Assembly: GCA_965277405.1 (NCBI GenBank)
Contig: OZ255726.1
Coordinates: 1,344,001 to 1,408,000, forward strand
Length of the DNA stretch: 64,000 nt
Origin: Gammaproteobacteria bacterium
GTDB lineage: Bacteria; Pseudomonadota; Gammaproteobacteria; G965277405
Reading direction: 5' to 3'
The translations under genes and the position numbers were made by a program. This document shows, piece after piece, positions 1 through 64,000 of the stretch. Each line of letters starts with the position of its first letter. Within the stretch, counting starts at the first letter, position 1. The notes beneath the pieces are model-generated. The model saw only the letters and a program-made list of their open reading frames with translations. It ran no database searches and was not told the origin of the DNA.

Positions 1-846
1 CAACGGTAGACAACACACAGTTGTAACAAACCATTTGGACGCACCGTGGAGTTTTTGCGGCTGAAAAAAACTGATAGTTGGGGTATGATAGCGCTGTTTG
101 TTGCGGCTGTAATGCTCCCATAAAACGACAATCATCACGATGATAACGAGCAGCCCTGCCAGCTGCGATGAGGTGTTGATATCACCAAGTCCATACCACG
201 TGCGTATTACCCCAACTGCAATTGTTTGGATGCCTAAATAATCCATAGCGCCATATTCTGCAAGGGTTTCCATGACTATCAGCGACGCGCCAAGGGCTAT
301 ATATGGGCGCGCAAATGGCAGGCCGACGCGGAAAAAAGCATGAATATAGCTATTACCAAGGCTTCTGCATGCGCGGATGATAGCTGGTAGTTGTTGTTCA
401 AACGCATGTAACGCCAATACGTATACGTATGGATATAACACCAACGAGATAATAATAACAGCACCAACCATATTACCGACATTCACACTGCTGTTAAACA
501 GCGTGCGCGTGATAGTGTAGCCGATGCCTTGATAGCTAAAAAAACCATCATATACAAAAGCAGCGACATACGTTGGAATCGCTAATGGCAGTACCAGTAA
601 CCAACGCAATATTTTTTTTCCTGGAAACTCATAATGACTAATCAACCATGCCGCCGTTACGCCGATAATCACACTCAGCAGCCCGACGCCAACACCAACC
701 ACAATGGTGTTGGTTATGTATGAAATAAGTAAGTATTGAGTGATATGCGACCACTGCGCCAGATCAATTAAAAAAAATGAAGTAAATAAATAAATTACAG
801 GAGAGAGCACCAAAGCACACAACAACATCAACCAAAATTTCAACAT
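1..846 (-). CDS. Fe3+ ABC transporter permease (FbpB/FutB-like), runs off the window start
   Basis: Manual translation from ATG at 846: MLKFWLMLLCALVLSPVIYLF...AAWLISHYEFPGKKILRWLLVLPLAIPTYVAAFVY...LYPYVY...ACRSLG...LPFARP...METLAEYGA; lies downstream of the iron-binding protein gene. Confidence 0.85.
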   Translation of the reverse strand, partial: MLKFWLMLLCALVLSPVIYLFTSFFLIDLAQWSHITQYLLISYITNTIVVGVGVGLLSVIIGVTAAWLISHYEFPGKKILRWLLVLPLAIPTYVAAFVYDGFFSYQGIGYTITRTLFNSSVNVGNMVGAVIIISLVLYPYVYVLALHAFEQQLPAIIRACRSLGNSYIHAFFRVGLPFARPYIALGASLIVMETLAEYGAMDYLGIQTIAVGVIRTWYGLGDINTSSQLAGLLVIIVMIVVLWEHYSRNKQRYHTPTISFFQPQKLHGASKWFVTTVCCLPL

Positions 847-1018
847 TAACTTAGCTTCCTTAGGTCATTGCCGGAGCGCAATGGCTGGTGGATGGCTGCT
901 ATAAAATTGACAGTTAATGGTACTAACACCTGTTTGCCTCAGGCAGGCTAATATTAAGTTATTAGTAATGCCCAAGGAAGCTATGATTGAATAGTTTAGG
1001 CAATCCTGTACATACGAG

Positions 1019-2047
1019 TTATTTCCATCCAGCTTCGTCCATAACTCGAACAGCTTTGCTGTTGAGTTCACCAAGGCTCTGCATTGGAGTAGCCGTGTCG
1101 GCGACAAACGGATAACCTAGACCTTTGACAATCTCACTTGGCTCAATAGCTGCGCGCACAGGGTATTCATTGTTCACCTGGGCATACCACTGTTGCGCTT
1201 TTTCTGTAACCATATATTCCAATAATGCGAGCGCCTCGGCTGGGTTGTCTGAATTTTTAACAACACCACCGCCGGTGATATTGATATGCACACCGCGGCC
1301 ATCTTGATCCGTGAAAACCGCCGCAACTTTTTTTGCTGCTGCAAACTGTGCTGCATCAGCGGTATTGGTTTTCATAATAGCAAGATAATAGGTGTTGACC
1401 AACGCCAGATCACACACGCCCTCAGCAATACCCATAATTTGGGCGCGGTCATTCCCTTTAGGATTTCTGCCAAAATTCTTAACCACGCCCGTTGCCCATG
1501 CCTTGGCAGCTTTACGTCCTGAATGCTGGATGAATGCGGCAACAAACGACTGATTATAGATATTTGACGAGCTGCGGATGCAGATTTTGTCCTTCCATGC
1601 AGGCTTGACAAGATCAGCGTAATCTTGCACAGCATTTGCAGCAACTCTATCAAGTGAACGCACCACAATACGCGCACGCTTGGTCATTGCAAACCAACGG
1701 TTATCACTATCGCGCAGCGTAGCCGGTACAGCAGCATTCAGCGCATCACTTGGGGTAGAGAGTAACAGTCCCTTGTTTGCCGCATTAACCAAGTTGCCAG
1801 CATCAGTCGTCAGCAAGATATCTGCTTGGGTGTTGTTGCCTTCTGCTTGAATTCGTTCAATCAGCGCATTAGGTTTGCCAGTAATTAAACGCGTTTTGAT
1901 TCCAGTATCTGCGGTAAAACGGTCAAGCAACGGTTGGATTAAATCTGTAGAGCGAGATGCATACACATCCACAGTTCCAGCATGGCTAAAACTTGCAAGA
2001 ACGGCAGCTATACAAGCGATGATGGCTATCAGTGTTGTATGTTTCAT
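1019..2047 (-). CDS. Fe3+ ABC transporter substrate-binding protein (FbpA/FutA family)
   Basis: Signal peptide MKHTTLIAIIAC...SHA; motifs RARI, CIRSSSNIYNQS, GNDRAQI, VNTYY, GVHINITG; Fur box upstream. Confidence 0.9.
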   Translation of the reverse strand: MKHTTLIAIIACIAAVLASFSHAGTVDVYASRSTDLIQPLLDRFTADTGIKTRLITGKPNALIERIQAEGNNTQADILLTTDAGNLVNAANKGLLLSTPSDALNAAVPATLRDSDNRWFAMTKRARIVVRSLDRVAANAVQDYADLVKPAWKDKICIRSSSNIYNQSFVAAFIQHSGRKAAKAWATGVVKNFGRNPKGNDRAQIMGIAEGVCDLALVNTYYLAIMKTNTADAAQFAAAKKVAAVFTDQDGRGVHINITGGGVVKNSDNPAEALALLEYMVTEKAQQWYAQVNNEYPVRAAIEPSEIVKGLGYPFVADTATPMQSLGELNSKAVRVMDEAGWK

Positions 2048-2105
2048 AGCTAATTGGGTATAGTAATAAAATGTATTATTGTAGCCATGGTCAAACAACT
2101 GTCAA

Positions 2106-2124
2106 GAGAATAGTTATCATTATG
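2106..2124 (-). promoter_or_regulatory. Fur box
   Basis: Minus strand CATAATGATAACTATTCTC, 15/19 to GATAATGATAATCATTATC, upstream of the iron transporter. Confidence 0.75.
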
Positions 2125-2250
2125 ATTAACGGACGGATTCATTAGCTGGCAACATGTGATTGCAGCGGTGTACTTATCAGAGGTTCTGTATACCTAACGC
2201 CGCTATTGTTATAAACTTGATTGTTTGGCACTTTATTCACAGGAAGTTAC

Positions 2251-3711
2251 ATGCTTACTCCAATAGAAACTTTCAAACAACAAGTTACAACCCAGTTTGG
2301 TGCACATCTGCTGGTAACAAATCTGCGCGAACGTGTTGCGTTTGAATGCGATGCGCTGACGATTATCAAGCAAGTCCCTCCTGTCGTTGTGCTTGTGGAA
2401 AACGCAGAGCAAATTTGCCAAATTGTCGCATGGTGTCAAGAATTGCACCTTCCAATTGTGCCGCGTGGTGCTGGCACTGGGCTTTCTGGTGGCGCCACAC
2501 CCCATGCACAAGGTGTGTTGCTGGTGTTAACTAGAATGTGCGATTTTGAAGAAATTGACGTGGACAACCGCACCTTGCGTGTCCAGCCGTGCGCGACAAA
2601 TTTATCACTGAGCGCAGCAGTAGCGCAGCTGGGGTTGTTTTTTGCACCAGACCCTTCGTCGCAACTTGCCTCGACTATCGGAGGAAATGTTGCAGAAAAT
2701 TCAGGCGGCGTCCATTGCTTAAAATATGGTTTAACTGTCCACAATGTTGTTGGTGTCAACATCGTCAACGCCGACGGCAAACTGTTACAAATTGGGAGCA
2801 ACACCTTACAAACGGCGGGGTTTGACTTGTTGTCAATCATCCATGGCAGCGAAGGGCTGTTAGGGATTATCACAGAGGTAACGGTGCGATTGCTCCCCAA
2901 GCCACAAGCAGTAGAAGTCATGATGATTGCGTTTTCAGCTATGACAGATGCCGCGAATGCGGTCGCAGATATTATTGCTAGCGGGGTGATTCCTGCAGGA
3001 TTGGAAATGATGGACGGGGTGGTTAGCAAAGAGGTTGAAGCATGGTTACACATTGGCTATCCGACAGATGCTGATGCGGTGTTGCTGTGTGAGCTTGACG
3101 GCAGCAATGAGGAGATTGCCATCAACAAAAACATTGTTGTCAGACTGATGGAAAAACACCATGCCATGTCGTTGCGTTGCGCGGCAACTAAAGAAGAGCA
3201 AATGCTGTTTTGGCAAGGGCGTAAATCTGCTTTCCCGTTAGCAGGGGGGCTGGCCGCAGATTATCTGTGTATAGATGGAAGTATTAAACGGCGTTTTCTG
3301 GCGCAAGTTCTGCTCAAAATAAACGCACTCACCGCTGCATACGGGTTGCGTGTTTTGAATGTTTTTCATGCCGGCGATGGCAATTTACACCCACTAATAT
3401 TATTTGATGCCAGTGTCGGGGATGAAAAACAACGGGCTCAGGGATTAGCAAACGCCATCATGAGTCAGTGTATTCAAGCAGGAGGCACGATTAGCGGTGA
3501 ACACGGGGTGGGTCTTGAAAAGCTCGACGGGATGTGTGAGCAATTCACTACAAATGAACTGCGCATCTTTGAAAAAATCAAGTCCGCGTTTGACCCAAGC
3601 CGTATCTTTAACCCTGAAAAAGCGATCCCAACGCTTGCTCGTTGCGCTGAACTTGGCGGCATGCATGTGCATAATGGGAACATTCCTTTTCCCCATCTTG
3701 AGCGGTTATGA
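2251..3711 (+). CDS. glcD: Glycolate oxidase subunit GlcD (FAD-linked)
   Basis: PRGAGTGLSGGA, PDPSSQ, GGNVAENSGGVHCLKYG, HAGDGNLHP, GEHGVG, C-terminal RCAELGGMHVH. Confidence 0.92.
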   Translation: MLTPIETFKQQVTTQFGAHLLVTNLRERVAFECDALTIIKQVPPVVVLVENAEQICQIVAWCQELHLPIVPRGAGTGLSGGATPHAQGVLLVLTRMCDFEEIDVDNRTLRVQPCATNLSLSAAVAQLGLFFAPDPSSQLASTIGGNVAENSGGVHCLKYGLTVHNVVGVNIVNADGKLLQIGSNTLQTAGFDLLSIIHGSEGLLGIITEVTVRLLPKPQAVEVMMIAFSAMTDAANAVADIIASGVIPAGLEMMDGVVSKEVEAWLHIGYPTDADAVLLCELDGSNEEIAINKNIVVRLMEKHHAMSLRCAATKEEQMLFWQGRKSAFPLAGGLAADYLCIDGSIKRRFLAQVLLKINALTAAYGLRVLNVFHAGDGNLHPLILFDASVGDEKQRAQGLANAIMSQCIQAGGTISGEHGVGLEKLDGMCEQFTTNELRIFEKIKSAFDPSRIFNPEKAIPTLARCAELGGMHVHNGNIPFPHLERL

Positions 3712-3839
3712 TTGATCAACGCTTTGTTGGGGGGGTATATCATCGCCATTGCTCTGGAGGGAGCGTTGTGATTATCGGCATTTGCAGCAAATTCGTCGCG
3801 CTTGCGGTTAAAATTTGGCCGCTTAATGCGAACTGCTGA

Positions 3840-4934
3840 ATGCAACAGCCAGCATCAGTACAGCAATATTATAAAGCGATAGCGGATAAGCGGCCTATTT
3901 TCATATCAGGCAACCAATCAACATGGGGTGAGCTTGCTCAGCAACGTCACACTGTTATCGATACATCGCAAACATCATATGCAGCTATTTGTACTCGTGA
4001 TAACGTCGGCATTATTGAATATGAACCGAGCGAAATGGTTATCCGTGTGCGTGCTGGCACACTGATAGCAGATATTAACGCTACCCTGGTACAATCGCAA
4101 CAAATGCTGGGTTTTGAACCTGCCACACATTCAGGAAAAGCCACTATCGGCGGTGCGGTTGCCGTTGGTAATAGTGGCGCTGCAAGACCATATTATGGTG
4201 CGTGCCGTGATTTTGTATTGGGGGTTGGAATGGTGACTGGTGAAGGGCAGTTTTGCAATTTTGGCGGGCAGGTCATGAAGAACGTTGCAGGATTTGACGT
4301 TGCAAAATTATTGGTTGGTTCACATGGGTTGCTTGGTCTGATACATGATATTAGCTTGCGGGTGCTGCCGCTGCTGCCTGTTACCACAACCATCAGCATC
4401 AATCTTACCGCCGCACAAGCCATTGGTGTTATGAACCTGCTTGCAGGGATTCAACTGCCGATCAATGCGCAAATATGGCATGCGCATACATTGTATATTC
4501 GGCTGCACAACCACGGCGAAGTTGTTGAAAAGTCTATTGCTGCTATTCAAGCGGCAATCAATACATGGCAACAGCAACATGCGGATATTACAGGTGATCT
4601 TGAAGTTACAGCTGCAGATAATAATATTTGGGACTTGGTGAAAGAGGATGCATTGCTCCCACAAACCGCGTTGCTACGGGTGGTGTGCCCACAAAATGCA
4701 CCTGTTGTCGGGTCACCATTGTTAATCGATTGGGCCGGGGGGCTACGATTGTATGCAGCCTCCGCTGGAGTTGGTCTGGCACAGCAAACCAACCATACGG
4801 TATGGTTGTGGAAAAATCACCGGCTGCTCTGCGATATACAATCGCCAATGTCACCAGAAATTCAGAAAATTAATACCAATCTCCGCGCGGTTTTCGACCC
4901 TTACGCGCTTATCCACCAAAGGCTGCGTTTTTAG
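3840..4934 (+). CDS. glcE: Glycolate oxidase FAD-binding subunit GlcE
   Basis: YEPSEMVIRVRAGT, ATIGG, FGGQVMKNVAGFDVAKL, DWAGGLR; lies between glcD and glcF. Confidence 0.88.
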   Translation: MQQPASVQQYYKAIADKRPIFISGNQSTWGELAQQRHTVIDTSQTSYAAICTRDNVGIIEYEPSEMVIRVRAGTLIADINATLVQSQQMLGFEPATHSGKATIGGAVAVGNSGAARPYYGACRDFVLGVGMVTGEGQFCNFGGQVMKNVAGFDVAKLLVGSHGLLGLIHDISLRVLPLLPVTTTISINLTAAQAIGVMNLLAGIQLPINAQIWHAHTLYIRLHNHGEVVEKSIAAIQAAINTWQQQHADITGDLEVTAADNNIWDLVKEDALLPQTALLRVVCPQNAPVVGSPLLIDWAGGLRLYAASAGVGLAQQTNHTVWLWKNHRLLCDIQSPMSPEIQKINTNLRAVFDPYALIHQRLRF

Positions 4935-4964
4935 CGCCGAGCATCATTAACATTGGTTTTTTCC

Positions 4965-6209
4965 ATGTTTGTTGCAATCGACAAAAATATCCCACCAGCA
5001 CAGGCGCAACAAGCGCGTAAAATACTCAATACATGCGTCCATTGCGGCATGTGTAACGCGACATGCCCAACGTATCTGGTCACCCAAAATGAGCTTGATG
5101 GTCCACGTGGTCGAATTTATCAAATGCTAGATTTTTACCAGAGCAACACGTTCGATGCTACCACGCTTGCCCATCTTGATGCGTGTTTAAGTTGTGGCAA
5201 CTGCATCACCACCTGCCCTGCAGACGTGCAATATCTCGATCTTCTCGAAATTACCAAGCCATTATTAGAAAAGCACGCCAAGCGCGGCATAAGCTACAAC
5301 ATAAAAAAATGGATGTTGCTAAGTTTTTTTAGCTCACCGCAATTCAACGTCGTTTTCTTTAAGGCGTTGCGGAATATTGCCCCACAATTACTCGTGCCAA
5401 CCAAATACAAAGCACTGCTGCGTAGACCGCCACGCCGCTCCCAGCAGCGCATTGACAACAGCAAGGCAAACACAATATCACCAGCAACTACCATTTTTCT
5501 CCACCAAGGCTGTGTCCAAAAAGGCGCAACCCCAGAAGTCAATGCAGCAGCGCGGGCAGTGTTAGAGCATTGCGGCTATACAGTAACCACCGCAAGCAAC
5601 GAACAATGTTGTGGTGCGATGGCATTGCACCTTGGTGATGAACAGCGCGCCAAACAACAACTGCAACACAATGTTCGCCTTGCCAACCAGCAGCATGCCG
5701 CTGTAATTACCAATGCGTCCAGCGCATGCAGCTTGATGATGAAACAAAAAATTGCCGTAGATAATTGGCACAGCGCTAATAACTCTGACAGTCTCGGCAT
5801 TGATAGCGTAGAAATAAGCGATTTGATTTTTCCGTATATAAATATCTTTCCCAAAGTACAGCGCCAACGCATTGCATTTCACCCCCCGTGCACGTTGCAA
5901 CATGGGCATATCAAACGTGAGCAGATAGAAACTCTGTTAGCTTGTTTAGGCTACACCCTTCTGCCTATTCGCAACGACCATTTGTGTTGTGGTTCGGCTG
6001 GCACGTATTCAATTTTTCAACCAGAACTTGCCAATACAATTGGCGATAAAAAAATTGAAACGCTTGAGGAATTGCATGCGGATTTAATCGTCACCGCAAA
6101 TATAGGCTGCCAAATTTTTTTAGGCCAAAAAACCAACCACAAGGTTTATCATTGGCTAGAACTCCTTGAAACATGTATTGCGGGTTATCAAACCGCTGAT
6201 GATAACTAA
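4965..6209 (+). CDS. glcF: Glycolate oxidase iron-sulfur subunit GlcF
   Basis: CVHCGMCNATCPTY, ELDGPRGRI, CLSCGNCITTCP, two CCG domains (CCGAM, CCGSAGTY), TANIGC. Confidence 0.9.
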   Translation: MFVAIDKNIPPAQAQQARKILNTCVHCGMCNATCPTYLVTQNELDGPRGRIYQMLDFYQSNTFDATTLAHLDACLSCGNCITTCPADVQYLDLLEITKPLLEKHAKRGISYNIKKWMLLSFFSSPQFNVVFFKALRNIAPQLLVPTKYKALLRRPPRRSQQRIDNSKANTISPATTIFLHQGCVQKGATPEVNAAARAVLEHCGYTVTTASNEQCCGAMALHLGDEQRAKQQLQHNVRLANQQHAAVITNASSACSLMMKQKIAVDNWHSANNSDSLGIDSVEISDLIFPYINIFPKVQRQRIAFHPPCTLQHGHIKREQIETLLACLGYTLLPIRNDHLCCGSAGTYSIFQPELANTIGDKKIETLEELHADLIVTANIGCQIFLGQKTNHKVYHWLELLETCIAGYQTADDN

Positions 6210-6241
6210 TAACGCTGGGCAACCACGCTGATGATAACTAA

Positions 6242-6528
6242 GGAAGTTCTGATTAAGTCCATGATGGGCGAGACGGAGAAAAAACGCTGATGATAACTAG
6301 ACGCAGTGCGCAGATAATACTGGTGGTATTATCAAGTGCTGCAACGACGTTAGCGCAGCGTTTTTTCCCGTCCTTCTGTTGAATATACAACGGTTTGATG
6401 GTAATTGCTGCGCTTGCTGTGTTGCATCCCTTGGCGTATATGCTACGGCATGCGCCTGCGGTTTGCGCCTTGCAATCATCAGCAATTACCATCAAACTCG
6501 CTCCATCAGCGACTTAATCAGAGCTTCC
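6242..6528 (+). mobile_element. MITE (~287 bp) with IS5-type terminal inverted repeats
   Basis: GGAAGTTCTGATTAAGTC...GACTTAATCAGAGCTTCC, flanked by a CTAA duplication (6238-6241 and 6529-6532); several homologous copies in the window. Confidence 0.85.
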
Positions 6529-6562
6529 CTAATAACGCAGGTCAAAAACCTGAGGATAGCAA

Positions 6563-7891
6563 TTAATCGACTGCAATTAGTTGTTGCAGCCGTTTAATCG
6601 TTGTTCGCGTTGCTCCGACATGCACGGCAATCGCTTGTTTTCCTGCATTGCCTTGTCGCCATGCTTGCTTGGGGTTTTCCAGTAAAGTTTGCACGGTTGC
6701 CGCAAGTTGGCGCGCATTCGTAACAGGGGTGATAGCACCACATTTACGCAGTAGTGCATGGGCAAATTGAAAATTATATTGGCTTGGTCCGCAGACAATA
6801 GGTTTGCCTGCATGCGCGGGCTCAATCACATTTTGCGAGCCTGTATCGACCAATGTTCCTCCAACAAAAACGACATCAGCGCATTGGTATAGCCAACCTA
6901 AATCGCCAATAGTGTCGACAATAATACAATTGCCTAGTGATGGCGTTCCTGCTTGGGTAGCTTGGGTAGCTTGGGTAGCTTGGGTAGCTTGGGTAGAGAG
7001 TGTGGAAAATAACCGATGGGGTAATGTTGCTTGGGAAACATGCTTGATAAAGTCGTTGGGATGGCGTGGTGCCCAAATCAGTAAGGTATTGTCGGTATGC
7101 AGCGCCCGCCACGCCTCAACAATATATCCCTCTTCACCGGCGCGGCTACTCGCCACGAGCCAAACGCGTTTGTTGGAGCAATACTGTATAAAGTTAGTAA
7201 ATTTTTTTGGAGTTTGTGGTATTTGTGGTGGGGTTTGTGGTGGAGTTTGTGGTAATGGTGCATCAAATTTGATTGACCCGGTAACCGATACCGCAACCTG
7301 TTGACCAAAGCGTTGCGCAACAATGCTAAAGCGTTTGCCAGCTTGGCGGGTTTGTGCAGCAATGAGTTCTGGCAACGGTAGCTGCAAGCAGCGCATGCGT
7401 AAGTAGCCGCGCATCGAGCGTGGGGACAACCGTCCATTGATAAGCGCAGTCCTGCAGTTATGTACCCGTGCCTGTGCTAATAAATTAGGCCATATTTCAG
7501 TTTCAATGGCAATAAACAATGCAGGCTGCACCCGCTTGAATGTCCGCGCCATCAACCAGCCGATATCAAAAGGGATATAGCGAATCGTCACCGCAATTGC
7601 TGGATGTGCAGTTTGCCATGTGGTTAATACAGCACGTCCAGTGGGTGTAGTGCAGGTCAGTAAAATTGTAGGGAGTGGTGACTGCGCATGCCAGCATTGC
7701 AGCAACTGACCAGCAATGCCAGCCTCACCAACTGATACTGCGTGAAGCCAATACCGATGTTGCCCTAGTGGAGCACAACTCAAGCGTTCGTTGAGGTGCT
7801 GTCGGTAGCGTGGGTCTGCCTTACTTTTGCGCAACACGCGTAGCAGCATTGCCGGGAAGAGTAGCCATGCCAGCAGCCGCCACGTCAACAT
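6563..7891 (-). CDS. waaA: 3-deoxy-D-manno-octulosonic acid transferase
   Basis: WLHAVSVGE, TTPTG, ETEIWPNL, NGRLSPRS, TGSIKFD, APRHP, DTIGDL, FVGGTL, QNVIEPA. Confidence 0.9.
   Translation of the reverse strand: MLTWRLLAWLLFPAMLLRVLRKSKADPRYRQHLNERLSCAPLGQHRYWLHAVSVGEAGIAGQLLQCWHAQSPLPTILLTCTTPTGRAVLTTWQTAHPAIAVTIRYIPFDIGWLMARTFKRVQPALFIAIETEIWPNLLAQARVHNCRTALINGRLSPRSMRGYLRMRCLQLPLPELIAAQTRQAGKRFSIVAQRFGQQVAVSVTGSIKFDAPLPQTPPQTPPQIPQTPKKFTNFIQYCSNKRVWLVASSRAGEEGYIVEAWRALHTDNTLLIWAPRHPNDFIKHVSQATLPHRLFSTLSTQATQATQATQATQAGTPSLGNCIIVDTIGDLGWLYQCADVVFVGGTLVDTGSQNVIEPAHAGKPIVCGPSQYNFQFAHALLRKCGAITPVTNARQLAATVQTLLENPKQAWRQGNAGKQAIAVHVGATRTTIKRLQQLIAVD
6951..6996. repeat. 9-bp tandem repeat (GCTTGGGTA) x5 inside waaA, encoding TQA repeats
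   Basis: Seen directly in the sequence. Confidence 0.9.
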
Positions 7892-7907
7892 ATATGTCGT
7901 TGTAGAT

Positions 7908-8618
7908 TTATGTATGAGTAACAGCTGTACAGATTTGCCGTTGCATTGCTGCTGCTGCGTCGTGTGGCGTATCGAAACCATGATGGTCACGAATTGGCCT
8001 GCCAACAACAATATAGTCTGCACCATTGGCAAATGCCTGGGCAACGTTCACCGTGCGTTTTTGGTCATCACTGTTGCTTATTGGTCGTACTCCTGGGGTG
8101 ACGACCAGTAACGCATCACCAAATTGCTGTTTGATGCTAGCAGCTTCAAGACCTGAAGAAACGACACCAGCACAGCCGTAACCCAGCGCACGTTTTGCGC
8201 GTGAGAGGACTAATGCCTTAATATCGACGTCAAAGCCAAGGTCGTCTAAATCCCCTTGGTCGAGGCTAGTAAGCGCGGTAACTGCGAGTAATTGTAAGCG
8301 GGTGTTTGCCGCGCAGGCGGCTTGCATCACTGCATCATTGCCATGGATGGATATCATCGTTATGGGAAAATTATTGAGTTGCTTAACCGCAGACGCAACA
8401 GTTTGTGGTACATCAAACAATTTGACGTCAGCGAACACTTGTTTGTTTTGTGTCGCAAGCCATTCAATCAGGGTAAAATAATCTTTGGTCATGCACAGTT
8501 CTAAGCCAACTTTATAAAATACGCCAGCGTCACCTAAATCGCTAACGAGTTGTTTGGCCGCAGTGATATTAGCAACGTCCAATGCGACGATAAGCCTACT
8601 GTTTGTTGGTATGGTCAT
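7908..8618 (-). CDS. pyrF: Orotidine 5'-phosphate decarboxylase
   Basis: LIVALD, YKVGLEL, FADVKLFDVPQTV, VTALTS, TPGVRP, DDQKR, IVVGRPI. Confidence 0.93.
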   Translation of the reverse strand: MTIPTNSRLIVALDVANITAAKQLVSDLGDAGVFYKVGLELCMTKDYFTLIEWLATQNKQVFADVKLFDVPQTVASAVKQLNNFPITMISIHGNDAVMQAACAANTRLQLLAVTALTSLDQGDLDDLGFDVDIKALVLSRAKRALGYGCAGVVSSGLEAASIKQQFGDALLVVTPGVRPISNSDDQKRTVNVAQAFANGADYIVVGRPIRDHHGFDTPHDAAAAMQRQICTAVTHT

Positions 8619-9837
8619 ATTCTGCTTGGTAGCGTTTGGCGATGGCAACCCGCGCTGCATATACCGCATCTTTGATATTTTGCGGTGTCATTGTTGGGGT
8701 AATGACCGTGCGCGGCTGCAGTTGTTGTTGCGCTTGATAATGCCCTTCAAGGTATGCGGTTTGCTTACACGGATAGTTAGAAAACCCGTAGCGTCCACGG
8801 CTGTCTGCTTCACATACGCGCAAGTAGTTTGCTAACAAGTCATGATCACGCCAGACATCAAGTTGATTAAATAGCTTGATGATACTTGCTGGCTTAAGCT
8901 CAAATACCCGATGATAATGCAAGTGTAACTTGGTGATTTTGATTGCTTGCGCATGTGTTTTTTTATCCAGCCGCATCCGCTGGCAAAATGCATCAACTAA
9001 TGGAACGCCACTATGTTCATGCCCTTGGTGCGACGGCAATATATGTATTGGGGTAACGCCCTTGCCAAAGTCGTGGAGTAATGCACACCAACGCACGCAT
9101 GTGTTGGTTGCGGCATGCGCAGCAGCGTCGATGACTAACATCGTATGCAGCAAGCAATCAACTTCTGGATGCCATTTACGCGTTTGTGGTACGCCACTGA
9201 GTGATGCTAATTCAGGAAATATCTCTGCTAACGCCCCGCATTGATGCAAGATTGCAAAATACATTGATGGTTTAGCGCAGCGTAGCGCGCGTTCAGTCTC
9301 GCTAGTAATACGTTCCATAGAGAGGGTTGCAAGTTCACCGCTGGCAACGATGTTGCGCATTAATGCAATGGTTTCAGGGGCAACAGTAAACCCGTATTTA
9401 CACAGTTGGCTCGCAAAACGGGCAACCCGAAACACCCGCAGTGGGTCTTCACTAAACGCTGCGCTGACATGGCGCAATACCCTGTTTTGCAAATCAACAA
9501 CACCATGAAATGGGTCAATAATGTTGCCAGCATCATCCCGAGCCATGGCGTTGATGGTGATGTCGCGGCGCAGCAAATCATCTTCAAGCGAGATACTCGG
9601 CTGACAGTCAAAGCTAAACGCTTGGTGTCCAGCACCTACCTTGCGCTCCCGACGTGCTAATGCATATTCTTCTTTGCTGGTTGGGTGCAAATACACAGGG
9701 AAGTGCTTGCCAACGGCAATAAATCCATTTGCCAACATTTCTTGGTTGCTGCTGCCAACGACGACCCAGTCGTTATCAGTGGATTGAATGCCGAGCAGGG
9801 TGTCGCGGACAGCGCCGCCGACTAAATATGAATTCAT
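8596..9837 (-). CDS. cca: Multifunctional CCA-adding enzyme with HD domain
   Basis: YLVGGAVRD, DNDWVV, EEYALAR, DLLRRDITINAMA, EDPLRVFR, HPEVD, LLHDFGKG, ADSRGR. Confidence 0.93.
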   Translation of the reverse strand: MNSYLVGGAVRDTLLGIQSTDNDWVVVGSSNQEMLANGFIAVGKHFPVYLHPTSKEEYALARRERKVGAGHQAFSFDCQPSISLEDDLLRRDITINAMARDDAGNIIDPFHGVVDLQNRVLRHVSAAFSEDPLRVFRVARFASQLCKYGFTVAPETIALMRNIVASGELATLSMERITSETERALRCAKPSMYFAILHQCGALAEIFPELASLSGVPQTRKWHPEVDCLLHTMLVIDAAAHAATNTCVRWCALLHDFGKGVTPIHILPSHQGHEHSGVPLVDAFCQRMRLDKKTHAQAIKITKLHLHYHRVFELKPASIIKLFNQLDVWRDHDLLANYLRVCEADSRGRYGFSNYPCKQTAYLEGHYQAQQQLQPRTVITPTMTPQNIKDAVYAARVAIAKRYQAEYDHTNKQ

Positions 9838-10511
9838 GCGCTTAATATGGATTCTGCCAACGATAAATCAATTGGTGTTGTAACTTTTATATTATCCTGT
9901 TTTCCCTCAATCATTGTGACCGCATGCCCACAGTGATGCAAAGCAGATACGTCATCTGTAACGGCGTACTGTTGCGCAATACAGTGTTGTATTGAATTTC
10001 TGAGCAGCGCAGCTGGGGCACATTGTGGGGTAAATGTCCGCCAAATCGTGCTGCGGTCAACAACATCGTGTACTTTGAGATTTTCATCAACATCAACGAG
10101 ACTGTCCGTAGCCGGCGCTCCTAATGCACAGGCGTGCTGCGGGTTGTTGCGTATCCAACGCATGAGCAAATCAATATCTGCTTTACTGATATTTGGGCGA
10201 GCGCCATCGTGGATGAGCGCATATGCATTTGTATCTTGTTTAAGTACGGCGTTCAGTCCTGCGAGTACTGAGTTAAACCGTTGTTCTCCTCCTTGAACGT
10301 GCATGTAGCTATCTGGCGGGAATGGCAACGGCGTCTTGCAACTCTCCACAATCACGACACCTGCAATGTGTGGGTGGGTAACAAAATAGCGCGCGGCATA
10401 ATATAGCATTGGTGTATCGGCTATCAGCAAGGATGTCTTGTGCGTTTGCGCACAAAGTTGTCCCATGCGTTTACCATATCCTGCAGCAGCAATGACTGCC
10501 CATACGTCCAT
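9834..10511 (-). CDS. ispD: 2-C-methyl-D-erythritol 4-phosphate cytidylyltransferase
   Basis: AAAGYGKRMG, GGEQRFNSV, IHDGARP, TPQ, TDD, NIKVTTPIDL; follows ftsB. Confidence 0.9.
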   Translation of the reverse strand: MDVWAVIAAAGYGKRMGQLCAQTHKTSLLIADTPMLYYAARYFVTHPHIAGVVIVESCKTPLPFPPDSYMHVQGGEQRFNSVLAGLNAVLKQDTNAYALIHDGARPNISKADIDLLMRWIRNNPQHACALGAPATDSLVDVDENLKVHDVVDRSTIWRTFTPQCAPAALLRNSIQHCIAQQYAVTDDVSALHHCGHAVTMIEGKQDNIKVTTPIDLSLAESILSA

Positions 10512-10512
10512 G

Positions 10513-10803
10513 TTATTGCTCGCTACTGAGGTCTTTGATAATCAGCAATAACTCGTCTTTACTAATCATCATTAATTCGCTACGGGCGCGTTCTTCAATA
10601 GCGCTGACATCAGTTTTAATACTATTTATTCGTTGTTGCAAGCGGTCATTTTCAACGTGAAGCGCCATATTTCGCCGTTGCAAAATTGCAACTTGATGTT
10701 CAAGTCGATGGATGAATGTCAGGCTGCCGTCACCAAGCCATATCCGCGCTTGTAATAGCAACAACACTATGATGAGCAAGATAGTCCAAAATCGTAGCTT
10801 CAT
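10513..10803 (-). CDS. ftsB: Cell division protein FtsB
   Basis: N-terminal TM, LQARIWLGDGS, coiled coil, AIEERARSELMMI; synteny with ispD. Confidence 0.88.
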   Translation of the reverse strand: MKLRFWTILLIIVLLLLQARIWLGDGSLTFIHRLEHQVAILQRRNMALHVENDRLQQRINSIKTDVSAIEERARSELMMISKDELLLIIKDLSSEQ

Positions 10804-10809
10804 GACTTG

Positions 10810-11991
10810 TTATGTCGTTAGCGCGGCAATCCCTGGTAGTGTCTTGCCTTCAAGCCATGCTAAAAATGCTCCACCAGCGGTTGATACATAACTAAAATCA
10901 TCGGTAACACCTGCAGTATTGAGTGCGCTGATAGTATCACCACCGCCGGCGATAGCTGTCAATGTGCCACTGGTACACGCAGCAGCTGCGTGTTTGGCTA
11001 CTGTAACTGTAGCAGTGTCGAAGGGGGGTACTTCAAAGACACCAAGCGGCCCATTCCAAACGAGGGTTTGGCATTGGTCAATGATGGCACAGATGTGTTG
11101 CATAGATGCATCGCCGCAATCCAAGATTGTCGCAGTATCAGGGATTGACTCTAAGCCAACCACTCGTGCGGCATTGGGCGTATCAAAGCTATCGGCAATC
11201 CGTACGTCGGTTGGGATGACCAAGGTACAATTGTGCAGTTTTGCTGCTGCATAGATATTAGCAACGGTATCAAGCATTGTGGACTCGACCAACGATGAGC
11301 CGACAGCGTAACCGTGATACAGCAAAAATGTATTCGCCATACCGCCACCAAGGATGATGTAGTCAACTTTTTGCACGAGGTTTTCTAATACAGCAAGTTT
11401 AGTCGATACTTTTGCCCCGCCAACTAATGCCGCAATCGGAGCATTATCAGGGTTGAATGCACGCGCAAGCGCGTCGAGTTCTGCCGTTAAGCCAAGCCCA
11501 GCATACGCTGGGAGGTATTGGGTGATTGCCGCGATGGACGCATGCGCGCGGTGGCTGCAAGAAAACGCATCATTGACATAAACATCACCAAGTGATGCCA
11601 GTTGTTGGGCAAAAACAGCATCGTTGTTTTCTTCACCAGGGTGAAACCGCAGATTTTCAATACAGACGATACTCCCTGCCTGTAGGGTGCTAATTTTTTG
11701 CGGCGCGGCTGCAATATCTGCCAATAATGCAACTGGCTGCTTGAGCAATAACTGCAAACGTTCAACCACTGGGCGCAAGCTCATAGCTGGATCAACTCTG
11801 CCTTTAGGCTTATCAAAGTGGGAAAGAATAACGATTGTTGCGCCTGCGTTGCGGAGGTATTTAATTGTTGGCAAAGCGCGTTGTATTCTAGTGTCATCGC
11901 TGATGCTCCCGCGCTGCAACGGCACATTCAGATCAAAGCGGACTACAACAATTGTCTTACCTAGGTTTGGTATTTGACCGAGAGTATTCAT
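10810..11991 (-). CDS. pgk: Phosphoglycerate kinase
   Basis: RFDLNVP, DDTRI, ENLRF, NDAFSCSHRAHAS, GGAKVSTK, GGGMANTF, WNGPLGVFE, GGGDT. Confidence 0.95.
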   Translation of the reverse strand: MNTLGQIPNLGKTIVVVRFDLNVPLQRGSISDDTRIQRALPTIKYLRNAGATIVILSHFDKPKGRVDPAMSLRPVVERLQLLLKQPVALLADIAAAPQKISTLQAGSIVCIENLRFHPGEENNDAVFAQQLASLGDVYVNDAFSCSHRAHASIAAITQYLPAYAGLGLTAELDALARAFNPDNAPIAALVGGAKVSTKLAVLENLVQKVDYIILGGGMANTFLLYHGYAVGSSLVESTMLDTVANIYAAAKLHNCTLVIPTDVRIADSFDTPNAARVVGLESIPDTATILDCGDASMQHICAIIDQCQTLVWNGPLGVFEVPPFDTATVTVAKHAAAACTSGTLTAIAGGGDTISALNTAGVTDDFSYVSTAGGAFLAWLEGKTLPGIAALTT

Positions 11992-12940
11992 TGTGTAATC
12001 CAAAAGGTTGTAAATATGCGGCGACAACTGCTGCTGCATCAACTCCCATGCAGACATCGACTTGTGGCGTTGCATGCCATTGTTGGTCAGGATGTTGAAA
12101 TGAGCCAAAATCACAAATAGTATTGCCAGCTCCAATCCCACCAGCAGTCACGCGGACGCGTGCTTGTTGTGTAGTGAATAGCTGCGGGTGGGTTACATAT
12201 AATAACGCTGCAGCATCATGGACATTGCAGCCATCGATGGCGCGGAACTGCTTATAGAAATCAGTATAAAAGCGGCTGCAATTCCAGATGAACTGCCCGA
12301 GTTCACCAGCACTGTCTCGCAGTGCCGCAAAATGCGCATTGGTCATTATAACTTGCTGGGTAACATCAAGCCCAACCATCGCCATCGCATGCCATGGTGC
12401 TTGAAAAACAATATCTGCTGCGTGTGGGTCTGCATGCACATTCGCTTCTGCAACCGGGGATAAGTTACCGCCTGCGGCTGCACCGCCCATAACAACCAAG
12501 CCGCCTATGCGCCGTGCAAACCCACTATCTGCACGAATAGCGCTGGCAATATTTGTTAACGGTCCAACCGCAACGATGATCACATCTTTGCCGTGAACTC
12601 GACTCAAGCGCAACAGCATTTCTACAGCGCTTTCGTTCACAGCTTTAATTTTGGCTGGGGGTAAATTGATATTACCCAAGCCATCTTCACCATGGACAAA
12701 AGCTGATGGTGGGCGCAACGGTTGCTGTAATGGTAGTTCGCAGCCATTGGCAACAGGCACGTGCGCTGCCTTACATATTTCTAGAATACGCAAGGCGTTA
12801 TCTGTGGCTAATGGCGTTAATACGTTGCCAAAAATTGTGGTAATGCCGATTAATTCAAGGTCTGGACTTTTGACTGCATACGCAATCGCTAAGGCATCGT
12901 CGATGCCTGGGTCTGTGTCAAATATTATTTTCTGGGTCAT
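11957..12940 (-). CDS. Nucleoside hydrolase (IU-NH family)
   Basis: DTDPGIDDA, HGEDGLG, GPLTN, MGG, AEANVHADPHAA, GLDVT, VHDA. Confidence 0.9.
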   Translation of the reverse strand: MTQKIIFDTDPGIDDALAIAYAVKSPDLELIGITTIFGNVLTPLATDNALRILEICKAAHVPVANGCELPLQQPLRPPSAFVHGEDGLGNINLPPAKIKAVNESAVEMLLRLSRVHGKDVIIVAVGPLTNIASAIRADSGFARRIGGLVVMGGAAAGGNLSPVAEANVHADPHAADIVFQAPWHAMAMVGLDVTQQVIMTNAHFAALRDSAGELGQFIWNCSRFYTDFYKQFRAIDGCNVHDAAALLYVTHPQLFTTQQARVRVTAGGIGAGNTICDFGSFQHPDQQWHATPQVDVCMGVDAAAVVAAYLQPFGLHNEYSRSNTKPR

Positions 12941-13829
12941 AATTTTCCTGTATTGATGAATCACTTACTTGTGGTAACGCAGGAATGGATGTTGCTGCGC
13001 CGAGTTGTGTTACAGCTAATGCTGCTGCCTTTGCAGCTGTGTGTAATGCTTGTTTCCGAGTTGCACCAGAGTGGTATAGCGATAATAGATAGCCGATAAA
13101 TGTGTCGCCAGCAGCTGTGGTATCGATTGCTTGTACAGTAAATGCTGGTTGAAATATCTGTGTATCTGTTGTTTGCCAAATACTCCCTTGTTTACCTAAA
13201 GTGACAATGATTTCCATATTCTTGTATTGTTTTTGAATACGTTGAATATTGTCTTCAATACTATCAGTACCGCCAAATTGACTCAATTCAATTTGATTGA
13301 CAATCAGCAACTCTACATGTTCTAGCGGCAAATTGAGCACGCTAGCAGCAAATGGTGCTGGATTAAACGCCAGCCGCAGTCCAGCTGATTGTGCGGCATT
13401 CATGGCAGCCGCGATACCATTTGTTTCATGTTGGCAAAGCAGCCAGTCGCCGCTGTTGGCTTGTTGCAACAGATGTTGGACAGCGGCGGCATCGATGCAG
13501 GCATTTGCTCCAGCAAAAAGCATGATGGTGTTTTCAGCGTTGGCATCGATTTGGATGATGGCATGCCCGCTGGGGGTAGTTGTAGTTTGGATTGCCCGAC
13601 TGTCGATTCCAAATGCTGTGAGTTGCGCACGCAGCCAGGCGTCGGCTGGATTGATGCAGCCAATATGGCAGACAGCACCCCCAGCGCGGAGCGTGGCAAT
13701 CGATTGGTTAATGCCTTTGCCTCCCAGAAACATTGCATACGCATAACTGGATATTGTTTCACCTGGGCGCGCAAATCCATCAACTTGGTAGACGTGATCA
13801 ATGTTGATAGAACCAAGATTATAAATCAT
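12918..13829 (-). CDS. rbsK: Ribokinase (PfkB family)
   Basis: GSINID, GGKGINQS, GHAII, NPAP, VTLGKQG, DTTAAGDTF. Confidence 0.85.
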   Translation of the reverse strand: MIYNLGSINIDHVYQVDGFARPGETISSYAYAMFLGGKGINQSIATLRAGGAVCHIGCINPADAWLRAQLTAFGIDSRAIQTTTTPSGHAIIQIDANAENTIMLFAGANACIDAAAVQHLLQQANSGDWLLCQHETNGIAAAMNAAQSAGLRLAFNPAPFAASVLNLPLEHVELLIVNQIELSQFGGTDSIEDNIQRIQKQYKNMEIIVTLGKQGSIWQTTDTQIFQPAFTVQAIDTTAAGDTFIGYLLSLYHSGATRKQALHTAAKAAALAVTQLGAATSIPALPQVSDSSIQENYDPENNI

Positions 13830-14334
13830 TGCGCTGCCAGATTGAGGTGGTGAAACTGCATTCGTTGTTGTCGTCAGCAAGCCAGTTTTGAGTATATATT
13901 TGTTGGTAGCAGCTGTAATCAACATCTGGAAAATAAGCGTCTCCTGCCAACATGGAATCAACAACAGAAATATATAACCTGTCCGCTGTTTGGATTGTTT
14001 GCAAATAGATGTTAGCACCGCCACAAATCATTAGTTCATGGTGTTGACTATGTGTCGCATGCCAACTATATGCCTGCTGTAATGAGTTGCAGATAACGCT
14101 GTTGTCACTGAGCTGGATATCAAGCTGACTGGTTAACACGATGATGTTGCGGTCGCGCAGAAAACGCCCAACTGCTGCATATGTAGTGCTACCCATCAGC
14201 AGTGTTTTGCCGAGTGTGTGGCGTTTAAACCAGCGCAAGTCATTGGATAAGTGCCAAGGTAAACGGCAATCTTTGCCAATAATGCCATTGCCTCCATGGG
14301 CAACAATTAGCGAAATAGTAGGATTATCTGGCAT
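13819..14334 (-). CDS. folA: Dihydrofolate reductase
   Basis: ISLIVA, IGKDCRLPWHLSNDLRWFK, MG..T, RNII, ICGGANIY, GDAYFP. Confidence 0.9.
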   Translation of the reverse strand: MPDNPTISLIVAHGGNGIIGKDCRLPWHLSNDLRWFKRHTLGKTLLMGSTTYAAVGRFLRDRNIIVLTSQLDIQLSDNSVICNSLQQAYSWHATHSQHHELMICGGANIYLQTIQTADRLYISVVDSMLAGDAYFPDVDYSCYQQIYTQNWLADDNNECSFTTSIWQRNDL

Positions 14335-14475
14335 TTCCCTTTGATTGATTGTGTTGAGACGCATTATTGTGGCTTGTTTATGAAGTTACATTGTATAAAA
14401 CAATTTATAGCCAAGAACAATTAAATGAGATATGTAGATATCATTTAATTTTACAGACTGAATACGAGATGCCAA

Positions 14476-15471
14476 ATGGGACAATACGAGCAGAACACGC
14501 AGCAGCATACAACGGCTGTGTTGTTAGTAAATTTAGGAACTCCTGAACAACTTACAGCGGCTGGAGTGCGAAATTTTTTAGGTAGATTGCTACGCGATCA
14601 GCGTGTCGTGGAGCATCCTCGGCTGCTATGGTGGCCTATTTTATATGGGATTGTTTTGCCATTTAGAGCTAAAAAAACCTTGGCAAATTATCACAAAGTT
14701 TGGTTGCCAAATGGTTCTCCACTGATGGAGTTTTGCAAAGCATTGGCAACGGCATTACGCAATACATTGCATGAAAATGGCAACAACATTGATGTGCATT
14801 TAGCCATGTCGTACTGCCAGCCATACGTTACGCAGATCACTGCTGAATTAGTTGCGCTGCAATATAAAAAAATCATCGTGTTACCACTGTATCCACAATA
14901 CGCACAAAGCACTTGTGCGGCTGTTTTTGACCAGATAACACGAGCATTACATGCACAAAAATACATCCCGAGTATTTCCTTCATCCACGGCTACCATGAT
15001 CACTCGCTATATATCCAAGCATTAGCAGCACAAGTTCGAGCATTTCAGCAAACGCATGGAGTGGCTGAGTATTTATTGATTTCATACCATGGGATTCCAC
15101 AAAAAGTGGCTGATGGCGGCGACCCATATTATGACTGTTGTCAAGAAACCACACGGCTGTTATGTAAGGAACTTGCGCTGGAGCAAGCGCAATATGCGAT
15201 GGTGTTTCAATCACGTTTTGGTATGCAGCAGTGGTTGCAACCGTATTGCGATGCAACCATTATTGCGTTGGCAGCAGCTGGGATACGTCATCTACAAGTG
15301 CTTTGTCCAGGGTTTGCTGTTGATTGTGTAGAAACGTTGGAAGAGATTTCTATATCCGCCAAAAAATTGTTTGTAGCGCATGGCGGCACATCCTTTGCAT
15401 ATATCCCATGTTTGAATGACAAAAGTAGCCATGCTGAGTTATTGGCAGCGCTGGTGCAAGCGCATGATTGA
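14476..15471 (+). CDS. hemH: Ferrochelatase
   Basis: LLVNLGTPE, GSPL, LPLYPQY, SYHGIP, GDPY, FQSRFG, WLQPY, PGFAVDCVETLEEI. Confidence 0.93.
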   Translation: MGQYEQNTQQHTTAVLLVNLGTPEQLTAAGVRNFLGRLLRDQRVVEHPRLLWWPILYGIVLPFRAKKTLANYHKVWLPNGSPLMEFCKALATALRNTLHENGNNIDVHLAMSYCQPYVTQITAELVALQYKKIIVLPLYPQYAQSTCAAVFDQITRALHAQKYIPSISFIHGYHDHSLYIQALAAQVRAFQQTHGVAEYLLISYHGIPQKVADGGDPYYDCCQETTRLLCKELALEQAQYAMVFQSRFGMQQWLQPYCDATIIALAAAGIRHLQVLCPGFAVDCVETLEEISISAKKLFVAHGGTSFAYIPCLNDKSSHAELLAALVQAHD

Positions 15472-16180
15472 GGGTATTACCCGTATCCATTCACCTGCAC
15501 AGAATTCGCGGGTGCGGATGCTGGTGGTGCATTTTACAGAATTAGATACCGCAGCAGCGCTTGCCGCATTACAAGGGTCTGTCAGCGCGCATTATTTGGT
15601 TGGTGATGGCAGCGATGAATACCGCGTCCGCCAGTTAGTCGATGAGAAAAATTGCGCATGGCATGCAGGCGATGCTGTATGGCAGAAAATGCGCCCCATC
15701 AACAATATATCAATTGGTGTTGAAATCGTGTATCAGCCCCACGGCGATCAGTACCCGCCATATGATCCGCAGCAAATACAAGTTGTGGCACAATTGCTGC
15801 AACGCATCCAACAACGCCATGATATTCATCCTATCAACATTGTGGGGCATAGCGATATTGCCCCGCATCGCAAGCGCGACCCAGGCCCGATGTTTCCATG
15901 GGCACAACTAGCGCAGCAAGGCATTGGGGCATGGTATGACGCCACAACATATGCGCGCTGGCATGCGTATTTTGATACGCATGGATTGCCGAGTAACAAA
16001 CAGTTTTGGCAATGGTTGCAGGCATATGGTTATGGCACAACCCATTTCACAGCATGTGTTCGTGCATTTCAGTTGCACTTTCGCGCTGATAATATCAGTG
16101 GGGATGTCGATGTGCAAAGCGCGGCAATTCTGGCAGCATTGCTGAAAAAATATACCGACACCACGTTGTTGACTGGTTGA
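15464..16180 (+). CDS. N-acetylmuramoyl-L-alanine amidase (Amidase_2, AmiD/AmpD-like)
   Basis: LVVHFT, VSAHYLV, AWHAG, SIGVE, VGHSDIAPHRKRDPGPMFPW, AFQLHFR. Confidence 0.88.
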   Translation: MIEGITRIHSPAQNSRVRMLVVHFTELDTAAALAALQGSVSAHYLVGDGSDEYRVRQLVDEKNCAWHAGDAVWQKMRPINNISIGVEIVYQPHGDQYPPYDPQQIQVVAQLLQRIQQRHDIHPINIVGHSDIAPHRKRDPGPMFPWAQLAQQGIGAWYDATTYARWHAYFDTHGLPSNKQFWQWLQAYGYGTTHFTACVRAFQLHFRADNISGDVDVQSAAILAALLKKYTDTTLLTG

Positions 16181-16294
16181 ACTACGCCAACAAATGATTC
16201 CATTCATCCAACAGCAGCAGCGCAGCCGGTGATACTCTCTATACTTGAGCCAGCATACCGCAAGCTATTATGAGGAGACAAACTCAGTCACCAT

Positions 16295-19147
16295 ATGGAA
16301 AATATTGATGTTTATGGAGCAAGGACGCATAACTTAAAAAATATCAGTTGCCCCATTCCCCGCGACTCATTAGTCGTTATCACTGGGTTATCTGGCTCTG
16401 GAAAATCATCGTTAGCGTTTGACACGTTGTATGCAGAAGGGCAGCGTCGCTATGTTGAATCGCTATCTGCATATGCGCGCCAATTTTTGTCGATGATGGA
16501 AAAACCAGATGTCGATCGGATTGATGGGTTGTCACCAGCGATTTCTATTGAGCAAAAATCAACTTCGCATAACCCAAGGTCAACTGTCGGCACAATCACT
16601 GAAATATATGATTATTTACGGCTGTTGTTTGCCCGCGTAGGACAGCCACGCTGCCCTGATCATCATCAGGATTTACGCGCGCAATCTACCAGCAATATGG
16701 TCGATGTCTTGATGGAGCATCTCGATAAACGTTTTATGATTTTGGCGCCAATAATCCGCAACCGCAAAGGCGAGCATCTGCAGTTGTTGCAAAAACTACA
16801 GACACTAGGGTTTGTGCGTGTGCGTGTTGACGGCGTAGTAGTTGCTGTCGATGAAGTAGTTACGTTGGAAAAAAACGTTAAACATACTATTGAGGCGGTG
16901 GTTGACCGCGTGCGTATTCAGCCAGCAGCACAGCAACGGCTTGCAGAGTCTTTAGAAAGCGCGGTTAATTTAGCCGATGGGCTGGCAATAGCTGTGAATA
17001 TGGATGAGGAGGAAGAGGAAATTATGTTTTCCTCACGCTATGCATGCAATAAATGTGGCTATAGTTTGCTTGAGTTAGAACCTAGATTATTTTCGTTCAA
17101 TAACCCCAATGGCGCTTGCCCAACTTGTGATGGCCTTGGCAAACAACAAACTTTTGATGAAGATCTGGTCGTTATCGAGCCAGATGCCACGTTGGCACAA
17201 GGTGCGATTGCTGGTTGGAGTAGCCGCAACCAGTATACATTTTCTTTGGTAAAAGCCGTCGCCCAGCATTATGAGTTTGACATTGATATACCATTTTCAA
17301 AGCTGTCCGCAGCGCATCAAAAACTGCTATTGTACGGTACAGGTCGACAGTCCATAACCTTTGTGTATGAGAATGATAGCAACCACAAGTTTGAGACAAC
17401 GCATGCATTTGAGGGAGTTATTCCAAATTTCAAGCGGCGCTATCGCGAGACAGAATCCGCATCAGTGCGCGAAGAATTACAAAAATACATCAGCGTTAAG
17501 CCCTGCGCAACATGCCAAGGTTCAAGGTTACGCCGTGAAGCTATCAACGTGTTTGTAGCAGAACATAACTTGCCACAAATCACCGCGATGTCGATTGAAG
17601 AAGCGGTGATTTTTTTTGATAATGTGGTGTTTACGGGCAATCAGCAAACAATTGCACAAAGAATTTTAAAAGAAATTAATGCCCGGTTACGGTTTTTAAA
17701 CAATGTCGGCTTAAACTACCTTTCATTATCTAGAAGCGCAGACACATTATCAGGTGGTGAAGCGCAACGCATCCGCTTGGCTAGCCAAATTGGGTCTGGT
17801 CTTGTCGGGGTGATGTATGTATTAGACGAACCATCGATTGGCCTGCATCAACGCGATAATGCACGACTGCTGCAAGCACTGTGCAATTTGCGTGATTTAG
17901 GCAATACTGTTATTGTTGTTGAGCATGACGAAGAGGCAATTCGCACCGCACAACATGTTATCGATATCGGTCCTGGCGCGGGGGTTCATGGTGGCACGAT
18001 TGTAGCGCAAGGCACACCAGAGCAAATTGCGAAAAATCCAAACTCAATCACTGGGGCGTTTTTGCGTGGGTCACGGTATATTAGCATCCCTGCTACACGC
18101 CGACCAATCGACGCAGATAAATGGATCTGTCTCAATACAGCCACGGGTAACAACTTACAGCACGTTGACTTGCGCCTGCCAGTTGGGGTGATGACCTGCG
18201 TCACAGGTGTATCAGGATCGGGCAAGTCAACATTGATCAATCAAACCTTGTATCCAATTGCATCTGCCAAACTCATGGGCAGTCGTAATATTCGTATCCA
18301 ACCGCATCAATCAATTACGGGTTTAGAGCATTTCGATAAAGTTATCAATATTGATCAGGGTCCCATTGGGAGAACACCGCGTTCCAACCCAGCAACATAT
18401 ACAGGCGTGTTTACCCCAATTCGCGAATTATTTGCAGCAACGCAAGAAGCACGGTCGCGCGGCTATCAACCAGGCAGATTTAGCTTTAATGTTAAAGGTG
18501 GTCGCTGTGAACAATGCCAAGGCGGCGGGATGATTAAAGTCGAAATGCATTTTCTTGCCGATGTGTATGTTGCATGTGATGTCTGTCAAGGAATGCGCTA
18601 TGGTAGAGAAACACTGGATGTGCTGTATAAGGGTAAAAACATTGCCCAAGTATTGGCAATGACTGTAGAGCAGTCGCAAGTTTTTTTTGCTGCTGTACCA
18701 TCCATCAAACGCAAACTTGATACCATGCTCGATGTCGGGCTTGGCTATATCACTTTAGGACAAAGCGCCACGACGTTATCAGGTGGCGAAGCGCAACGAG
18801 TGAAGCTCTCAAAAGAACTCGCCAGGCAGAATACCGGCAAGACACTGTATATTCTTGACGAGCCAACAACTGGCTTGCATTTTCATGATATTGAACAATT
18901 GTTGCGCGTTATTCAAGTACTTACCGATCAAGGCAATACTGTTGTTATTATTGAACACAACCTTGATGTGGTGAAAACCGCAGATTGGGTGGTCGACCTT
19001 GGACCTGAGGGCGGCAACCATGGTGGACAGATTATTGCCTGCGGTCGCCCAGAAGATATTGTTAAAAATAAGCACTCGCATACTGGTAATTCCTTAGCGC
19101 CGCTCCTGAATGCCGCCGCGCGCCGCCGCTCACAACAATTTGTATAG
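16295..19147 (+). CDS. uvrA: Excinuclease ABC subunit A
   Basis: GARTHNLKN, two Walker A motifs ([16 protein letters not shown]), LSGGEAQR twice, zinc fingers; 950 aa. Confidence 0.97.
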
Positions 19148-19251
19148 CCGCATGCTGGGGCACAGTGGCGCGAACAAACAACACAACAATGAGTGGATAC
19201 ACGATTTAGTTACCAGCATAGCGCATAGATTTGTGCTTGCTATCGCACAAT

Positions 19252-20652
19252 ATGTTTACACCAATTATCGATTCACCTGCTACTAATTTGCGGCGACGCT
19301 ATAGCCCTAGCGAGTTAGTGCAGACTGGAAATGTTGAAATACTACCATGGTGGAGTGCTGGTTTTTGTCGTGTATGGCATGTGCTACCAGTGCGCTGGCA
19401 GCAACGCATTGGCATTATCAGCGATCGATGCCCGCATCCGCTAGTTAATTACACCCTGCCAAGAGATCCTGAAATGTTAGGGTGTACCCCAACATTGTAT
19501 CAAGAGTTAATACAACGTTTTGATAGCAATCAATCTCCGCAGCTATTACTCGAACGGTTAGAGCAGGAAATTAGTCATGAAGAGTCGGTTAGATTTAGTA
19601 AGTGGCTGCTCGACTATGCAATTGAACAACAAGCAAGCGATATTCACATCGAGCCACAGCCACAGGCATATCGGCTACGTTTGCGGGTTGATGGCGTATT
19701 ACATATGGTACGCACATTATCGCGCAACAATGCAGAGTTATTGTTCAATCGCTTTAAGGTATTAGCCAAGCTGAATTTAGCAGAGCAGCGCCTGCCATTG
19801 AATGGTCAATTCATCCACGCATACTATGATCAGCAGCAAGAGATTCGGGTTGCCGTTATCCCAGAATCGAGCGGCACGATGATGGTGCTGCGCTTATTCC
19901 ACAAACAAACTCTCTTTCGTGAGATTGATCAACTCGGTTTTAATGCGCAGCAACAGCCGATGTGGATGCGGGCAGTGAGCGCCCAAAATGGCTTGATATT
20001 ATTAACAGGTCCCACAGGGTCTGGAAAAACGACGACGCTGTATTCAACATTATTGCACCTAGCAAAGTTGAATAAAAAAATATGCACCGTTGAAGACCCA
20101 GTAGAAATTATCGAGCCGTTATTTTGCCAAATACAAGTTCACGAAGCTATCGGACTTGATTTCCCAACGGCGTTGCAAAACCTACTCCGCCATGACCCAG
20201 ATGTATTGCTGATAGGCGAGATTCGCGATGCGCAAACAGCAAAAATCGCAGTCCAAGCCGCGTTGACTGGGCATTTAGTGTTTGCCAGCCTACACACAGC
20301 AGATGTTGCGGGAGCTATTGATAGAATGCTCGACTTAGATGTGCCAGAATTACTGCTCAGAACAACGTTGCGCGCGGTGGTTGCGCAACGGCTGTTGCGG
20401 ACAACGTGCCAATCATGCGCTGGAACAGGGTGTGCCACATGCTATCAAACAGGTCTAAGTGGTCGCGTCCCAATTGTAGAATTTGCAGATCACCACATGC
20501 TGTCAGTGCCAAGCGCTATGTTCACCGGTGAGCATATTCGCGCGCATTTGCGCAGCAGTAACATCATCAGCCTCCGCCAACAAGCTATGGCATTGGTAGC
20601 CACCAACCAAACAACAGTAGCAGAAGTTATTGCGCAAACACCAGATGAATGA
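19252..20652 (+). CDS. GspE/PulE/PilB-family secretion or pilus ATPase
   Basis: ASDIHIEP, RLRVDG, GPTGSGKTTT, TVEDPVE, LRHDPDVLLIGEIRD, TGHLVFASLH, CxxC...CxxC. Confidence 0.88.
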   Translation: MFTPIIDSPATNLRRRYSPSELVQTGNVEILPWWSAGFCRVWHVLPVRWQQRIGIISDRCPHPLVNYTLPRDPEMLGCTPTLYQELIQRFDSNQSPQLLLERLEQEISHEESVRFSKWLLDYAIEQQASDIHIEPQPQAYRLRLRVDGVLHMVRTLSRNNAELLFNRFKVLAKLNLAEQRLPLNGQFIHAYYDQQQEIRVAVIPESSGTMMVLRLFHKQTLFREIDQLGFNAQQQPMWMRAVSAQNGLILLTGPTGSGKTTTLYSTLLHLAKLNKKICTVEDPVEIIEPLFCQIQVHEAIGLDFPTALQNLLRHDPDVLLIGEIRDAQTAKIAVQAALTGHLVFASLHTADVAGAIDRMLDLDVPELLLRTTLRAVVAQRLLRTTCQSCAGTGCATCYQTGLSGRVPIVEFADHHMLSVPSAMFTGEHIRAHLRSSNIISLRQQAMALVATNQTTVAEVIAQTPDE

Positions 20653-20818
20653 AAGAGCTAACATGCTGTCTTACGCAACAATCTTACTAGGCGCTATACC
20701 ACAACATCAGCTATTTCCCTGCGCTGCAATCGCGCCTGCAACGGGTAAATTACTACCCTACAACATCAGCCCAATCTCCGCGGCAACACGCTAGCCAAGA
20801 AGCAATATTCTGTGCATT

Positions 20819-20839
20819 GATACCCGATACCCGATACCC
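20819..20839. repeat. 7-bp tandem repeat (GATACCC) x3 upstream of receptor 1
   Basis: Seen directly in the sequence. Confidence 0.85.
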
Positions 20840-20886
20840 GAGCGCCGCTGTACTCAGCAATCCAGCGCCAAGAGCGGCGGATAATA

Positions 20887-20905
20887 CTTAATGAGAATTA
20901 TTAGC
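20887..20905 (+). promoter_or_regulatory. Fur box upstream of TonB-dependent receptor 1
   Basis: CTTAATGAGAATTATTAGC, 14/19 to consensus; identical copy upstream of receptor 2. Confidence 0.65.
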
Positions 20906-20973
20906 ATTTAGTTATTGCTTTAATTTTTGATCGCAGTAGCGTAGTATTTTTTAGCAATATAGATAGGCAAACC

Positions 20974-23900
20974 ATGCATAGAAACAATCCATCGTCCGCT
21001 AATAATACCCGCCAGCGTTGGCTAATCATACACGCCAGCACCATGGTAATGCGAGCAGTGGTATTGAATGCAGTGGTGTTTAGCACTGCGGTAATGACCG
21101 CCATGGTATTGCTGGCTGCTAGCGTAGCGCATGCAGCGCAGCATGCTGACACCCAGCACTATGCCATCAGCCAAGGTCCGCTCGCCACAGTGCTGGCGGC
21201 ATTCGCTAGCGCGGCAGATATTGGCGTTGATATTGACCACTCGCTCACGGACGGCAAGCACAGCCAAGGTCTCCAAGGTGAGTATGCGCTAACCGCCGCG
21301 CTAGCGTATATTTTGCGCGGCAGCGGGCTGGCAGCGCAGCAACTCGCAAACTCACGTTATGTTATTATTGCTGCCGCTATTGACTCGGCAACAACGAATA
21401 CGCCGAATACGCCAAATACGCTTGCCATCCCCACCCTCACCATTGAAGACTCAGGGGTATCAGGCTATCAGCGTGATGAACAAGGCTACGACGCAGTCTA
21501 CGATAACAACGCTTCCACCGTGTACATGGGTAGAGCAGCAGTCCGCCGCAACGCTGGCACCAACCCTGCCGATTTATTGCAGGGGATGGCTGGGGTATTT
21601 AGCGGCGATGCCCGTAATAGCGGGGCGTTGGATGTCAATATTCGCGGGGTGCAGGGTCCTGGGCGGGTGCCGGTGATTATCGACGGCACCGAGCAGGCTA
21701 TCACCGTCAACCGCGGCTATAACGGCGTGGCTAACCGTAGTTATATCGACCCGAACCTGATCAGTTCGCTGCGCGTCCACAAAGGTGCGAGCAATGCCCG
21801 CGATGTCAATAGCGGCATCGGGGGGGCGCTGGTGGCAACCACGCTCATCCCCGCCGATATAATCAAAGAAGGCGCAGACTCTGGGCTTGAATTAATAATA
21901 ACCAGCGGCAGCAACGCGGTCTCCCCGCGACTCAATAATCCAACGCAGCGGGTGAAAACCCTCAACTCAAAATCACTCGCCGATGAAATCCCGCTGGGCG
22001 GCACAGACTTTGCCTACCGGCTGGCGGTCGCCAACACCTCCGCGCGCTTTGACTTCCTCGCCGCGTACGCCTACCGCCGCCGCGGTAATTACTTTGCGGG
22101 TAGCAACAACGCCGGCTATTATGATGAGCCTGGCTTTTATAATAAGGATGGCTTTTATGATGAAAATGGCAATTTTGACAAAAGGCCTTTCTTTATATCA
22201 AAAGCAACTGGTAAAAGAATTCATGATAGAACGCGCGCCCTAACCACCTACTGGCCAGCAGGCGACGAAGTCACTAATACCTCAAGCGAGATGGGGTCGT
22301 GGTTGTTAAAAAGCAGCTGGCGGGTTGACAATGCGCAAAAAATAGGCTTCAACTTCCGCCAATCGGATTCTTCGTACGGGGATGTCATGCCAGCGTGGCT
22401 CATTACTTCAGATGCTTTTTCACACGGCCGTATCCAGAGGCCGTTGAGCGAGGTCAGCGCGCGCGCGTATAACGTCTCGTACCGCAATACACCCAACGAC
22501 AACCGCTGGCTGGACCTCCACGCCAACCTCTGGCGCACGGATACGTTAGGACACATCTTTAAAACAGGAGGTCCAGCCAAATCGGGCGAAGAAACCGCAC
22601 TTGTCAAAAATGAAGGGTATGTTGATTCTAAGCATACCCGCGATGGCATCACCCTGAGCAATACCATGGATCTCACCAGCACGCTGGCGCTAACCGTCGG
22701 CGGCAATTTCCAGCACGAAAAACTAGCAAGCCTAGATGGTAAATACAATAATACTAGAACAGAGCGCGGAGGGCGGCGGCAGCAATGGGGCGGGAGTACA
22801 ACCCTCGCCTGGCAGCCGAACGAGGCCTTAAAAATCAGCGGCGGGGTGAAGTATTCTGCGTATTGGAGCTTCGACGACCGCCTTAAATATATCATCGATG
22901 CAGGCGGCATCGTTCCAAAATTAGAGAATATTCTAAATAGAAACATTAAATATGAATACACTACCGGTGGGCTGCCGATTTCACCCGAGCGGCGCAGAAA
23001 GTTAATAGAAGAACAGCTTGAAATAGACAATGAAGAGCACAAAGACAAGCAAGATGCAAATATCCATAATGCACAACAGTGCGAAATTGCAAAAGGCTCA
23101 TTCTGGGAAGCTCCCTTATGCGCATATAGCGAGTATAATAGTGTACGACCATACTACGAGCCAGCAAAAATAGAGCATATAAAAGCTAACCCCGATACTC
23201 CTGAAGCGATAGAAGCAGTTAGAAAATACTATGGCAACCCTATCAAAAACCATGAATCCGATGTGCCAATCCCCTTGGTGGCGGATGCCGCTGGCAAGTA
23301 TTCGTTTACTAGCCACCCCTGCTTTAATGGTCAGGTAGAACAGGAAATAGCAGACAAAACAGGTAATGATAAGTCGGTGAAAATAACTAAGTGTCTTACC
23401 GATACCAAAATGCACTTCAGCGAAGCGAAGGTGGAAAAGTTGGAAGAGGACGGCTGGGTGCCGCATTTTGCCGCCAGCTATCAATTTACCCCGTATAGCC
23501 GCGGCTACGTTAAATACAGCGAATTCATCCGCTTCCCGAGTATGTTCGAAAGCACTACTGGGTTTTCTACTGCGCTCGGCCCGGATGGTATTAACAACCC
23601 TGAGCACGCTTATAACTGGGAAATCAGCTATGTCCACGACCTAACCCAATGGTTGACAACCGCTGAATATGCTGACGTCAAGCTGACGTTCTACGATAAC
23701 CTGAGCAAGGGGGTTATTGATCGCGGTCAAGTTTTAAAATATCTTATTAACCTTGACGAAAAAAAGGTCCGCGGGGCAGAATTAACCATGCGCTACGATG
23801 GCGGTCGCGTGTTTAGTAATATTGCTGTCAATTACGTCCTGCATAACGAAGTCTGTGACGAAAGCTTTGCCGTACTTAATTCGATATTGGAATATCGCGT

Positions 23901-24291
23901 ACCCAGCTGCTTTGCATTCGGCAGCCCTAGTGGTGGCTATCAAATCACGCGAGCCACCCCTAAATTATCGGCTAATTGGGCGCTCGGCGGCCGGCTGCTC
24001 GACCGCCGCCTAGAGCTAGGCAGCCAGGTTACATATTATAGCCGCGACGCCAACGCAGACCTAGACGAGTATCATAGGCATTTCGGCATAGATGGTATGA
24101 TGATAACATCTTTTGGCTGGGGCAATACGCTGCTCGTTAACGCCTACGCCAATTATACCGTGAATGCGAACTTGCAAGTTGAATTCGTTGCTGCTAACCT
24201 AACTGATCAATACTACCTCGACCCATTAACCCGTTCGCAGATGCCCGCCCCTGGGCGGACGCTGAAACTGAATTTGACTGGGCGGCTATAA
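20974..24291 (+). CDS. TonB-dependent haem/hemophore receptor with N-terminal STN domain (HphR-like), copy 1
   Basis: STN-like YAISQGPLATVL...GLQGEY...ILRGSGL; plug GDARNSGALDVNIRGVQGPGRVPVIIDG; RFPSMFE; C-terminal NLTDQYYLDPLTRSQMPAPGRT. Confidence 0.88.
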   Translation: MHRNNPSSANNTRQRWLIIHASTMVMRAVVLNAVVFSTAVMTAMVLLAASVAHAAQHADTQHYAISQGPLATVLAAFASAADIGVDIDHSLTDGKHSQGLQGEYALTAALAYILRGSGLAAQQLANSRYVIIAAAIDSATTNTPNTPNTLAIPTLTIEDSGVSGYQRDEQGYDAVYDNNASTVYMGRAAVRRNAGTNPADLLQGMAGVFSGDARNSGALDVNIRGVQGPGRVPVIIDGTEQAITVNRGYNGVANRSYIDPNLISSLRVHKGASNARDVNSGIGGALVATTLIPADIIKEGADSGLELIITSGSNAVSPRLNNPTQRVKTLNSKSLADEIPLGGTDFAYRLAVANTSARFDFLAAYAYRRRGNYFAGSNNAGYYDEPGFYNKDGFYDENGNFDKRPFFISKATGKRIHDRTRALTTYWPAGDEVTNTSSEMGSWLLKSSWRVDNAQKIGFNFRQSDSSYGDVMPAWLITSDAFSHGRIQRPLSEVSARAYNVSYRNTPNDNRWLDLHANLWRTDTLGHIFKTGGPAKSGEETALVKNEGYVDSKHTRDGITLSNTMDLTSTLALTVGGNFQHEKLASLDGKYNNTRTERGGRRQQWGGSTTLAWQPNEALKISGGVKYSAYWSFDDRLKYIIDAGGIVPKLENILNRNIKYEYTTGGLPISPERRRKLIEEQLEIDNEEHKDKQDANIHNAQQCEIAKGSFWEAPLCAYSEYNSVRPYYEPAKIEHIKANPDTPEAIEAVRKYYGNPIKNHESDVPIPLVADAAGKYSFTSHPCFNGQVEQEIADKTGNDKSVKITKCLTDTKMHFSEAKVEKLEEDGWVPHFAASYQFTPYSRGYVKYSEFIRFPSMFESTTGFSTALGPDGINNPEHAYNWEISYVHDLTQWLTTAEYADVKLTFYDNLSKGVIDRGQVLKYLINLDEKKVRGAELTMRYDGGRVFSNIAVNYVLHNEVCDESFAVLNSILEYRVPSCFAFGSPSGGYQITRATPKLSANWALGGRLLDRRLELGSQVTYYSRDANADLDEYHRHFGIDGMMITSFGWGNTLLVNAYANYTVNANLQVEFVAANLTDQYYLDPLTRSQMPAPGRTLKLNLTGRL

Positions 24292-24384
24292 TCGCGCGTG
24301 GTTAAACCTGGCGAAGCAGCCGCTTCGCTAACACTATATTATTTTCATTTTGAAAGTAATTAACCTAAACCATAGGAGAAGTTT

Positions 24385-25227
24385 ATGAAAAAACTACAAT
24401 TATTAACCACCATCGCGCTTGTGGCTAGCGCGCTCGCCGCGCCAGTCCACGCTGAAAGCGAAACTCAGGTAGTTGTCTTTAACTTACACGGAATAGAAGG
24501 TGATTCGTCGAATACTGAGAAAGTGATTGTCGGCCCATCAAATGTAAACTACCCGCCAGATCATAACGTAGGGAAGGCGGGGATTGGTGCTGGATATGGT
24601 ATGAAATCGCAATCTAGGGTAGACTTTGCTGGGTTGGCAGAAGAGGTGCCAGCTGCCCTCAACGGGGTGCATTCGCTGGTTTTCCCGTATGATGGTGCCC
24701 CGAAAAGCCATGATGACTTTGGGGTATTCCAATTTGTTAAAGTAGGCACACACGACGTTTGGTTTGGCGAATGGTCACAAACTGGTGCCTCCAACGACCC
24801 AACCCGTACCGTGTACTACGTCGGCGCTAATGCCGATGATAGTATAACAAGAAGTGATGATAGAGCTGTTTACACGGTGACAGGTATCAATCACTACGCA
24901 GCATTGGATAGCACCGTCCTACGAGGTGAATTCACTGCTAATTTTAGTGCTTTAACCCTAACAGGGTCTATGCGTACTACCAACTTACCTGTCAACTTAC
25001 ATATAAATATTGGCACTGCGAGCATTACCCCCGAAGCTTTGATTGGTAATGGCAGAGTCGTACCATCCGCAAGTATCAGTACATCAACAATATTCCTACC
25101 ATATTTTAATGATGTAGGAGGGGAAATTAACGGGCGGTTCTACAACGGTCAGGCTGACCTCGCTGGCATGGTTACCTTTGCTGGTATGCCTGCATTCGAT
25201 ACAGCGTTTGGTGGTACTAGAAATTAA
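24385..25227 (+). CDS. Secreted hemophilin/HphA-like hemophore (Slam substrate), copy 1
   Basis: Signal peptide, PPDHNVGKAGIG, SHDDFGVFQFVKVG, DVWFGEWS, TVYYVG, C-terminal barrel ending DTAFGG; lies between receptor and Slam. Confidence 0.78.
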   Translation: MKKLQLLTTIALVASALAAPVHAESETQVVVFNLHGIEGDSSNTEKVIVGPSNVNYPPDHNVGKAGIGAGYGMKSQSRVDFAGLAEEVPAALNGVHSLVFPYDGAPKSHDDFGVFQFVKVGTHDVWFGEWSQTGASNDPTRTVYYVGANADDSITRSDDRAVYTVTGINHYAALDSTVLRGEFTANFSALTLTGSMRTTNLPVNLHINIGTASITPEALIGNGRVVPSASISTSTIFLPYFNDVGGEINGRFYNGQADLAGMVTFAGMPAFDTAFGGTRN

Positions 25228-25232
25228 TAATC

Positions 25233-26747
25233 TTGTTAGTTATTAAATTCAAGCCGCGCCTGCAATTGCAGGCGCGGTTTTTTTTGCTGTATTGCATCCT
25301 GTTGCTGCTGCTCCCAGCCGTCGCCGCAGCTGCTGATAGCCAGTTGCCTAGTAGGTTGCCTAGCAACGCTAGCAGCGACCAAGCCACCGACCAACCGCGT
25401 AATAGCAGCCAGCAGCAGTTACTACATGCCGACAGCGCAGCACGCCGCGCCATCATTATCGACGGTAAATCTTATCCTATCCAAGACAACGTCAATGACC
25501 TCGGCAGGGCGTTGTATATGTCAATCCAACAACAACACTGGGCAGACGTCGAGTATTATTTGGCAAAATACCAAACCCTCGCCAACGCCGACGCGTTATT
25601 ATTGGCGTATGCCCGCGGCACGCTCGCCAGAATACGCGGTGATATGCAACAAGCAGCAGCCCAATACCGCAAATTAGTCGAGTTGAACCCTGACTTTTTC
25701 CCAGGCCAGCTCGAATTAGCCCGCGTGCTGTTTGCCGACCATCACAACCAACAAGCTAAGCAGCTATTTGCGCAAATAGCCGACCAACTCGACCCTAGCA
25801 ATACCAAGCACGCCAACATCATTAGTTCGGTGGAGAATTTCACCGAAGCCTTGCAACGCCGGCATACTTGGCAAAGCTCAGACGCGCTGGGCACAATCTG
25901 GACCGATAACCTCAACCATTCATCGCAGAGTTATACTTGCTTTGCATCTTTTCGCGGTCGGTGCTTTTCCGAGCGACAAACCCCTGATGCGATTAGCGCG
26001 CATGGCATTGACTACCAATTGACATTAAACCGCCAAGTGTCAATTAGTGGGCAGCATGGCATCTACTTTCGTGCGCAGTTATCCGCGCAACGTTATCAAG
26101 ACTACCCTGATTACAATCAAACAATCATGACTAATCAAATAGGTTATGCCTTTGAGAATTATGCTGATTATATCAGCCTGGCGCCTGCGTATGAATTTCT
26201 TGAGTATGGTAACGCGACGTTCTACCGCGCTTGGGGCGTGCATGCACAGTGGAGACGCAAGCTATCGACCACGCAGATGTTCAAACTAACAGCTGACTAT
26301 AAACAACTCAAGTATGCAGAACAACCACGGCAGCGGCATAACGGTGCTGCGTTTTCGCTAAATTTCAGCGCCTGGCAAAGCCTCGCGGATAACTGGATGC
26401 TAATTAGCGGGGTGGATTGGTTGGAGATAACAGCAACAGAAAAAACTGAATCTTATAACAAACTGGGGCTAAGATTCGGTGCGTCGAAACAGTTTGCTGC
26501 TGGTATTCAGGTGGTGTTGCTCACCGCTGCCAGCCAACGCAGTAATCATAAGTTTAGCACAATCCTCGGTGCCAAACGCAATGACATAGTCAAAAATGCT
26601 ACCTTGACTATAACCGCAGCTAAATTCCCTATCGGCAGTTTTACCCCTACCATAACCCTGCACCAGCGCAGCACGCGCAGCAACATAGATTGGCTATACA
26701 GTAGCCAAAGCAATAACATCAAACTGCAACTAACAAGAAACTTCTAA
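25233..26747 (+). CDS. Slam / type XI secretion outer-membrane translocon (DUF560), copy 1; start codon uncertain
   Basis: N-terminal TPR (LELARVLF) plus beta-barrel, SNIDWLYS, C-terminal Phe (LQLTRNF). Confidence 0.8.
   Translation: MLVIKFKPRLQLQARFFLLYCILLLLLPAVAAAADSQLPSRLPSNASSDQATDQPRNSSQQQLLHADSAARRAIIIDGKSYPIQDNVNDLGRALYMSIQQQHWADVEYYLAKYQTLANADALLLAYARGTLARIRGDMQQAAAQYRKLVELNPDFFPGQLELARVLFADHHNQQAKQLFAQIADQLDPSNTKHANIISSVENFTEALQRRHTWQSSDALGTIWTDNLNHSSQSYTCFASFRGRCFSERQTPDAISAHGIDYQLTLNRQVSISGQHGIYFRAQLSAQRYQDYPDYNQTIMTNQIGYAFENYADYISLAPAYEFLEYGNATFYRAWGVHAQWRRKLSTTQMFKLTADYKQLKYAEQPRQRHNGAAFSLNFSAWQSLADNWMLISGVDWLEITATEKTESYNKLGLRFGASKQFAAGIQVVLLTAASQRSNHKFSTILGAKRNDIVKNATLTITAAKFPIGSFTPTITLHQRSTRSNIDWLYSSQSNNIKLQLTRNF
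25254..25285 (+). terminator. Rho-independent terminator after hemophore 1
   Basis: CCGCGCCTGCA-AT-TGCAGGCGCGG followed by T8. Confidence 0.75.
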
Positions 26748-26748
26748 T

Positions 26749-28050
26749 ATGAGCCGTCCAACCGCAATTTTTATTATTTTATTATTGTTAAGCCCGTGCA
26801 TCCCCGCAGCCGGTGATTGGCAGACCTTGCAAAATACTGCCACCAGCTTATACCAGCAGGGTGACTATGCACAAGCCGCGGTACAGCTGCAGCAGGCGAT
26901 TACTCGTGCTGAACAAGCCGATAATGGCGATAAATATAAAGTTAGTAGCCTTAATTTACTCGCGTTTGTGTATCTGGCTACAGGCGATCAGCAACGCGCA
27001 TTAGCAACGCTTGCACAAGCTATAATCATTGCCCGTAAGGTATACCCTAATTCCCACCCGACCTTGGCAATAATGTTGTTCAATACAGGCGATTTTCTCG
27101 AACAAGCCGGCCAAGCAGAACAAGCCCTGCATGCGTATCAGGCGGCGTGGGCAATCCAGCGACAAGATGTGGTTAAATACGCTGATGCTGCACTGAAAAC
27201 AGCCGACGCCTTGGTGGCAATACACAATTCCCAGCAACATTATCAGCGCAGCGTGGCGATTGCCACAACGATTCTGACGCCGTATACCAACACCAAGCCA
27301 ACCGCGTTTAATGAATCGTTGCGGCAGATTAGCTATGCGCTGGCGCAGGCACAGTTGCAATTGCACCACCGGGAATTAGCCCAACAAGCGCTAGCGCAAC
27401 AGCTACGCCGTGACCAAGCGACATTGACCGCATTCGATAGTCGTATCGCTGATACTTTAGAAAGGCTAGCCGCCAGTTTTGATGGGCAAAACCCGCAAGC
27501 CGCGCTGCCGCTACGTGAACAGGCGATGCAGATCAGAAACCATAATAATACGCCGACATTAACGAATGTGATGAATCTTAACGAAGTCGCGCTCGACAAA
27601 CTCGCAGCAGGGTTGTTGCCACAAGCACGCACGCTGTATCACCGCGCCCTAGCAATATTAAAACAACTCCACCTGGAACACAGTATCGAGCAGGCGTTAA
27701 TTTTAGGGAACTTAGCGAGTGTTGAAGATGGCTTAAAAGATAAAGACAAGGCCCTCGAATTGTATTTAGCCAGCCTCAAACTCCACCAGCAATTCCCCCA
27801 ACAGCCACAACAAGCCGCGAATATCGCTGGCAGAGCCGCTGCTATTTATTACGGCAGACGTAAATATGCAGAAGCAGAGCCGTTGTTTTTGCAGTCCTTC
27901 GAGTTACTCGAAAGTAGCGAGGCGGCTATCGCAGCGCTCAAAGTAGCGTTAGAAAACCTAATCAACGTGTACGATGCCTTAGGCAAACAACAACAAAAAA
28001 AAATATATATCGAAAAGCTGCTAGCACTCGATGCGGACAACCCCCGCTGA
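26749..28050 (+). CDS. Exported tetratricopeptide-repeat protein
   Basis: Signal peptide; TPR-like helices (LYQQGDYAQA, SLNLLAFVY, HPTLAIMLFN, YAEAEPLF). Confidence 0.75.
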   Translation: MSRPTAIFIILLLLSPCIPAAGDWQTLQNTATSLYQQGDYAQAAVQLQQAITRAEQADNGDKYKVSSLNLLAFVYLATGDQQRALATLAQAIIIARKVYPNSHPTLAIMLFNTGDFLEQAGQAEQALHAYQAAWAIQRQDVVKYADAALKTADALVAIHNSQQHYQRSVAIATTILTPYTNTKPTAFNESLRQISYALAQAQLQLHHRELAQQALAQQLRRDQATLTAFDSRIADTLERLAASFDGQNPQAALPLREQAMQIRNHNNTPTLTNVMNLNEVALDKLAAGLLPQARTLYHRALAILKQLHLEHSIEQALILGNLASVEDGLKDKDKALELYLASLKLHQQFPQQPQQAANIAGRAAAIYYGRRKYAEAEPLFLQSFELLESSEAAIAALKVALENLINVYDALGKQQQKKIYIEKLLALDADNPR

Positions 28051-28080
28051 ATAAGGCTGGAACTGCTAACAGCTAGTTAG

Positions 28081-29292
28081 GGAAGCTCTGATTAAGACTC
28101 GCATATACTCCAAGAACTCGCATATACTCCAAAAAAGTAATAGCAATAATTTCAATGGTCAATATTTGACCATTTCGCTGATATGCTGTAGCTGTTTTAC
28201 TGTTTTTTACTGTTTTTCTTGAATTTTTGGCGGTTCTATCCTGTTAGTCGTCCGCGCAGCATGTATAAGTTCGTCAATGCCAGCAAAGAAAATACTTGTA
28301 CTCGGTTCTTTTCTAGTCCTTTGTAGCGAGCTTTCTTATAACCAAACTGACATTTGATTACCCGAAAACAGTGCTCAATCCGGGCGCGCACCTTAGAGTT
28401 CTGTGTATTGCGTTGGCGCTGCGAGGTGCTCATTTGCTGCTTTGGTTTACGTTTATCATTCACGCGCCAATCTATCCCAAGGTGGCGCGAGCCGCGTTTA
28501 TAACTGTCGCTCGTATATCCTGCATCGGCAAAGATAACCTTATCTGTTTCACGCAGCAATTTGGGGAGTTCATTGATGTCCGCTTCATTCGCGGCTGTCG
28601 TGGTAGGCATTGCCGCGCTATGAATCATATTGCTATTAGCGTCAGTTGCTATATGCATTTTCATGCCAAAATACCACTGATTGCCTTTCCTTGTTTGCTG
28701 CATTTCAGGATCCCGTTTTTTCTCTTTATTCTTCGTAGATGATGGCGCATTGATGGTCGTGGCAGCAACCATTGTCCCTGGTGAGATTATTATATTATTT
28801 TCCATACAATACTCATTCACGACAGCAAGTATCTTGACGCTGAGTTGATGTTTTTCTATGATCCTGCGGGCAAGTTCAAGATGGTGGTTTCAGCAGGGAT
28901 GGCATAGTCTATCAGCTCTATATGGGCAAAACGCCGCATGCTTTCCATGTCATATAGTGCTTCTTCTACCCCTGGGTTTGATAAGTTGTACCATTGCTGT
29001 AAAAAATACATGCGTAACATGGTCTGCATATTCATTGGTGGTCCGGGCCATTCTCTTTCTTTGGATAATGCGGTTCTATTAACTCTAACAACCGTTGCCA
29101 TGGAGCTAATTTGTCCATCAACTGCAAGAATTTTTTTTGGTTTCGTTGTTACTTTCTTGTGGTCGTATGCAGCACTGGCAAAAGTTGTTTGTTGCATAAG
29201 ATTATCCGCTTATTCAAATATTCAAATAGATTATCTCTTTGTATATCTTGCTAGCTGATATTGCTGTTGTTTGGGATTTAATCAGAGATTCC
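28081..29292 (-). mobile_element. IS5-family insertion sequence with a frameshifted transposase
   Basis: TIRs GGAAGCTCTGATTAAG / TTAATCAGAGATTCC; transposase split into ORFs 28856-29197 and 28236-28820; first catalytic Asp lost (VAAT versus VDAT). Confidence 0.9.
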
Positions 29293-29296
29293 TTAA

Positions 29297-29586
29297 GGAA
29301 GCTCTGATTAAGTCCATGATGGGCGAGACGGAGAAAAAACGCTGATGATAACTAGACACAGTGCGCAGATAATACTGGTGGTCTTGTGGGTGTCGTCGCC
29401 AAGTGCTGCAACGACGTTAGCGCAGCGTTTTTTCCCGTCGTTGTGTTGAATATACTTATGGTTTGCGGCAGCGGTACTTGCTGTGTTGCATCCCTTGGCG
29501 TATAGCTAGGTCATGCGCTTAGCGCCTTTGCAATCATCAGCAATTGCCAGCAAACTCGCCCCATCAGCGACTTAATCAGAGCTTCC
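29297..29586 (+). mobile_element. MITE copy directly abutting the IS5
   Basis: Same TIRs and interior as 6242-6528; joined to the IS5 by TTAA and followed by CTAG. Confidence 0.85.
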
Positions 29587-29718
29587 CTAGGCGCTATACC
29601 ACAACATCAGCTATTTCCCTGCGCTGCAATCGCGCCTGCAACGGGTAAATTACTACCCCAAGTAATCCTCCCAATCCGCGCGGCAACACGCTAGCCAAGA
29701 AGCAATATTCTGTGCATT

Positions 29719-29760
29719 GATACCCGATACCCGATACCCGATACCCGATACCCGATACCC
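29719..29760. repeat. 7-bp tandem repeat (GATACCC) x6 upstream of receptor 2
   Basis: Seen directly in the sequence. Confidence 0.9.
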
Positions 29761-29807
29761 GAGCGCCGCTGTACTCAGCAATCCAGCGCCAAGAGCGGCG
29801 GATAATA

Positions 29808-29826
29808 CTTAATGAGAATTATTAGC
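29808..29826 (+). promoter_or_regulatory. Fur box upstream of TonB-dependent receptor 2
   Basis: Identical to 20887-20905. Confidence 0.65.
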
Positions 29827-29943
29827 ATTTAGTTATTGCTTTAATGTTTAATCGACTGTAATTTATGATTTTGGCAATTAGACAGGAAAGCAATGCGAGC
29901 AACCCACCCACCTTCCGTTAATAACTCCTGAGTTTGCATAGCA

Positions 29944-32900
29944 ATGCAGCTAATGCAGCTAATTCACGCTAGTTCCATGGTAGTCCGAGCAGTGGTATTG
30001 CGGGCAGTGGTTTTGAGCACCATGATATTGCTGGCTGCTAGCGTAGCGCGTGCAGCGGATACTACAGTGCATTATGCCATCAAGGCAGGTCCGCTCGCCA
30101 CAGTGCTGGCGGCATTCGCTAGCGCGGCAGATATTGGCGTTGATATTGACCACTCGCTCACGGACGGCAAGCACAGCCAGGGTCTCCAAGGTGAGTATGC
30201 GCTAACCGCCGCCTTAACGTATATTTTGCGCGGCAGCGGGCTGGCAGCGCAGCAACTCGCAAACTCACGTTATGTTATTATTGCTGCCGCTATTGACTCG
30301 GCAACAACGAATACGCCGAATACGCCAAATACGCTTGCCATCCCCACCCTCACCATTGAAGACTCAGGGGTATCAGGCTATCAGCGTGATGAACAAGGCT
30401 ACGACGCAGTCTACGATAACAACGCTTCCACCGTGTACATGGGTAGAGCAGCAGTCCGCCGCAACGCTGGCACCAACCCTGCCGATTTATTGCAGGGGAT
30501 GGCTGGGGTATTTAGCGGCGATGCGCGCAATAGCGGGTCGATCGATGTCAATATTCGCGGGGTGCAGGGTCCTGGAAGGGTGCCGGTGATTATCGACGGT
30601 ACCGAACAGGCAATTACCGTCAACCGCGGGTATAACGGCGCGGCTAACCGTAATTATATCGACCCTAGCCTGATCAGTTCGGTGCGGATGTATAAAGGTG
30701 CGAGCAACGCCCGCGATGTCAACAGCGGCATCGGTGGGGCGCTGGTGGCAACCACGCTGACCCCCGCCGATATAATCAAAGAAGGCGCAGACTTTGGGGT
30801 CGAATTAAACGTAACCAGCGGCAGCAACACGGTCTCCCCGCGACTGCCGCGGCTGCATACTGGCGAATTAGCCGTAAACGTGAAGGGGTTTCCTGCCGTT
30901 ACTGGTGCTGGTTTCAGGAACGTCGATAAAACACTACGGTTAACAACCCTCAACTCAAAATCACTCGCCGATGAAATCCCGCTCGGCGGCAACGACTTTT
31001 CCTACCGCGTCGCCGTCGCCAACACTTCCGCGCGGTTCGACTTCCTCGCCGCGTACGCCTACCGCCGCCGCGGTAATTACTTTGCGGGTAGCAACAACGC
31101 CGGCTACTATGATGAGCCTGGCTTTTATGATCACGCAGGCAATTATGGTATGAAACATTTCTTCAGATCAAAAACAACTCATAAAAAAATTAAAGATAGG
31201 ACGCGTGCCCTAACCACCTACTGGCCAGCAGGCGACGAAGTCACCAATACCTCGAGCGAGATGGGGTCGTGGTTGTTAAAAAGCAGCTGGCGGGTTGACA
31301 ATGCACAAAAAATAGGGTTCAACTTCCGCCAATCCAATTTGCTAAACGGCGAGGTCATGCCGTCGGCGACCATTACTTCTAGCGATCTCAAGTACGGTCT
31401 TGTCCAGTGGCCGTTGAGCGAGGTTAGAGCGCGCGCGTATAACCTCGACTACCGCAATACCCCCAACGACAACCGCTGGCTGGACCTCCACGCCAACCTC
31501 TGGCGGACGGATACGCTCGGGCACACCTATACGCGAGGCAACCCAAACCAAATTGACAAAGCAAGCGGTCTTATCGTAAATACTGGGTTTGTTGATTCTA
31601 GCCATACCCGCGATGGCATCACCTTGAGCAATACCATGGACCTCACCAGCGCGCTGGCGCTAACCCTCGGCGCCAATTTTCAGCACCAAAAACTAGCGAG
31701 CCTAGATGGTAAATACTATAGTACTAGAATGGAACGAGGAGGGCGGCGGCAGGAATGGGGCGGCAATCTCAGCCTCGCCTGGCAGCCGAACGAGGCCTTA
31801 AAATTCAGCACGGGGATGACGTATTCGGCGTATTGGAGCTTCGACGACCGCCTTAAATATGTCATCGATGCAGGCGGCAAAGTTCCAGAATTAGAGCATA
31901 TTCTAAATGAAAACATTACCTATAGATACACTACAGGTGGTCTGCAGATTCCAACCAACCAGCGCAGACAGTTAATAGGAAAGGAACTTGTTACATTAAA
32001 TGATGCTAACAAAAAAAATCAAGATAGATATAACCAATTGGTAAATCTTTGCGAAAAGTTGATAAAACAAGGGTTTGCACACTTATTATTGTCGAAGTGT
32101 GCGCGGGAAAATCTGGGTAAAATTTTGACACCATACTACACCGCAGCAGAAATGGACTTTATTACAGCTAACCGCGATAGTGCTTTAGCGATAGAAGCAG
32201 TACAACTAAACTTTGGCATTCCTATCAATCCTGATCATCAAAATGACCCAATCACCTTGCAGACGGATGTAGCTGGCAAGTATACGTTTGCTAATCACCC
32301 GTGCTATAACGGTGAGGTAGCAGCGGCAATAGCAACGGAAACAGGTAATGATAAGTCAGCGAAAATAACTCAGTGTACTATCAGTACCAACACAGATACC
32401 AGCGATGCCAAGGCGGAAAAGCTCCACGACGACGGCTGGGTGCCGCATCTTACCGCCAGCTATCAATTTACCCCGTATAGCCGCGGCTACGTTAAATACA
32501 GCGAATTTCTTCGCTACCCGTCCATGTTCGAAAGCACTTGGGGGTTCTCTGCCGCGCTCGGCCCGTATGGACTCGACCCCGAGCACGCGTATAATTGGGA
32601 AATAAGCTATGTCCACGACCTAACCCAATGGCTGACCACCGCTGAATACGCTGACGTCAAACTCGCGTACTACGACCAACTGACCAAGGGCGTTATTGAC
32701 CGCGGTGTTTCACTGTATTCTACTAATTTGGATGAAAAAAAGGTGCGCGGGGTAGAATTAACCCTACGCTACGACGGCGGTCGCTTGTTTAGTAATATTG
32801 CTGTCAACTACGTGGTGCAAAACGACGTCTGTGACGAAAGCACCGCCGCATATAAATCGAGCGTGGAATATCGCTTGCCCACCTGCTTTGCATTCGGCAT

Positions 32901-33264
32901 ACCCAGTAGGGGGCGTCAACTCGCGCAAGCCACCCCTAAATTATCGGCGGATTGGGCGTTCGGCGGCCGGCTGCTCGACCGCCGCCTCGAGATAGGCAGC
33001 CGGGTTAAGTATTATACCCGCGACGGCAACGCTGACCTTGACGAGTATGCGACTTATTCCCCCACCTCTTTGTTAGTACGATCTTTTGGCTGGGGCAATA
33101 CCCTGCTCGTTGACGCCTACGCCAACTATACAATCGATTCGAGTATCGCTGTCGAATTCGCCGCTGCTAACCTAACCGACCAATACTACCTCGACCCATT
33201 AACCCGTTCGCAGATGCCCGCACCTGGGCGGACGCTGAAACTGAATTTGACCGCGCGGTTGTAA
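29944..33264 (+). CDS. TonB-dependent haem/hemophore receptor, copy 2 (in-frame TGA at 29929 after the homologous upstream ATG at 29893)
   Basis: Paralog of 20974-24291 with the same STN, plug and C-terminal motifs. Confidence 0.85.
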   Translation: MQLMQLIHASSMVVRAVVLRAVVLSTMILLAASVARAADTTVHYAIKAGPLATVLAAFASAADIGVDIDHSLTDGKHSQGLQGEYALTAALTYILRGSGLAAQQLANSRYVIIAAAIDSATTNTPNTPNTLAIPTLTIEDSGVSGYQRDEQGYDAVYDNNASTVYMGRAAVRRNAGTNPADLLQGMAGVFSGDARNSGSIDVNIRGVQGPGRVPVIIDGTEQAITVNRGYNGAANRNYIDPSLISSVRMYKGASNARDVNSGIGGALVATTLTPADIIKEGADFGVELNVTSGSNTVSPRLPRLHTGELAVNVKGFPAVTGAGFRNVDKTLRLTTLNSKSLADEIPLGGNDFSYRVAVANTSARFDFLAAYAYRRRGNYFAGSNNAGYYDEPGFYDHAGNYGMKHFFRSKTTHKKIKDRTRALTTYWPAGDEVTNTSSEMGSWLLKSSWRVDNAQKIGFNFRQSNLLNGEVMPSATITSSDLKYGLVQWPLSEVRARAYNLDYRNTPNDNRWLDLHANLWRTDTLGHTYTRGNPNQIDKASGLIVNTGFVDSSHTRDGITLSNTMDLTSALALTLGANFQHQKLASLDGKYYSTRMERGGRRQEWGGNLSLAWQPNEALKFSTGMTYSAYWSFDDRLKYVIDAGGKVPELEHILNENITYRYTTGGLQIPTNQRRQLIGKELVTLNDANKKNQDRYNQLVNLCEKLIKQGFAHLLLSKCARENLGKILTPYYTAAEMDFITANRDSALAIEAVQLNFGIPINPDHQNDPITLQTDVAGKYTFANHPCYNGEVAAAIATETGNDKSAKITQCTISTNTDTSDAKAEKLHDDGWVPHLTASYQFTPYSRGYVKYSEFLRYPSMFESTWGFSAALGPYGLDPEHAYNWEISYVHDLTQWLTTAEYADVKLAYYDQLTKGVIDRGVSLYSTNLDEKKVRGVELTLRYDGGRLFSNIAVNYVVQNDVCDESTAAYKSSVEYRLPTCFAFGIPSRGRQLAQATPKLSADWAFGGRLLDRRLEIGSRVKYYTRDGNADLDEYATYSPTSLLVRSFGWGNTLLVDAYANYTIDSSIAVEFAAANLTDQYYLDPLTRSQMPAPGRTLKLNLTARL

Positions 33265-33351
33265 AACGCGCAGTTAAACCCCCGAAGCAACTGCTTCACC
33301 CGTGTTATTTTCGTTTTGGAAATAATAAATTGTAATACTTTGGAGTTTTGT

Positions 33352-34203
33352 ATGAACAAACTAAAATTAGTCAGCAGTATCGCGGTTGTGGCTAGCGCGC
33401 TCGCTGCGCCAGCCCACGCCGAAACCGAAACACAAGTCGTTGTATTTAACCTTGACGAAATACAAGGTGGTTCGTCGAATATTGAGAAAGTGATTGTCGG
33501 CGAATCAAATGTAGACCGCCCGCCGTCTCATACTGTTGGGAAGGCGGGGATTGGCGCTGGATATGGTATGAAATCGCAATCCATGGTAGACTTTGCTGGG
33601 TTGGCAGATGCGGCACCCGCCGACGACAACGAGGTGCATTCGTTGAATTTCCCGTATGATGGTGCCCCAACAAGCCATGATGACTTTGGGGTATTCCACT
33701 TTGCCCAAGTAGGTGCAAACGACGTTTGGTTTGGCGAATGGGCACAAACTGCCGCGGACGGCGACCCAAACCATACCGTGTACTACGTCGGAGATAATGC
33801 CGATGCTAGGATAACAAGAACCGATAGTGCCGCTACTTACACGGTGAACGGTATCAATCACTACGCAGCAGCGGGTAACAACGGCCTATCTGGTACTTTT
33901 ACTGCTAATTTTAATGCTTTAACCCTAACAGGGTCTATGCGTACTACCAACTTACCTGTCGACATATTAATAAATATTGGCACTGCGAGGATTAACCCCG
34001 ACAGCGCTTCGATTGCTAATGGCGGCGGAGTCGCACCATCCGCACAGATCAGTGTATACGGAAAAATCATACCAGAGTTTGGTGATACAAATGGGATAGT
34101 TACAGGGCAATTCTACAATGGTCAGGTTGACCTCGCTGGGATGGTTACCTTTAAAGATACGCATGATTTCGATACAGCGTTTGGTGGTAGTATAGATCAA
34201 TAA
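33352..34203 (+). CDS. Hemophilin/HphA-like hemophore, copy 2
   Basis: MNKLKL signal peptide after a GGAG RBS; PPSHTVGKAGIG, SHDDFGVFHF, DVWFGEW, DTAFGG. Confidence 0.78.
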   Translation: MNKLKLVSSIAVVASALAAPAHAETETQVVVFNLDEIQGGSSNIEKVIVGESNVDRPPSHTVGKAGIGAGYGMKSQSMVDFAGLADAAPADDNEVHSLNFPYDGAPTSHDDFGVFHFAQVGANDVWFGEWAQTAADGDPNHTVYYVGDNADARITRTDSAATYTVNGINHYAAAGNNGLSGTFTANFNALTLTGSMRTTNLPVDILINIGTARINPDSASIANGGGVAPSAQISVYGKIIPEFGDTNGIVTGQFYNGQVDLAGMVTFKDTHDFDTAFGGSIDQ

Positions 34204-34205
34204 TC

Positions 34206-35720
34206 TTGTTTGTTATTAAATTCAACCCGCGCATGCAGGTGCATGCGCGGTTTTTTTTACTGTATTGTTTACTGCTGCTGCTGCTCCCATTCGCCGCCGC
34301 AGCTGCTGATAGCCAGTTGCCTAGTAGGTTGCCTAGTAGGTTGGATAGCGACGCTAGCAGCGACCAACCGCGTAATAGCAGCCAGCAGCGGTTACCAAAT
34401 GCCGACAGCGGCGCACGCCGCGCCATCATTATCGACGGTAAACCCTATCCTATCCAAGACAACGTCGATGACCTCGGCCGCGCGCTGTATGTGTCAATCC
34501 AACAACAACACTGGGCAGACGTCGAATATTATTTGGCAAAATACCAAACCCTCGCCAACGCCGACGCGTTATTATTGGCGTATGCCCGCGGTGCGCTCGC
34601 CAGAATACGCGGCGATATGCAGCAAGCAGCGAGTGAATACCGCAAATTACTGGCGTTGCGCCCTGACTTTTTCCCAGGCCAGCTAGAATTAGCCCGCGTG
34701 CTGTTTGCCGACCATCAAAACCAACAAGCTACAATGCTATTCGCGCAAATAGCCGACCAACTCGACCCTAGCAATACCAAGCACGCTAACATCATTAGTT
34801 CGGTGGAGAATTTCACCGAGGCGTTGCAACGCCGGCATACTTGGCAAAGCTCGGTCGCGGTTGGTTCAATCTGGACCGATAACCTCAACCATTCATCGCA
34901 GAGTTATACTTGCTTCGTATCTTTTCGCGGTCAGTGCTACTCCGAGCGACAAACCCCTGATGCGATTAGCGCGCGTGGCGTTGACTACCAGTTGACATTA
35001 AACCGCCAGGTGTCAATTAGTGGGCAGCATGGCGTATACTTTCGTGCGCAGTTATCCGCACAACGCTATCAAGACTACCCTGATTATCATCAAACAATCA
35101 TGACTAATCAAATAGGTTATGCCTTTGAGAATTATGCTGATTATATCAGCCTGGCGCCTGAGTATGAATTTCTTGAGTACGGTGACGCGACGTATTACCG
35201 CGCTTGGGGCTTGCATGCACAGTGGAGACGCAAGCTATCGAGGACGCGGATGTTTAAACTTGCAGCTGACTATAAAAAACACAAGTATGCGGATCAACAA
35301 CGGCAGCGGCTCAACAGTTCGGTGTATTCGCTAAATTTCAGCGCCTGGCAAATGCTCGCGGATAACTGGATGCTAATTAGCGGGGTGGATTGGTTGGAGA
35401 TAACAGCAAAAGCTACAACCGAATCTTATAACAAGCTGGGGCTCAGATTCGGTGCGTCGAAACAGTTTGCTGCTGGTATTCAGGTCGTGTTGCTCACCTC
35501 TGCCAGCCAACGCAGTAATCATAATTTTAGCAAAATCCTCGGTGCAAAACGCAATGACATTGTCAAAGATGCTACCTTGACTGTAACCGCAGCTAAACTG
35601 GCTATCGCCGGTTTTACCCCTACCATTACCCTGAACCAGCGGAGCACGCGCAGCAATATAGATTGGCTATATAGTAATCAAAAAAATCAAATCAACCTTA
35701 AACTAACAAGAAACTTTTAA
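34206..35720 (+). CDS. Slam / type XI translocon, copy 2
   Basis: Paralog of 25233-26747; C-terminal LKLTRNF. Confidence 0.8.
   Translation: MFVIKFNPRMQVHARFFLLYCLLLLLLPFAAAAADSQLPSRLPSRLDSDASSDQPRNSSQQRLPNADSGARRAIIIDGKPYPIQDNVDDLGRALYVSIQQQHWADVEYYLAKYQTLANADALLLAYARGALARIRGDMQQAASEYRKLLALRPDFFPGQLELARVLFADHQNQQATMLFAQIADQLDPSNTKHANIISSVENFTEALQRRHTWQSSVAVGSIWTDNLNHSSQSYTCFVSFRGQCYSERQTPDAISARGVDYQLTLNRQVSISGQHGVYFRAQLSAQRYQDYPDYHQTIMTNQIGYAFENYADYISLAPEYEFLEYGDATYYRAWGLHAQWRRKLSRTRMFKLAADYKKHKYADQQRQRLNSSVYSLNFSAWQMLADNWMLISGVDWLEITAKATTESYNKLGLRFGASKQFAAGIQVVLLTSASQRSNHNFSKILGAKRNDIVKDATLTVTAAKLAIAGFTPTITLNQRSTRSNIDWLYSNQKNQINLKLTRNF
34227..34258 (+). terminator. Rho-independent terminator after hemophore 2
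   Basis: CCGCGCATGCA-GG-TGCATGCGCGG followed by T8; compensatory base-pair change relative to copy 1. Confidence 0.78.
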
Positions 35721-35768
35721 GATAAACTAACAAGGAACTTTTAAGATAAACTAACAAGAAACTTTTAA
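35700..35768. repeat. 24-bp tandem triplication of the Slam 3' end (AAACTAACAAGRAACTTTTAAGAT)
   Basis: Seen directly; single copy in cassette 1. Confidence 0.85.
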
Positions 35769-35769
35769 T

Positions 35770-36681
35770 ATGAACCGTCCAACCGCAATTTTTATTATTT
35801 TTTTATTGTTTACCCCGTGTATCCCCGCAGCCGGTGATTGGCAGACCTTGCAAAATACTGCCACCAGCTTATACCAGCAGGGTGACTATGCGCAAGCCGC
35901 GGTATACCTGCAGCAGGCGATTGCTCGTGCTGAACAAGCAGATAATGGCGATAAATTTAAAGTCAGTAGCCTTAATTTACTCGCGTTTGTGTATTTGGCT
36001 ACAGGCGATCAGCAACGCGCAATAACAACGCTTGAACAAGCGATAATCATTGCGCGTAAGGTATACCCGAATTCCCACCCGACGTTGGCAATAATGTTGT
36101 TCAATACAGGCGATTTTCTCGAACAAGCTGGGCAAGCAGATCAAGCCCTGCTTGCGTATCAGGCGGCGTGGGCAATCCAGCGACAAGATGTGGTTAAATA
36201 CGCTGATGCTGCACTGAAAACAGCCGACGCCTTGGTGGCGATACACAATAGGCAGCAACGTTATCAGCGGAGCGTGGCGATTGCCACAACGATTCTGGCG
36301 GCGTATACCAACACCAAGCCAACCGCGTTTAATGAGTCGTTGCGGCAGATTAGCTACGCGCTGGCGCAGGCACAGTTGCAATTGCACCACCGCGAGTTAG
36401 CCCAACAAGCGCTAGCGCAACAGCTACGCCGTGACTTAGATCAAGATTTAAAGGGCGAGATGCTGACCTTAAGAAAAGATATGAACAAACGCTTTGAGCA
36501 GGTTGATAAACGCTTTGAGCAGGTTGATAAACGCTTTGAGCAGGTTGATAAACGCTTTGAGCAGGTTGATAAACGCTTTGAGCAACTTACTGGTCGCATA
36601 GATAGTTTTATGAAATGGTCGCTTACCACTATGATCACTTGTAGCGCTGTTATTATTGCTGTGCTTAAGTTTACTACGTGA
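35770..36681 (+). CDS. Chimeric protein: truncated TPR protein fused to a KRFEQVD coiled coil and C-terminal TM segment
   Basis: Matches the TPR gene 26749-28050 up to nt ~36435 (QQLRRD), then switches in frame to sequence matching ORF 36702-37067. Confidence 0.75.
   Translation: MNRPTAIFIIFLLFTPCIPAAGDWQTLQNTATSLYQQGDYAQAAVYLQQAIARAEQADNGDKFKVSSLNLLAFVYLATGDQQRAITTLEQAIIIARKVYPNSHPTLAIMLFNTGDFLEQAGQADQALLAYQAAWAIQRQDVVKYADAALKTADALVAIHNRQQRYQRSVAIATTILAAYTNTKPTAFNESLRQISYALAQAQLQLHHRELAQQALAQQLRRDLDQDLKGEMLTLRKDMNKRFEQVDKRFEQVDKRFEQVDKRFEQVDKRFEQLTGRIDSFMKWSLTTMITCSAVIIAVLKFTT
36487..36584. repeat. 21-bp tandem repeat AAACGCTTTGAGCAGGTTGAT x4 plus partial
   Basis: Encodes KRFEQVD heptads. 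Confidence 0.92.
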
Positions 36682-36701
36682 TTTAACAATACAAGCCAAT
36701 T

Positions 36702-37067
36702 ATGTTCGATAATGCTGTTTTTGAGAAGTGGTTAGACGACAATGCCGCTAAGGCTATGGAAAAAATAATTAGTGGTCAAGCTTTAAAGAGCGAGGAAACT
36801 ATTATTCTTGTGCTCAAGGGACAAGCCAATCATATTGCCCATTTAGATGAAGATTTAAAGGGCGAGATGCAGACCTTAAGAAAAGATATGGACAAACGCT
36901 TTGAGCAGGTTGATAAACGCTTTGAGCAGGTTGACAAACGCTTTGAGCAGGTTGATAAACGCTTTGAGCAACTTACTGGTCGCATAGATAATTTCATGAA
37001 ATGGTCGCTTACCACTATGATCACTTGTAGTGCTGTTATTATTGCTGTGCTTAAGTTTACTACGTGA
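36702..37067 (+). CDS. Small coiled-coil membrane-anchored protein with KRFEQVD heptads (DUF1640/CCDC90-like)
   Basis: Helical head, three KRFEQVD heptads, C-terminal hydrophobic KWSLTTMITCSAVIIAVLKF. Confidence 0.7.
   Translation: MFDNAVFEKWLDDNAAKAMEKIISGQALKSEETIILVLKGQANHIAHLDEDLKGEMQTLRKDMDKRFEQVDKRFEQVDKRFEQVDKRFEQLTGRIDNFMKWSLTTMITCSAVIIAVLKFTT
36894..36970. repeat. 21-bp tandem repeat x3 plus partial
   Basis: Encodes KRFEQVD heptads. Confidence 0.9.
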
Positions 37068-37086
37068 TTTAAAATACAAGCTAATT

Positions 37087-37317
37087 ATGTTGGATAATGA
37101 TTCTTTTGATAGGTGGTTAGATCACAATGCCGCTAAGGTTATGGATAAAATAATGAGCGGGCAAGCTTTAAACAACGGTGAAATTATTGTTTTTTTGCTC
37201 AAGGCGCAAACCAATTATATTGCCTATTTAGGGCAAGGTTTAAGGGATGAGATGCTGGCCTTAAGAAAAGATATGGACGAACGCTTTGAGCAACTTACTT
37301 GTAGTGGTTTAGATTAG
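37087..37317 (+). pseudogene. Third, truncated paralog of the KRFEQVD protein (no heptad repeats, no TM)
   Basis: MLDNDSFDRWLDHNAAKVMDKIMSGQAL...LRKDMDERFEQLTCSGLD*, homologous to 36702-37067. Confidence 0.6.
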
Positions 37318-37410
37318 TGGTTTAGATGTAATCTGACAGTTGCCCTGATTTGCGGCGGTCTGTGTCGGGTAAAGTTAGGTTGAGGAATTTTTTCTTGCAG
37401 ATTTCCTTAT

Positions 37411-37685
37411 GGAAGTTCTGATTAAGTCGCTGATGGAGCGAGGTTGCCTGCTTGCTGATGATTGCAAGGCGCAAAGCGCATGACCTAGCATATACGCCAA
37501 GGGATGCAACACAGCAAGTACCGCTGCAGCAAACCCAAAGTATATTCAACAGAAGGATGGGAAAAAACGCTGCGCTAACGTCGTTGCAGCACTTGATAAT
37601 ACCACCAGTATTATCTGCGCACTGCGTCTAGTTATCATCAGCGTTTTTCTCCGTCTCGCCCATCATGGACTTAATCAGCGGTTCC
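37411..37685 (-). mobile_element. MITE copy, inverted orientation
   Basis: GGAAGTTCTGATTAAGTCGCTGATGG...CATGGACTTAATCAGCGGTTCC. Confidence 0.83.
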
Positions 37686-37754
37686 CTGGGTCGATTCTAC
37701 CAAGTATTCTATCAAAATTGATTGTTTGGCGAAATTGCGCACGGCTACAGTCAA

Positions 37755-38741
37755 CTATTCGAAAGCCACGCTACTATCCCAAATACGCTGCCATATTTGC
37801 ATCAATCCAGATTTACCACTATGAGATACAGATAGACGCACAGGGGTTGTGGCGCCATTTATAAATGCAAAGGTAAACACATAATTAGGTTCTTTTCCCA
37901 TCCGTAAATCAGTCACGATAACCGTGTCTTGTACCATGTGCATTGCATAAAAACCTTGGGTTATCCAGCGCATTGTATCTATCGACAGATTACCAGCGGA
38001 TTGCTCGATGAGTTTGGCTCCACGTGGATGTTGGTATATTGGTAGTTGTGCATCAGCAGCGTCGAAAAACGAGACATACATGTTGTAGTAATACGTTTCA
38101 TCGACAACAATAATTCGATGCGCCAAGGTTGTGCCAGTCAAGGGAATACTCAGCATGCGTTGCGCCGCAACACCTTGGTTGGCAAACTGCTGCAACGCCA
38201 CGCGCTCAGCGTTAAATTTGGCATATACACTCCAAACGATATACAGCGTTGCCAACAATAGCGCATACAGTATCGATTGGCGCAGCCGCGGAGAATTTTT
38301 TAGAACGAGTGCTGCCAATGTTGTCAACAGCAACGGCAAGGTAAATAACGGGTCGATTATAAATAATGACGACCATACCACAGCTGGTAATTCAAGAGGC
38401 CACCATAGCTGCGTGCCGTACACCGTGAAAGCATCAAGCAATGGATGGGTAATTAACGCCAGCCAGACCGCAATATACAGTTGTTTACGTTGCCCATTAC
38501 GCAAGACGCGGTACAGCAGTTCGGCAAGCATTGGTGCACATATAGTTAATACAAATATGCTATGCGAAAACGCGCGATGCTTGGCATACGATGTAATCGG
38601 ATTATCATGCGACAACAGCACATCTAGGTCAGGAATCGTCGCTATAACCCCGCCAATGAGTGGTGTCAGCCGATTGGCGCGTTTGCCGAGCACGCTATAA
38701 AACAGCGTACTCCCCAACACAAATTGGCTGACGCTATCCAT
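37755..38741 (-). CDS. Membrane-bound metal-dependent hydrolase (YdjM-like)
   Basis: MDSVSQ, TIPDLD, HRAFSHS, THPLLDAFTVYGTQL, FIIDP, DLRMG. Confidence 0.82.
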   Translation of the reverse strand: MDSVSQFVLGSTLFYSVLGKRANRLTPLIGGVIATIPDLDVLLSHDNPITSYAKHRAFSHSIFVLTICAPMLAELLYRVLRNGQRKQLYIAVWLALITHPLLDAFTVYGTQLWWPLELPAVVWSSLFIIDPLFTLPLLLTTLAALVLKNSPRLRQSILYALLLATLYIVWSVYAKFNAERVALQQFANQGVAAQRMLSIPLTGTTLAHRIIVVDETYYYNMYVSFFDAADAQLPIYQHPRGAKLIEQSAGNLSIDTMRWITQGFYAMHMVQDTVIVTDLRMGKEPNYVFTFAFINGATTPVRLSVSHSGKSGLMQIWQRIWDSSVAFE

Positions 38742-38921
38742 ACATTACTTGCATATTCTGCGACACTTGCACACAGGATCCCTGTTGAAATTGCTGTTTG
38801 AATATTCAGTCTAGCAAATTACTATCCGCAACATAGCATGGTGCTTGCAATCAATGGACTTTTTAGTTGAGCAGCCCAACGAAGCCAATACTATTACCAA
38901 ATATTTATTCACTGTTCTTGT

Positions 38922-40541
38922 ATGCGATTCGCTGTATTCCAAACCCCTTCAATTGTTGGTGATATATCAGCCAATACTGACGCTATTATCTCCGCACTCC
39001 AGCAGAGTAATGCCGAATGCTTGGTGTTTTCAGAGCTATTTTTAATTGGCTATCCTGCCGCAGATTTGTTGTTAGATAAAGGGTTAAAAACTGCAATCAG
39101 CAGCGCCTATGCTCAGCTACTCGCAGCCAGCAAGCAATACCCAAGCCAAGCCGTTGCAGTTGGTATGCCATGGTTTGATGCCGACGGAGATTTAGTCAAT
39201 GCCGCCGCGCTGTTCCATAACGGCACTGTGCAATGGCATTTTAAGCAGCATTTACCGAATCACGGAGTGTTTACCGAAAAACGCTATTTCCATTGCAAAT
39301 CAACAGGCCCAAGTATTTGGCAGCTGGGCGGGCTACGCCTCGCAGTTGGTATTTGTGAAGATTGCTGGCATCAAGCGTTCTTAGATGCGATGCCCAACAT
39401 TGCACCAGACATTGTCCTCACCATCAATGCATCGCCATACTTTCAAGGCAAGCAGCAATGGCGAACAGACATTATGCGTGCTGTTGCACAACGCACCAAC
39501 GCGCCAGTACTGTATGCCCATCGCAGCGGGGGGCATGACGAATGGGTATTTGACGGTAGCTCGTTTGTTGTGCAAAAAAATGGAGCCATCGCGACTGCAC
39601 CGCTCGAAGGTGGCGAACCGCTAACGTATGACTTTGACACAGATACCACCATCAATGCAGTAACGCCTATCGCATCCGCACTCCAACTCAATTACGAAAT
39701 ACTCAAAATTGGCTTGCGCGAATTTACTAAAACCAATGGCTTTACAGCAGTGCTGATTGGGGTTTCTGGCGGTATTGACTCGGCATTAACGCTGGCAATT
39801 GCAGTCGATGCACTCGGCGCGGAAAATGTCCATGGCTACATGCTACCGTATATCTACACGTCTGCCGAGAGCAAATCCGACGCGCAGGCATTGGCAGATA
39901 ACCTTGGTGTTACCTTGCAAACCATTGCCATCGCAGCCTTGGTCGAGGCTAGCAATGGCTGTGTCGCTGATCAGTTGCATACCGCCACGCCTGGATCAAT
40001 TGCCCGCATGCAACAAAACATTCAAGCGCGCGCGCGCGCGCAAATATTAATGAGTCTCGCCAATGCCCATGGGCATCTGTTGTTAGCCACAGGCAACAAA
40101 AGCGAAATGGCGATGGGCTATGCAACGATGTACGGAGATATGGCCGGCGGGTTTAATATCATCAAAGACTTACTCAAAACACAGGTATACGAACTCTCGC
40201 ATTGGGTCAACCGCCAGCACGAGATTATTCCACATAATATTCTTACCCGCCCGCCGTCTGCCGAGCTTGCCCCAAATCAGCGCGACGACGACACCTTGCC
40301 GCCGTACGCTGTGCTCGACCCAATCATCAGACTGCTGGTTGAACAGCAACAAACTCCCACAGCAATTGCCCAAGCAACAGGTACACCACGCGCCACGATA
40401 GACCAAGTCATTACCATGCTCAATCAAAGCGAATTTAAACGCAGCCAAGCAGCGCCAGGGGTGAGAATATCCAAACGTGCATTTGGTCAAGAATGGCGGA
40501 TGCCGATATCCAAAGGCAGGAATATATTTAGTAAAGGGTGA
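38922..40541 (+). CDS. nadE: Glutamine-dependent NAD+ synthetase
   Basis: Nitrilase triad (SELF, KQHLPN, ICED) plus synthetase motifs SGGIDS, NIQAR, TGNKSE, GYATMYGD, PSAEL. Confidence 0.92.
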   Translation: MRFAVFQTPSIVGDISANTDAIISALQQSNAECLVFSELFLIGYPAADLLLDKGLKTAISSAYAQLLAASKQYPSQAVAVGMPWFDADGDLVNAAALFHNGTVQWHFKQHLPNHGVFTEKRYFHCKSTGPSIWQLGGLRLAVGICEDCWHQAFLDAMPNIAPDIVLTINASPYFQGKQQWRTDIMRAVAQRTNAPVLYAHRSGGHDEWVFDGSSFVVQKNGAIATAPLEGGEPLTYDFDTDTTINAVTPIASALQLNYEILKIGLREFTKTNGFTAVLIGVSGGIDSALTLAIAVDALGAENVHGYMLPYIYTSAESKSDAQALADNLGVTLQTIAIAALVEASNGCVADQLHTATPGSIARMQQNIQARARAQILMSLANAHGHLLLATGNKSEMAMGYATMYGDMAGGFNIIKDLLKTQVYELSHWVNRQHEIIPHNILTRPPSAELAPNQRDDDTLPPYAVLDPIIRLLVEQQQTPTAIAQATGTPRATIDQVITMLNQSEFKRSQAAPGVRISKRAFGQEWRMPISKGRNIFSKG

Positions 40542-40548
40542 TGATTAG

Positions 40549-40833
40549 GGAAGCTCTGATTAAGTCCATGATGGGCGAGACGGAGAAAAAACGCTGATGA
40601 TAACTAGACGCAGTGCGCAGATAATACTGGTGGTATTATCAAGTGCTGCAACGACGTTAGCGCAGCGTTTTTTCCCGGCCTTCTATTGAATAGATGATGG
40701 TTTGCCTACAAGCGGTACTTGCTGTGTTGCATCCCTTGGCGTATATGCTACGGCATGCGCCTGCGGAATGCGCCTTGCAATCATCAGCAATTGCAGGCAA
40801 ACTCGCTTCATCAGCGACTTAATCAGAGCTTCC
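40549..40833 (+). mobile_element. MITE copy, first element of the stacked array
   Basis: Full TIRs with TTAG on both sides. Confidence 0.87.
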
Positions 40834-40837
40834 TTAG

Positions 40838-42076
40838 GGAAGCTCTGATTAAGACGCTCATATACTCCAATAACTCGCATATACTCCAAAAAAATAATAG
40901 CAATAATTTTCAATGGTCAATATTTGATCATTTCGCTGATCTTCGTGTTGCTGTTTTACTGTTTTTTTACTGTTTTTTACTGTTTTTTACTGTTTTTCTT
41001 GTTTTTTACTGTTTTTCTTGATCTTTGGGCGGTTCTATCCTGTTAGCCGTCCTCGAAACATGTATAAGTTCGTCAATGCAAGCAAAGAAAATACTTGTAC
41101 TCGATTCTTTTCTAGTCCTTTGTAGCGAGCTTTCTTATAACCAAACTGACATTTGATTACCCGAAAACAGTGCTCAATCCGGGCGCGCACCTTAGAGTTC
41201 TGTCTATTGCGTTTGCGCTGCGAGCCGCTCATTTGCTGCTTTGGTTTACGTTTATCATTCACGCGCCAATCTATCCCAAGGTGACGCGAGCCGCGTTTAT
41301 AACTGTCGCTCGTATATCCTGCATCGGCAAAGATAACCTTATCTGTTTCACGCAGCAATTTTGGGAGTTCATTGATGTCAGCTTCATTCGCGGCTGTCAC
41401 TGTCGCGCTATGAATCATATTGCTATTAGCGTCAGTTCCTATATGAATCTTCATGCCAAAATACCACTGATTGCCTTTCCTTGTTTGATGCATTTCAGGA
41501 TCACGGGCTTTCTCTTTATTCTTCGTAGATGATGGTGCATGGATGATCGTGGCATCAACCATCGACCCTTGTGAGATTATTATATTATTTTCCATACAAT
41601 ACTCATTCACCACAGCAAGTATCTTGACGCTGAGTTGATGCTTTTCTATGATCCTGCGGAAGTTCAAGATGGTAGTTTCATCAGGGATGGCATCGTCTAT
41701 CAGCTCTATATGGGCAAAACGCCGCATGCTTTCCATGTCATATAGTGCTTCTTCTACCCCTGGGTCTGATAAGTTGTACCATTGCTGTAAACAATAAACG
41801 CGTAACATGGTCTGCATATTAATTGGTGGGCGGCCATTCCCTTTCTTGGGATAATGCGGTTCTATTAACGCTAACAACCGTTGCCATGGAGCTAATTTGT
41901 CCATCGACTGCAAGAATTTTTCACGTTTTGTTGTTACTTTCTTGTGGTCGTATGCAGCACTGGCAAAAGTTGTTTGTTTCATAAGATTATCCGCTTATTC
42001 AAATATTCAAATAGATTCACCATTGTATATCTTTGTAGCTGATATTGCTGTTGTTTGGGACTTAATCAGAGATTCC
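40838..42076 (-). mobile_element. IS5-family insertion sequence, apparently intact
   Basis: TIRs, TTAG on both sides, uninterrupted transposase. Confidence 0.92.
41035..41982 (-). CDS. IS5-family DDE transposase (315 aa)
   Basis: IPDETTILNFR, VDATII, GNQWYFGMKIHIG, FADAGY, RARIEHCF, ARYKGL. Confidence 0.93.
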   Translation of the reverse strand: MKQTTFASAAYDHKKVTTKREKFLQSMDKLAPWQRLLALIEPHYPKKGNGRPPINMQTMLRVYCLQQWYNLSDPGVEEALYDMESMRRFAHIELIDDAIPDETTILNFRRIIEKHQLSVKILAVVNEYCMENNIIISQGSMVDATIIHAPSSTKNKEKARDPEMHQTRKGNQWYFGMKIHIGTDANSNMIHSATVTAANEADINELPKLLRETDKVIFADAGYTSDSYKRGSRHLGIDWRVNDKRKPKQQMSGSQRKRNRQNSKVRARIEHCFRVIKCQFGYKKARYKGLEKNRVQVFSLLALTNLYMFRGRLTG

Positions 42077-42080
42077 TTAG

Positions 42081-42361
42081 ATAAACTCTGAAAAACTCGC
42101 TGATGGAGCGAGTTCGCTAGAAAATTATAATGATTGCACGGCGCGGCTTGCGTCCGTATGCCGTAGCAATACGACAAAACCCGCAACACAGCAAGCACGT
42201 AATTTTCTGCGAATCCTTGAGGAACGGGAACAAACGCTGCTCTCCGTCGTTGCAGCACTTGGCAATACCCACAAGACCCACCAGTGTTAGCTGCGCACTG
42301 CGCTTAAGTTTCATCAGCGTTTTTCTCCGTCCCGCCCATCATGGAATTAATCAGAGCTTCC
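42081..42361 (-). mobile_element. Diverged MITE copy with a degenerate left TIR
   Basis: ACTCGCTGATGGAGCGAG...CGTTGCAGCACTTGG...CATGGAATTAATCAGAGCTTCC. Confidence 0.75.
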
Positions 42362-42365
42362 CTAA

Positions 42366-43577
42366 GGAATCTCTGATTAAGACTCGCATATATTCCAATA
42401 ACTCGCATATACTCCAAAAAAGTAATAGCAATAATTTTCAATGGTCAATATTTGACCATTTCGCAGATCTTCTGTTGCTGTTTTACTGTTTTTTACTGTT
42501 TTCTATTGTTTTTCTTGAATTTTGGGCGGTTCTATCCTGTTAGTCGTCCTCGCAGCATGTATAAGTTCGTCAATGCAAGCAAAGAAAATACTTGTACTCG
42601 ATTCTTTTCTAGTCCTTTGTAGCGAGCTTTCTTATAACCAAACTGACATTTGATTACCCGAAAACAGTGCTCAATCCGGGCGCGCACCTTAGAGTTCTGT
42701 CTATTGCGTTTGCGCTGCGAGCCGCTCATTTGCTGCTTTGGTTTACGTTTATCGTTCACGCGCCAATGTATCCCAAGGTGACGCGAGCCGCGTTTATAAC
42801 TGTCGCTCGTATATCCTGCATCGGCAAAGATAACCTTGTCTGTTTCACGCAGCAATTTTGGGAGTTCATTGATGTCCGCTTCATTCGCGGCTGTGGTGGT
42901 GGGCATTGCCGCGCTATGAATCATATTGCTATTAGCGTCAGTTCCTATATGAATCTTCATGCCAAAATACCACTGCTTGCCTTTCCTTGTTTGCTGCATT
43001 TCAGGATCACGGGCTTTCTCTTTATTCTTCGTAGACGACGGTGCATGGATGATCGTGGCATCAACCATCATCCCTTGTGAGATTGTTATATTATTTTCCA
43101 TACAATACTCATTCACCACAGCAAGTATCTTGACGCTGAGTTGATGTTTTTCTATGATCCTGCGGGCAAAGTTCAAGATGGTGGTTTCATCAGGGATGGC
43201 ATCGTCTATCAGCTCTATATGGGCAAAACGCCGCATGCTTTCCATGTCATATAGTGCTTCTGCTACCCCTGGGTCTGATAAGTTGTACCATTGCTGTAAA
43301 AAATAAATGCGTAACATGGTCTGCATATTAATCGGTGGGCGGCCATTCCCTTTCTTGGGATAATGCGGTTCTATTAACTCTAACAACTGTTGCCATGGAG
43401 CTAATTTGTCCATTAACTGCAAGAATTTTTCACGTTTTGTTGTTACTTTCTTGTGGTCGTATGCAGCACTGGCAAAAGTTGTTTGTTTCATAAGATTATC
43501 CGCTTATTCAAATAGATTCACCATTGTATATCTTTGTAGCTGATATTGCTGTTGTTTGGGACTTAATCAGAGCTTCC
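42366..43577 (-). mobile_element. IS5-family insertion sequence
   Basis: TIRs; open 319-aa transposase. Confidence 0.9.
42532..43491 (-). CDS. IS5-family transposase (319 aa, with in-frame +1 aa and +3 aa insertions)
   Basis: Same motifs as 41035-41982; NFARR and SAAMPTTTAANE variants. Confidence 0.88.
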   Translation of the reverse strand: MKQTTFASAAYDHKKVTTKREKFLQLMDKLAPWQQLLELIEPHYPKKGNGRPPINMQTMLRIYFLQQWYNLSDPGVAEALYDMESMRRFAHIELIDDAIPDETTILNFARRIIEKHQLSVKILAVVNEYCMENNITISQGMMVDATIIHAPSSTKNKEKARDPEMQQTRKGKQWYFGMKIHIGTDANSNMIHSAAMPTTTAANEADINELPKLLRETDKVIFADAGYTSDSYKRGSRHLGIHWRVNDKRKPKQQMSGSQRKRNRQNSKVRARIEHCFRVIKCQFGYKKARYKGLEKNRVQVFSLLALTNLYMLRGRLTG

Positions 43578-43671
43578 TTAGGGAAGCTCTGATTCCGCTG
43601 CTGCAGCATTGACTTTGTTGCTTGGCAAAATATGCTATATATCAATTTTAATAACTTGAGTTGTAGGGGTA

Positions 43672-44973
43672 ATGTCAATAACGATTCAATCTATCAATGT
43701 CAAGGATATACGTTTTCCTACGTCGTTGCTGCTCGACGGTTCCGATGCGGTCAACAAAGACCCTGATTATTCAGCGACATATGTAACATTGCATACGAGT
43801 GATGCGGCATTAACTGGGCATTCGTTGATTTTCACTATCGGTCGTGGCAATGACATTTGTTGCCATGCTGTTGAGGCGATGCGTCATTTAATTATTGGTC
43901 AGGAGTTAGAGGCAATTCGTGACGATATGCCTAGTTTTTTTGCCCATATGCATTCAGATAGCCAGTTGCGTTGGTTAGGCCCAGAAAAAGGCGTGGTGCA
44001 TATGGCAATGGGGGCGATAATCAATGCTGTCTGGGATTTGCTAGCAAAAATAGCGCAACAACCGTTATGGCGTTACTTGAGTGATATGCACACAGAGGAG
44101 TTTGTTGACTGTGTTGATTTTCGCTATTTGAGCGATGCGATCACTCGCGATGAAGCGTTGACAATGGTCGATGCCAACCAGTCCACAAAAGCGCAGCGTA
44201 TTAATTTGCTCGAGCAACATGGGTATCCAGCATATACAACAAGCGCAGGTTGGTTGGGCTATAGTGATGAAAAAATGCAACGTATCTGCGAGCAAGCTGT
44301 TAAAGATGGTTGGAATTATATAAAAATAAAAGTCGGTTTAGATAAGGAAGATGACTTGCGCCGTTGCAAAATTATCCGCAACATCATTGGTGACCAACGC
44401 CATTTGATGATTGATGCCAATCAAATTTGGGATGTGCAGCAGGCGATTGACTGGGTGAAATACTTACAAGAAACCAAGCCGCTATTTATTGAAGAACCAA
44501 CCAGCCCTGATGATATTTTTGGGCATAAAAAAATTAAAGAAGCTGTCGCGCCGACAAGCATTGCGACTGGTGAGCATTGTCACAATCGGGTGATGTTTAA
44601 GCAGTTTATTCAAAACGATGCATTGGATTTTGTGCAAATAGATGCAACAAGATTAGGTGGTGTTAACGAAATTCTAGCGGTATATTTGCTCGCGGCAAAA
44701 TACAACAAACCAGTATGTCCTCATGCTGGAGGTGTGGGTTTATGCCAATACGTCCAGCATTTATCGATGATAGATTTTGTGCAAATATCGGCGACAACTG
44801 CAAACCGTGTTGTCGAATACGTCAGCCATTTAGCAGAGCATTTTAAAACACCGTGCCGTATTAAAAATGGCGCATATGTTGCGCCAACTGAATCGGGATA
44901 TAGTATTGAAATGCACGAACAGTCTGTTGCTAAATATCTGTATCCAACAGGAAATATTTGGCAGCTTCCTTAG
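43672..44973 (+). CDS. fucD: L-fuconate dehydratase (enolase superfamily)
   Basis: DIRFPTS, GSDAVNKDPDYS, FTIGRGN, DSQLRWLGPEKGVVH, YTTSAGWLGY, DANQ, EEPTSPDD, CPHAGGVGLC. Confidence 0.9.
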   Translation: MSITIQSINVKDIRFPTSLLLDGSDAVNKDPDYSATYVTLHTSDAALTGHSLIFTIGRGNDICCHAVEAMRHLIIGQELEAIRDDMPSFFAHMHSDSQLRWLGPEKGVVHMAMGAIINAVWDLLAKIAQQPLWRYLSDMHTEEFVDCVDFRYLSDAITRDEALTMVDANQSTKAQRINLLEQHGYPAYTTSAGWLGYSDEKMQRICEQAVKDGWNYIKIKVGLDKEDDLRRCKIIRNIIGDQRHLMIDANQIWDVQQAIDWVKYLQETKPLFIEEPTSPDDIFGHKKIKEAVAPTSIATGEHCHNRVMFKQFIQNDALDFVQIDATRLGGVNEILAVYLLAAKYNKPVCPHAGGVGLCQYVQHLSMIDFVQISATTANRVVEYVSHLAEHFKTPCRIKNGAYVAPTESGYSIEMHEQSVAKYLYPTGNIWQLP

Positions 44974-44974
44974 T

Positions 44975-45289
44975 TTAGATTCGCAAATCTTCTAAATTTT
45001 TGCCTTTTGCCAATTGAGCTAAAACCCAGCTAGGTTTGTTTCCCCTTCCTACCCACTTTTCATTTTCGTTATCAGGATTTTGGTATTTTGGTTGTATCGT
45101 GCGTTTTCGTGGTTTAGCAACTTCTTCCATGATGTATTCAACAGGGATATTCAAGGCTGCTGCCCTAGCTCTAATTTCATCAATGAGTTTGGCTTTTTCA
45201 ACTTCCATCCTGCTTTGCAATTCGATGTCAAGATCAGCTATCAGGCTGATTATTTCTTCTGTTTTAAGCTCTTTGACTTGGAGGTTCAT
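44975..45289 (-). CDS. H-NS family nucleoid-associated protein
   Basis: N-terminal coiled coil plus PKYQNP...KWVGRGNKPSW DNA-binding motif. Confidence 0.82.
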   Translation of the reverse strand: MNLQVKELKTEEIISLIADLDIELQSRMEVEKAKLIDEIRARAAALNIPVEYIMEEVAKPRKRTIQPKYQNPDNENEKWVGRGNKPSWVLAQLAKGKNLEDLRI

Positions 45290-45484
45290 TGTTGTAGTTG
45301 CTCGCTGAGGTTATTGGTGATTACGCTATTGTATAGACATATCGCCGATATAGCTAGGCGGATTGCAATCGCTAGCGCGACATTCCATAATTATGCAGCT
45401 AAACGCATAGTATCATACTCTTCATTTGCCGTGTTCCCCCGTCAAAAGGCCTGGTTGCAAGAGCTAGCACGCAGTCTCCGCTAA

Positions 45485-46696
45485 GGAATCTCTGATTAAG
45501 TCCCAAACAACAGCAATATCAGCTACAAAGATATACAATGGTGAATCTATTTGAATAAGCGGATAGTCTTATGAAACAAACAACTTTTGCCAGTGCTGCA
45601 TACGACCACAAGAAAGTAACAACAAAACGTGAAAAATTCTTGCAGTTAATGGACAAATTAGCTCCATGGCAACAGTTGTTAGAGTTAATAGAACCGCATT
45701 ATCCCAAGAAAGGGAATGGCCGCCCACCGATTAATATGCAGACCATGTTACGCATTTATTTTTTACAGCAATGGTACAACTTATCAGACCCAGGGGTAGA
45801 AGAAGCACTATATGACATGGAAAGCATGCGGCGTTTTGCCCATATAGAGCTGATAGACGATGCCATCCCTGCTGAAACTACCATCTTGAACTTGCCCGCA
45901 GGATCATAGAAAAACATCAACTCAGCGTCAAGATACTTGCTGGGGTGAATGACTATTGTATGGAAAATAATATAACAATCTCACCAGGGACGATGGTTGA
46001 TGCCACGATCATCCATGCACCATCATCTACGAAGAATAAAGAGAAAGCCCGTGATCCTGAAATGCATCAAACAAGGAAAGGCAAGCAGTGGTATTTTGGC
46101 ATGAAGATTCATATAGGAACTGACGCTAATAGCAATATGATTCATAGCGCTGCAATGCCTACCACCACAGCCGCGAATGAAGCTGACATCAATGAACTCC
46201 CAAAATTGCTGCGTGAAACAGATAAGGTCATCTTTGCCGATGCAGGATATACGAGCGACAGTTATAAACGCGGCTCGCGTCACCTTGGGATAGATTGGCG
46301 CGTGAATGATAAACGTAAACCAAAGCAGCAAATGAGCGGCTCGCAGCGCCAACGCAATACACAGAACTCTAAGGTGCGCGCCCGGATTGAGCACTGTTTT
46401 CGGGTAATCAAATGTCAGTTTGGTTATAAGAAAGCTCGCTACAAAGGACTAGAAAAGAATCGAGTACAAGTATTTTCTTTGCTGGCATTGACGAACTTAT
46501 ACATGCTGAGCGGACGACTAACAGGATAGAACCGCCCAAAATTCAAGAAAAACAGTAAAAAACAGTAAAAAACAGTAAAACAGCAACACGAAGATCAGCG
46601 AAATGATCAAATATTGACCATTGAAAATTATTGCTATTATTTTTTTGGAGTATATGCGAGTTATTGGAGTATATGCGAGTCTTAATCAGAGCTTCC
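45485..46696 (+). mobile_element. IS5-family insertion sequence with a frameshifted transposase
   Basis: TIRs with a perfect CTAA duplication; ORFs 45571-45909 and 45945-46529. Confidence 0.9.
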
Positions 46697-46782
46697 CTAA
46701 CAGCCTAGCAAGTGTTGTTTAACCTCACGCCAGCTGGTAGTGTCGGCGACTTAATCAGAGGGTTCATAGGCATTACAAAAAA

Positions 46783-47406
46783 CTATTTTGTTGCTGGCAC
46801 CATTGCAGCAGACAATACCACAACATCTGTAGTCGGTACGTCTTGGTGACCATTTTTGCTGCTAGTAGGTTGCTTGGCAATCAGGTCGATAACATCCATT
46901 CCTGCAATAATTTTACCAAATACGGCGTATCCATAGTCACGGCTACTATTATCTAAAAACGCATTATCGGCGACGTTGATAAAAAACTGAGATGTTGCAC
47001 TATCGACTGCCTGTGTGCGTGCCATTGATAGCATACCGCGTAGGTTTTTTAATCCGTTTTTAGCTTCGTTGCGAATCGGGTCGCGGGTTTTCTTTTGCTC
47101 AAAATTTGTTGTGAAACCGCCCATTTGCACCATGAAGTCCAGAATAACCCGGTGGGCGATGGTGTTATCATAAAAGCCATCATTGACATATTGTGCAAAG
47201 TTCGCGCTCGAAACTGGGGCGTTTTCATAGTCAAGTTCAATAATAAATGATCCGAGCGTGGTTGCAAACTTGACTTGACTTGGCTGTAGGTTGTTTGTAG
47301 CACTTGGCATTACTATTCCTTTAATGGTATTAAGAGTTTCTTCAACGTTGCAACCTGTCGATATAACTGTTAAAGCGGCGAAAATGAAGATTCGAAGTGT
47401 GGTCAT
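46783..47406 (-). CDS. Cyclophilin-type peptidyl-prolyl isomerase (PpiA-like, possible lipoprotein)
   Basis: [35 protein letters not shown]; N-terminal ISTGC. Confidence 0.88.
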
Positions 47407-47545
47407 ATTTATAATGCTCGGTTGTCAATTTAATGCGTATTGCGATTTGGATTGTACAAACACTTGCTGCGTTGTGTTTGTTTTTCCAAGACATTTATGC
47501 CTGTAGTGGGTGCTGACTGGGCTATACAGAGACGCCTGATAGAGT

Positions 47546-47596
47546 CGCCTTGCAATCATCAGCAATTGTAGCCAAACTCGCTCCATCAGAGCTTCC
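47546..47596 (+). mobile_element. MITE right-end fragment
   Basis: CGCCTTGCAATCATCAGCAATTG...AAACTCGCTCCATCAGAGCTTCC followed by TTAG. Confidence 0.7.
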
Positions 47597-47684
47597 TTAG
47601 ATGAAACTGCTCAAAAAAACATATTGAGTACACACAAGCAAGGCAACGTTTGGTAGCATTTCTTATTTTAACTCACCCTATTGT

Positions 47685-48815
47685 ATGATACCTCTGTCGA
47701 CTTACGCTGGACTGCTTGAACGTTACCGACCTTTTTTGATAATTGATCAAAATATTGTGCCAGTATCATTGTATGAAGGCAATACTCCGCTGCTACCATT
47801 ACTTAATATTCCACGAATCATAAAAAAAGACATACGTCTTTTTGCAAAAATAGAAGGCGCAAATCCAACTGGTTCATTTAAAGATCGTGGGATGACGGCC
47901 GTAATTACTCAAGCAATACGCGATGGTGCGTCTACGGTCGTCTGCGCTTCTACAGGAAATACCTCGGCATCGGCTGCTGCGTATGCTGCAAAAGCGGGGA
48001 TACGTTGTGTCGTGGTTATTCCAGAAAACAAAATTGCCTTAGGAAAACTCGCCCAAGCCATGATATATGGTGCCCAAGTTATTCAAATTAAAGGGGGGTT
48101 TGACGCAGCAATGGAGCTGGTCAAACTTTCTTGTGACCACCCAGAAGTCGTGTTGGTAAACTCGGTGAACCCATATCGGCTGCAAGGGCAAAAAACAATA
48201 GCCTTCGAAATCGTGGAAACGCTGGGCGATGCGCCAGACTACCATTATTTGCCAGTTGGCAATGCTGGCAATATTACTGCGCATTGGATGGGGTATTGTG
48301 AAGCTGCGGGTGAACGTCGTGCATATCCACCAGTTATTAAAGATTTTCACGAGTGGAAGGGTATGCAGTTAGCAAGTAATAGCAGCAAAATGCCTGTAAT
48401 GGTTGGGTATCAGGCCTGTGGCGCCGCTCCATTTGTTGATGGTGGTCCAATCGCTAGCCCAGAAACAATCGCCACTGCAATTCGAATAGGCAGGCCACAG
48501 TCATGGGATTATGCAATTGAAGCGGTTGATCAATCTAAAGGATGGTTTGCTGCCCAGCCGGATGCCAAAATATTGGCAGCACAAAAAATGCTCGCAACTT
48601 GCGAAGGAGTATTTTGTGAACCTGCTTCGGCTGTGAGTTTAGCTGGGCTTCTTGATGACTTGTCACATAATAAAATTACTGCAGGAAGCACGGTTGTGAT
48701 GACGCTAACAGGAAATGGGCTAAAAGATCCACAAATATGTATTGATACGGTCGACGTCAACACCATCAAAAGCATCAAGCCTGTAAAAGCAGAATTAGAG
48801 CCGTTTCTTATTTAA
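47685..48815 (+). CDS. thrC: Threonine synthase
   Basis: EGNTP, NPTGSFKDRG, CASTGNTS, NSVNPYR, PVGNAGNI, ETIATAIRIG, EPASA, TGNGLKDP. Confidence 0.92.
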   Translation: MIPLSTYAGLLERYRPFLIIDQNIVPVSLYEGNTPLLPLLNIPRIIKKDIRLFAKIEGANPTGSFKDRGMTAVITQAIRDGASTVVCASTGNTSASAAAYAAKAGIRCVVVIPENKIALGKLAQAMIYGAQVIQIKGGFDAAMELVKLSCDHPEVVLVNSVNPYRLQGQKTIAFEIVETLGDAPDYHYLPVGNAGNITAHWMGYCEAAGERRAYPPVIKDFHEWKGMQLASNSSKMPVMVGYQACGAAPFVDGGPIASPETIATAIRIGRPQSWDYAIEAVDQSKGWFAAQPDAKILAAQKMLATCEGVFCEPASAVSLAGLLDDLSHNKITAGSTVVMTLTGNGLKDPQICIDTVDVNTIKSIKPVKAELEPFLI

Positions 48816-48833
48816 AATTATTAGGAGTAGTGT

Positions 48834-49157
48834 ATGGCCACCATGGAAGTTACGACTGACACATTTGAGGAAGAAGTTATTGAACATAAAGACCAACTAG
48901 TCTTGGTAGATTTTTGGGCGTCATGGTGTGGCCCTTGCAAAACTATTGGTCCGATTGTCGAAAAGATTGCAGCACAAATGAGTGATAGTCTAAAAGTATG
49001 CAAAGTGAATGTTGAAGATAATCAAGAAATTGCAGGAAAATATAATGTGCGCGGTATTCCAACATTATTGTTGTTTAAAAATGGCGAGATTGTTGAAAGC
49101 CGCGTTGGTGCGGTGCCTGAAGAGGATATTCTCGGCATGGTTAAAGCGTATAGTTAA
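48834..49157 (+). CDS. trxA: Thioredoxin
   Basis: [18 protein letters not shown]. Confidence 0.95.
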
Positions 49158-50626
49158 TGGTTGATCGAATTAGCGGAGTCGCGCTTACATTTGATGATGT
49201 TTTGCTCGTCCCTGCATACAGCGAAGTAGTCCCCAGTGCAGTTTCATTAACAACCAAACTGTGCAGCAAAATTGAGTTGAGTATTCCAATGCTCTCTGCG
49301 GCAATGGACACTGTTACTGAATCTGGACTAGCGATTGCCTTAGCACAAGAAGGTGGTCTTGGTATTATCCACAAAAACTTATCAATACAGCAACAAGCAG
49401 CAGAAGTCCGTCGGGTTAAAAAGTTTGAAAGTGGCGTTATTCGAGACCCAATCACGATTGACCAACACGCTCCAATCTCGGAGTTGCATGCCATCCGTAA
49501 ACGCTTCGGTATTTCAGGTGTGCCAGTCATTGACGCTGCAAATAATAGCCAAGTTGTTGGCATTGTCACCCAACGTGATGTGCGGTTTTCAACTGATGCC
49601 AAGCAGGTTGTGAGTGCAATTATGACCCCTGCTGAAAAATTGATAACGGTTGGCTGTAACTTCACCATGGCAGAAGCACAGGAAAAAATGCACGCTAATC
49701 GGATTGAAAAAGTCATCGTTGTTGACGATCACATGCAACTGATCGGGATGGTTACGGTGCGAGATTTATTGAAGCATACTATGTTCCCCAACGCCTGTAA
49801 AGATGAACACGGCGCCTTGCGCGTTGGAGCGGCGATTGGCATTGGCGCAGAGAGTCAAAAACGTGCAGAAGCAATTGTCGCGGCAGGTGTTGATGTATTA
49901 GTTGTTGATACCGCGCACGGACATTCACGCAACGTTATAGAAACTGTGTCGTACATGCGCAAGAAGTTTGCGTCGGTGAATCTTATAGCTGGGAATATTG
50001 CTACCGCAGACGCCGCACTGCGCATGGCTGATTGTGGAGTTGATGCGGTAAAAGTTGGTATTGGTCCAGGTTCAATTTGTACAACAAGAATTATTTCTGG
50101 TGTTGGCATGCCACAGATTAGCGCGGTTAGCCAAGTGTCTGCAGCATTGGTAGATAGCAGCGTGTTGGTGATTGCAGACGGTGGAATTCGCTATTCTGGG
50201 GATATTGCTAAAGTGATTGCCGCAGGAGCACATTGTGTCATGGTTGGTAGTTTACTTGCTGGCACGGATGAATCTCCTGGCGAATTTGAGCTATACCAAG
50301 CCCGTTCATACAAGCAATATCGTGGTATGGGTTCGCAAGCGGCAATGAAACAAGGTTCGAGCGATAGATATTTTCAAGAAGGTTCAGAAACAGATAAATT
50401 GGTACCAGAAGGCATTGAAGGTAGAGTACCAGCAAAAGGACCGTTAAAAGGGGTTGTCCACCAGTTGATGGGCGGAGTGCGCTCGTGCATGGGCTACACT
50501 GGTTGTGCCACAATTGATGAGTTGCGCACCAAGACCAAGTTCGTGCAAATTACCAATGCTGGGATGAAAGAAAGCCATGTCCACGATGTCCAAATTACTA
50601 AAGAATCTCCGAATTATCATGTATAA
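49157..50626 (+). CDS. guaB: IMP dehydrogenase
   Basis: [20 protein letters not shown] domains, [26 protein letters not shown]. Confidence 0.96.
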
Positions 50627-50666
50627 TGACACCTACATTCTGCTAGTTTCTTGCTAACAATGCTTT

Positions 50667-51545
50667 GTGAAAACTGTTGTTGCAGTAGGTAAGTTTGATG
50701 CAGTCCACATCGGTCATCAACAATTATTACAGCGTGCAGTTGCAATAGCGCAAGACACCCAGCAGCAACCATGCGCGCTGACATTTGACCCATTACCCAA
50801 TGAATTTTTTGCGCAGGATGATGCGGCATATTTTAGGCTCTACCCAACGCAGGCGCGCATCAAGCTGTTGCAATATTACGGCGCAAAACAAGTTTTTGTA
50901 CAAGCATTTGATGCGGACTTTAGGAATTTGAGCGCAATACAATTTGTCCGCGATGTGCTGTATCAGCAATACCAATGCAGTCACGTGATTGTTGGTGCAA
51001 ACTTTTCTTTTGGTTATCAAAAACAAGGCAATGCCCAGCTGCTTGAGAGGCTCGGCAAACAATATGATATGGCAGTCACGGTCGTACCTCTTGCCACAAG
51101 CCAGCAACAAGTTATTTCTTCTTCGGTAATTCGCGCGGCGGTGTTACGCAATGAATTTACCCAGGCAGCTGATTTGCTTGGGAGGTCGTATTGTTTTTCT
51201 GGTCAAGTGCGTAATGGTAGTAAACTTGGACGAACGCTGGGTTTTCCAACCGCCAACATTGAATTAGTCCATCGGCTACCGTTCGCCGGTGTATATGCTG
51301 TCACAGTAGCTACTGGCAATACGACACATGCAGGGGTAATGAACTGCGGCAACAGACCAACTGTGGGTGGAACCGCACACATTACCGAAGTGCATATATT
51401 CGATTTTTGCGATGATATTTATGGAGAAACGATAACTATAACTCCGCATACGTTTATCCGCGTCGAGCAAAAGTTTGCATCGGTTGATGCGTTGCAGTTA
51501 CAAATAACAAAAGACTGTCAGCAGGCCAAGCGCATCCTGAGCTAA
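50667..51545 (+). CDS. ribF: Bifunctional riboflavin kinase/FAD synthetase
   Basis: GKFDAVHIGH, ISSSVIR, GRTLGFPTAN, GNRPT, EVHIFDF. Confidence 0.92.
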   Translation: MKTVVAVGKFDAVHIGHQQLLQRAVAIAQDTQQQPCALTFDPLPNEFFAQDDAAYFRLYPTQARIKLLQYYGAKQVFVQAFDADFRNLSAIQFVRDVLYQQYQCSHVIVGANFSFGYQKQGNAQLLERLGKQYDMAVTVVPLATSQQQVISSSVIRAAVLRNEFTQAADLLGRSYCFSGQVRNGSKLGRTLGFPTANIELVHRLPFAGVYAVTVATGNTTHAGVMNCGNRPTVGGTAHITEVHIFDFCDDIYGETITITPHTFIRVEQKFASVDALQLQITKDCQQAKRILS

Positions 51546-51556
51546 CAACGCGGAGG

Positions 51557-51580
51557 AAAAGCGGCACCCAAAGGCGCCGC
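51557..51580 (-). terminator. Terminator between convergent ribF and katG
   Basis: Minus strand GCGGCGCC-TTTG-GGTGCCGC-TTTT. Confidence 0.6.
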
Positions 51581-51610
51581 CTGTTGCCGTATGTACTTAT
51601 TGGAGCAAGA

Positions 51611-53890
<2,280 letters not shown>

Positions 53891-53895
53891 TTAAA

Positions 53896-53932
53896 ATACA
53901 TTGTCTCTATCACTATGATAGTATTTGTCTAT
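53896..53932. promoter_or_regulatory. OxyR binding site
   Basis: ATAC-N7-CTAT-N7-ATAG-N7-CTAT, one mismatch to the ATAG-N7-CTAT-N7-ATAG-N7-CTAT motif, between katG and oxyR. Confidence 0.8.
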
Positions 53933-54118
53933 AACTTGTCGTGCCATAATCTGCCAAGCTACGGTGTATTGTGGGTAATCCATAACCGCCGCAATGATTA
54001 AACTGTGCTTGCCATATGTCCGCAGTAAGTTGTTTGCTTTGCAATATACGGGATACAATATGGTGTTGTGTGCATGCATATTAAGGATTCCTGTGCCATA
54101 CCCACATAACTTAGGCAA

Positions 54119-55006
54119 ATGAATTTTAGAGATCTACAATACATAATTGCTGTTGCTAGTACCTTAAGTTTCAGCAGAGCCGCTGAGGCATGCAATGTCT
54201 CACAGCCATCGTTAAGTATGCAAATCAAAAAGCTAGAGGCTGAGCTTGGCATCCAATTATTTATCCGTAATAATCGCCGTGTACAGGTCTCCGCTATGGG
54301 CAAAATTGTGTTAGATCGTGCCCAGCAAATTTTAACACTCAAGGATGAAATATCGAACTTTGCCCAAGCAAACAACAACGTGTTAAAAGGAACAATAAAT
54401 TTAGGCGCAATTTTGACAGTTGCTCCATATGTGTTTCCAGCAATCATTCAAATAACTGCCGTTGCCGCACCAGATACCACTCTCATCTTAAAAGAAGCCA
54501 AAACTGAAGATTTATTAAAAGGGCTGCTCAGTGAAGAAATCGACGCTGCCATTGTTAGCTTGCCAACAGATGACAATGTGTTTGAAAGCCAAGCATTATT
54601 TACAGACCCATTGTATGTGGCTGTTGCTGCGAGCCATCCTTTGGCAAGTCGGCAGATAATTAGTGCTGGGTCATTAGAAAATGAAGCGCTTATCCTGCTA
54701 GAAGAAGGGCATTGCTTGCGCAAGCAGGCGTTAGAAATTTGCTGTTCAATATCTGCACATGAAAACAAAATGTTGCAAGCGTCCAGTTTAGAAACTATTA
54801 AGAGTTTTGTTTCAATTGGTCAAGGACTCACGCTGATGCCAAGTATTGCTAAAAAAAATAACGATGGGATTTGTTATATCCCGCTGCAAAACAACAGTTT
54901 CTCGCGGACCATTGGCCTTGTCTGGAAAAAAGCATCAGCGAAAGCTGTGTTGATATCGCAGTTATTGGGGCTTATGCATACACTGTATATGAGTGATGCA
55001 GCTTAA
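54119..55006 (+). CDS. oxyR: Hydrogen peroxide-sensing LysR regulator OxyR
   Basis: LysR HTH (FSRAAEACNVSQPSLS); LLEEGHCLRKQALEIC with Cys pair spaced like C199/C208; divergent from katG. Confidence 0.9.
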   Translation: MNFRDLQYIIAVASTLSFSRAAEACNVSQPSLSMQIKKLEAELGIQLFIRNNRRVQVSAMGKIVLDRAQQILTLKDEISNFAQANNNVLKGTINLGAILTVAPYVFPAIIQITAVAAPDTTLILKEAKTEDLLKGLLSEEIDAAIVSLPTDDNVFESQALFTDPLYVAVAASHPLASRQIISAGSLENEALILLEEGHCLRKQALEICCSISAHENKMLQASSLETIKSFVSIGQGLTLMPSIAKKNNDGICYIPLQNNSFSRTIGLVWKKASAKAVLISQLLGLMHTLYMSDAA

Positions 55007-55044
55007 GCAGAGCTTCCTTAAGTTCGTGGATTGTATGCCCTCAA

Positions 55045-55875
55045 TTATGCGGCTACAGTGCGTTGTTTTTGCTTTCCCAATCCAGCGATGCTCAACTCAA
55101 TGGTTTGTCCAGCTTGCAAAAATTGTTGAGGAGACATCCCTAAACCAACGCCAGCAGGTGTCCCGGTAGAGATGATATCGCCAGGCAGCAACGTCATAAA
55201 CTGCGATAAATAGCTGATAATTGTTGCTGGTTTGAAAATCATTTGGTTGGTATTACTCGCTTGCTTGACGACTCCATCAACGCGCAGCTCCATGGCGAGG
55301 TTAGCAACATCTGCTATTTCACCCAGCGGCACCAAATACGGGCCAGTGGGAGCAAAAGTATCGTGTGATTTACCCTTGACCCATTGTCCGCCACGTTCTG
55401 TTTGAAAGGCGCGCTCTGAAACGTCGTTAATCATACAAACACCAGCGACATGGTTAAGCGCGGCTGCTTCGTCAACATATTTAGCTGGTTTGCCAATTAC
55501 AACTCCAAGCTCTACTTCCCAGTCTGTTTTTTGGCTGGTGCGGGGAATTTCGACATTATCATTGGGTCCACAAAGCGCACTTGGCGCTTTAAAAAAAATG
55601 ATTGGCTCGTTAGGAGGTGTGGCGCCTGTCTCTAGCGCATGGTCAGCATAGTTCAGACCGATGCAGATAAACTTGCTTGGCGTTGGGACACACGAGCCGA
55701 TGCGCTGATTTAGCGAAAGTTGTTCAAGTTTGTTCACATCGATGTCTAGGTTGGCTAAATTGCTGAGCACAGCGGGGGTAAAGTCTGCGATTAAAGGGGA
55801 TAAATCATACGCTGTATCGGTATGGAGTACCGCGGGTTTTTCTTGGCCAATTGCGCCGATGCGTAAAAATTTCAT
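55045..55875 (-). CDS. Fumarylacetoacetate hydrolase family protein (likely 2,4-diketo-3-deoxy-L-fuconate hydrolase)
   Basis: CIGLNYADH, DWEVEL, NDVSER, GKSHDTF, TGTPAGVG; fucose-cluster context. Confidence 0.82.
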   Translation of the reverse strand: MKFLRIGAIGQEKPAVLHTDTAYDLSPLIADFTPAVLSNLANLDIDVNKLEQLSLNQRIGSCVPTPSKFICIGLNYADHALETGATPPNEPIIFFKAPSALCGPNDNVEIPRTSQKTDWEVELGVVIGKPAKYVDEAAALNHVAGVCMINDVSERAFQTERGGQWVKGKSHDTFAPTGPYLVPLGEIADVANLAMELRVDGVVKQASNTNQMIFKPATIISYLSQFMTLLPGDIISTGTPAGVGLGMSPQQFLQAGQTIELSIAGLGKQKQRTVAA

Positions 55876-55896
55876 GGTTAGTATTGCTCCGTAGGT

Positions 55897-56643
55897 TTAG
55901 ATATTGGTCCAGCCACCGTCAATAATTTGCGCGGTGCCCGTGGTGTATTGGGATTCATCACTCGCAAGATACAGCACTAAATATGCAATTTCCTCTGCGG
56001 TGCCAAGCCTCCCTAGCGGTTGGCGAGCAAGAAATGCTGCGCGTGCGGCTTGATACCCTCCAGTGAGGGTTTTCCCCATTTCCTGCATCCGACCTTCAAG
56101 AGAAGGGCTCGCGACTGTCCCCGGGCAAATCGCGTTGCAGCGCAGCCCGTCAGTGATGAAGTCAGCCGCGATTGATTTTGTCAAACCAATAATTGCGGCT
56201 TTTGTTGTGCCATAGACGAACCGATTCGGCGCAGCAATAGTCGACGACACTGCCGATGCGATATTGACAATGCTCGATGTTGGTTTGCTGAGTAATTGCG
56301 GCAAAAATGTACGACACATTCTATAGGTTGCGCGCACGTTTAAATCAATAGAAAAGTTAAACTGCTCGTCATCACAATCAAGAATGTTGCCATGGGCAAC
56401 AAAGCCAGCGCAATTTACCAACACATCAAAATCTTGGTGTTGTGTTGCAAGGTGGGTAACAGCGGTTGAGTCGAGGACATCAACGACTTGGGTTTGGCAG
56501 CCGGCAACGCCTTGTAATAATTCTGCGTTGATGTCTGTGGCTAAAACATTTGCCCCTTCTGCGGCGCATAGTTCGGCGCATGCCTTACCAATGCCTTGAC
56601 CTGCAGCAGTAATAAGTACATTTTTATTGGGTAGGCGTGGCAT
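55897..56643 (-). CDS. SDR oxidoreductase (likely 2-keto-3-deoxy-L-fuconate dehydrogenase)
   Basis: TAAGQGIG, NCAG, NRFVYGTTK, CNAICPGTV. Confidence 0.82.
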   Translation of the reverse strand: MPRLPNKNVLITAAGQGIGKACAELCAAEGANVLATDINAELLQGVAGCQTQVVDVLDSTAVTHLATQHQDFDVLVNCAGFVAHGNILDCDDEQFNFSIDLNVRATYRMCRTFLPQLLSKPTSSIVNIASAVSSTIAAPNRFVYGTTKAAIIGLTKSIAADFITDGLRCNAICPGTVASPSLEGRMQEMGKTLTGGYQAARAAFLARQPLGRLGTAEEIAYLVLYLASDESQYTTGTAQIIDGGWTNI

Positions 56644-56711
56644 GGTCAGGCTCTCCTCGAGTATGGTTGCTGGCGTGAATAATTTGTGATGCGGGTCAAC
56701 AGGTGGGGTTG

Positions 56712-57545
56712 TCACCGGTCGAGTGTATAAAACTGCTGAGCAGTGCGAAAAAAAATTGCTTGCTGCTCTGCAAGGGTTAGCTGCTGGCAATAGTATTGCA
56801 ACATTGATAACCAATCATGGTAATTGCACACTAATTTGACCACAGGCCAATCGCTGCCGTACATCAATTTTTTCGCTCCAAATGATTCAAGCAAATAGTC
56901 AAGGTACGGTATCAGCACTTGCACATCAGCAGAGTTGGCTTCAGTCACCAACCCTGAGAGTTTGCAATACACGTTGTCAAGCCTGCTCAGCGGCTGGATG
57001 CGTTGCTGCCATTGCTTAAAACCATCGCTGCTGCAAATATTAGGCTTGGCAGCATGGTCGATGACAATCGGTAACCCAGGGTTGCGCACCGCAAAATGAT
57101 ATAACCCATCGAGCGAGCGCGGGGTGAGCAAGGCATCAAAGGTGAGGTTGTGCGCGACCAACGCATCGATGCTCGGCTGCAACTGCGCAGCGCAAATCCA
57201 AGCGTCATCAGCCATGCTTGGTAACATTGGGCGGACACCTTTTAATGCGCTGGTGGCGGGGAGTGCGTCGAGTTGTTGTTGGACAACTGCTGGCGCATCC
57301 AATGGCAGCCAACCGACAACGCCAGCAATGATGCTGTGCTCAGTAGCAAGCGTTAATAATGCCTGTGTTTCGGCAATACTCGCTGCTGTTTGCACGATAA
57401 CCGTTTGGCTGACCGCTGCAGCCGATTCGCAGGTATAGTCGTGGATTGAAAAGTCACGATATATCTGCGCCAAGTCCACAGTCGGCCAGGCAAAATACGG
57501 CGCGTCTAATCGCCAAACGTGGCAGTGGCTGTCGATGATGCGCAT
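56712..57545 (-). CDS. Amidohydrolase (likely L-fuconolactonase)
   Basis: IIDSHCHVW, GVVGW, IDHAAKP, CKLSGL, GSDWPV. Confidence 0.8.
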   Translation of the reverse strand: MRIIDSHCHVWRLDAPYFAWPTVDLAQIYRDFSIHDYTCESAAAVSQTVIVQTAASIAETQALLTLATEHSIIAGVVGWLPLDAPAVVQQQLDALPATSALKGVRPMLPSMADDAWICAAQLQPSIDALVAHNLTFDALLTPRSLDGLYHFAVRNPGLPIVIDHAAKPNICSSDGFKQWQQRIQPLSRLDNVYCKLSGLVTEANSADVQVLIPYLDYLLESFGAKKLMYGSDWPVVKLVCNYHDWLSMLQYYCQQLTLAEQQAIFFRTAQQFYTLDR

Positions 57546-57546
57546 A

Positions 57547-58566
57547 TTATAATGGCTGGTGTCGGATGTTGTCGATGGCAACATTGGCTTGAATGAGCCC
57601 GTTTTGCTGCAATGCCTGCCAAAGTTGTGGCGGGACAGGTTGGTTAATCCAACCAATATTCTGCTTAAGCTGTGGCAAACTATTGCCGCCAAGCAGGACA
57701 CTGGCAATCGCTGGGTGCGAATGGGCAAAATGGAGCGCGGCTGCGGGGAGTTGGGTGTTGTGGCTGCTGCAGATGGCGGCTAATTGTTCGGCTTTGTCTA
57801 TAATATGTGCTGGCGCTTGTTGATAATTATAGTTGGAACTACTTTTCTCGCTGCTGGCGAGGATGCCAGAATTAAACACCCCGCCGAGCACCACTGCGCT
57901 GCCGTGTTGCTGGCACAGCGGCAATAACGTATTAACAGGGCTTTGTTCCAGCAAACTATACCGACCAGCTAGCAAAAACACATCCCAATGTCCATGCTGC
58001 ATTGCCTCTACGCAGACCTGCCATTCATTCACCCCCAGACCAAACCCCTTAATATTGCCGTTGCGCCGCAGCTCGTCGAGGGCAGTATACCCAGAGGTCA
58101 TCGCGATTGCCATCGTCGCTGGATGGGTGTCGCCGTGGGTGACAGCTCCGATGTCATGGATATACAAAATATCGATAGCGTCAGTCCCCAGCCGCTGGAT
58201 GCTATCGGCATACGAGCGCATGACGCCAGCGTAGCTATAATCAAATATCGGTCGAAATGGCAAAGCATCAACGTAGCAGTCACAACCTTGATGGTGGCTG
58301 TGGTCTGGTGCTAACACCCGTCCTACCTTGGTTGAAAGCTGCCACGGGTCAGCTTGGTCATCAGCTAGATTGCGCAGAAAATCACCAAGTCGCCGTTCGC
58401 TCAGTCCAAAGCCGTATAACGGCGCTGTGTCAAAATAGCGCATCCCAGCATCCCACGCCGCACGCAAAAACTGTGCGGCTTGTTGATCGCTTATAGCTCG
58501 GTATAAATTGCCAAGCGCAGCGCAACCCATGCCCCATACTGGGAGTCGTATTAGCTGTTTCTGCAT
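57547..58566 (-). CDS. Aldo/keto reductase (likely L-fucose / D-threo-aldose 1-dehydrogenase)
   Basis: LGNLY, FDTAPLYGFGLSERRLG, STKVGR, FDYS, LAGRYSLLEQ, GGVFNSGILA. Confidence 0.8.
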   Translation of the reverse strand: MQKQLIRLPVWGMGCAALGNLYRAISDQQAAQFLRAAWDAGMRYFDTAPLYGFGLSERRLGDFLRNLADDQADPWQLSTKVGRVLAPDHSHHQGCDCYVDALPFRPIFDYSYAGVMRSYADSIQRLGTDAIDILYIHDIGAVTHGDTHPATMAIAMTSGYTALDELRRNGNIKGFGLGVNEWQVCVEAMQHGHWDVFLLAGRYSLLEQSPVNTLLPLCQQHGSAVVLGGVFNSGILASSEKSSSNYNYQQAPAHIIDKAEQLAAICSSHNTQLPAAALHFAHSHPAIASVLLGGNSLPQLKQNIGWINQPVPPQLWQALQQNGLIQANVAIDNIRHQPL

Positions 58567-58645
58567 CGATACTATGCTAACAGGAGATTGAAAATTTTTT
58601 ATGAAAAATGTTGGATAATATGTGGCTGCTAAGGCGCGGTTGCAC

Positions 58646-58788
58646 CGTCTTTTGTCAAATATACTTATGGGTTACGGCAATTGCTGTGTTGCATCCCTTG
58701 GCGGATATGCTACGGCATGCGCCAACGAATACATGCACCTTGCAATTGCAGGCAAAGTCGCTCCATCAGCGGCTTAATCAGAGTTTCC
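58646..58788 (+). mobile_element. Degenerate partial MITE (right half)
   Basis: GCTGTGTTGCATCCCTTGGCG...CTCCATCAGCGGCTTAATCAGAGTTTCC followed by CTAG. Confidence 0.7.
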
Positions 58789-58794
58789 CTAGCA

Positions 58795-59037
58795 TCATGA
58801 GCGACTAAAAAGCTGCACCAGCCAACACACACAGCCATAGCAGTGCAATAACAAGGTGCATACCAATACGGCAATAATAAGAGTAAAACAATATCCTATT
58901 GCTAGACTCAATAACGCCTCAACGACACTCCAAATACTCGTTAGCGGCCAAGGAATCCCTATTAGATAGATAAGCGGAAGCATTAACACAATAGCAATCG
59001 TATGAATATATTTATTCAGCAAAATATCAGTAAACAT
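58795..59037 (-). CDS. Hypothetical small hydrophobic protein (80 aa)
   Basis: ORF with two hydrophobic segments between two MITEs; no recognised motif. Confidence 0.3.
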   Translation of the reverse strand: MFTDILLNKYIHTIAIVLMLPLIYLIGIPWPLTSIWSVVEALLSLAIGYCFTLIIAVLVCTLLLHCYGCVCWLVQLFSRS

Positions 59038-59180
59038 GCTTTCGTTATATCACAAGTGGCGTGTTATCAGTAATTTGGATTTATCGGCACTCGATTACGC
59101 GCTTAATCAATCCACTACACCTGACAACAAGATTGCCAACGTTTCGCAGCAAATAGGCAAAAGCATTATCCAAACTCAAA

Positions 59181-59463
59181 GGGACCTCTGATTAACTCGC
59201 TGATGGAGCGAGTTTGCCTGCAATTGCTGATGATTGCAAAGCGCAAACCGCTAAGCGCATGCCGTAGCATATACGCCAAGGGATGCAACACAGCAAGCGC
59301 AGCAATTGCAGCAAACCGTTGTATATTCAACAGAAGGACGGGAAAAAACGCTGCGCTCACGTCGTTGCACTTGATAATACCACCAGTATTATCAAGTGCT
59401 GCGCCTAGTTATCATCAGCGTTTTTTCTCCGTCTCCCCCATCATGGAATTAATTAGAGATTCC
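59181..59463 (-). mobile_element. MITE copy, inverted orientation
   Basis: GGGACCTCTGATTAACTCGCTGATGG...CATGGAATTAATTAGAGATTCC followed by CTAA. Confidence 0.8.
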
Positions 59464-59593
59464 CTAAGGCAACTTGACCGACTCAACATCGCCAACGTTA
59501 TCTATACGGGCTGGCGCCTACGCTAGAGTCGATAATACTCACTACTTGATCGGTTAAGCAAAATTCTCACTAGGCTTGCAGGCAATTATGAGT

Positions 59594-59685
59594 AAAAAAA
59601 ACGCCACAGTAAACTGTGGCGTTCAATAGCATTTTATGATCTAAACCTTGTTAACGGAAAGCTCACATTTTCCAGAGTGCTATAT
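59594..59685 (-). ncRNA. Putative tracrRNA
   Basis: Divergent upstream of cas9; minus strand has an anti-repeat-like ATAGCACTCTGGAAAATGTGAGCTTTCCGTTAACAAG and terminator AACGCCACAG-TTTA-CTGTGGCGTT plus T run; TTGAAA-17bp-TTTAAT promoter just upstream. Confidence 0.7.
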
Positions 59686-59919
59686 TTTCTATTAAAACAT
59701 AAGATGTTGTATATTTCAAGTGGGACTTTGCATTAAAATAAGTAATTCAGCAATTTTTTTAAAATAAGGCAGATGCATTTATTGTGCGTGTTTTTATATT
59801 TGGCACATGAATTTACAAGAGGATCGAGTTAACATTATCGTAATCAGCAGACGATAGCACCATCTGGTCAAGCTAATTACGCCAGTTGGTTGGTATACAC
59901 ATTTATAAAGGAGAAAATA

Positions 59920-60045
59920 ATGAAAATACGTTTAGGCATAGATGTAGGAACAAACTCGCTGGGCTGGGCTGTACTTGAATTGGATGAAAAAAATGAAGTG
60001 ATCCGCACCATTGATGCTGGGGTGCGTATTTTTTCAGATGGCTGA
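59920..60045 (+). other. 41-aa ORF duplicating the Cas9 N-terminus (RuvC-I), with its own RBS
   Basis: MKIRLGIDVGTNSLGWAVLELDEKNEVIRTIDAGVRIFSDG*, preceded by AAGGAG; imperfect direct repeat of 60055-60218. Confidence 0.8.
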
Positions 60046-60092
60046 AACCTAGGTGTTGGTTGGTATACACATTATATTAAGGAGAAAACATA

Positions 60093-63000
60093 ATGAAATG
60101 GCGTTTAGGAATAGATTTAGGCACGAACTCGCTTGGCTGGGCTGTACTTGAATTGGATGAAAAAAATGAAGTGATCCGCATCATTGATGCTGGAGCCCGT
60201 ATTTTTTCAGATGGAAGAAATCCAAAAGATAAGCATTCAAATGCAGTAACAAGAAGAGAAGCGCGTGGTGCCAGGCGGAATCGAGGTCGCGGAAAAAATC
60301 GGCAAGCTCGTTTGATGCAAGAGCTTATATCCGTAGGCTTGATGCCGAGTGACGAGACAGCACGCAAAGCTTTAGAAGGAGGAAAAAACATTTCGCAGTT
60401 AGCAACAGACCCTTGGATTTTACGCTGCCGCGCCCTAAAAGAAGCAATATCCCTGCAGCAAATAGGCAGAGTTATTTTTCATCTAGGGCAAAGACGTGGT
60501 TTTAAATCCAATCGAAAAACAGACCGAGCTAATAATGAAAAAGGCAAAGTCAAAGATGCTATTGCTCGCACCAAAGCTGATTTAGCCCAGCAAGGTGCGA
60601 CAACTCTTGGTGAATTGTTTGGCAAACCGCGACTCGACGTCGCCATACAAAACGCGCAACTGGCAAAAGGCAGGCGCTTGCCGCAACCATTAGCTCGAGT
60701 ACGTAGTACGGGTCAGGGTGTCAAATTGCAATATGACTATTATCCCACCCGCGAACTTATCCTCGACGAATTCGAGCAAATATGGCAAAAGCAAGCAGAA
60801 TATCATGCTGAGACTTTAACGGATGATGCCTATGATATTATCCAACAAACCCTTGCTTTTCAATACCCGTTAAAGCCACAACCTATTGGCAAATGCACCT
60901 TGCTGCCAGAAGAGTTGAGACTTGCAAAGGCAATGCCGACTTTTCAGCGTTCGCGGGTGTATCAAGAAGTCAATAACCTGCGTATTTGCCCAATTGGCGG
61001 GAAGGAATATTCAATTACGCTCGAGCAACGAGATGCAATTGTTAAACGGCTGCTGCAGCCAACCAGCCAAAAAGGAACAGTAACGTTCAACCAGTTGAGA
61101 AAATTATTAAGCCTATCAGCTTACGATATATTTAATCTAGAAAGTGAAAATAGACCATACTTAGAAGGCGATAAAACAGCGGCTGTGATGATGCAAAAAG
61201 AACGTTGGGGAACTGCATGGCTTAAGCTGGATACACCTGCCCAAGATGAAATTATTGAAAAACTGCTAGAAGAAGAAAACGAAGCAGACTTGCTCACATG
61301 GCTACAGCAACAATATGGCTTTGATACAGTACAAGCAGAAGCTATTGCAGACGCCCCTATTCCAAATGGCTATGGCAATCTTTCTAAAAAAGCGGTCGAC
61401 TGCTTGCAACCTATATTGCAAGCTGAAGTCATTACTTATGCAAAAGCTGCAATACGAGTATTTGGCTCCCATAGTAATTTTGCAACAGGAGAACTTCATG
61501 ATTTGCACCTGCCATATTATGGCAAAATATTAGAACGCCATGTTGCTTTTGGCTCAGGTAAGCCAGGTGACAAAGATGAACAACGCTACGGTAAAATCGC
61601 TAACCCAACCGTCCACGTAGCGTTGAATCAAGTGCGGGCTGTGGTGAATGATTTAATCCGCCGTTTTAAAGCGCCACATCAAGTTGTTATAGAAGTTGCA
61701 CGCGACTTACCGCTTTCTGCCAAAGGAAAAGGTGAGTTGTCAAGTCAACAACAGACTAACAAAGAAGCAAATGAGAGTCGGAAAGCCCGTTTAGTTGACG
61801 AGTATGGCGTTGCCAACACCCATGAAAATCGGCTACGGTTGCGTTTATATGACGAAATGGAGGCAATGGCTAAGCAATGCATATATAGTGGCAGACAAAT
61901 AGGCTTACATGAACTATTTAGCCACGCTATAGAGATAGACCATATCCTTCCTTTTTCACAAAGTTTGGACGACAGCTTTGCCAACAAAGTAATGTGCACG
62001 CGGGAAGCGAATCGTGATAAAGGCAATAACAGCCCATACCAAGCGTTTAGTCACAGCCCAAATGGCTATAGCTGGGAGGACATTTGCAATAGGGTTAAAT
62101 CTTTACCAGACAAAAATAAAAATAAAAAAAATAAAAAAAACAATATAGGTAATAAACATTGGCGGTTTAACGCTGATGCTATGGAGCAATTTGCAGAGGA
62201 AGGTGGTTTTTTAGCGCGGCAACTTAATGACACAAAATATATTGCCAGATTAACAAAAAGCTATTTAGAAGTAATGTTTGGTGGGGCGCCAACAGCTGGA
62301 GGCAGCCAACGTGTTTGGGTGGTAGTAGGCAAGCTAACAGCAGATCTACGCTATGTATGGAATTTAGATAGCGTGTTATTGGGTCACGATATTGCTGTTT
62401 CAGCAGCACAAAAGAAAAACCGCAGCGACCACCGCCACCATGCCATTGATGCAATTGTGATTGGGCTCACAGATAGAAAACTTGTTAAAAAAGCAGCATT
62501 GATTGCACAAGAAAATGAAGATTTAGGAACACGGCTGTTTGCAAGAATGCCCTTACCATGGCATGGCTTTAAAGAACAAGTGCGAACAGTATTAGAAAAA
62601 GTAGTTGTCAGCCACAAACCAGACCATGGTTATCAAGGAGCTATGCTCGACGGTACTGCATATGGGATAATGAATAAAAGCAAAATTGAGTCTGACTTTA
62701 CAAAAGCAGTTTCTGTTGTAACCCGTAAGTCATTAGATGATAGTAAATTTTTTAAAGCGCATCCAGACCTAAAAAAAATACGCGACCCAGACATTAAGGC
62801 ATCGTTACTTGCTGCCACTCAAGGGTATGGCGGGAGTGAATTTAAGCATGCGTTGGTGCAAGCAGGTGAGGCGATGCAGCCACCAGTACGTCGCGTTCGC
62901 ATCATTAAAAACGAGACGATCATCCCAATTGTCGATTATAAAACGGCACAAGTCTATAAAGGCTATGAAAGTGGCAGCAATTATTGTTATGATATTTGGC

Positions 63001-63362
63001 AAAATGGAACTGGCAAATGGGATGGGGTGGTCGTGTCGACATATACAGCATATCAACGTGCAAAAATAGATCCACAATGGTGGCGCAAGCCAGTAGATGA
63101 TGATGGAAAACCGCTGATTATGCGCCTACGCAAAAATGACATGTTGCGGATTCAAGATGCAGGGCGTGATAAAATTGTACGCGTCGTAAAATTTACTAAG
63201 GGGGTTCTTGCTTTAGCTGAGCATTTTGAAGCAAACGTTGACGCCAGGAACAGGAGCAAAGACGACGAGTTGAAATATATTTTTAAGGCGCCTTCAGCAC
63301 TGCAAAAAGCAAACGCCATCCGCATCACGGTCAGTCCATCGGGATTGGTTAAACGGTATTGA
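60093..63362 (+). CDS. cas9: Type II-C CRISPR endonuclease Cas9 (1089 aa)
   Basis: RuvC-I LGIDLGTNSLGW, Arg-rich bridge helix, RRGFKSNRK, NPTVHVALNQ, IEVARD, HNH EIDHILPFS...NKV...NRDKGN, RQLNDT, DHRHHAIDA. Confidence 0.96.
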   Translation: MKWRLGIDLGTNSLGWAVLELDEKNEVIRIIDAGARIFSDGRNPKDKHSNAVTRREARGARRNRGRGKNRQARLMQELISVGLMPSDETARKALEGGKNISQLATDPWILRCRALKEAISLQQIGRVIFHLGQRRGFKSNRKTDRANNEKGKVKDAIARTKADLAQQGATTLGELFGKPRLDVAIQNAQLAKGRRLPQPLARVRSTGQGVKLQYDYYPTRELILDEFEQIWQKQAEYHAETLTDDAYDIIQQTLAFQYPLKPQPIGKCTLLPEELRLAKAMPTFQRSRVYQEVNNLRICPIGGKEYSITLEQRDAIVKRLLQPTSQKGTVTFNQLRKLLSLSAYDIFNLESENRPYLEGDKTAAVMMQKERWGTAWLKLDTPAQDEIIEKLLEEENEADLLTWLQQQYGFDTVQAEAIADAPIPNGYGNLSKKAVDCLQPILQAEVITYAKAAIRVFGSHSNFATGELHDLHLPYYGKILERHVAFGSGKPGDKDEQRYGKIANPTVHVALNQVRAVVNDLIRRFKAPHQVVIEVARDLPLSAKGKGELSSQQQTNKEANESRKARLVDEYGVANTHENRLRLRLYDEMEAMAKQCIYSGRQIGLHELFSHAIEIDHILPFSQSLDDSFANKVMCTREANRDKGNNSPYQAFSHSPNGYSWEDICNRVKSLPDKNKNKKNKKNNIGNKHWRFNADAMEQFAEEGGFLARQLNDTKYIARLTKSYLEVMFGGAPTAGGSQRVWVVVGKLTADLRYVWNLDSVLLGHDIAVSAAQKKNRSDHRHHAIDAIVIGLTDRKLVKKAALIAQENEDLGTRLFARMPLPWHGFKEQVRTVLEKVVVSHKPDHGYQGAMLDGTAYGIMNKSKIESDFTKAVSVVTRKSLDDSKFFKAHPDLKKIRDPDIKASLLAATQGYGGSEFKHALVQAGEAMQPPVRRVRIIKNETIIPIVDYKTAQVYKGYESGSNYCYDIWQNGTGKWDGVVVSTYTAYQRAKIDPQWWRKPVDDDGKPLIMRLRKNDMLRIQDAGRDKIVRVVKFTKGVLALAEHFEANVDARNRSKDDELKYIFKAPSALQKANAIRITVSPSGLVKRY

Positions 63363-63383
63363 TAATACTTGGAATATATCAAG

Positions 63384-63464
63384 GGAAGCTCTGAATAATT
63401 CCATGGTGGTGAGACGGAGCAAAAATGACGTTAGCGCATCGTTTTTCCCGTCATCAGAGGTTCC
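63384..63464 (+). mobile_element. Internally deleted mini-MITE (~81 bp) between cas9 and cas1
   Basis: GGAAGCTCTGAATAATTCCATGGTGGTGAGACGGAG...GACGTTAGCGCATCGTTTTTCCCGTCATCAGAGGTTCC. Confidence 0.72.
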
Positions 63465-63494
63465 TAAGGTAACAAGCGTCAGCGCGAGTGGTCT

Positions 63495-64000
63495 GTGCAT
63501 AATCGGATTATAGAAATAACGAGCGACAGAGTGTATATCAGCGCTGAGCGTGGTTTTTTGAGAATGACTAGGCAAAAAGAATTACTTGGTAAAGTTGCGC
63601 TCGACGATATATCAGGGGTTATCATCCGTGGCTACGGGGCTACAATATCTGCGAATATTTGTGCACATCTTGCTGCATCTCATGTACCAATTATAATTTG
63701 CGGCAGTGATCAACTGCCAGCAAGCGTAGTATGGCCAATTAATGGGAATTTTCAGCAAGGTATTCATATGCAGGCTCAGGCAGATGCTAAAAAGCCGTTG
63801 TGTAAGAGACTTTGGTCAGCATTGGTGCAAGCAAAAATTACCAATCAAGCGTTGGTTCTTGGCTACGATGGCAAAGAAAATGCAGACGTATTAGCAATGG
63901 CAGCGCGGGTAAAATCAGGCGATGCTGATAATGTAGAGGCACAAGCAGCAAGACGATATTGGAAACGTCTACTAGGTAGTGATTTTAAACGTGACCGGCA
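63495..64000 (+). CDS. cas1: CRISPR-associated endonuclease Cas1, partial (runs off the window end)
   Basis: Manual translation from GTG: MHNRIIEITSDRVYISAERGFL...VALDDI...LWSALVQAKITNQA...VKSGDADNVEAQAARRYW. Confidence 0.9.
   Translation, partial: MHNRIIEITSDRVYISAERGFLRMTRQKELLGKVALDDISGVIIRGYGATISANICAHLAASHVPIIICGSDQLPASVVWPINGNFQQGIHMQAQADAKKPLCKRLWSALVQAKITNQALVLGYDGKENADVLAMAARVKSGDADNVEAQAARRYWKRLLGSDFKRDR

What the first reader, a model, noticed from the sequence alone, without database searches (positions are those of the whole stretch)
59885..60218. Stand-alone 41-aa Cas9 RuvC-I peptide gene with a duplicated promoter/RBS directly in front of cas9
Seen: 59885-60045 is an imperfect direct repeat of 60055-60218. 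Both carry GTTGGTTGGTATACACATT (extended -10-like), an AAGGAG RBS and the first 41 Cas9 codons. The upstream copy stops (TGA versus AGA) right after RuvC-I, before the bridge helix. Of 10 differing sense codons, 6 are synonymous and 4 are substitutions (W3I, L9V, I30T, A35V); the catalytic Asp is kept and there are no indels. Inference: the copies diverged under coding selection rather than by neutral decay. Either a different cas9 allele replaced the resident one by recombining in just behind its 5' end, or the peptide is expressed and acts as a decoy, dominant-negative/split RuvC piece or translational leader. I know of no described type II system with such a mini-Cas9 leader.
Basis: partly seen in the sequence, partly recalled or inferred. 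Interest (0 to 1): 0.75.

Follow-up and report, generated by a model that had tools for sequence, protein, structure and literature searches.

The report
Leftover cas9 start before cas9
Directly in front of an intact cas9 gene sits a diverged second copy of its ribosome-binding site and first 41 codons, which is real but most likely a recombination leftover rather than a new CRISPR component.

Summary
Window 59885-60054 and 60055-60227 are a head-to-tail repeat, about 89-90% identical. Each unit carries the same 19-nt block, an AAGGAG site and the first 41 cas9 codons. The upstream copy ends in TGA where cas9 has AGA.

It is not an assembly chimera. Contigs from three sequencing runs bridge the junction without a difference. 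A second strain encodes the same 41-aa ORF.

The locus is a complete type II-C system: tracrRNA on the minus strand, cas9, cas1, cas2 and a 104-repeat array.

The tandem fragment looks lineage-specific. None was found next to cas9 in 103 other genomes with a Cas9 N-terminus match, among 800 searched. The nearest relative has one copy.

The upstream copy carries two residues absent from 119 homologues (I3, T30) and a stop at an invariant Arg. A 46-nt identical core points to gene conversion. The leader RNA shows no special fold.

Best reading: a cas9 5' remnant from a recombination joining two diverged alleles, possibly co-transcribed as an upstream ORF. A dedicated peptide function is unsupported but not excluded. 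Expression could not be tested.

The parts
59590..59700 (-). Candidate tracrRNA. The anti-repeat lies at about 59650-59686; a terminator hairpin at 59624-59599 is followed by a T run.
   Evidence: The plus strand at 59661-59684 matches 22 of 24 nt of the CRISPR repeat in its GTTG orientation, so the minus-strand RNA is complementary to it. A terminator-like site was found on the minus strand. The fold has z -3.2, and 0 of 200 shuffles fold as well. Sequence and position are conserved upstream of cas9 in L012, and partly in G742. The ends of the RNA are inferred.
59701..59884 (.). Unique AT-rich spacer between the tracrRNA and the first repeat unit. It presumably holds the tracrRNA promoter and perhaps the real cas9 promoter.
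   Evidence: It has no other copy in the genome. It holds no third degenerate copy of the unit. It has no repeat-like or guide-like match. The region 59585-59884, which includes this spacer, has GC 0.33. One promoter-like site lies at 59812-59841 on the plus strand, 9 of 12 matches; this is a consensus match only.
59885..60054 (+). Upstream repeat unit (copy 1): the 19-nt block, AAGGAG at 59908-59913, a 41-codon ORF, and a 9-12-nt tail at the joint.
59920..60045 (+). 41-codon ORF, a fragment of the Cas9 RuvC-I motif, ending in TGA.
   Evidence: Translation and codon table. It matches positions 2-34 of the Cas9 model TIGR01865 at E 2e-10, below the family cut-off. I3 and T30 are not seen in 119 homologues.
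59962..60007 (+). 46-nt core of copy 1, identical to 60135-60180 in copy 2. Probably a gene-conversion tract.
   Evidence: The permutation test for a run this long gives p = 0.011.
60055..60227 (+). Downstream repeat unit (copy 2): the 19-nt block, AAGGAG at 60079-60084, and the start of the working cas9.
60093..63362 (+). cas9, 1089 aa, intact.
   Evidence: Pfam HNH_4, RuvC_III and Cas9_a. NCBIfam TIGR01865 at 647.9 bits, cut-off 100. The closest relatives are 60-70% identical over residues 1-300.
63495..64000 (+). cas1, which runs off the window. In the genome cas1 continues to window coordinate 64433, cas2 is at 64435-64779, and an array of 104 repeats of 36 nt lies at 64852-71684.
   Evidence: Pfam Cas_Cas1. 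cas1_NMENI at 235.8 bits and cas2 at 63.7 bits. ORFs. Array.

Best explanation
The 41-codon ORF is a truncated 5' remnant of a cas9 allele, lying in tandem with the intact cas9 of a working type II-C locus.

Most likely origin (inferred). A recombination event joined two cas9 5' ends that were already about 11-17% diverged. One crossover was homologous and one illegitimate, and the illegitimate joint lies right after codon 41-43. This left the displaced ribosome-binding site and first 41 codons in front of the incoming or retained gene. Since then, short gene-conversion tracts between the two copies have partly homogenised them.

Present-day effect (inferred). Because the remnant keeps its AAGGAG site and ATG, any transcript that starts upstream of it carries a translatable 41-codon upstream ORF. 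That ORF ends 47 nt before the cas9 ATG, and cas9 is then translated from its own AAGGAG site. The peptide itself has no dedicated role.

Shown: the structure, its reality in DNA, its presence in two strains, that it was not found in the other genomes searched, the residues foreign to the family, and the identical core.

Inferred: the order of events, transcription, translation, and lack of function.
For: Structure and reality of the tandem repeat.

The locus is otherwise a standard, complete type II-C system.

The fragment is lineage-specific:
- The nearest cas9 locus in hand (L012, 60% aa) has the same tracrRNA-cas9 layout but one copy, with about 85 nt between anti-repeat and ATG.
- A 50-position N-terminal profile found the window's own fragment as a positive control (E 2.4e-19).
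- It found no second adjacent match in any of 43 other matching genomes among 400 of the window's class.
- It found none in any of 60 matching genomes among 401 of another class.
- Among 5.8 billion protein clusters, the only protein of 22-72 aa sharing words with the peptide is the other strain's copy.

Copy 1 no longer obeys Cas9 constraints:
- Position 3 is W in 103, Y in 15 and L in 1 of 119 homologues; copy 1 has I.
- Position 30 is L in 95, I in 14, V in 7 and M in 1 among the four commonest residues printed, none of them T; copy 1 has T.
- Arg42 is 119 of 119; copy 1 has a stop.

Divergence looks pre-existing rather than in place. pS is 0.27 against pN 0.058. Yet only 1 substitution and 2 small indels lie in the 35-38 nt before the ATG. 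In-place neutral decay of copy 1 gave the observed codon pattern in only 0.8-2.1% of simulations, against 39-82% when both lineages are constrained.

Conversion is active. The 46-nt identical run has p = 0.011. Three of the four amino-acid differences to the second strain fall inside that core (Fisher p = 0.0014).

cas9 5' remnants do arise as scars. G742 keeps 18 codons (MAYRLGLDIGANSIGWCA) next to a tracrRNA-like stretch, and these run into an unrelated gene.

No regulatory design is visible. The 217-nt leader has z +0.75, and 158 of 200 shuffles fold at least as well.
Against: - Pairwise pN/pS of 0.22, an intact frame, an intact AAGGAG site and a perfectly kept 19-nt block are also what a selected small gene would show.
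- The ORF is open and 41 aa long in both strains seen.
- No donor allele was found. No Cas9 between 70% and 99% identity over residues 1-300 is in the protein collection. The 'two alleles' step therefore rests on divergence levels alone, from only 13 differences.
- If the joining was recent, I3 and T30 must already have been in a working allele. That sits uneasily with 0 of 119 homologues.
- The three inter-strain differences in the core cannot be explained by one simple conversion event.
- Expression was not tested at all.
Confidence: 0.62

Rival explanations
1. In-place tandem duplication of about 170 nt, by slippage or unequal exchange at short repeats. It was kept because the extra ribosome-binding or promoter-proximal unit or the longer leader raises or stabilises cas9 expression. 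The copies then diverged, with occasional gene conversion.
For: The two units abut head to tail with nothing between them. The 19-nt block is identical in both. Conversion is evident. Other two-copy tandem duplications of 100-300 nt exist in this genome, for example 102 nt twice at 98% identity at G000:C1:969251.
Against: Synonymous divergence of 0.27 overall, and higher outside the core, would need a long time. Over that time a neutral or weakly useful 170-nt repeat should have been deleted or damaged. The neutral-decay model fits poorly (0.8-2.1%). The joint carries about 5 nt (TAGGT) that match neither flank. A promoter within the unit is not shown.
Confidence: 0.2
2. The ORF is a functional small gene. 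Either it is a cis-acting upstream ORF that tunes cas9 translation or mRNA stability, or the 41-aa RuvC-I peptide acts in trans as a decoy, an inhibitor of Cas9 folding, or bait for an anti-CRISPR.
For: A strong AAGGAG site lies 6 nt before the ATG. The ORF is open in two strains. pN/pS is 0.22 and Asp8 is kept. The 19-nt upstream block is perfectly kept.
Against: It was not found beside cas9 in 103 other genomes with a Cas9 N-terminus match, nor in 8 other loci checked by self-search. Two of its four substitutions are foreign to the family at structurally conserved positions, which argues against native-like docking. The one difference between the strains is non-synonymous (R29C). There is no attenuator-like structure. 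The end of the ORF coincides with the end of homology, as expected of a truncation. Gene conversion from cas9 can keep it open without selection.
Confidence: 0.13
3. Assembly chimera of two strains or a collapsed repeat: the tandem arrangement does not exist in any one molecule.
For: Strain mixtures are visible in the runs, for example the minor variant contig in X2.
Against: Contigs built from reads in three runs cross the joint, linking copy-1-specific to copy-2-specific bases with 0 differences. The genome is a single 2.17-Mb contig. A second assembly encodes both the peptide and Cas9. The runs are of one study and may include the source data, so independence is limited.
Confidence: 0.02

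Closest known systems
Type II-C CRISPR-Cas9 loci of the Neisseria meningitidis kind
   Same: The locus holds cas9, cas1 and cas2 only, with Cas1 of the NMENI subtype. Repeats are 36 nt and spacers 30 nt. A tracrRNA with anti-repeat and terminator lies beside cas9. The repeat ends in GTGCTATACT. That this resembles the in-repeat promoters described for Neisseria type II-C arrays is recalled, not tested; a search listing only was seen.
   Different: No described II-C locus known to me, or found in my searches, has a second copy of the ribosome-binding site and cas9 start in tandem before cas9.
Gene remnants left by recombination or deletion, for example the 18-codon cas9 start in genome G742
   Same: A cas9 5' end with its upstream tracrRNA-like sequence survives after the rest was removed, and the reading frame ends where homology ends. 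One-sided homologous plus illegitimate recombination during DNA uptake is an established way to create such joints. For PMC3240628 I saw the search listing and the start of the abstract only.
   Different: In G742 no cas9 follows the remnant. Here an intact, diverged cas9 follows at once, so the remnant forms a tandem repeat with it.
Displaced partial gene copies beside integrated elements, such as tRNA gene fragments
   Same: A diverged partial copy of a gene end sits as a direct repeat of the functional end. For PMC9897764 I saw the title and start of the abstract in a search listing only.
   Different: Such fragments flank an inserted element. Here nothing lies between the two copies, and no integrase is adjacent in the window. 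A resolvase lies next to the tracrRNA only in the relative L012.
Leader peptides and upstream ORFs of attenuators (trpL, ermCL type; recalled)
   Same: A short ORF with its own ribosome-binding site lies in the 5' leader of the regulated gene.
   Different: The leader has no alternative hairpins or terminator (z +0.75). It is not conserved in relatives. The ORF is a copy of the downstream gene's own start.
Cas9 autoregulation through a long tracrRNA form at the cas9 promoter in Streptococcus pyogenes
   Same: Regulatory action sits in the tracrRNA-cas9 intergenic region. I saw the search listing and start of abstract only for 10.1101/2020.05.21.102756, and the listing only for PMC11417352.
   Different: No repeat-like or guide-like sequence was found in 59690-59884, and no exact match of 10 nt or more to the duplicated units. 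The tracrRNA here points away from cas9.

Membership tests
Type II-C CRISPR-Cas system | Cas9 with HNH and split RuvC domains | tested here: met
   Pfam HNH_4, RuvC_III and Cas9_a. TIGR01865 at 647.9 bits against a cut-off of 100.
Type II-C CRISPR-Cas system | Only cas1 and cas2 as adaptation genes, with no csn2 or cas4 | tested here: met
   cas1_NMENI and cas2 follow cas9. Only 72 nt lie between cas2 and the array. No other ORF of 100 aa or more lies between cas9 and the array.
Type II-C CRISPR-Cas system | CRISPR array and a tracrRNA with an anti-repeat | tested here: met
   104 repeats of 36 nt. Anti-repeat match of 22 of 24 nt plus a terminator. Conserved in L012. The RNA itself was not observed.
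Gene remnant or pseudogene fragment | Homologous to part of a parent gene and truncated | tested here: met
   37 of 41 residues are identical to the Cas9 N-terminus. A stop stands at the invariant Arg42.
Gene remnant or pseudogene fragment | Loss of family constraints (substitutions at conserved positions) | tested here: met
   I3 and T30 are each 0 of 119 homologues.
Gene remnant or pseudogene fragment | Non-synonymous to synonymous ratio near 1, frame-disrupting changes | tested here: not met
   pN/pS is 0.22 and there are no indels in 41 codons. This can be explained by divergence before the joining and by gene conversion, but it is the main point against a plain pseudogene.
Gene remnant or pseudogene fragment | Not conserved as a separate gene in relatives | tested here: met
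   0 of 43 and 0 of 60 other matching genomes have an adjacent second N-terminal match. L012 has a single copy. Only very close strains share it.
Leader-peptide attenuator or regulatory upstream ORF | Short translated ORF upstream of the regulated gene | tested here: inconclusive
   The ORF and the AAGGAG site are present. Translation was not testable.
Leader-peptide attenuator or regulatory upstream ORF | Alternative RNA structures or a terminator between the ORF and the gene | tested here: not met
   Fold of 59904-60120 has z +0.75. No terminator-like site on the plus strand in 59400-60400.
Stand-alone small protein family | Homologues of similar length in other organisms | tested here: not met
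   Only the other strain's copy among proteins of 22-72 aa. In the library of representatives, 34 of 148 further listed hits are 100 aa or shorter. All are 71% identical or less to the peptide. They look like cut or frameshifted cas9 starts, but their context could not be seen.

The most novel reading that the evidence does not exclude
The 41-codon copy of the Cas9 start is a maintained, translated upstream ORF. Either its translation sets how much Cas9 is made from long transcripts, or the RuvC-I peptide binds something that normally recognises the Cas9 N-terminus, such as an anti-CRISPR or a protease. It would then be a self-derived regulator of a type II system, kept similar to cas9 by gene conversion.
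Probability: 0.1. Interest if true: 0.75.

Novelty: new member of a known kind. Interest (0 to 1): 0.3.

Why it matters
As a scar, it is a small but clear record of recombination at a CRISPR-Cas locus. It shows a breakpoint inside the cas9 5' end and later gene conversion between the remnant and the working gene. It also warns annotators that a 'mini-Cas9' ORF with a good ribosome-binding site can be a leftover.

It would matter more if the upstream ORF proved to modulate Cas9 dosage. Control of cas9 expression in type II-C systems is poorly known, and a self-derived leader would be a new kind of control. The present evidence does not point that way.

Tried and rejected
- **Third, older copy upstream (59690-59884).** Local alignment to either unit was no better than shuffles (203 of 300 and 267 of 300 shuffles scored at least as well).
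- **Autoregulatory guide or stand-alone repeat in the spacer.** No significant repeat-like match and no shared exact word of 10 nt or more with the units.
- **Structured leader.** Rejected.
- **Rfam.** One weak hit, ncS54 at 28.2 bits against a gathering score of 43, on the tracrRNA terminator. Taken as chance.
- **Survey with a full-length Cas9 profile.** It failed its own positive control, because only 2 candidates per genome were scored and the window's fragment was not listed. It was replaced by the 50-position N-terminal profile. In those surveys at most 17 candidates per genome were scored, and G247 was not scored, so weak fragments could be missed.
- **Self-search of other loci.** My motif pattern failed on cas9 frames in L003, L005, L007, L016, L019, L020 and L022, so only 8 non-window loci were checked there.
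- **Donor allele.** None found. The next Cas9 after the 99% one is 70% identical over residues 1-300. Genome and metagenome scans gave 60% at best.
- **Expression.** No RNA holder was listed for the stretch. This says nothing either way.
- **Parts of the stretch without cover in run X3, and contig depths.** See Noticed in passing. By the tool's own caveats these are not evidence.
- **ComEC.** A homologue is present, but the family also hits 10 of 14 control genomes, so it does not bear on natural transformation.
- **ORF after the array.** The 83-aa ORF gave no Pfam family. My first guess of a transposase start was dropped.
- **Other two-copy tandem repeats in the genome.** They are internal coding repeats or lie at a gene's 3' end, not at gene starts.
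- **Literature.** Searches listed no paper describing a tandem cas9 5' fragment. I saw listings and starts of abstracts only, read no full text, and supplements were closed.
- **Not run.** No structure or complex prediction was run, because I do not claim binding.
Full report
**What is there.**

Reading 59500-60500 and three independent repeat finders confirm a head-to-tail direct repeat:
- Unit 1 is 59885-60054 and unit 2 is 60055-60227.
- Identity is 88% without gaps, 90% by TRF with period 173, and 89.2% over 166 nt by blastn.
- The unit occurs nowhere else in the 2.17-Mb genome.

Each unit starts with the identical 19-nt block GTTGGTTGGTATACACATT. AAGGAG follows at 59908-59913 and at 60079-60084. 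ATG follows at 59920 and at 60093.

Unit 2 is the start of a 1089-aa cas9 (60093-63362). It carries HNH_4, RuvC_III and Cas9_a domains and scores 648 bits on TIGR01865.

Unit 1 encodes 41 codons and then TGA (60043-60045) where cas9 has AGA.
- 13 nt differences in 41 codons.
- 6 synonymous codon differences.
- 4 replacements: I3/W, V9/L, T30/I and V35/A (copy 1/copy 2).
- Asp8 is kept.
- No indel in the coding part.

Three details need correcting:
- The 35-38 nt before the ATG carry two small indels.
- A promoter inside the unit is not shown. The consensus scan did not call the TGGTATACA block, and only about 35 nt upstream of the ATG are duplicated.
- Similarity after Gly41 is marginal, so the stop may simply lie at the recombination joint.

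**It is real DNA.**

The genome is one contig. One search found three runs of one study that hold the stretch. When laid on 59300-60900, each run has a read-derived contig that crosses the joint with no difference. Each of these contigs runs from copy-1-specific bases to copy-2-specific bases (X1 59978-60164, X2 59978-60160, X3 59978-60108). These runs may include the source data, so they check the assembly rather than replicate it.

Independent support comes from the protein collection:
- A 41-aa protein differs from the window's peptide only by R29C.
- A 1089-aa Cas9 differs by E23D, I28S and V837A.
- Both are reported with a longest contig of 387,304 nt.
- The E23D/I28S variant also appears as a minor contig in run X2, in copy-2 context.

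**Context.**

The locus is a complete type II-C system:
- The plus strand at 59661-59684 matches 22 of 24 nt of the CRISPR repeat in its GTTG orientation.
- A strong terminator lies on the minus strand at 59624-59599.
- The 116-nt minus-strand RNA folds with z -3.2.

This is therefore a tracrRNA pointing away from cas9. Its sequence and position recur upstream of cas9 in the nearest relative, L012.

cas1 (NMENI subtype) and cas2 follow cas9. Then comes an array of 104 repeats of 36 nt with 30-nt spacers. Between the tracrRNA and unit 1 lie about 185 nt of unique AT-rich sequence. This stretch holds no third copy and no repeat-like or guide-like match.

**Is it found elsewhere?**

The organism has no close relative among the genomes held. 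All 60 'relatives' belong to other families.

The nearest cas9 locus is L012, a metagenome-assembled contig with 60% identity. It has the same tracrRNA-cas9 layout with a single copy and about 85 nt between anti-repeat and ATG.

A first survey with a full-length Cas9 profile missed the window's own fragment and was discarded. A 50-position N-terminal profile found that fragment as a positive control (E 2.4e-19). Its results were:
- In 400 genomes of the window's class, 43 other genomes matched. None had two matches near each other; the closest same-contig pairs are 483 kb and 847 kb apart.
- In 401 genomes of the class of L012's genome, 60 matched. Again none had adjacent matches.

Among 5.8 billion protein clusters, the only protein of 22-72 aa sharing words with the peptide is the other strain's copy.

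A full HMMER scan of 1.84 billion representatives gave 393 hits at E of 0.001 or better. Only that same protein was below 1e-10. Of the 148 further hits listed, 34 are 100 aa or shorter. All are 71% identical or less to the peptide. They read like cut or frameshifted cas9 starts, but their context could not be seen.

One genome, G742, holds an 18-codon cas9 start beside a tracrRNA-like stretch, running straight into an unrelated gene. This shows that cas9 5' remnants do survive as scars.

**What the substitutions say.**

I compared both copies against 119 homologues:
- Position 3 is W, Y or L, never I. Copy 1 has I.
- Position 30 is L, I, V or M among the four commonest residues printed, none of them T. 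Copy 1 has T.
- Arg42 is invariant. Copy 1 has a stop.
- V9 and V35 in copy 1, and A35 in cas9, are all residues the family allows.

Copy 1 has therefore left the constraints of a Cas9 RuvC-I strand. That argues against a native-like 'split' or 'decoy' piece.

The pairwise pN/pS is nevertheless 0.22. In simulations, in-place duplication followed by neutral decay of copy 1 gave the observed pattern in only 0.8-2.1% of runs. The figure was 17% for half-relaxed constraint and 39-82% when both lineages were constrained. The criterion was chosen after seeing the data, and conversion was not modelled.

Such constraint is expected without any peptide function if the two copies diverged as working alleles in different strains before being joined. 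The very low change in the 35 nt before the ATG (1 substitution), beside a synonymous divergence of 0.27, points the same way.

**Gene conversion.**

The differences are not spread evenly. A 46-nt run (59962-60007 and 60135-60180) is identical, with permutation p = 0.011. Three of the four amino-acid differences to the second strain fall inside that run (Fisher p = 0.0014).

The simplest reading is that the core was homogenised recently in the window's lineage. One simple event does not reproduce the pattern, so this remains partly unexplained. Conversion from the working gene also offers a neutral way to keep the fragment open.

**How it most likely works.**

Any transcript that begins upstream of 59908 carries a well-placed ribosome-binding site and a 41-codon ORF. 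That ORF ends 47 nt before the cas9 ATG, and cas9 has its own AAGGAG site. The 217-nt leader has no structure beyond shuffles (z +0.75), and no terminator lies on the plus strand. I therefore expect read-through into cas9, with translation of the small ORF as a by-product.

All of this is inference, because no RNA run was listed.

**Verdict.**

The 'replacement scar' alternative is the best supported at about 0.6. In-place duplication is about 0.2. A functional peptide or leader is about 0.1-0.15. An artefact is about 0.02.

The feature was not found in the other genomes searched. No description turned up in four literature searches, for which I saw listings and starts of abstracts only. As a kind of thing, a gene remnant at a recombination joint, it is ordinary.

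As a result, cluster members, earlier findings and the DNA of the second strain could not be seen.

Noticed in passing
window 59190-59480 (and a partial, more diverged relative at 58600-58810): A dispersed repeat of about 280 nt directly left of the tracrRNA has 354 blastn hits in the 2.17-Mb genome, with the best copies 91-93% identical. In the runs it shows very high summed contig depth. It looks like a very abundant miniature mobile or intergenic repeat, and could serve as a homology anchor for recombination at this locus.
   Followed up: partly
G000:C1:2053063-2058801 (L011 5064-10802): A second, complete type II locus lies in the same genome. It has a cas9 of 1044 aa (32% identical over the first 300 aa), a 304-aa and a 119-aa ORF where cas1 and cas2 would lie (not checked against a family), and an array of about 19 repeats with a different 36-nt repeat. 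No N-terminal fragment lies beside it.
   Followed up: partly
array 1, spacer 96 (window coordinates about 71150) and G000:C1:2058020-2058047: One spacer of the large array matches 27 of 28 nt inside the second locus's array, so the two systems seem to hold a spacer from the same target. Spacer 22 has an exact 22-nt match at G000:C1:1943879-1943900, outside any array.
   Followed up: no
run X3 on window 59978-60504: In X3 a contig (60079-60180, depth 19.3) runs from copy-2-specific sequence through the shared core. It then splits into the joint contig (59978-60108, depth 5.57) and the cas9 contig (60151-60504, depth 13.6). Nothing was laid on 59516-59947. This would fit strains whose upstream copy has a copy-2-like first half, or strains without the duplication. 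The tool warns that contig depths and holes prove nothing.
   Followed up: no
Cas9 residues 23 and 28 and peptide residue 29 (window 60159-60176 and 60004-60006): Three of the four amino-acid differences between the two strains lie in the 46-nt core shared by the two copies. This may be gene conversion in one lineage or a local hot spot. The region is also the most variable part of the N-terminus in the family.
   Followed up: partly
L052 about 1400-1560 (G742:C78): A cas9 remnant of 18 codons lies beside a tracrRNA-like stretch and runs into an unrelated gene on the other strand. This is a deleted type II locus.
   Followed up: partly
L012 943-1482: In the nearest relative, a serine recombinase (Pfam Resolvase plus HTH_7) lies directly beside the tracrRNA. 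This hints that this cas9 clade travels on mobile DNA. Its closest Cas9 homologues carry names from Alphaproteobacteria such as Sneathiella, Emcibacter, Devosia and Rhizobiaceae.
   Followed up: partly
G000:C1:599716-622236 and other places: The genome holds very long tandem arrays with periods of 276-288 nt, for example about 80 copies over 22.5 kb. These are probably repeat domains of giant surface proteins; that was not checked.
   Followed up: no
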